DNA of 39,558 nucleotides from Mitosporidium daphniae (taxonomy: Eukaryota): contig NW_013546400.1 of assembly GCF_000760515.2 (NCBI RefSeq), forward strand, positions 62,001 to 101,558. The letters are read 5' to 3'. Under the pieces are notes generated by a model. The model made no database searches, was not told the DNA's origin, and saw nothing but the letters and a program-made list of their open reading frames with translations. This document shows positions 1 through 39,558 of this stretch, in pieces (position 1 is the first letter of the stretch; each line of letters begins with the position of its first letter). The position numbers were made by a program, and so were the translations under genes.

Positions 1-976
1 TTGCTATGCATTTCTTGCATAAAAGGGTTACAAACGCGTGTTCTCAAATCCCAATAGTCAATGCCAACACTTTACATTTGCAAATTTTTTGGTCTTTTTC
101 ATCTTTTCTGGAATAGAAAACCGCGGTTGAAATCCATTGGATGTAAGATCTCTGGGTTTTAGCACACGTCAGAGCACAGCAATTGATCCACTGCTTTTCT
201 CTGGCCGAGTTCTCCAAACTTGATCACAAAATTTAATAGCAATTTTGTACACCTAAAAAAGGGCCGGAAATTCTTGACATACTTTCGGTATGTTATCAAA
301 ACTAACAAAAGTAATCGCAAAGGCACAATATCCGTCCATAGCGATCGCAGGTGATTCTTTATGAGTATAATAATCATACCCTGGTATGTTCATAGTGTGA
401 TGATTTCCTCACATTTTCTATTGATCGATATGTCGGTGTTCCCTTTTCTTCAGCCCTGTCCACAACTAAAAGGAGAATGGAAGGAATGAAGGCGGCTATG
501 AAAGGGATAACGCTAACTATGGAAGGAAAAGCCAAACTCTTGGAGCCCCCATTTTTGTAGTGTTCTTCAGAAAGCTGTTTTCTTGCCTCTTATAGATGGC
601 TTTTTACTCGGGTCTTGGCATCAAATGCAAGCCCTAAATCAAAGAATTACTGAAGGACCAATTAGCTCTGGTCAAACGGCCTGTTTATCAAAGATCCTTA
701 AAGGATTCCATTTATCGATGTAGCAATAATACTACTGAACATGCATTATGTAGATGCTGTGAAAAATTCTCCGTGCATCTCGGGCTTCTAGTAATATCGG
801 TTTGTTAGTCCAGCTCCTCCATCACTAAACGACATTGTTGATAGGCAAAAATATTTCAAATTAAATTTTCCAATGCCTTGTGCACATGAGGGCTTGATAA
901 AATGGCAAGCCAGGATTTAAGCTTGCCAGTGTACTTTAGATTTGTAAAATTACAATATTTTAATTGCATCCCGATC

Positions 977-2517
977 ATGGAAAAAATAGAGGATATCATC
1001 CGACAATCTAACATTCTTTTCGAGGTAGGCTTGATTTTGTTTACGTCCCAGTCTGAAAACATCTCTTCAGCAATTGCATATCTTTTGGTTGCAGAGAAAC
1101 ACGCCAGACAAAACGAGCTTGCAAGTGAAAGTGCACTCATCACCAACCATATTATGTCGCTGTGCTTAAACTCGGGCGATTTTGAGCTCTACAAGTCAAC
1201 GCTAACTACGCTTTGCAAAAAAAGAGGCCAGCTCAAACAGGTACGCCATTCGCTAACTTTTAGACCATCACTTCCCTAGTGCAGCTGGCTCTAGAGCAGC
1301 ATCTGACATTAGAGCGTGACAATGGCAGGCGGGAATCGCTTATTGAAGTCCTGCGGGAAATCACCGATGGAAGAGTATCTTTTTCCCTAATCAATAGGTC
1401 TTTGTGGAGGCTGAACGTGCCAAGCTTGCCTTGTTATTAGCCCGCATTTATGAAGCCGATAAAAAGGATGTACAGGGCGCCGCCCGTATTCTCAACGAAA
1501 TTCAGGTAGCTTTTGTGTCCTATTTTTCAGATTGAGACCTTTGGCTCTCTAAACCTTCAATCAAAGCTGGAGTTTTTACTTGAGCAGATGCGGCTGACTC
1601 TTGAAATTGGCGACACGACAACGGTCCAGATTTTGTCAAAGAAGATGGCCCCTAGGGCCTTTGACGAGCATGAGGCTCTTCGAGCCCGCTACTATGACTT
1701 GCTTGCCTGCTGTAGTCTTCGGCAAGGCGAGTATCTTGCCTGTGCCCGCGCCCTCAAAATGATCTTGGAAAGTGCTGTTTCTAATTCGGAGTTACAGGAG
1801 CGCTATCCGCTTTCCGGGCTTTTGGAGAAAATCATTTGTTTTGTGGTTCTGGCCCCATACTCTCCAGAGCAACAGGATCTCTTGCTCTCCATGAGCAACG
1901 ACGAACGTGCGCAGCAATTGTCTATCCCGCTCTTCTCAATTTTGACTCTCTTTAAAGAAGAGCTGCTGATTCCATCAAGCTCCACTACACAACGTTACGG
2001 GGCAGACCTGCAACGTGTAGCCGGTTCAAAGGCTGTTGCTGGACTCAAGGAACGCATCATGGATCACAATTTGAGGATCATTTCAATTTATTATAAGCGA
2101 ATCTCGCTCGTGCGCCTCTCGCAGCTCCTGATGCCGGATGGTGAGTTTCTAATGGCAATGTACCTCCCATCGACCTCTTATTCTTTTGAATCTCTTTCAG
2201 ATACATCGCTGTCGGCTCCCTCTATTTCGTCAATCGAATCGCCTTTGGCGCTTTCCAAGCCATCAGGGTTTACTCAATTAGAATTGGCAGAGCGACAATT
2301 AAGTTCGGTAATCGCTAGGGGTATTTTGGCACCAAACATTGAGGCAAAGATTGACAGAATCTCAGGCGTGGTCTCCTTTGAAAGAGCTTCCACATCCGTC
2401 GCTCTAGCTTCGTGGGTTGACGGCACCGGTAAAATGCTCAAGGACGTGGTTCATCTCAGCCAGCTGATTGCAAAAGAGGAGGCAGTCCGCCAAGGCGTCC
2501 ATACTGTCAGTCAATAG
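977..2517 (+). CDS. RPN5: 26S proteasome lid subunit Rpn5/PSMD12 (spliced)
   Basis: Removing introns 1025-1051, 1241-1263, 1375-1397 and 1506-1530 gives LCKKRGQLKQ..LREITDGRVFVEAERAKL..NEIQIETFGS..EFLLEQMRL, plus PCI motifs HNLRIISIYYKRISL and AKIDRISGVVSF. A possible extra in-frame intron lies at 2141-2281. Confidence 0.93.
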
Positions 2518-2699
2518 ATAATATAGGCTCCGGATATTTCAGAACAGTCAGCGTAGCTAAACAACTAAAATCAAAAAATTAAACTCAGGCTAACAAGCCA
2601 ACAAAGCAAACGGCAGTTGGAATTGAAAAGGGGTGCACTTGAGGATTTAGGGTTGGGTTTTAATTAAAATCCTGCAATTAAAATTCACAATTTAAACTT

Positions 2700-5600
2700 A
2701 TGCCCTTCCCGGATGATGCTCACCCTGAAGCCGTAGATGACGAGCTTATGCGCATCAGAGCCAAACGAGCTGCTCTCTCATCAGCTGCAATGCTTCCAGA
2801 GATCGTGCAAGTGTCAAGCGATTCTTTAGAAGAGGAGCTTTATGTGGAGACAATCGAGGAGACTAATGATACATACACCAGCGACCAGCCTCACCATATG
2901 GGCGACGAGCTACGCCAAATATCTCATGAAAAAATTATTGCAAAAAGAGAGGATGAGTATCATTCAAGAAGGCGCCTACGTACCCTTTCACCCTCGCGCG
3001 CAGATCCCTTCAGTAAGATTCGGCATAATGCTGACGAGCAGCGCTCTTATGCGGATGTTCTCGCAGAGGGAAAGCTTGCTCGCGAGCAGGCCTCACTGGT
3101 ACGTGAGCTCAGGGGCTCATATCGTCAACGCCAACAAGATGTGTTGGAGCACAGCACTATGCATTTCGAGGGAGATATTACACGTCCAGCAAAACGACAA
3201 TGGGAAATGTCACCATCCTCCGTTGTGGCCGCTGTACCAACAGAAGAAACCCCGGTTAACAGTTCAGAGTGGGAAGATGATGAATTACGGGCCCCTGATA
3301 GCCAAAGCGGGAAGGCTTTCTCATCAGGGGAAACCCCATTATCTGCAAGTGGCACTCCATTATCTTTAACGAGCACACCACTTTCAAGTGTTTCTTCGAC
3401 ATATTCAAGACTTACACGGTGGGATGCCACGCCTGCTCTTTCTGAAGGCATGGGGACGACACCAGTACGGGGCAACAACTGGGCAGCAGGAGCCACACCT
3501 TTGGCAGCGTCTTTGGCGCCAGGTGAAGAGACACCATTACGCTCCGATGTAGGGGAAGAAACTCCAATGCGAGTATTGGGACGGATGTCTGCATCAGTCT
3601 CGACCATTTCCCAGCTGAATATGGCAGCCCGCAATGCGTTCCTTTCAGATGACGAGCTTGATGTAATCCTGCCCTCTACCGGATATTTGATCGTAGATAT
3701 GCCAGCATCGTACGAAGCCAAACGCCATCCCCACACAGAGTCTATGCACCGAAAAAGCCCTGCAGCAGAGCTGGGCCTCTTTGCACTTGGTGGTGAAAGC
3801 TCATCATTTATGGCTGATGGTGGATGGGGCACGGATTCCACTGGTCTTGGCAGCGGGCTTCCGCCGATGAAGCCCGACGACTACCAGCATTTTGGTGCCC
3901 TTCTTGGAGCCATGGATAGAACGGGCGAAGAAGTTTCTTCGCTGACACTTGTCGAAATTCGAGAGCTAAAGTTATTGCGCTTGCTACTAAAGCTCAAAAA
4001 TGGCACGCCGCCTATGCGCAAGATTGCACAGCGACAGATTGTAGAACGTGCACGCGAGTTTGGGCCTGCTCTGCTTTTCGACAAAATTCTGCCATTACTA
4101 ATGAGCCCATCGCTGGAAGATGGGGAACGTCATTTGCTTGTCAAACTTATCGATCGAATATTGTTTCGGTTGGAAGACGGGGTCCGTCCCTTTGTGCATA
4201 AAATCCTCGTAGTTGTGGAGCCTCTACTGATAGACACAGAGCGAGCTACGCGAGCAGAAGGCCGCGAACTTATTTCCAATCTTGCAAAGGCAGCTGGCCT
4301 GGCTACTATGATCGGTGCCATGCGGCCAGATATTGACCATCCAGATGAATATGTGCGGAACTGCACTGCACGAGCATTGGCCGTGGTGGCAATGGCCCTC
4401 GGAATTCCAGCTCTCTTGCCTTTTCTTGCAGCTGTGTCTGCTTCGCAGCGCGGCGGATGGGAAGCACCGCACACGGGCATCCGCACTGTGCAACATATTG
4501 CGGCAATGGCAGGCTGCGGAGTGCTTCCACATCTACGCGAACTTGTCTCATGTGCCTCCGCAGGGCTTGTTCTTTCAGCAGCGAGTGAAAAAAACAGGCT
4601 ATCAGACGGCGACAGAGATAGCTCTGTTTCAGGGCCGCCAGCAAAGGTGCGCACGGCATCTGCGTTAGCGCTCGCTGCATTAGCAGAAGCCTCTGCGCCT
4701 CATGGTATTGAAGCTTTCGAAGGCGTGTTGCGGCCGCTTTGGCTGACCATCCGCCAGGCTCGCGGCCGCGCTTTAGCTGCCATGCTCAAAGCTATTGGGG
4801 CCATCATCCCGTTGATGACAGAGGAGTATGCCTCGTACTATGCGAGAGAGCTCATACCGGTTGTGGTACGTGAAATGGCCACTCCAGACGACGACCTTCG
4901 ACGCACAGTGATCAGCGTTGTGCGTCAAATGGCCGAAATTCCTGGAGCGCTTGGAAGTGCACTTCTCCATTCAAAGATTTTGGATCCATTCTTTAAACAC
5001 CTTTGGACACGGAGGCTCAGCGTCGATAGACGTACCGTCTTTTTGGTGGTCGAAGGTGCCTTGGCAATTGCCAAACGCGTGGGAGCTGGTCCCGTTACTA
5101 AGCTGCTGCTTCCAGCACTTAAAGATGAGGCAGGTAGTTTTCGACGCATGGCATTGGAGCTGTTGGAGCGTTTAGTCCGCGCTCATGTGCCAGTGGGCTG
5201 CCTACAAGCAGCAGGTGCCGACGCTGAGCCCACTCGTTCTGTCGCGCTACTGGTTGACAGTCTTCTTTTTGCGCTACAACATGAGGATGAAGAGGAAGAA
5301 GAGCGCGATGGACTTTCGCGTGTTGCGCGGGCCATGGGTGTGGCCCTTGGAGCTTGCGGTGCATGGATACGTCCACACCTTGGAGGAGAGATCTCCTCCA
5401 TGCTGCTGTGGCGCCTCAACAACAAAAGTGCGCGCATCAGACAGCAAGCGGCAGATGTGATTGCCGAGCTAGCGCCGCTCTGGATTGCCTGTTCGGAAGA
5501 CGCGGCATTACAGAGGCTCGCCGGGGTGCTTTTTGAGTACCTCGGGGAAGAGTTCCCAACCGTGCTGGGTTCCATTATCCGCGCCTTACATGCCATCGTC

Positions 5601-6603
5601 AAAGCATTAGGTACCTCGCGCATGCATCCGCCCATCAAGGATTTGTTGCCGCGCCTAACACCGATTCTAAAGAACCGGCACGAAAAGGTGCAACTTCATT
5701 GTATTGAGCTTGTGGGTCGCATTGCCGGTTCGGCCGCAGAAGCTGTGTCACCACGCGAGTGGATGCGTATTTGTTGGGAACTGCTAGAAACACTACACGC
5801 ACACAGGCGCGCCATCCGCAGAGCAGCTATTCTGTCTTTTGGACACATTGCTAAGGCCATTGGGCCTCAAGATGTGCTCTCGACGCTGCTGGCCAATCTA
5901 CGCGTGCAGGAGCGCCAATCCCGTGTATACACCACCATTGCCATCGCCATTGTCTCAGAGGTATGACACGATCATTTGCCTTTATTTTGTTGCTTGTCAA
6001 TTGATTTTGATGCGCTCTTGCTTTCACTTTCGAGTTACTTATGGTTAGGTATGTGCCCCGTTTACGGTGTTACCCGCATTGATGGCTGAATACCGAGTGC
6101 CCGAGCTTAATGTTCAAAATGGTGTGCTAAAGTCCATTTCTTTTCTTTTCGAATACGTCGGCGAGGTCGGCATCGATTACCTTTACGCGGTTACACCGCT
6201 GCTTGTCGATGCGCTCATGGACCGGGACCATGTCCATCGGCAGACCGCTGCCGCTGCTGTGCGCCACGTGGCTTTGGGTTCTGTCGGCCTCGGCTGTGAG
6301 GATGCCCTGCTTCATCTGCTCAATAACGTTTGGCCAAATATCTTTGAACAATCGCCACACGTCATTATGGCGGTGGTAGATGCGCTGGAGGGGCTCTCCC
6401 TGGCCCTGGGTCCCGCCACGGTCTTTTTATACCTTGCGCAAGGGCTCTTTCACCCTGCTCGGCGCGTACGGCAAGCCGCATGGCGCGTCTATAACATGCT
6501 CTACGTGCTGGGCCAGGAGGCCTTGGTGCCGCTTTTTCCAAGTCACGGAGACGTGCTAGACGCACAGCGGTATGGTCGCGATCATCTGTATCTTGTGCTT
6601 TGA
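2700..6603 (+). CDS. SF3B1: Splicing factor 3B subunit 1 (Hsh155/SAP155)
   Basis: RWDATP/TP repeats, [59 protein letters not shown] and [11 protein letters not shown]. One 88-nt intron (5961-6048) joins [18 protein letters not shown]. Confidence 0.97.
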
Positions 6604-6752
6604 ATCTAAAATAATTAAAACAGGCAATTTAAGTTGACTAGCCACTAGTTAGGTACGAATGGCGTTTCGCATATCAAGTCGCCAGCAACGGTGGGAGCCC
6701 GAATTTCCGCTCTTCATTGGCCAATCGCACAGCTTTAATTTTAATTTAATTG

Positions 6753-7895
6753 ATGCGCTTGCGTATCATTTTGCTTGGCCAGCTTCTTTCGGTCCTCAAT
6801 GCAGCATCTCAGCTCTTTTCTGAGGTGCTCAACAAAAGGCTGCTGGTCGACCTTTCAGGCATACAACCTCTCATTGCATACATAGGCATTTTTCTCGTCA
6901 GCTGCCCTTTTTTCTTCTTTCTGCGGAGAAAGAGCACGTGTAGCGAAAAGGGTAAAGATGGTGAAACCTTGGCAAGCTGTGAGGATCGTTTGATGGGGGT
7001 CTGTTCGCCCCACATGTCTGCCCTTAACCGAACAGATATCTGGAAACATCTGGCTGCAGCATTGCTGGATTGCAGCGCAACATTTCTGGTCGTCCGCTCT
7101 TTCAGACATCTCTCAATTTTCCACGTGGTGTTGCTATTGTCACTCTCGACACCCTTTTCCATGATCTTCTCTGCATTGCTTCTCAAGAGACGATTTTCAA
7201 TGCTGCAAGCCTTTGGAGCCGCTCTTTCGCTGGTTGCCGTTTCAGCATTCATTTTGTTTCCAATGAAAGGAATTTACGAACACCAGAACCCGAGACCCGT
7301 AAACACCGGCTCTTTAACCATGAAAGCCGAGAACGAATCCGGGTCTTGGGAATATACATTGGGATTGGCAATGGGCGCCTCTTCCGCCGCGCTTTATGCG
7401 CTCTCAAATATTGCACAGGAGTTGCTTATTAGGCGCAATGGGATTCTTTCTTTCCTATTCTGCCTCGGTCTTTTTGGAACTATCGCCTCACTTGGCCTGT
7501 GTCTCTTGATAATCGAAAATCCAATCGGACTACTCCGGTCGCTTTTTGAAGAGCCTAATGGAGAGGGGGAAGGCATAGCGTCTTTTCTCTGTCTCATGGG
7601 ATTTGGTGTTTCCTTGCTTCTTTTCTACTGTATAAATCCTCTTTTTTTGCGCGCATATGGGGCCACGACTTTCAATCTCTCTCTGCTCACATCAATTATA
7701 TATAGCAGTGGCGGTACCGCCTTGTGGTGGTGGCTGGGATGGCGGTCGGCCGATACAGAGTTCAATGGAATGGGCGCCTTTCTGATCCAGTATGCGATGG
7801 TTCTTGTCGCCGTGCTTCTTGGTCAGTATCTTTTTCTCAGGAAAGATTGCAAGCAAAATTTGATGAACGCTGGCCGAGTGTTCGACACATCATAA
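6753..7895 (+). CDS. SLC35F1/F2-like (DUF914) DMT-superfamily transporter
   Basis: Intronless multi-TM ORF with LGQLLS, ALLD..A.FLVV, LYALSN..QE and GATTFNLSLLTS motifs typical of the SLC35F family. First ATG at 6753. Confidence 0.8.
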   Translation: MRLRIILLGQLLSVLNAASQLFSEVLNKRLLVDLSGIQPLIAYIGIFLVSCPFFFFLRRKSTCSEKGKDGETLASCEDRLMGVCSPHMSALNRTDIWKHLAAALLDCSATFLVVRSFRHLSIFHVVLLLSLSTPFSMIFSALLLKRRFSMLQAFGAALSLVAVSAFILFPMKGIYEHQNPRPVNTGSLTMKAENESGSWEYTLGLAMGASSAALYALSNIAQELLIRRNGILSFLFCLGLFGTIASLGLCLLIIENPIGLLRSLFEEPNGEGEGIASFLCLMGFGVSLLLFYCINPLFLRAYGATTFNLSLLTSIIYSSGGTALWWWLGWRSADTEFNGMGAFLIQYAMVLVAVLLGQYLFLRKDCKQNLMNAGRVFDTS

Positions 7896-8061
7896 TGCCG
7901 GTTTAAGGCTTTCTAACTCCGCCTCGGGAAGGGCATCAAAAATGGCCTATTAATTTATTCGCAATGGGGTTTGATGTCTTTTAAATTTAATGGCATTAAA
8001 GCGCGTTAAAATTGCAGTTTATTAAATTTGCTTCAAATCGTAAATCGTAACATCATCCGGA

Positions 8062-9930
8062 ATGGTGGAGAGGATTTTTGACTCTACACTCCCGCTTTAC
8101 GTTGTCCCCATTCCTGCACATGCCGCCATAGCAGCAAATGCAGGCACAGACGGAGCATCTTCCTTCGGGATCAGCCCTTTGGATCAAGACTCCGTCCCAG
8201 GCGCATATGCATCTTCTAGCTCGCTTATGACGACTTTCCTTCCGCTCAATTTTTGGTTAATGGCCTCGCCTGCGGGAATCTCTGGAAGTTCCTCATCACC
8301 ATTGGGTTCTTATACTACTACATGTACCCGCCGGCAGTTGTCCGTCCAACTTGAGCGCGGGAAATCGGATGGGCAGCGAGTAAGGCGAATTGTAGCTTAT
8401 CAGTAGTGGATGGCGCTCTCGATTACAGATCCCACGGACCCCCTTTTCTATTATGAACAGAGACTCGACGAAGAGGGTTATGGGCGCATGCGCGCGGAAC
8501 AGCAAATACTGGTTCCTCTTGAATCTTTTACAGAACAATTGGCAGCCTTCCTGAAGGCCACGGCCCCACCGCACAATAATGGCGGTGCGGCAGCACCTGT
8601 TATGCCTCCAAAGTACATTTTTTTGTCATGACGTAGAATGGCCGCCTGTCTTGCGACACATGCCGCCGGCTGGGCCCTTTTTCAAATCATCGAAACGTCC
8701 TCCTTCAAGCACATTGTGCATCTCTCGCTTAGGGTTGATCGTCTCTCTGACGATGGCATGAAGCGGCGACTTGCACAAATGGCTATCTCAGCCCTGGCAG
8801 AAGTGAGCGCTCTTAAGGCTCGTCTTTCGGAAACACTTCGCGACACGGACTCCTTTACACATTCCATTACTGCCGAGAGAGATGCCCTTAGGGCATCTCT
8901 AGATGGTCTTTCCTCTTCACTTGAGAAGCTTGGACGAGACGGGAGCACTGCCCAAGGCACTACTACCATGCTTGGACCACTTGCGGAGCGTATTGCCTTG
9001 CTTAAGGATGCCCTAAGAGATCGAGACCTTTCTATGGCGCGGAGTTCAGAACTGGAGGCAACTCTTCGTAAAAGAGATGATGAAATCGCAGTGCTAACTG
9101 CATCAGTCACCAAATTGAGGGACGAACTTTCGCGCGTCGATACGCTACGCTCAGAGCTTGCACGAAAACGTGCGCTTTTGGAGGAAATAGAATCTGTTTC
9201 AGCTGAGCGGGAGGAGCGCATCGTCGCCCTTAAGACAGAGCTACGTGCAGCTAAAGAGGCAAAGGTATTTTGTCCTTTTGATTCGTGTAGATCAAAGCAG
9301 AAGAAGAAGCTGCTTGCAATGTCGCCAAAATCTCGCAGCTTGACACGGAATTGTCGATGAAAAGTGATGAGGCCCTTAAATTGACCGAAGAATTGGTAAC
9401 GTTTCAGGCAGAAGTGCGCGCAGCTAAGGGAAAAACTCGAGCCAAATCTGCAATTATCCATTCCAAGTCGCAGGAGCTTGAGGCAGCGCTTTCCAATCTC
9501 GCTGAAGAGAGGGCAAATATTTCTCTGCTGACTGAGGCGTTGAATTCTGCCCAGGAGCGCATTAGTCAGCTCGAAAACGAAAACAAGGACCTAAGGGGCA
9601 GGATAGACAAGTATGACAGGGGTAAGAGATCAGTTTAAGTCAACTCTAGTTTCTGAGTGGATGCGACGGCGATTAGGTGGCGAAAGCGAGGTAATTGCCC
9701 CGCCCACTGCCTCTGCTTTTCAAAAAAAGACTGGTGCTGGCGGCGCAAACACGCTTGCAGATCTGCATTCAATGATCACCAGATTGGGAATGGCCACACC
9801 TGGGGGGCATTTATCTTCAAATCCTGTAGGAACAGCCATATCACCCCCTCTTCAAAGCACATCATCTTTTAGCCCTGTCGAGCCAGGCGATCTCCCTACC
9901 CCTCCACAGCCCTCCGGGCATCTCATATAA
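8062..9930 (+). CDS. SAS6: Centriolar cartwheel protein SAS-6 homolog (spliced)
   Basis: Introns 8380-8406, 8613-8636, 9265-9290 and 9622-9649. The head domain has ITDPTDPLFYY..LDEEGYGRMRAEQQILV..F and FQIIETSSFKHIVHLSL, matching the SAS-6 PISA and 'ExNxFKHLxHLSL' motifs. A long coiled coil and a P/S-rich tail follow. Confidence 0.88.
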
Positions 9931-10115
9931 TCTGCGAATCCAGAAAATTGCGGGATACCGTTGCTATTTTATTGATCTTTACATGGGAAATTTTCCGAGT
10001 TATGAGATTCGCAATAAATGACGGAAATACCTTAAATAGCCGATTGCCTTCAATTTCAAGGGTTTACACGCGCCAATCCATTTTCAAGCGAGCGTTTAAA
10101 AAATTAAAAAGATAG

Positions 10116-10234
10116 AACCTACAGCACGCAGTATTCCCATGCGGTCACCCATCATAGTACTGACTGCGCCAGCACTGGCTTGACTTCGGGGATCGGACGA
10201 GACCCGGTGTTTTCCAGTGTGTATGGCCGTAGAT
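10116..10234 (-). rRNA. 5S rRNA (single dispersed copy)
   Basis: The reverse complement ATCTACGGCCATAC...CTCGTCCGATC...GAAGTCAAGC...AGTACTATGATGGGTGACCGCATGGGAATAC...GCTGTAGGTT is 119 nt long. The ends pair (helix I) and T-runs follow as a Pol III terminator. Confidence 0.95.
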
Positions 10235-10453
10235 ATTGAGCTGATAAAATAATTTAATATATTAATAAATTTTGAATATGTATCCGTATTATCAACACTC
10301 ACCGAGACCTTTTGCTTGTATATATACACGTTGAAGCTTTTATAGATGGGTTAATTGATTGTTTTTCATCGGAATCAATATGTAGCAAGGTATATATGTT
10401 TATTCTTGGAACATTGATAATTTATTTATTTATTTATTTAATTTTTATCCCAT

Positions 10454-13400
10454 ATGCTTCGTCCCAAAAAGCCTCTTTCTTCACCTGGACAGCTACTAAC
10501 GAAGCAACCCGGCCTAGAAAAGGCTCGATCTTCAGGCGAAAATGATCTCGATAGAAATCTTTCCTTCATTAAGGTTTCCAAGAGAGGTTCTGTTGTCCCT
10601 GTTGTCAAAGAAACTTATTTTAGAAAAGCTACTTCATGTGGGGTTTCATCATGCAAAGCATGTGGCACAGATGGCCTTTTATCACACATTCCTCTTTTAA
10701 TTCCAGATACGAATATCTGCTTGCATGAGTTTGACCTTTTGGCGCATCGATCCGTTTCATCGGTCATCATTCTCCAAACCGTTCTAGATGAGGTTCACAA
10801 GCGAAATATTAACGTGTATGAAAATCTACGTGATATCATCCGTAAAGAGCCCAATAGATTTTTTGTTTTTACCAATGAAACTTTCCAAGATACCTTTGTC
10901 GAAAGGTTCGATGGCGAATCGTCTAATGATCGGAATGACAGAGCCATTCGAACAGCGGCGGCTTGGTATCAAAGCCATTTGCAAGCCGAAAAAATCTGCT
11001 CTTCACAAAGTGATATCGAAGAATCTTGGAGTTCGGATGCATCGCCCAATTTTTCTCCTGACAAGGCTGTTTGTAGGAAATTAATCCCTTCACGCGTGAT
11101 TCTTGTTACCAACGATGTCGCAAACAGAGAGGCAGCACTTTGCATGGGCATTGATGCCAAATCAGGTATGTGTATTTTGTTTTCTTTTTTAGCCCGCTCT
11201 TTTGTTTTACATTTGGCTACCGCCCACACGCCAGAAATCATTTCGGAGCTTCTTGATCTGCTACACGTTTCCGATGATACTCCATCTCCATTTGATTCGG
11301 ATGTGCTGTTTGATGCATATGTCGATACAGAGGTTCTCTCTCACAACATGAAAAGCAACCAATTCTATCGTGGAATGCTGAATATTTCGCCCTACAACAT
11401 CAACGAGGTTACGATTTTTCTTAATTTCTAGGGATCCATTGTAACTTGCATTGATGGAGTCTCAAGCTCCATCCTCATTGTTGGAAGTCAAAATTTGAAT
11501 CGAGCTATTAACGGAGATGTTGTTGCTGTGGAGTTGACGTCAGCGTCGGATGACATTTTCTTCGAGTATGTGACCATGGGCGATGATGATCCGCTTGCTC
11601 AAATGGAGGATGCAAGGGCGGCTTTAGGTGCTGTTCGCCGTTCACAGAAACTTTCTGAAAAGCTGAATCTTCGGTATGGACGTATAGTTGGCATTATGAG
11701 CCGGCCCAGACGCAGGTATTAAAAAGTTTCTTAGGCGATGTTTAGAATTTGTGGATCCTTTCTTCCGGCATCCACTACTCATGTCACTGCCTCTGATGCT
11801 GGAAATACCACGGGATGGTACATTTTCCGTCCAGTAGATCGACGATTTCCTTCGCTATATGTCCAATCTACCCGATCGCTCACATTTCTGCTTCCATATC
11901 GCATCCAGGTGGCTGTAGATGGATGGCCGGCTACCTCTCGGTTGCCCAGGGGGCACCTCATTTCAATCATAGGACTCTCTGGTGATGTCGATGTGGAAAC
12001 CCAAGTAATACTACTGGAAAATGAGGTTCCATTTGCGCCATTTTCAGAAAAGGTGCTTTCATGCCTGCCGGAGGCAACCTGCGGCAACGAAATTCCTGTA
12101 CAGTGCAATGAAATCGAAAGCGTTAGGCTAGATCTCAGGCACTTGCCCTGTGTCTGCTCAATTGATCCACCAGGGTGTACAGATATTGACGATGCTCTAC
12201 ATGCGACCATTTTAGATTCGGGGAGTATCCAGGTCGGTATCCACATTGCAGATGTCGGGCATTTTGTGCACCAAGGCAGTGCATTGGATATCGAGGCTGC
12301 AAACAGAGGCACCACGGTTTATCTTGTAGATAGGCGCATTGACATGCTTCCAGAACTCCTAGGATCAAGTGCCTTATTGGTTGAGATTAATATGTAGATC
12401 TTTGTTCCCTGATTGCCGGTGTAGATAGATACGCACTCTCCTGCATCATTGAGATGGACCTTGAGGCTCAGGTTAAAAAGGCCTCTTTCACCAAGTCGCT
12501 GATAAAAAGCGCTGCTTCTCTTACGTATTCCCAGGCCCAGGAGATTTTGGACGAAAAATGCGATGAAGATGGGATGTCTTTCCTGAAAAAGCCGGCCTCA
12601 ACATCGACATGCACACCTACTTTGGCGTGTTCTCCCTCTTTGGTGTTGAAAAATAGCATTCGGCTGCTCAATTTTCTCGCTCAGAGGCTACGATCAAGAC
12701 GCATGGAGGCCGGTGCGCTAACGCTTGCCTCCTCCGAAATTAGGTTTGAATTTGAAAGTGGCGAGCGCAAAGGAGCGGATCCCCTGGGAATTTCCTCAAA
12801 ATCAGTCACCCCTGCAAATGAGCTGGTGGAGGAGTTCATGTTGCTCGCTAATGTTGAAGCGGCCAAGCTGATATATTCTGCATTTCCCGATCAAGCGCTT
12901 CTTCGAAGACATCCGAGTCCTCCGGACAGCAATTTTGCCTGGCTTCTGTCTGCATTGAAAGCATGCAACTTGCCTCCTTTAGACATTTCGTCGTCAAAGC
13001 GGCTCGGCGAGACCCTGGATCTCTGTGATGCTGCTTTACTGGTTCATCTTGGACAGGGTTCAAATGCATGTTTGCCTCCAGAACCGAGCCCTATTTGCTG
13101 TTCAAATCAACAGACCAAGCTCCCACCAAAGTCTTCAAATCAACAGGTCAAGCTCCCACCAAAGCTTGATTCTCCCCTTCGGTTGATGGCGACGCGTGCC
13201 ATGATGCAGGCAGTCTATTTTTCCTCTGGAAGCGCACCATCTCCATCCGAGTTTTGGCATTATGGACTGGCGGCACCAATATATACCCACTTCACGTCTC
13301 CAATCCGACGGTATTCCGATGTGATCGTCCATCGCCTTATTAGCTTAGCCCTGTCACTGGAGGATACAAACTCGGGCACAAAGGCGCTTTCACGCGGCGA

Positions 13401-13878
13401 TTTGGAAAAAATATCTACCCTTCTCAATCATCGCCATCGACGGGCACAACTTGCATCCAGGGCAAGCACAGACCTCTTTACATCCCGGTTTTTGGAGCGG
13501 CCTGGCGAGACCGATAAGGTCCTTTTGGCAAATGTCGTTCGTGTTGCCCAAAATGGGCTTGTACTCCTGATACAGTCTTTTGGCATCGAGTGCTTCCTAA
13601 AATTTGCAATGCCACAGCCCCCTTCAGACGCGCTTCCCATATATGATGCGGAAATGATGGCATGGAAGCAGGCAGCCACCGGGCAGATTTTCGTTCAAAT
13701 TTTTGATTCCATCAACGTGCGGCTGCATGTTTACAAGTGTCCAAAAAACTGCACCACAAAGCTATTTGTGCAATGGGTTGATGTCCCCGACCCCATGAAT
13801 ATCCTTCTCCCGAAAGAATATCCCTTTTTGTCTGATTCCGCTTCGGGACATGCGAAGAAGCCGAAATTGATCGCATAA
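10454..13878 (+). CDS. DIS3: Exosome catalytic subunit Dis3/Rrp44 (PIN + RNB)
   Basis: PIN motifs PDTN, NDRNDRAIR and VTND. RNB motifs SIDPPGCTDIDDALH, VEEFMLLAN and HYGLAAPIYTHFTSPIRRYSD. Introns 11166-11192, 11408-11431, 11716-11745 and 12369-12397. Confidence 0.95.
13101..13164 (+). repeat. 33-nt in-frame tandem duplication inside the DIS3 RNB insertion
   Basis: ttcaaatcaacagaccaagctcccaccaaag / ttcaaatcaacaggtcaagctcccaccaaag, encoding SNQQTKLPPK-S-SNQQVKLPPK. Confidence 0.9.
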
Positions 13879-13914
13879 GTTTAGCAAATTGATCCGATAA
13901 GTTTAGTAAATTGA
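13864..13914 (+). repeat. 22-nt tandem repeat (about 2.3 copies) spanning the DIS3 stop codon
   Basis: aaattgatcgcataagtttagc / aaattgatccgataagtttagt / aaattga. Confidence 0.85.
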
Positions 13915-13947
13915 CAAATTTAATTGTTTGTAATAATGGTCGACTCC

Positions 13948-15315
13948 CTAACTGGTGTCTACGACTGCTTCCTCGTTGTAGGAGAAATATTTTGGAATCA
14001 AGAGACCCCGGACGATGGCCATGTTCAGCATGATCAAAACCGAAAAAAAGAATACTTTTGTCCAACGATGCGTCCAGAAAATAATACACACTTTGATAAA
14101 GACAACGAAAAACAATCCACCATATTTAACAGCAGTCAACATCCTGATGGAAGCGATCCTATCACAGCCGCACAGCTTCATGGGACTGTTTTCGGCGGCT
14201 TTTTTTAATGGATCTCTGATGGATTTCCAAAAACACCGTGAAATCAAGGAAGTAAAAGGCCAAACAAAAATCGTTCCCAGGTTGAGCAATTTTCCCAAAA
14301 ATGTCAGCTTCATAACAGAAGGTTTAATGCGCGACTTTGAAGTACCCTTTTCTCCATCTTGACTTTTTTGAGAAAATGCACATACCTTATTAGGAATCTC
14401 AAATGGATGAATGATATCGTATTGAGAATTTTCAGTAAAAAGGTTCTCGCACGCACTCCGCACTTTTTCCATGATTTGATCAGCTTTAACAGGCGATTCA
14501 AAGGGGATTCTAGCTCCAATAACTATATTCACGTTTATCGGATATGCATACGCACACTCATAGTTAAGGAGTATTGGAACTACTGATGCCTTTCTAAACC
14601 ATTTATCTTGGAAAAACTGTTCGATTATGCTAGCAAATCCAGGTTTAAATTCTTGCAATTGATCGTTATCATGGGAGCCTCCTTCTGGAAAAATTATAAT
14701 AGAGCCTCCAGACTCTAAAACTTTCTTGCTCTTTTTTTTGAAAGCTTCATTATTGTATTTTTCGATCAGATAATATTTTTCTTTTTTCAGGCTTATTGGG
14801 GTTGTCTCATTTGTAGAATTAAAACACTCTTGATTTTGCTTATTTTTAAAGAAATATTTCCTTCCATCGAGATCTAATACTGCCATAAAGCTATCAGCAT
14901 TTTGAATATTATGAGAGCATATAATATTGTCCTTAGTTACTTCTATCTCAATATCACAAGTTCCTTTGTAACGATGGTCATCAAGTCTCTCGGCAGAAAT
15001 TGATCCTGTAAGGAAACTACATATTTTCAAAATGATGTTATTTCGAGAGCTTTCTGCTATCACTGGATTCGGATATATTCCTTTTTTATAGAAAAAATCC
15101 AACAAAACAATTGCATCCATAAACTGGTTGGAATGAGGAAATACCACATACACTGTCGGAGATGTTTCCTCGCATTTTTCATCCCCAATTATGCTCGAAA
15201 TAGTTTGGGTTTTATCAATAACAACAATATTCCGAAAATTGAGGAATGCCGTGACAGAAAAAAGACAGAAAATAAACAGTTTCCGGATCCATGTAAAATA
15301 GTTTTGAAGGATCAT
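13948..15315 (-). CDS. Glycerol-3-phosphate/DHAP acyltransferase, Sct1/Gpt2-like
   Basis: HxxxxD motif PHSNQFMD, IFPEGGSHD and FKPG, with C-terminal hydrophobic segments. Intronless and AT-rich. Confidence 0.8.
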   Translation of the reverse strand: MILQNYFTWIRKLFIFCLFSVTAFLNFRNIVVIDKTQTISSIIGDEKCEETSPTVYVVFPHSNQFMDAIVLLDFFYKKGIYPNPVIAESSRNNIILKICSFLTGSISAERLDDHRYKGTCDIEIEVTKDNIICSHNIQNADSFMAVLDLDGRKYFFKNKQNQECFNSTNETTPISLKKEKYYLIEKYNNEAFKKKSKKVLESGGSIIIFPEGGSHDNDQLQEFKPGFASIIEQFFQDKWFRKASVVPILLNYECAYAYPINVNIVIGARIPFESPVKADQIMEKVRSACENLFTENSQYDIIHPFEIPNKVCAFSQKSQDGEKGTSKSRIKPSVMKLTFLGKLLNLGTIFVWPFTSLISRCFWKSIRDPLKKAAENSPMKLCGCDRIASIRMLTAVKYGGLFFVVFIKVCIIFWTHRWTKVFFFSVLIMLNMAIVRGLLIPKYFSYNEEAVVDTS

Positions 15316-15434
15316 CGAGGCTTAAAAAACACTGCCCGCTAAATGAGCTATGGACTAACATGTGAGGGTCAGGTGATCGCCAATTAATAATATTAAACCC
15401 AAAAGAAGATGTACACGTTATTTGATAGCAAAAG

Positions 15435-15506
15435 CTCTCTTTCAGAGAATTGAACCCCGGTCACCCGCGTGACAGGCAGATATACTAACCACCATACTAA
15501 CAAAGA
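15435..15506 (-). tRNA. tRNA-Asp(GTC), degenerate / possible pseudogene
   Basis: Reverse complement TCTTTGTTAGTATGGTGGTTAGTATATCTGCCTGTCACGCGGGTGACCGGGGTTCAATTCTCTGAAAGAGAG. It forms a 72-nt cloverleaf with anticodon loop CTGTCAC and discriminator G, but has many G-U pairs and one acceptor-stem mismatch. Confidence 0.8.
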
Positions 15507-15608
15507 TGTATTGACATCCGATTTTAAATAATTAATATCTGTAATGTTTGGGTAAGCGAGAATGTAAATTGTTTAACCTGTTAGGGCTAGGTTTTTTGTA
15601 TGTCAAAT

Positions 15609-17469
15609 TTATTCGATCCATTGAAGCGGAGCAAGTAGCCTTCTTCCGTGAGCACATACAAAGGGAAACGAGCAATTGGCCAATTTTTCAAGCATCATAC
15701 CCATTTGTCGTAATGATAGTCTATCTCCGAATTTAACAGCACCTAAAATGGTAAGCTTAGACGTCTACCATGGCAAGCAGTGCTCTTCATAGCATTGTAC
15801 AATGAAGTTGGAATGTGTTGAAATGCATATTGCTCGCTTGAGATATCAGCTATTATTGCGCGGATAAGCTTAAGGATCGATTCATGTGACTGAGCAACAA
15901 GAAAGGAGGGGATGGAGGCAAGTGATACCTCGACGTTTGGATATGAATTCTTCAAAACAGACCTGAACCCATAGCCCTCCAAAGATGTCAGCATGCAGCT
16001 TAACGAAGCGTGGGTGGCATGATACTGACAACTATAATCCAGCGGCGTTTCAAATGCAGCCTGCTCATTACTAGTTAGTATCTTTTCAAGACGAATTCTT
16101 TCATCCACAGCATGCTGGTCAAAAGCTATCAATATCCTTCGAGTCGAGATATTTGCAATTCCCAAAATGACCTGATGAAGGCCATCTTGTCCTACAATTG
16201 TGACATCGGAAATCAAAGAGGAGGAAATGAAAACACCGTTGGAGAGAGAAGGGAGGGGCAATATTTGGATATCACGAAGGGTATCATCAATTTCCTCATC
16301 AATGCTATCTTTGACGAGCTCTTCTTTGTACGCATCAATAAGATAGCGTTGAATAGACGTCAGCAACTACACTCACAAATAAATGCTTACATCTGGCGGG
16401 GCTTTTGATACTTCCAAGAGGTCGCTTTTAGAGACATTTAAGCCGATTTGATCGATAACCAAGAAAAAGTCGTAGCATCTATTTTTTATAGAGTGGGCTG
16501 AAGTGATGACGGATGGGACCGGGTATCTCAGCTTTTGCAACAGTTGATTGAGAAGAAAAAGCAATTTAAATGGGGAGCTCAAAGTTGAAGTGAACATCTT
16601 TTTTTGGTGCCCTATCAAGTTGGTACAAAACCTTAACTGCATGATCTAATGGGCGAAAAAGAGCTCGTGTTTGCAGAAACAATGCCTTTGAGGGAGAAAA
16701 AATTTGGAAATGAAATATCTATGCATGCAAATAGACCAGGATCGATAAGCGGATTTTTCCATAAAAAAGAGAGCCCAGAAAGTCTTAAATAAAACGCCGC
16801 ATAGAGCGCAAGAAGTGATTCTTCTTTGCAAGAATCTCTCTTAAAAGTGAAGAATGTTGTTGAATCAAGTTGACCATGAATATGGAAACGACATTCGCTA
16901 AAAAGAGCAACATATGCAGATAGAATAAATACCAAATCAACAAATAGAGACTGTTTGTTAATGGCAGCGAATCGCTTTCTTGCATATTGGCACTCAAATA
17001 TCCTATCAATTGTGACAATAGATAGGGGCAGACGGTTGATCCATTCAATGAGCTTTGTCTGACCTGCGTTTGGCCATCCCACACACTTCAACACAGAGTT
17101 TTTCTAAAAACAGCTAGAGGGACCAATGCAATACATGGAAAGTGCTTTTGTCCCAGACGCACCCATCGACTGTTGCCAACAAATTGATGCGGCAAGCAAA
17201 CGAAACAAGCGTGTCTACAAACAATAAAGCCCAATTATAGGAGACCATTAAGCGTAATATCTTTGCTATCAACAAGAAATTGGAATTCCTCTTTTTGAAG
17301 ATCGAAATGGAGAGAGAGAGACGTAGACCCCACATTGATGCCTATAAATCAGCGGAAAATCCCAACAATGCTGCAGTATAAATGAAACAATGGCTTGAAC
17401 GGATGGAAATTTGCACAAAGCCTGGAGGGACAAGGAAGAAAACAGGTCAAGACGCTGCATTGCCATCAT
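15609..17469 (-). CDS. MLH3: MutL homolog MLH3 (intact endonuclease motifs, degenerate GHKL ATPase)
   Basis: DQHAVDERIRLE, STACHG|AVKFGD and FPFVCAHGR are MLH3-type C-terminal motifs. Introns 17342-17366, 17215-17245, 17104-17134, 16646-16680, 16367-16390 and 15743-15768. The N-terminal boundaries are less certain. Confidence 0.85.
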
Positions 17470-17536
17470 TTTGTGCGTCAATGCATCCAATATTCAACGC
17501 TTGCATTGTGAAAATGCCAATTTTTTATTTTTAAAA

Positions 17537-18304
17537 ATGTTCGCATGGACACATGTAAAGAGGCTCTCCGTTCGTCTGTCAAGGGAGGTTCGCCATTTCT
17601 CATCGCCATATGCAGCATCGGGGCAAAGATTGCCAGAATATTTTACAGAGGAAATCATTGCGCCTCATCTTAGCTATGATTTTCTGATCAGCAAGGTGCG
17701 TTCAGACTTTGTCTCCCAGATGCGCGTCATCAAAGTCCGCCTGTTGAAATGCCAGACGGGCATCGAAAAACGTCGCCAATATAGCGTGGCTCTGGCTGTT
17801 GGAAACGGAAAAGGCGGTCTTGGCTATGCTCTTGGGAAGGACAGATCTCCGGTCGATGCTATGCAAAAGGCCACTAAGGCCGCAGAACGGGCCATGACCC
17901 ACTACGAAATGTATGCAGATCGGACCTTATTCCACGAAGATACCATCAAGTATAGAGACACCACGATCATTGTCCGGCCAATGCCTCCCGACTCTGGTGT
18001 AAGAGCACATTGGGCCATTCAAGAGCTCTGCCGATGCCTGGGCTTGAAAGACCTTTCTGCAAAGGTGTATGGATCAAGAACGGCCATCAATGTGGCAAAT
18101 GGCTTTCTGCTTGCACTTTCGCGGCAAAAGACGCCGGAAATGATAGCGCGCGACTCGGGAATGAAGGTTGAAAACGTGCTCAAAATATTCAACTCCGGAG
18201 CAAAGTTTGTCGAGTGCTCCAAACTTCTGTCGCGTCGCCATATTGATGGAGCAAGGACGATTAGAAACCAGGTCCCTATTGAACAGCTGGATACCTCTTC
18301 GTAA
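17537..18304 (+). CDS. MRPS5: Mitochondrial ribosomal protein uS5m
   Basis: R/S-rich presequence-like N-terminus. S5 motifs VAVGNGKGGLGYALGK-like, KATKAAER, GVRAHWAIQELCRCLGLKDLSAKVYGSR. Confidence 0.88.
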   Translation: MFAWTHVKRLSVRLSREVRHFSSPYAASGQRLPEYFTEEIIAPHLSYDFLISKVRSDFVSQMRVIKVRLLKCQTGIEKRRQYSVALAVGNGKGGLGYALGKDRSPVDAMQKATKAAERAMTHYEMYADRTLFHEDTIKYRDTTIIVRPMPPDSGVRAHWAIQELCRCLGLKDLSAKVYGSRTAINVANGFLLALSRQKTPEMIARDSGMKVENVLKIFNSGAKFVECSKLLSRRHIDGARTIRNQVPIEQLDTSS

Positions 18305-18567
18305 TTTTATTTAATGAAACTTTAAATAAAATTTTTAATAGACAAGCCATCACCAGGTTGAGTTTAAAAGCCCGATTGTCAATTAGTTGCCGATTGGTCA
18401 ACAAGCCCGAGTGTTTTTTCCTATACGACCGAGCCAAATATTGATAAACATTTAATGAAAAACAAAATATTATGTAACTATCTAATTGGAAGTTAGTTGC
18501 TATCCTTGTTCAAAGACGACCACTCCGCCCAAGTCTTATATGGCCCGTGTGAAAAGCTCAAATAATC

Positions 18568-19797
18568 ATGTTCTTCCCAATCCTGGGTCTGGCTCTGGTC
18601 CTTCTCTTCGAGTTTGCCAATTCGAATAATCTGCAAGGTAGAAAGCTTGAAGAACTCTTTTTCAAAATTTTGCAACAACAGCCAAGAATCCCATATATTC
18701 CCGAAAGGGTGGGCTACATACCTTCTGTAGATACACAAGGATATTATGGACAAGGACCGTTTCAGAAAACAAACGATCATATTTACAAATGTGTCAACCC
18801 GGGCAGTGTTGCACTCACTTTTGACGACGGTCCCTCTTCATTTACAGAAGCCTATTTAGATCTTTTGAAAACTCGAAATGTAAAGGGAACTTTCTTTGTC
18901 ATTGGGATTAACATCAGATCCTCATACGAAAGCCATCTGTTAAAAAGGATGATCTCAGAAGGCCATACTGTGGGATCACATTCCTGGTCTCACCCTTCGC
19001 TTCCAAGCCTCTCAAAAGGAGAGATTCTCAAAGAAATCGTCAGGACAGAGAAGGCGATATACTCGAGTATTGGAAAAGTCCCGGCACTCTTCCGGCCGCC
19101 ATATGGTGAGTATGACGAAAGGGTCAACCACATTTTAAAAAAAAGGGGCTACAAGTCGATCCTGTGGAATCTCGACACAAAAGATTGGTCGGTTAGGTTC
19201 TATGACCCATCTTTGATTTTGAGCGAATATAAGAATGTATTAAGCCAAGCAGATCCACACTCTACATCATGGATTGCTCTCCAACATGACTCCTATGATG
19301 CTTCCTTGAGATATTTGCGAAGAATCATTAGAAACATCAGGAAAAATGGATTTAGAGTTGTCGATATGGCCGAATGCCTCGGAGTAGATCCATCTTCCTT
19401 ATATCATGACTACTGGGATAACTACCCAAATTCTGAAATGTATTTCAATAACAAAGATGTGGAAATGCAGAGCTTTGATCAAAAAAAAATCAATCGAGAT
19501 CCTCATTTCAACATTGGATATCCTCATTTGGACACTGGATATTCTCCTCAGCTACAAGCAAACAGAAAAAAACGCAGTATAGGCAATTCTTCCAAGAAAA
19601 TCTCCAGCCAGTTAGACAGCCTCTCGAAGCATTCTATTCACAGCAAGGAACAAGACACCGATCCAGAATCAAAGTCAAAGAAAGTAAACCATATTGGTTT
19701 GGAACACAAAAATATGGGGTTCGAACCGATTAATGGGAATTATTCGACTCAAATAAAAAAGGAAGTAGTCACGCTGAATTCGTTCTCAAGAAAGTGA
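18568..19797 (+). CDS. Secreted chitin/polysaccharide deacetylase (CE4, NodB domain)
   Basis: Signal peptide MFFPILGLALVLLF. All five CE4 motifs are present: TFDDGP, HSWSH, RPPYG, DTKDW and LQHD. Confidence 0.93.
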   Translation: MFFPILGLALVLLFEFANSNNLQGRKLEELFFKILQQQPRIPYIPERVGYIPSVDTQGYYGQGPFQKTNDHIYKCVNPGSVALTFDDGPSSFTEAYLDLLKTRNVKGTFFVIGINIRSSYESHLLKRMISEGHTVGSHSWSHPSLPSLSKGEILKEIVRTEKAIYSSIGKVPALFRPPYGEYDERVNHILKKRGYKSILWNLDTKDWSVRFYDPSLILSEYKNVLSQADPHSTSWIALQHDSYDASLRYLRRIIRNIRKNGFRVVDMAECLGVDPSSLYHDYWDNYPNSEMYFNNKDVEMQSFDQKKINRDPHFNIGYPHLDTGYSPQLQANRKKRSIGNSSKKISSQLDSLSKHSIHSKEQDTDPESKSKKVNHIGLEHKNMGFEPINGNYSTQIKKEVVTLNSFSRK

Positions 19798-19940
19798 CGA
19801 CGGCATCAGACAGCATTCGATTCTGAGTTTCCTTCCAAAAGTTACACTTGATGCTTTCAAAATAGCTTGGCAAATAAATTTTTTACGAATTTTTGGAAAT
19901 ACCACATCCCGATCGTCCCTAATCCGTGGGATTTTAAAAG

Positions 19941-20826
19941 ATGTCAATTTCCTGGGAGAACGCTTGGGCCACCATTCTTAGCTACAGAGCAGATCACCCT
20001 GCGCCCGTCGACCAGATGGGCTGCAATTCGTGTGCTTTATCAACGGACTCGCCCAACGTAGATGCTTTGGCAATTTAGAATTTAGGCAAGGCGGTTTTCC
20101 ATTCTAGTTGCGTTGCTTTTTTCTTCGCAAACCAAAGACCCACTTACCTATTCAGTTGTTGGGCGGCTGAGGGCTTTTCTTCAGCCTGAAGATTTTTCCC
20201 CAATCTCCATTCTGGCTAGCTTTGATATCAATGACGAGCATTCTACTCAATCCCTGGAGAGCCTTTTAAAACCCATTTCGTTTTTTAAGACAAAGGCCAG
20301 GTATGTCTTTTTCACTTTTTTAAGAAATCTTCTCAAAATATCGGCCATTTTGGTGGACAAATATAATGCCGATGTTCCTGACTGCCTCGATGATGTATGC
20401 TCGAATTCCTGACTCTCTAGTTACTAGATCTACCAGGAATCGGAATGAAAATGGTACGTAAATTATGAGCATATACCAAAACATAGGCATTATTGTGCCT
20501 GCAGCACGCCTGGGGAAAGTTTGAACATTGTACCTTGCTGTTTGTAGGACGCTTGGCATATCTGTAGATACCCACATCCATCGGATTTCGAACCGGTTGA
20601 AATGGGTCTCCACAAAATCGCCCGAAGAGACGCGAAAGGTAAAAACGGGCGTTTAAACTTGCCTGCCTTAAAGAAATTAGAAGACCTCATTCCACATGAA
20701 ACATGGCCAAAAGTCAACGCCACACTGGTAGGCTTTGGCCAGACCGTATGCTCGGCCATCAAGCCAAAGTGCACTGAGTGCCCTATAAGCTCGCTATGCC
20801 CCTACTACTTTGAAAGACTATTTTAA
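19941..20826 (+). CDS. NTH1: Endonuclease III homolog (HhH-GPD, 4Fe-4S)
   Basis: [35 protein letters not shown] and [23 protein letters not shown]. Introns 20058-20085, 20301-20324, 20395-20420, 20454-20486, 20519-20547 and 20639-20673. Confidence 0.95.
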
Positions 20827-20851
20827 TAAATTTTTAAATTATTGTGAGATG

Positions 20852-21037
20852 AAACCAGTAGGAACGTGTTCAATCCATGCCTTACGGCGCATTCATCAAT
20901 GACCAAGAACTAGTTCAAGATCTGCTTCACGCTCAGGAAAGAACACCGTGCTTCGTCATCCTGGTTTGGTATGCGCCTTGTTTGAAGAACGAAGACGGGA
21001 CATATACTATACAAATGATCCTGTAAAGTACAGTCGT
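20852..21037 (-). ncRNA. U3 snoRNA (compact, about 186 nt)
   Basis: The reverse complement begins ACGACTGTACTTTACAGGATCATTTGTATAG (GAC, A' and A boxes). It then has AAACCAG-GATGA (C'), GAGCGTGAAGC (box B), TGATGA (box C) and a terminal CTGGTTT that pairs with AAACCAG. TATAAA lies about 25-30 nt upstream. Confidence 0.9.
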
Positions 21038-21174
21038 AATCTTCAAAAAAAAGAATGAAATTTATATGTTAAGCAGAAAATTTTCACTTGTGGGATGCAT
21101 TTATTTCATTAAATTCAACACTGCCTTGATGGCACAAATTGAAGTTTCAGTCTTCTAAATTTTTGGCGTGACAG

Positions 21175-22090
21175 CTAAACCACTGCCTCTCGCTTTGATT
21201 GGCTGGAGAATGTCTGCTCTGAAGACGAAACATGAGGCAGCAACAATAAGCTATCGGCAGGATTGGTTGCTGGGATCGTATACGAGGTCAGACCAAAGAG
21301 CTGGCCAGCATACTTGGCATCGTCTATTTTGTCGTCAAAAAAGATCCTTCTCATTTGGAAAAAGGTAGTCGCTGTTAATAAAGAGTCACTTCCGGCCTGG
21401 TGCTGCGGCCCTATTCTCATGACGCCCAGGGAGTCGGCGACATCTTGGAGACCGCCTTTTAGGTTTTTACAACTCTTCATCAAGTGTTTTACATCGTAAA
21501 TGATAGGGAAGAACGTTTTCAAAAGCGTGAAAAATTGTGCTTCCGTATGAGGCAGTGGGGTACAAATCAGAATCTTCAATAAATATCCGAAATCATAGCC
21601 AGAGTGGAAGGAGATCCAGCGCACATTGTCGCTCATAATGACGCCAGAAGATGTTAAAAGGGCGCCAAAATCTTCGATGCTGATCCCGCTTATTTCGTGC
21701 TTCTGAAAATCGATGCCAGACTTTGTGAGGAGCTCAATTGACTCTTGGGAGTACATGTCTTCCGTCAGATTGAATTTAAAGTGAAACTGCCATGTGCATG
21801 GCCCGTTTGTGGGGTATCTCCCATTTTCGTCAGTAAATGTGAGCCCAAGCTGGATAAGATTGAGAATGTCGACGTTGCATTTGAGAGTCTGATAGGAGAT
21901 ATCTGCAACACATTTTGTTGGATAAAGAGGACGGGCGACGATCCCAGGGAATTCAGTATCCTAAAAAAATAGCTTGCACTCTTACCATGGAGATGTAGTT
22001 GTAAATTCCGACGGTGTTCCGAATGGCCTCCATTTCCCACTCCAAGTTGTCGCTCCAGACATTCCGGATCAAAAGCGAGGGGTCGACCAT
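21175..22090 (-). CDS. CAF1: CCR4-NOT deadenylase subunit Caf1/Pop2 (CNOT7/8)
   Basis: IRNVWSDNLE..ISM|DTEFPG (intron 21961-21985), YQTLKCNVD, WISFHSGYDFGYL and RIGPQHQAGSDSLLT. Confidence 0.96.
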
Positions 22091-22144
22091 CAAGTCAAAA
22101 TCGAGTAATTTAAAATTTAATTTAATTATTTTGCCGATGTTTCC

Positions 22145-25100
22145 CTAGTTCTGAGGGCCATACTGGCCATCAAGGCGCCTACGCCACTCAAAAAGCAGCT
22201 GAAGGGCGGAACGGGCACTAATTGCATCGAGGTCACACTTTTGAAGCTCACAAAGAATGTTCCGTTCTGCCAAGCCTTTTTTTTGTGCAAGACCTTCTTT
22301 TTCTACCAAATCTTCTGTTTGCTTGTGTTCTGGTATGTCTGACTCGATGTTCCTTAAAATTGATTCCGGAATACCCGCAAGCCGAGCAACCTGCACGCTA
22401 TTAGAAGTTGAGGCAAGGCCAGGCACGATATGATGTAGAAAAATGACGCTTTTTGTAAACTCGTTTGTAATTGCACTCGTTTTCCAAAATACAATTGGTG
22501 AAGATGTACTACCAGCAGCTGAATTTCGACGGTGCAATGTCGATTTGTGGCCTAATGGGGAGCTGTTTGGGCCAAGCGCTTTCCTCGAACCATCTGGTGT
22601 CATCTCATGATCTGCCATGATCCCGCTATTTACCATACCGTTATTTTGATCGACAAAATCAATTTGAGCCTCACCACTCTCCTTTCCATGTGCCTTTGGA
22701 GGAAAGAAAGGGCCGCTGATGCCATCGACAAGCTCAGCATAAAAATGCGTAGCAAATAGCACCCGACTGCGATTCATATCAATCAGATACTGCGCTACGG
22801 CTCTTGCAATAGCCTTACCTTCGGATGGGCTTGTTCCTCGCCCAATCTCATCCACAATCACCAACGAACGCTTGGTGGCGTGTTTCAGAATGGCAGCAGT
22901 CTCCTTCATTTCTAGCATGAAAGTGGACTCATTTGTCGTTAAACTGTCAGAAGAGCCGATTCTGGTAAAAATTGCATCGGTAATTCCAATTCGGGCAGAG
23001 TCTGCTGGGACGAAAAACCCACATTGTGCCATTAAAACGATCAGCGCTGTTTGGCGCAAAAAGGTGCTCTTGCCGCCCATATTTGGCCTAAAGGGTTAGA
23101 GGGGAATGATACCCGGTTATCAGTGCAAACCGAGCCCCTTTTGTACTGGTTAGATTGTCCTTTTCTTCTTGAGCAAGTATGCAATCATTCTTAACAAATT
23201 GGATCCCGGTGTGCGTGAGTCCAAGTTCAACAACGGGATGGCGACCGCCAAATATTGAAAGCCCAGTCCTAGAAAAAGGTGATAGACCGTGCGTACCCTT
23301 CGTTAATGTCGGGTCGTACATATCCTCGAATGGTTGCCACACGTGCCATGGTGGTGAGAAGATCTAGTATCGCGAAGGCCTTGGCCAGGGCCCGTATTGC
23401 AGGCGCATGCGTTATCATCTAACGATGAGCCCATGGTAATTGGCTTCACCTGCTCGCAGATCTTTTTATAAATATCCATTTCCAACTTAAGAGACTCTTC
23501 TTGATGTGTTTCCGAAAAGGAACACAAAGCATTAAGTTCTGCAGTCTGGTATCGAAAGTACTGTGCTGTTTTAGTTTCCTGAACAAAGATGGGTTCAGTA
23601 AGCGGACCATCCCGCAGCGGGACTTCGACAAGCATGTAGTTGTTTCGATACTCGATGATCTTTAGCGCAGAAACACCTACATACCGTTGATATACCGTGA
23701 AAGATGTCCAGAAATAATCGATAAAAGCAACATTAGCAAAGTTAACACGAATGGAATGCATTTTTACCTGTAAGTGTCCGATAGTGCGCCTCCAGTGTGC
23801 CGATCTCTTTTTTTAATTGGCCTTTCTTCTCCCGAATGGCCGCCAATGCCGGTCCAAATTTGGCAATTGGGTATCTAGGAAATTAGCACCACTGATCGGT
23901 ACGATATGGAAATAAAGTTCCCCTCGGAAAGACGATGTGGCGGGTCATCCACTATAATTTCTCCCAGAAATGCGCACAGGTTGGTATTAACTCCGGCTGA
24001 AAGCCCATCCATTGCCTTTGCGAGAATTTCAATTCCAGTTGCAGAGAGAATAGCGCAGCAATCCAGCACCTCTTTGGCACAGATAAGAGACTTTCGAATG
24101 CTGGAGAGATGCCGCAAAGATCCATATGCATCTCGTCGCAGTATGATGGTATTGAGGTGCCGTTCGAGGTCTGTCAGCTCTTTAAGATAGCCACGAATAT
24201 TATCTACAAGCTGGAGATCTTTAAAAAAAAACTCCACACCATCTAGGCGATCGCGTATTGTCGAAACATCCGTGAGAGGTGCCTGCAGCCATTGCGAAAG
24301 TAAACGGGCGCCCATTGGTGTTTGGGCCATGTTGAGAGTTCCAAAGAGGGAGCCTTTCTCAGTGCCTGTGCGAGAGCCTGTAAGAATCTCTAATGCACGA
24401 AATGCCTGTGAGTCAATGGTGAGTGGCGGCGACCGCGACTGGAAATGCTTTGCCGCCATGGAGTTGAAGAGCGTTGTGGCGCTCTCGACCTGTGTCTCCT
24501 GAACATACTCCACTAGGCTTGTCAGGGCCAGCTCCTCTTCTCTTGTTGCAGGGGAAAATCGTTTGACGATGAGTCTCGCGTTTGGAGAGAGATTTAATAA
24601 ACGCAAAGTGATACAAATAGGATTTCCACCTTTGCAGCGGCTAACACGCTCTGCAATTTCCGTAATAATGGCAGAGTATTGTTGAGAGACGAGGATTTCT
24701 GTTGGTGATAGCTTTACCAAGTACTGCTCGATGCTTTCTAACGTTGTGGATGCAAATGAGATATCTCCGGTTGAAATGTCGATCCATGCAAGACCCATAC
24801 GTCCTGCCACAGGAAATGAAGATTCATCCAAGGGAGATGGAGTCATAGAGGTGTCAGACCTCAATTCGCCACTGATGGCAAGTAAAAAATTGTTATTAGA
24901 AGCTGACAGTACAGAGTCTTCAGAAAGCGTACCGGGCGTGATGATGCGAGATATTTTTCTTTCAAAATTCCGTCCGCTAGAGGGATCTGTAGACGGGAAT
25001 TGATCGCAGATCACCAGTTTGTATGTGTTTTCGGTGACCAACTTACGCATATGCGAACCGGCTTGGAAAGAGGCTACGGGAATTCCGGTAAAGTAGAGTA

Positions 25101-25641
25101 CTGGTAAAGACGGCTTGCTGCGCCCACTATCATCTGCGGCTTGGCAACCGCTTTTGGGGAATCTAAAAGCGAATCATTATGATGGTGAATACCGTTGAAA
25201 CAGGTTTCGCCCAAAATATGACGGGATCTTTTTTGTGGTAAGGCCAAGTCCCAATACCCGAGATGCGACCAACGCATCTGGGCCATAAAACTCGTAAAAC
25301 TCGCCAATCTGATACAGCAGCAAATATGAGCTACATGATGATAGCAAGAAATCATACTCTGAGAGCGGATATTTCTCCTTGAGCTCAAAATAGTGGTATA
25401 TGACCCCGGATTGCGCGCCCTCTGCATTTGAGGCAGTCTTTGCGGGCTCCTCTGATCCATGAATACCTTTTGTTATGGACTCATTGCAATCCTCTCCCTC
25501 TGGCTCCAAGGTTCGAGAGGCTATCCTTGCATAATATGCTGAAAATGCTCGAGTTAAAATTCGGAAAGACGATAGAGGGCAAAGCGCCCGATGTAGGTGA
25601 TGCCCTAACCATCCTCTTTTGAGCGCAAAAAGGGCAATCAT
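22145..25641 (-). CDS. MSH1: MutS homolog, mitochondrial Msh1-type
   Basis: Presequence-like N-terminus, [10 protein letters not shown] mismatch motif, [35 protein letters not shown] and DEIGRGT. Introns 25331-25357, 25163-25192, 23875-23902, 23677-23767, 23419-23449, 23269-23296 and 23088-23112. Confidence 0.85.
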
Positions 25642-25795
25642 GTGGAATTGAACTCGAAAATTTTGATGCCCTTTTTACATTAATTGCAACAAAGGACATT
25701 ACTTTAGCAAGTTTTTATCGAAATACAGACACCTTTCTGGTGGCTGGGATTCAATATGCAATGCATAGCGATCCGATTGCTTTCTATTTATTTAT

Positions 25796-27960
<2,165 letters not shown>

Positions 27961-28153
27961 AATTAATTTGTACAAATTTTCAATTTACGCACTTGCAGCT
28001 TGGACCCAATGGGGATGGCTGTAATTTAGCGCGGTAAGTGGCTGAAAATGCATGTATATGCAATGCTGGCATGCAAAAACTTAAATCAACCAATACGTAG
28101 GCCCGTATATGCATGTATGGCCACAGTATGTATTGACAGGGGTCTTTATTGCA

Positions 28154-29338
28154 CTAACAGCGCAGAGCATCCAGCGCCGTCAAGAGAGCATCGCTCTTTT
28201 TGGCAAGAACATCCAAAGCTTCGTTGACCAGAACGTAGGGGGATAAAATTCCCGTTGATTCGATATTAACTACAATTGATTATTGAAAAGCTTACATATG
28301 AAATAGTCCCTCCGGCGTCCAAGCTCCACCTTGTGTGCAAACTCTGGATGACGAAGTACCTCTCTTGTCATGGTGTCCAAGCGAGGGTTTTCCACCACGG
28401 CCCGCATGCTCTTTTGGCCATTTACGGCGGTTTTCGCTATCACGCCAGGTGGGAAGCAACTGATAAACTTTTCAACAAGCCCGTTTTCTTTTCCCTTCTC
28501 CTCTTCAATGGGTGAGGTGATATTGATCACCGGAAGCAGACGGTATGTCGCCGTTGCCACAGGCGACCATTTTGCGTGCTCTTTTCCAAGGTTTTTTTCG
28601 CAATGCAGTTCTAAATCGAGCTCCTGGCCTGGACGCAGTTTTGCAATCAAAATGTCTGGATGCACGGGCCGGACCGGTGAGTCTTGAAACTCTGTGCCTT
28701 GGTTGCCCTGCGGTATCCATTGAAGCATCGAAGAATAGACTACGCGGTGAAAAGCGTGCACATACCATTTTCGTTAATCATCTGCCTCGGTTCATTTCCG
28801 ACCTTGGGCGCCAATTCACACTTGACCTTCAGCTGAAAGACAATTGTGTTCATATCGTTTGCCTCCTCGTGTGCTCCCTTTGCGGAGAGCCGCCGCGGAT
28901 CAATAAAGATGGGAATGAGCCCTAACCGCTGTGCTAATATTTCGTCTTGGACGATGGAGGTGTTATTTAGAATGTAGACCTTCTCAATAGCAACGGTGGG
29001 GATCTACAAAAACAGCAAAAAAGACACCCACCTCTGCTATTAAAATGCGACGTATAGCATTGGCGATGGATGAGTCTACACCGACCAAATCGAACTCCAG
29101 CTCATCCTGATCTGCCGAAGGATATACGATTACGTTGAGATTCAATTTGAACTTTTCGATATCAAAATATGGGTCAACAAGGTCAGCGGAATATGTTCCC
29201 GGATACTCGTCAAATGACACCTAGTCGGTTAAAAAGCGCGTTTACATTTGATATGGTCTCTGCACCGACGTTGGCTATCCTGGAAATCGGAGGTTTCTCC
29301 TCTTTGATGTGTTCCGTTTTGACCTTTGTCTTTGCCAT
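28154..29338 (-). CDS. RPC40: RNA polymerase I/III shared subunit AC40
   Basis: EFDLVGVDSSIANAIRRILIAE|IPTVAIEKVYILNNTSIVQDEILAQRLGLIPI, DILIAKLRPGQE and GKEHAKWSPVATATYRLLP. Introns 29221-29245, 29004-29031, 28740-28765 and 28270-28295. Confidence 0.96.
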
Positions 29339-29428
29339 TCAGAAATTTGTATTTTGAATGTTAAAAATTTTTGCCAGAATTAATTTGTATTATTAAATTT
29401 ACAACATGTCGGCAGTTTTATTACCAAA

Positions 29429-30157
29429 TTATTTGATATACTTTTCCATGAACTTGNGATGGAAATCAGACCTGCCCATGTCGTTGATAAATCTCTTTTG
29501 TGGCTTGAACTCACCAGTACCTTGGTTTCTAAAAACGGTGTCCTCCGTCCACGGCACCACTGCAGCGGCCTTTTTCTGATTTTGAAACCTTAAGGGATTG
29601 CTGCCCATGATCACAGAGTCTTCGGTATCCTCGAGCTTCTTTCTTTCCTCCATGCGTTCCCTTTTTATTTTTTCCAATTCCAACAGGAGCAGCTCTGTAT
29701 CGTCTTCTTCCTGATCATCAGAATTTTGCTCTTGCTCAAAAGAACCACCATGCTCCGGCTCATCAAGTCCAACATTTGTGTTTTGATTTTGGGATTCATT
29801 TTCGGGCTCGTTTTCAAGACCATCATGTGTGTCAGGTTGGACCCCACTTGTCCCTATCCCATGTTCACTGACATGCTCATCAGCATCTCCATCTTCGTCG
29901 AATCGCTGTGAGAGAGATGCTAGCAATTTAAGCTTTTCCTCCGTAGCTTTGTCGAATTTGATCCTTTTCTTTTCAATCTCCTCAACTGAGCTCTGGCCTG
30001 GCTGCCTAACCGAAAATTATAATTGAGCCCATTACCTGATCTTTAGTTTTTTGTGTGCAATCTGGTCTTTTGCCGAATAGTACAAAGACGGCGCTGCATT
30101 GATGTCTAGCTCGTCCCCTTTTGCTGGACACCAAGTGGGTCTAGATGCAGTAGTCAT
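29429..30157 (-). CDS. CWC15: Pre-mRNA splicing factor Cwc15
   Basis: MTTASRPTW.PAKG, AHKKLKIR|QPGQ (intron 30006-30035), DDTELLLLELEKIKRER and FINDMGRSDFH.KFMEKYIK. Confidence 0.95.
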
Positions 30158-30248
30158 ACAAAAATGGCCAATCAAATATTTTAAATTTAATTTCTAAAAT
30201 TGACATCCAAAACTCTACTTAACCATAATTGGGATGTGATATACATAA

Positions 30249-31034
30249 ATGTGGCCGGCATGCCGTACCCCATTCATGTCGAAAATCGATTACTCCCTGC
30301 CGGACATGCAGACATTTACTTCTGAATATCTTCCCGAGATAGCCCGAAACGTCGAGCCATCGCCGACGGCCAGTCCGTCTACGTCCCCAAAGTCTCAAAA
30401 ACGGACGGAAAACAAATTGCCAGAAATGGTGTCCAGTCCTTTCTACAAGCCATCCGCCACGCCCGATCTTGTTTCCCACGTGTCTTTTTTCGACAGGAAT
30501 AATGATGGGGTAATCTTGCCTTGGGAAACATATGAAACGCTGCATTCAGACCTTGGTATTAACAGCATTATCTCTATGGGAGCTACTGCTGTCTTGCATC
30601 TTTGCATGTCATACGCTACATCTGATAGCTGGATCCCTGACCCCTTTTTTGGGATAACAGTTGCGAATATTAGCAGGTGCAGATTGGGATCCCATTGTGG
30701 TGTCTATGACAGCGACGGAAGAATCGACGTAAATGTGTTCGAGAAGCAGTTTGGAAGGCTGGAGTTGAAGGATTATTTCAAATCTCCACAGGCTAAATTG
30801 GCGGCGCCTCATTCTCTTACTCCTCGTCTTACATTGGCGGATGCGTGGGAAATCAGCGCGCAAAACGACAGCCTGCTCGATGTGGCAGGCTGGGTTGTAG
30901 ATAAAGTGATGTGGATCCTTTTGGCAGTGCTCGAGAATAACTCGATCTCAAAAAGCTCCCTTCTCGACTGCTACAAAGGAAATCCCTACTTTGAGGCAAA
31001 AAGGAAGCAACGATCGACAGAAAATCCCGGCTAA
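30249..31034 (+). CDS. Caleosin/peroxygenase family protein
   Basis: HVSFFDRNNDGVILPWETY (His plus EF-hand), SYAT..SWIPDPFF proline knot and GVYDSDGR. The start could be 30249 or a nearby downstream ATG. Confidence 0.88.
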   Translation: MWPACRTPFMSKIDYSLPDMQTFTSEYLPEIARNVEPSPTASPSTSPKSQKRTENKLPEMVSSPFYKPSATPDLVSHVSFFDRNNDGVILPWETYETLHSDLGINSIISMGATAVLHLCMSYATSDSWIPDPFFGITVANISRCRLGSHCGVYDSDGRIDVNVFEKQFGRLELKDYFKSPQAKLAAPHSLTPRLTLADAWEISAQNDSLLDVAGWVVDKVMWILLAVLENNSISKSSLLDCYKGNPYFEAKRKQRSTENPG

Positions 31035-31184
31035 TTGACAAATAAAATTTACAACGGTGCAATTGGACATGGCCCAGGGTGGGGACACAAGGTGTGCTAT
31101 ACCGGCTGAAGATTTTAATTAATCGGCATGTTTTATTGGGAAATATTACACTCCAAATTTTGGCACAAAAAATACAAGGGACCA

Positions 31185-31887
31185 TCATTTTGAGAGCAGC
31201 TTTGCAAGCGCTTGTCTTTTCTCTATGACCTGGCTGATTTCTGTCTGGATAGCATTTTTGGTGGCCGTTAGTCGCTCAAGCTCTTGTTTTGCTACGGTAG
31301 GGTATGGCGAGGAGGTTTTCTCCAATTTGGAAAGGGTGCAAATGTTCCCAATGCCAGCCCTCTTCATCACAGACTTTAGCGAAGGCGAGCAAATTACCTA
31401 GAGGGTTAGAAGAACAGGGTACGATTTCGTTATAAGATTCAGCGATCACCGAAATCAGAGGCGATGGCGGAGGAATAGGAAGTAAGATGCCGTTTTCTTC
31501 GGAAGGATATAGCCTCAAAAAGTGCACAAGTTGAAGAGGCTTTGAGATGGAGTCCTTCAAAAAGATCTTGATTTGAACTTCAAACTCTCCCCATCCTAGC
31601 TCGCTGATCTCGAAAGGCCACTTTTCAACGCTCCGGAGTGGCATGGCAAATGAGTCGTGAAGCTTGAAAATGACTTTTGAAATAAAAGGGGACATATCTG
31701 CATGTGGATCAAGACCCCGGACATATAGCGTCCACCTGTGTGTAAAGTCTGGGTTCGTAGTTGCAAAATCAGGAATGTTCTTCAATGGGGTCGAGACATT
31801 TCCATACACAATGGGAATGCATGCAGAATCGTCATGCTCCTACAATGAGAACGCACAAAATACATTTTGGAAATGGCCCAGCTCCAT
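31185..31887 (-). CDS. YAF9: YEATS-domain protein Yaf9/GAS41
   Basis: PIVYGN, THRWTLYVRG, FKLHDSF, PFEISELGWGEFEVQIKIF and a C-terminal coiled coil. Introns 31840-31863 and 31398-31422. Confidence 0.9.
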
Positions 31888-31965
31888 GCCGAGTAAAATG
31901 GTAAATTTTAATAAAAGTTTCGTTTTCAACTAAACCGGTGCTGATGACGGCATTTAACACTTGTA

Positions 31966-32225
31966 CGGCATTTTGGTTCAAAAAAAAGAGTTCTTGGTAT
32001 GCGGTAAGGGGTATGGTTCCCTTAACCCTAAATCATACAAAGATTAAAATGCCGCCATTGATCCATAAATAGCAGCCTTCAGCAGCTATTGCAGTATGGG
32101 GATCCTCAATTTACATTTAACGATAGAGAAACATCACATGCAGATCCAACCCATTTAATGCCCAGGTACTGTGTATTTTGTAAAGAATTTCCACGTGCTT
32201 TGTTTGAAAGCAGAGCAACCTTTTA
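31966..32225 (+). ncRNA. Candidate structured ncRNA (H/ACA-like hairpin-H-hairpin-ACA core at about 31994-32118, with flanking stems)
   Basis: Intergenic, with no convincing ORF. Stems TTGGTATG/CATACAA and TAAGGG/CCCTTA, H-box-like AGATTA (32041-46), hairpin ATTGA..TCAAT, ACA at 32113-15 and a further hairpin at 32196-32217. Confidence 0.45.
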
Positions 32226-32269
32226 TACAAACTTTTATGATGTGCTTAAATTACTGTCGATTGCAGATC

Positions 32270-32813
32270 TCATTCGTCTAAATCAAGACCGAATTTGGCA
32301 TATTGCTCTCGAATAGTCGTGCCCTCGCATTCGGCAATTTTCCCCAAAGCCATCTGTCCGGCATCTTTTAGTTCATTGTAGGTATGTAGGGAATCGATTT
32401 GAGATCTAACAGTCCTAAAAAACAAAAGCTATCGTCGATACTTTTCGCTGTTTTCTATACTAAAGCCCTCCTGTTCAAGTTGAGATATCGACTCTTTCAA
32501 TTGAGCAATGGCATGGGAAACCTGCTCACGCTCTCCTAACCAGAGATATATTAACAGGCAATTTTCGGCAACGAAAATTGCAGAAAGAGGCCTGTCTGAA
32601 GGCGGCCCATTATATTCTTTCCATATACCGGATAACTGGCTCTAATTACGTAAAACATGACGCGTATATCACTTGGGACTCAATGTCAATAATGCCTTTA
32701 GCAGAGGGTTCCTCTTCAATTGTGAAGATTGTATCTGAAACTTTTGTGGCTTCTTCAAAGCATAAAATTGATAACCCGTCATCATAGTGGAAGAATTTAT
32801 GGCTCGACGGCAT
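32270..32813 (-). CDS. SWI5: Swi5/Sae3 recombination mediator (absent from the ORF track)
   Basis: The last exon (after intron 32415-32441) reads TVRSQIDSLHTYNELKDAGQMALGKIAECEGTTIREQYAKFGLDLDE*, the Swi5 signature LHxYNxxKDxGQxLxG. The upstream exons (ATG 32813, intron 32642-32672) are tentative. Confidence 0.85.
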
Positions 32814-32840
32814 AAGAATCAAAAATTAAAATTGCAATTT

Positions 32841-33638
32841 ATGTTTTTATTTGGATCCAGAAAGTCGCCACAAGAACTGTTAAAAGAAAACCAAAGGACC
32901 ATCAATAGGGCAATCAGGGAGATTGATCGCGAGCGGTTATCTCTTGAAACACAAGAAAAAAACTATCTCGTCACGGCTAAACGAGCAGCTACGTCTGGAC
33001 ACATTTCCTCCGTAAAAATCATAGCAAAGGATGCCATAAGGGTACGGTCGCAAATCAACCGATTCTTCGAATTAAGGACACAGCTCCAGGCAGTTTCCCT
33101 GCGGCTGCAAACCTTAAAATCCACACAGACAATAGCAACGGTTATGATGGGCGTGGCAAAGGTTAGAGGATATTTTTTCATTTCCAGGTGAGTTCATGGC
33201 AATCATATAAATCTGCAGGCAATCAAAGCAGTAAATAAAAAGACCGACCTTGATGGCTTGTCGAAAATCCTACAGGATTTTGAACAGCAAAACTCAATTA
33301 TGGGGGTCAAGGAGGACGCATTGGATAGCACCTTGGATTCAATGGTGATGGAGCAGATGATAGACGTAATATCAGCAGAAGAAAACGGCGAGGCTGCAGC
33401 AGATGAGCTTACGCGCAAGATATTAGAAGAAGCTGGAGTTACGGCCGATGCACCAGTAGTGGCAATTGACCCTTTTCTTTAGGTAAAACGAGCAGCTGCG
33501 CCAACGCTTGAACCCCTTGCACCGGCCCAGCTTCGAGACTCGCTCTCGAAAAAAATCGAGCTCACCTCTGAAAATGGTCCCCTCAACAGCAAGGATACCG
33601 AACTGGAGGCCAGGCTGCACAGATTAAAAGATAAATAA
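32841..33638 (+). CDS. VPS2: ESCRT-III subunit Vps2/Did4 (CHMP2)
   Basis: MFLFGSRKSPQELLKENQRTINRAIREIDRER, TQLQAVSLRLQTLKS and the C-terminal MIM ELEARLHRLK. Intervening sequences at 33162-33218 (doublet) and 33456-33482. Confidence 0.93.
33162..33218 (+). other. Two abutting tiny introns (26+31 nt) with a zero-nt exon
   Basis: AAG|gttagaggatattttttcatttccag|gtgagttcatggcaatcatataaatctgcag|GCA, restoring MMGVAK|AIKAVNKK. Confidence 0.78.
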
Positions 33639-33685
33639 TTTTTCGTGTAATTTACAATCGTGTAAATCGACACCGAAACGCAAAC

Positions 33686-35237
33686 ATGTTCAAAGGATGC
33701 CCAGGGAAGGTTCTTATTTGCGGGGGACATTTGATTTTAGATCCGGTACATAAGGGAATTTCTTTTCCCTTTCCGGCGGCCTGCATCTTTTCCAAAGCGC
33801 GCAAAAGCTATGTAGCGCACACAGCCACGGAGATACACATACCTTACACACCCTCTTGCCTCCTTAAGTTGTCATTTTGCCAACGCAATGAAGGTTCAAA
33901 GTCCAATGTTGACTTTTCAACCTTTTCGCTACTTGCTATATTTAAAGATGTGCAATTTTCGCCTCCAGATACAATCACATTACATGCTTATCTTTTACGC
34001 ATCGAATCTAATTGCATTTCTGCCAGGGAGGGCTGGGCTGTTATTCCATTATGCCATCTCAAGGGATCCTCTTTCGCTACCCAAATATGTCTGAACGATG
34101 ACCCTGTACCTTTTGAACAGTTTTCTTTCCAAGCTACGACAATTATGATTTGGTACCTTGCCAATTACAAAAGTTTACAGCTATGCAATGGCGAGGCTTA
34201 TAACCAAAAACTTATGCTCATTGAAATGGAGACCATTTCGGATCAAGCATTTTACACTACGCCTCCCTGTAAATTTGCGGATCAAAATGGGGCTCCAATT
34301 TGGAATACACCAATCAAAAAGCTGTGTAAAAGTGGTCTGGGGAGCAGCGCCGCATATGTCTCGTCTTTGGTTTTGGCGCTTTGTGAAGATGACTGCACCC
34401 GTACTCTGCTTCTAACACAGGCATTGTTGGCCCATTGGATTGGCCAGGGCTGCAAAGGATCTGGATTTGATATCTGTACTTCTCTTCTAAATGCCTTAGA
34501 AACCCGCCCGGTTTGCTTAATATTTTCTCAATCAAGAGAAGTGAGTCAATTATTGCCCATCGTTGCCTCTTCCATTCGATTGCTTTTCAAGTCTATTGGG
34601 AAGCTTTCTTTAGTAGAATCGCAACTTTTGGCTTTGGTGGAAGTATTTCCTATTTGTTCACCTATAGGCTGTTGATAGTTGGGACATTGGAAAGTTTTCG
34701 TTTCCTTGCTCGCTCACCCTATCTCTGGTGATGACGGATAAAAGTTTAGGGTCTGATACGGCGACCTTAATTGATGAGGCGCAGAAACTAAGCAATGCCG
34801 ATGCCAAAAGCAGCCATTCAAATAGCGATTCCGATGCCAAATGGACCCATTCAAATGGCGAAATAGTTTCGTTTTTCACTTCAACTAGCCTTGAAAAGTG
34901 GACTCCAATGTTATCTCGGGAATTGTCAAGGCTGTATTTGGTATTTTCTCATCACTTTTCTTTGTAGGAATATCGAAAGGCCATTCAATGCATATGCAAA
35001 AAAAGTATCCCTTTGGAGCCACCTTGTTTTCGAGAACTTCTAAACTTCATGATGAAAGATGATGAACATGTTTCGGCAGCAGGTATTCCAGGTGCGGGTG
35101 GATTTGACTCACTCTTCGTGCTTTCGCTTAAAGATTTTGATCTTGCAGCCGTACTACAAAAGTGGAATACTTTACCTTGTTCACTGTCTTCGGTATCAAA
35201 CGCAACCATTCTATCTTCATGGAATCTCTCTCAATAG
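33686..35237 (+). CDS. ERG8: Phosphomevalonate kinase, Erg8-type (GHMP)
   Basis: PGKVLICGGHLILDP, KSGLGSSAA, AHWIGQGCKGSGFDI and GIPGAGGFD. Introns 34643-34667 and 34941-34967. Confidence 0.88.
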
Positions 35238-35365
35238 GGGTGTCCAGAGATGTCCTTGTTAATATTTATTAAAATACGCTCTGTTTCTGTGCATCATATA
35301 TACAAAATCACGTCAAGTTTCCAACCTAATGTACGAAATTTAAAGCGACTAAACCATCAGCATTT

Positions 35366-36848
35366 TCAAGCCTTTCTGGGAAAGAAAGCTATTCCCCGTC
35401 AGCTTAGATCAATAATTTGGGCTGGTCTGACCAATATATTGGGATGAGGACTAGTGTCCGTATCTTCTTCAGTAAAAGCAAGCGAGGTATATTTGATCGA
35501 CCTTGTAGCTATTGGGGTCAACACTAATTGAGGATCATTGTTTTCCTTGCGTGTTTGTGCGGTCAAATTTGTGGTGTCGCTCAAATTTCCATCGCCTTCA
35601 TCAAGATTCTCGGACACATTTTGATAATAAATAGATAGTGAATGCCTATCCCCAAAAGCTACCGTGTTACAAACCAAAGGTGACGGACGCTCGGATTTAA
35701 CTGGAATTGGATGGTAAAATATCTCTTGAAACTGCGTTTCATCTATCAGAATGGGACTCTTATTCTTGTCGATAAGGAGTGATCGAAGTGGATTGAAAAA
35801 ACCCCCATCGAAATTGGAGCATGTTTTCGTGTTGAAGGCAATATTTAGATTTGAGTATCCGCTGATTCTGCTCAAGAACCCCTATCAGTTGTTTAAACGA
35901 GGCCCTTTGCTCAGAATCAATCAAAACATCTTTCTCTTCAATGGTAAATACAAGCAAGGAAAGCTCTGAAATTCGAGCCTTGTATTTCCGAGAAATAAAG
36001 TCGAGCGTTCCAACGGGGCTAAAAAGATGAACGTAGTCGTTCCGAGGAAAAGATTTGTAAGAAATGCACTCCCTCGAATACAAATATGGATGTTTTCTTT
36101 GATTTTGAGCTAGGGCAGAGAAATTATGAGCCAAAATTGAAGGCGAGGCGACTTTTGACTTTAGTCTCCATAGCACTTTCCGCTGCTTCCAAAAGAAATG
36201 TCGAGCGCAAATTAAAATATCGTCATTCAACGGGGTTCTTTTCACAGGAAAGTGCATGCCGATAAACTTAATTTGGCTTATGTACAAAATACTGGATAAA
36301 CACACTTGAGTAGAGTTCGCTTGAAAAAACTCTTTGTTGAGGATTTTGATTTCAATGTAGCCATCTTTTATGGAAAAAAGGGAGCCAACGAGGGATCTTC
36401 GGTTTCGTGCTAAGGTCATTTGGCAGAGAAAACTTTGTGCGCCTTTGGAAATGGCATATTTGATCATCTTTCTTCCATCTGTTGCAAAATCATCCTAAAT
36501 AAAAAATGACAAAGCTACCTTGAGAAGCTGGACAATCGGATAGACGTCCTTTAAATTGTAGAACAGTGAAAAATAGTTTTTTGAAGACGGAAAGATCTGG
36601 CAAGGAATGCAATGTTCTGGCTTGGCTTGTAAAAGAGTTGTATTTCGATCGTCAATGTTGATGTAATATTTGTCATAAGATATAAAACAGCTGGAAATAA
36701 TACTTTCTATCCAGGAATTTCGAAGCCAAAACGCAAGTACACCAAGGTTTGGCTGCTCAATTTTGCCTCCAACGCCAGGGACATGGGTGCACTCTGCGAT
36801 CCGATCAGATGCATCTGATATGGACCCGTTCGAATTGCAATCATTCAT
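35366..36848 (-). CDS. Hypothetical protein (3' structure unresolved)
   Basis: ORFs 36495-36866 and 35760-36467 join in frame via the 24-nt intron 36495-36518. ORF 35399-35875 overlaps in another frame. No family was recognised. Confidence 0.45.
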
Positions 36849-36982
36849 AAAAAGAAGCCAGCCCAATCAACCGGAATAGGGTTGATGGAAAGATTATACA
36901 ACTGACAACTATTGTTAGGGTTACGCTGGGCAATTTGTATTTGGCGCATTAAAATTTATTGAAATTTAAATTATTTTGTTTT

Positions 36983-38145
36983 ATGGCTGGGAAAAAGGAG
37001 ACGGCTCCTTCGAAGAAATCTGAAAATAAGGTCAAGGCCAAAATCATTGAAGACAAGACATTTGGTCTGAAAAACAAAAACAAGTCTTCAAAGGTTGGAA
37101 AGTATGTTGCCCAAGTGGAGGCGCAGGTCATGTCTGCGGGCTCGCGAAAGGCCCAAAAAGAAGAGGAAGCCCGTCAACTTGCCAGGAAACTCAAGAAGGA
37201 AGAAGATGAAAAGATCAAAATGGAAGCATCTTTACTGGCAAAACCAATTATTGTCCAGCCAAAAGTTCCATTTGGTATGTCGTTATGTTGATTTACTTTG
37301 CAGGCGTTGATCCGAAAAGTGTTCTATGTGCCTTCTTCAAGGCCGGCCAATGTACCAAGGGAGACAAATGCAAATATTCGCACGATCTCAATGTCGATAG
37401 GAAGTCTGCGAAAATTGATTTGTTTTCAGACATGAGGGACGAATCTGCGCCCTCTTCTACCATGGAAGATTGGGACCAAAAGCAGCTTGAAAATGTGGTT
37501 CACAACCGCCATGGCCCCGGCATAAAGACAACAACAGAGATCGTTTGCAAATATTTCATGGATGCAATTGAGCAAAGAAAGTATGGGTGGTTTTGGCAGT
37601 GTCCAAATGGAGGCGATTCTTGCAAATATCGCCACGCACTTCCTCCTGGGTTCGTCCTGTCCTCGAAAGTATCACACTCCACTGATGATATCCCTGAAGA
37701 AGACAAAATTTCGCTAGAGGAATTTTTGGATCAAGAGGTACGAGTTTATTTGTATGATGCCTTTCCCCTTTAGAGATACAAACTTGGGGACAACATAACC
37801 CCAATTACAGACGAGTCATTCAAACGATGGAAGGCGGAACGCAAGGCGAGGCAGCAGGTGGAAGAAAGCGAACGTGCCAAAAAGAAGGAAGCTGAAATTA
37901 AAGCTGGCAGGGTTACGGCGTCTGGAAGGGACATCTTTACAGCAAATCCAGAACTCTTCCAAGTGGCTGATGAAGAGGATGCCCTTGACGATGACATCCT
38001 CAAAGAGCGTGCACATCAGACCGAAGATGATCTCAATTACTGCGACTCGGCGCCTGTTGATTCGAATCTCTTCTGCGCCGAAAATTCGCTTGATGATATT
38101 GATCCAGAGCTGAGCGAGGATATGGAGCACCTTGGACTTCAATAG
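36983..38145 (+). CDS. TMA46: CCCH zinc-finger translation machinery-associated protein Tma46/ZC3H15
   Basis: IIEDKTFGLKNKNKSSKV, G|VDPKSVLCAFFKAGQCTKGDKCKYSHDL and KYGWFWQCPNGGDSCKYRHALPPGFVL. Introns 37275-37303 and 37738-37773. Confidence 0.95.
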
Positions 38146-38217
38146 CAGAAACAGAGCAAGCGGCGTATTTATAACCTTTAATTTAGTACAATTTTTACCG
38201 TTAAATTTTGGAATATT

Positions 38218-39412
38218 TTAATTTGACGCCTCCGATAGTACGAGCCGGTCGCAGATGGCCCCGGTAAAGTCAGAGGTGGACGAAGTGCCACCAAGGTCCC
38301 TGGTCCGGTATCTTCCTTCAGAGATGGTATCCAAAACTGCCGAGTATATTCTATTTGCAAACGTATTCATCTTCATATATTTCAGCATCATTACGGATGA
38401 GAGAAGAAGCGCCGTTGGGTTGGCAATATCTTTTCCCGCGATGTCTGGTGCCGTGCCATGGACGGACTCGAAAATTGCACCATCGGAACCAATATTTCCG
38501 GACGGAGTTAATCCCAATCCTCCAACCAAGCCAGCACAGAGGTCGCTAAGAATGTCGCCATACAGGTTTGGCATCACCAGAACGGCATCTTTAAAAAGGG
38601 ACGGGGTTTGCACCATCTAACAGGGAAGGGCAACTCGATCATACTTGAAGGCATGCCTTATCAAGAGACATATCCACCATTGCGATGTCCGGATACTTTT
38701 CAGAGGCCTTTCTGGCAGCATGGAGGAATAGCCCATCAGAGCCTTTCCTACGAATAACAGCTACGCCCATACATAATGGTGGCCTTGTGTACAACGATGA
38801 CATTTGGCCGGCCAATGTCCCTGGCATATTGAAAAGCAAACTCTGAAACACGTCTAGATGCTTTTTCCGTGATCAGCTTGATGGATTGGGCCACGCCGGG
38901 AACCACCAAATGCTCAATGCCAGAATATTCTCCCTCCGTGTTTTCTCGTACAATTACGGTATCAACATCACGATAGCGCGTTTCCAAATTCGGCATGCTA
39001 CGGCAGGGCCGTACATTTGCGTAAAGATTGAAGGTTCTAATGGACAAATAAAAATTGCAACAAACTTTCTTAGCAAAAGGTTCAGCGAAACATGACCGGT
39101 CCCGATTGGCGTTGCAAGCGGGCCCTTCAAGCCGATTCGTGTCGAATGGAACGATGCAAGTGCCTCCGGAGACAAAGATGTCTTTCCATCTTCGCCGATA
39201 ATTGGGGTCACATTTACCAGATCCCATTCAATAGGCACCTTGGCAACAAAGAAGATTCGTTGCACGGCTGCGGCAATTTCGGGGCCAATTCCATCTCCCG
39301 GAATAAGACTAACCCGTTTTATTGCGCTAGGGGTTGACGAGTAGCTTTTCATCGATAGAGCAGCCGTTCTGAAACGCCCGGCTGGCATTGAGGCTCTGTG
39401 GAGGGGGAACAT
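38218..39412 (-). CDS. IDH2: Mitochondrial NAD-dependent isocitrate dehydrogenase, catalytic subunit (yeast Idh2/IDH3A type)
   Basis: [44 protein letters not shown] and [13 protein letters not shown]. Introns 39037-39065, 38748-38772 and 38617-38644. Confidence 0.93.
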
Positions 39413-39470
39413 TTCTGATAAATTTATTGCTTAAATTTAGCAAAGTTGCACATTTTAATTTATTGCCATT

Positions 39471-39558
39471 ATGTCTACAGTTCCTGCTGACCCGATCCAG
39501 ATAGCACAAAACTTTGTTAAATATTATAACGACACTTTCAACACAAACCGCGCAAGCC
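39471..39558 (+). CDS. NTF2: Nuclear transport factor 2-like protein, 5' part (runs off the window)
   Basis: MSTVPADPIQIAQNFVKYYNDTFNTNRAS resembles the NTF2 N-terminus (IAxxFVxxYYxxFDxxR). Confidence 0.7.
   Translation, partial: MSTVPADPIQIAQNFVKYYNDTFNTNRAS

Follow-up and report, generated by a model that had tools for sequence, protein, structure and literature searches.

Abutting minimal-size introns in Mitosporidium daphniae as candidates for recursive splicing

How is an intervening sequence removed when it looks like two complete introns joined end to end? Mitosporidium daphniae is a parasite of water fleas and, according to the excerpted text of PMC6349667, an early-branching relative of the microsporidia. 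Its introns nearly all measure 23-36 nt in our hand annotation of a 39.6-kb window, by which we mean the whole stretch of DNA analyzed here. In the gene for VPS2/CHMP2, a member of the Snf7 family, the coding sequence is interrupted by a gap of 57 nt composed of two intron-sized units that abut, with a zero-length exon between them. We propose that ordinary splicing probably removes this gap in two successive reactions by way of the zero-length exon, a reading drawn from the sequence of the gap, its recurrence in a second gene, and the rules followed by the single introns around it.

Reading frame and splice signals of the VPS2 gap

An earlier note on this DNA had divided the gap into 26 and 31 nt joined at CAG|GTGAGT, and this division holds at the positions given in Table 1. 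The same note stated that removal of either unit alone shifts the frame and that removal of both yields MMGVAK|AIKAVNKK, colinear with CHMP2, and our analysis agrees. Retention of the gap brings an in-frame TGA at the unit join, single removal of unit 1 or of unit 2 leads to a frameshift into stops, and removal of both gives an open protein of 238 aa. None of 17 aligned homologs introduces a gap less than 16 columns from the junction (17 of 18 were used; a 502-aa protein was left out for length), and the Pfam Snf7 profile places its positions 1-92 on exon 1 and resumes on exon 2. Among the frame-keeping single removals considered (23 listed), only 33162-33218 is colinear with the homologs; a 42-nt GC..GAG option inserts five residues. 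Because retention or one-unit removal gives stops and full removal restores colinearity, the whole 57-nt gap must, as judged from the encoded protein, be removed, and nothing from either unit is expected in productive mRNA.

Table 1. Positions of the VPS2 features and of the other long gaps in the window
Feature	Position	Strand	Details
VPS2/CHMP2 (Snf7 family) exon 1	32841..33161	+	107 codons, last codon AAG
VPS2 unit 1	33162..33187	+	26 nt, GTTAGA...CAG, U-rich; branch-like TTCAT, A at 33180 (-8)
VPS2 internal zero-length exon junction CAG|GTGAGT	33185..33193	+	cut at 33187/33188; the relative P0285 has a homologous stretch
VPS2 unit 2	33188..33218	+	31 nt, GTGAGT...CAG; weak branch-like ATCAT, A at 33205 (-14)
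VPS2 exon 2	33219..33458	+	Snf7 profile resumes at position 93
VPS2 ordinary single intron	33459..33482	+	24 nt
VPS2 exon 3 to stop	33483..33638	+	full protein 238 aa
Polo kinase (CDC5/PLK1) doublet	27685..27734	-	26 nt with GC donor (27709-27734) + 24 nt (27685-27708)
Polo kinase triplet	27478..27567	-	27 nt (27541-27567) + 30 nt (27511-27540) + 33 nt (27478-27510)
Unstacked SF3B1 intron	5961..6048	+	88 nt, without internal YAG; control
Unstacked MutS-homologue intron	23677..23767	-	91 nt, without internal AG; control

The gap carries no letter changes or indels in four DNA runs from two studies, which may include the source of the assembly. The five sequencing runs examined consist of DNA-like contigs without intron joints and carry nothing on expression. 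No annotated full-length M. daphniae VPS2 protein was present among the matches in cluster look-ups and a search of longer proteins. In the ordinary 24-nt intron further downstream in VPS2, an alternative donor 3 nt upstream also keeps the frame. A two-intron gene for a 161-aa protein (32212-32813, minus strand), in which the exon tested gave no Pfam hit, lies head to head with VPS2, its start 28 nt from the VPS2 start codon.

Each VPS2 unit has its own donor, branch-like adenosine and acceptor, and a length within the 23-36-nt range of this genome. The general donor consensus is CAG|GTRAGT. The internal donor matches it at nine of nine positions, the best score in the window (at most eight in the 56 single introns), and the sequence left after excision of unit 1, AAG|GTGAGT, still matches at eight of nine. 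The earlier description of the acceptor as strong is overstated: measured against the genome's own profile, which is mostly GTA...TAG, all four VPS2 sites fall in the 18th-47th percentile, below or near the median. The branch-like adenosine of unit 1 stands at the modal place, as -8 or -9 accounts for 25 of 63 motif hits in single introns, a count of motifs only. Across all seven units of the three stacks found in the window, a branch-like motif lies between -14 and -7 in six, the exception being one unit of the polo kinase triplet, compared with 41 of 55 single introns and 24 of 114 decoys. In length, the units are indistinguishable from single introns (Mann-Whitney test of 7 units against 55 singles, p=0.57), and in six of the seven the U content is below that of most singles.

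Stacked and unstacked gaps in the window

We annotated 61 intron sites by hand in 18 genes, comprising 56 singles of 23-36 nt (median 27 nt for 55 of them) and five gaps longer than 45 nt. Statistics rest on 55 singles or, where stated, on 56, the additional one being a 35-nt intron at 20639-20673; both the 23-36-nt range and the 23-nt threshold applied below derive from this annotation, in which the same expectations played some part. All 17 gene models that we translated are open. After splicing, our models of SF3B1 and the MutS homologue give exactly the NCBI M. daphniae proteins, the POP2 model agrees with its NCBI counterpart across the 270 residues compared, and a polo kinase exon is 100% identical to an NCBI protein named for this species. 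The intron counts exclude an optional in-frame stretch at 2141-2200, the gene at 1-830 (minus strand), whose reading frames are fragmented, and a frame change near 35862-35927, an ambiguous intron with eight options of 22-49 nt in a gene (35399-36866, minus strand) whose tested exon gave no Pfam hit. The window also holds, all on the minus strand, a U3 snoRNA (20854-21037), a tRNA (15435-15506) and a dispersed 5S rRNA copy (10116-10234) at which several contigs meet.

The earlier claim that three of the five clearly required gaps over 45 nt are stacked was reproduced in our annotation: the gaps of 50, 57 and 90 nt are divided into abutting units, and those of 88 and 91 nt are not. Likewise, the zero-exon architecture does recur, as had been noted, in an unrelated gene on the other strand, where polo kinase carries a doublet and a triplet, and in aggregate the stacks lie far beyond chance. 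The earlier note took this architecture for a likely genome-wide splicing mode; over the 39.6 kb covered here, stacking is a minority architecture, seen at 3 of 61 annotated sites and in 2 of 18 annotated genes. It is not obligatory, since the unstacked 88- and 91-nt introns occur in the same window.

The polo kinase stacks behave in translation as the VPS2 gap does. Every partial removal ends in a stop (two of two for the doublet, six of six for the triplet), and the spacing produced by full removal is found in 67 of 104 polo homologs, with 36 not scorable by the pattern and one outlier. A 38-nt alternative for the doublet that uses a GT donor adds four residues; this spacing occurs in none of the homologs scored, and the added residues in no distinct homolog row shown. 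The NCBI polo model P0259 removes the same 90 nt as the triplet. At the doublet, both this model and P0019 run into the GC-donor unit and lose 20 conserved residues of the kinase N-lobe, which is likely an annotation error caused by misreading of the doublet and illustrates why stacks matter for annotation.

We asked how often such divisions arise by chance using 20,000 shuffles under three nulls, counting as success a full parse into 23-36-nt units at YAG|GT, with the length range taken from our own annotation. The VPS2 split arose in 1.7%, 2.6% and 5.0% of shuffles, the polo doublet in 0.6-1.2%, and the polo triplet in 0.015-0.13%. For at least three of five long gaps to be stacked, the chance is 7.5e-8 to 1.2e-6, the upper value coming from the most lenient nulls. 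VPS2 alone is therefore suggestive, only modestly beyond chance, and because its split arises in up to 5% of shuffles, the weight of the case comes from recurrence; the set of stacks is not chance. A snoRNA host or a hairpin as the cause of the long gaps was not supported, since none of the five matches Rfam at the gathering score and none has a stable fold (z-scores +1.0 for VPS2 and +1.4, +1.3, +0.75 and -1.06 for the others).

Relatives and the origin of the stacks

A protein from a relative, P0285, is 83% identical over exon 1 plus read-through and has been translated into the VPS2 gap. Out of 79,089 windows, 33184-33210 gives the best fit to its last nine codons, which include the stop codon; 5 of 27 positions are mismatched. 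This fit implies a first unit of 31 nt rather than 26 and forces YTNAC with the A at -7. The junction is compatible with YTAG|GTGAR, in which the A and the T of AG|GT, known here from protein read-through, occupy wobble positions. Outside the signals, some 10 of 13 determined bases are retained as well, and the flanks are not saturated. Given the wobble positions and neighbors of which roughly three quarters are retained, P0285 does not prove selection on the junction. The two-part layout of VPS2 nevertheless probably predates the split from the P0285 lineage, with the length of unit 1 having changed within the normal range. Near the end of VPS2 exon 1, 44 of 150 representatives break from the family sequence, and 13 of these (P0285 included, two doubtful) have a valine codon at exactly the intron site, which suggests that the intron position is old and widely shared. 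A metagenome scan for related loci returned one distant locus (L001, 43% identity), without an intron at this site, and a scan of prokaryote genomes yielded none among 37 candidates.

Units that share a stack resemble one another no more closely than random introns do: for all five pairs, 49-71% of random single-intron pairs score as high (61% for VPS2). This rejects a recent tandem duplication of one intron, and any duplication must therefore be old. The least certain part of our proposal is that an old intron grew by a unit added at its edge, which would by now be too diverged to reveal the repeat. The same 8-nt word occurs on the plus strand in unit 2 (33198-33205) and across the 3' intron-exon junction (33218-33225), whereas single introns reach at most 5 nt (n=55); seen post hoc, it is a possible trace of local duplication. 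An exonic AAG precedes all three stacks and 3 of 56 singles, and an AG precedes all five long gaps and 17 of 56 singles. In this small sample, noticed after the fact, the AG before the gaps is consistent with slippage between an exon-end AG and an intron-end AG.

Routes of removal and comparison with known systems

The single introns of the window follow a simple rule. In 55 of 56, the acceptor is the first C/T/A-AG at least 23 nt from the donor, and the one exception is a 3-nt NAGNAG shift. Within the five long gaps, all four internal YAGs at least 23 nt from a donor are directly followed by GT, compared with 10 of 201 such AGs in exon flanks, and no AGGT occurs inside the 56 singles. The absence of internal YAGs from the 88- and 91-nt introns has a chance probability of 0.18-0.26 and 0.10-0.13, respectively, and is not significant alone. 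Eight exons open with GT after an acceptor, and three of them have a C/T/A-AG 23-36 nt further on; a branch-like motif is present in none of these three and in all four downstream stack units (p=0.03).

From this pattern we infer that the spliceosome commits to the first C/T/A-AG at least 23 nt from the donor. In VPS2, such commitment would mean a cut at 33187, which would not be passed over. If unit 1 left first, AAG|GTGAGT would be regenerated as a donor; if unit 2 left first from CAG|GTGAGT, the acceptor of unit 1 would be placed against exon 2. Either order would restore a usable site. In the simplest mechanism, a good proximal acceptor could not be passed by the spliceosome, so that longer gaps would persist only when free of AG, like the 88- and 91-nt introns, or with a donor after every internal YAG, like the gaps of 50, 57 and 90 nt. 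A hard ceiling at 36 nt does not follow, as the 88- and 91-nt introns are apparently removed in one piece.

These two introns also lend some plausibility to a different route, in which the 57 nt leave mainly in one step from the donor at 33162 to the acceptor at 33218 and the internal AG|GT is a rarely or never used relic of intron duplication or of the loss of a small exon. Human introns shorter than 1,000 nt that contain recursive sites mostly form conventional lariats (PMC10156609, in excerpt), P0285 has diverged too little to prove selection on the junction, and the word that unit 2 shares with the 3' junction may record a duplication. We nevertheless regard one-step removal as unlikely: an unused relic should decay like its surroundings, yet all four junctions are intact although the units have diverged, and the reaction would have to skip a YAG with a branch-like adenosine at -8, something that single introns do only by 3 nt.

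It is also conceivable that one-unit removal is a terminal event whose frameshifted product feeds nonsense-mediated decay and tunes VPS2 and polo kinase, with the productive mRNA made in one step. All partial removals do create premature stops, and polo kinase has two stacks. However, such stops are unspecific and expected of any stack in coding sequence, and a one-unit product still has an entire intron of ordinary size, whose later excision would be expected; we consider this regulatory role very improbable. An even lower probability attaches to chance or artefact, in which AGGT has arisen by accident within an ordinary 57-nt intron of VPS2, or the gene model or the assembly is in error. The frequency of the VPS2 split among shuffles and the manual annotation of the sites allow for it, but the recurrence at three of five gaps (about 1e-6), the same letters in four DNA runs, colinearity with homologs, the identity of the SF3B1 and MutS models to NCBI proteins, and the homologous junction in P0285 all speak against it. 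For the set of stacks, chance or artefact is largely refuted.

Two-step removal, the reading we favor, would place these gaps near several known systems. Zero-nucleotide-exon recursive splicing at ratchet points has been described in Drosophila and vertebrate introns typically longer than 10 kb (PMC13149111, in excerpt). As at ratchet points, the M. daphniae gaps have an acceptor AG followed by a donor GT, and stepwise removal would leave no exon. They differ in that the whole gaps span 50-90 nt and the pieces are complete introns of minimal size (24-33 nt). Among the features of recursive splicing, VPS2 has the AG|GT, the branch and acceptor context and, as deduced from the protein, nothing kept in the mRNA; at 57 nt it lacks the classical host intron of many kilobases, a feature that the mechanistic definition does not require.

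A further parallel comes from U2 introns of the fungal lineage that a zero-length exon splits in two. Recursive splicing has been reported for a 336-nt intron of SPNCRNA.445 in S. pombe (10.1101/226894, in excerpt) and for a 375-nt intron (210+165) of the protein-coding gene BOT1 in C. neoformans (10.1101/224170, in excerpt). In the excerpted texts, these cases number one or two per genome among thousands of introns, the BOT1 pieces exceed 150 nt, and the evidence includes RNA proof. M. daphniae, in contrast, has three such sites among 61 in 39.6 kb, including a triplet and a GC-donor unit. The stwintrons of ascomycetes, in which two U2 introns are removed consecutively (PMC6616335, PMC7138796, both in excerpt), are likewise complex intervening sequences of two U2 introns. 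However, the inner intron of a stwintron interrupts a splice element of the outer one and forces an inside-out order, whereas the M. daphniae units abut with neither interrupted. Each VPS2 unit has an intact contiguous donor and acceptor, so the gap is not a stwintron, and in the excerpt of PMC6616335 abutting introns form a class of their own. Among the literature matches listed, which mostly leave subscription papers aside and exclude supplements, none dealt with tiny introns that are stacked or abut one another in Mitosporidium, Rozella or microsporidia, and the excerpted texts of PMC13685798 and PMC6349667 do not mention them. Zero-nucleotide recursive splicing is already known, though for much longer introns; two-step removal in M. 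daphniae would extend it to some of the smallest.

Recursive splicing is explained as a way of coping with very long introns. If units of 24-33 nt are removed one by one, it would instead arise incidentally from strict short-range intron definition, and spliceosomes would be able to assemble back to back on a zero-length exon even at minimal size. Because the genome of the species is public, the stacks provide a natural test of whether the first AG is selected and whether introns grow by whole units. More tentatively, and with slightly more doubt than confidence, the same logic might extend across the Rozellomycota, with Rozella at one end and the early microsporidian Mitosporidium at the other. 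The first usable AG from about 23 nt onward would be taken, and introns would lengthen only free of AG or by whole mini-introns. Recursive splicing would then be routine and constitutive at a few percent of sites, on the smallest scale yet, as an old trait of the lineage that yielded the microsporidia.

The unstacked long introns have features of their own. Both (5961-6054, plus strand; 23671-23767, minus strand) have AG|GT at each end. The SF3B1 exon that follows the 88-nt intron opens with GTATGT, a typical donor in this genome, without an acceptor in range, and a long intron in this core splicing-factor gene could be regulatory. The optional in-frame stretch at 2141-2200 (plus strand), in what we take by resemblance to be a proteasome-lid gene, is a 60-nt GT..CAG segment without an internal YAG; it lies within an apparent insertion and may be a third unstacked long intron.
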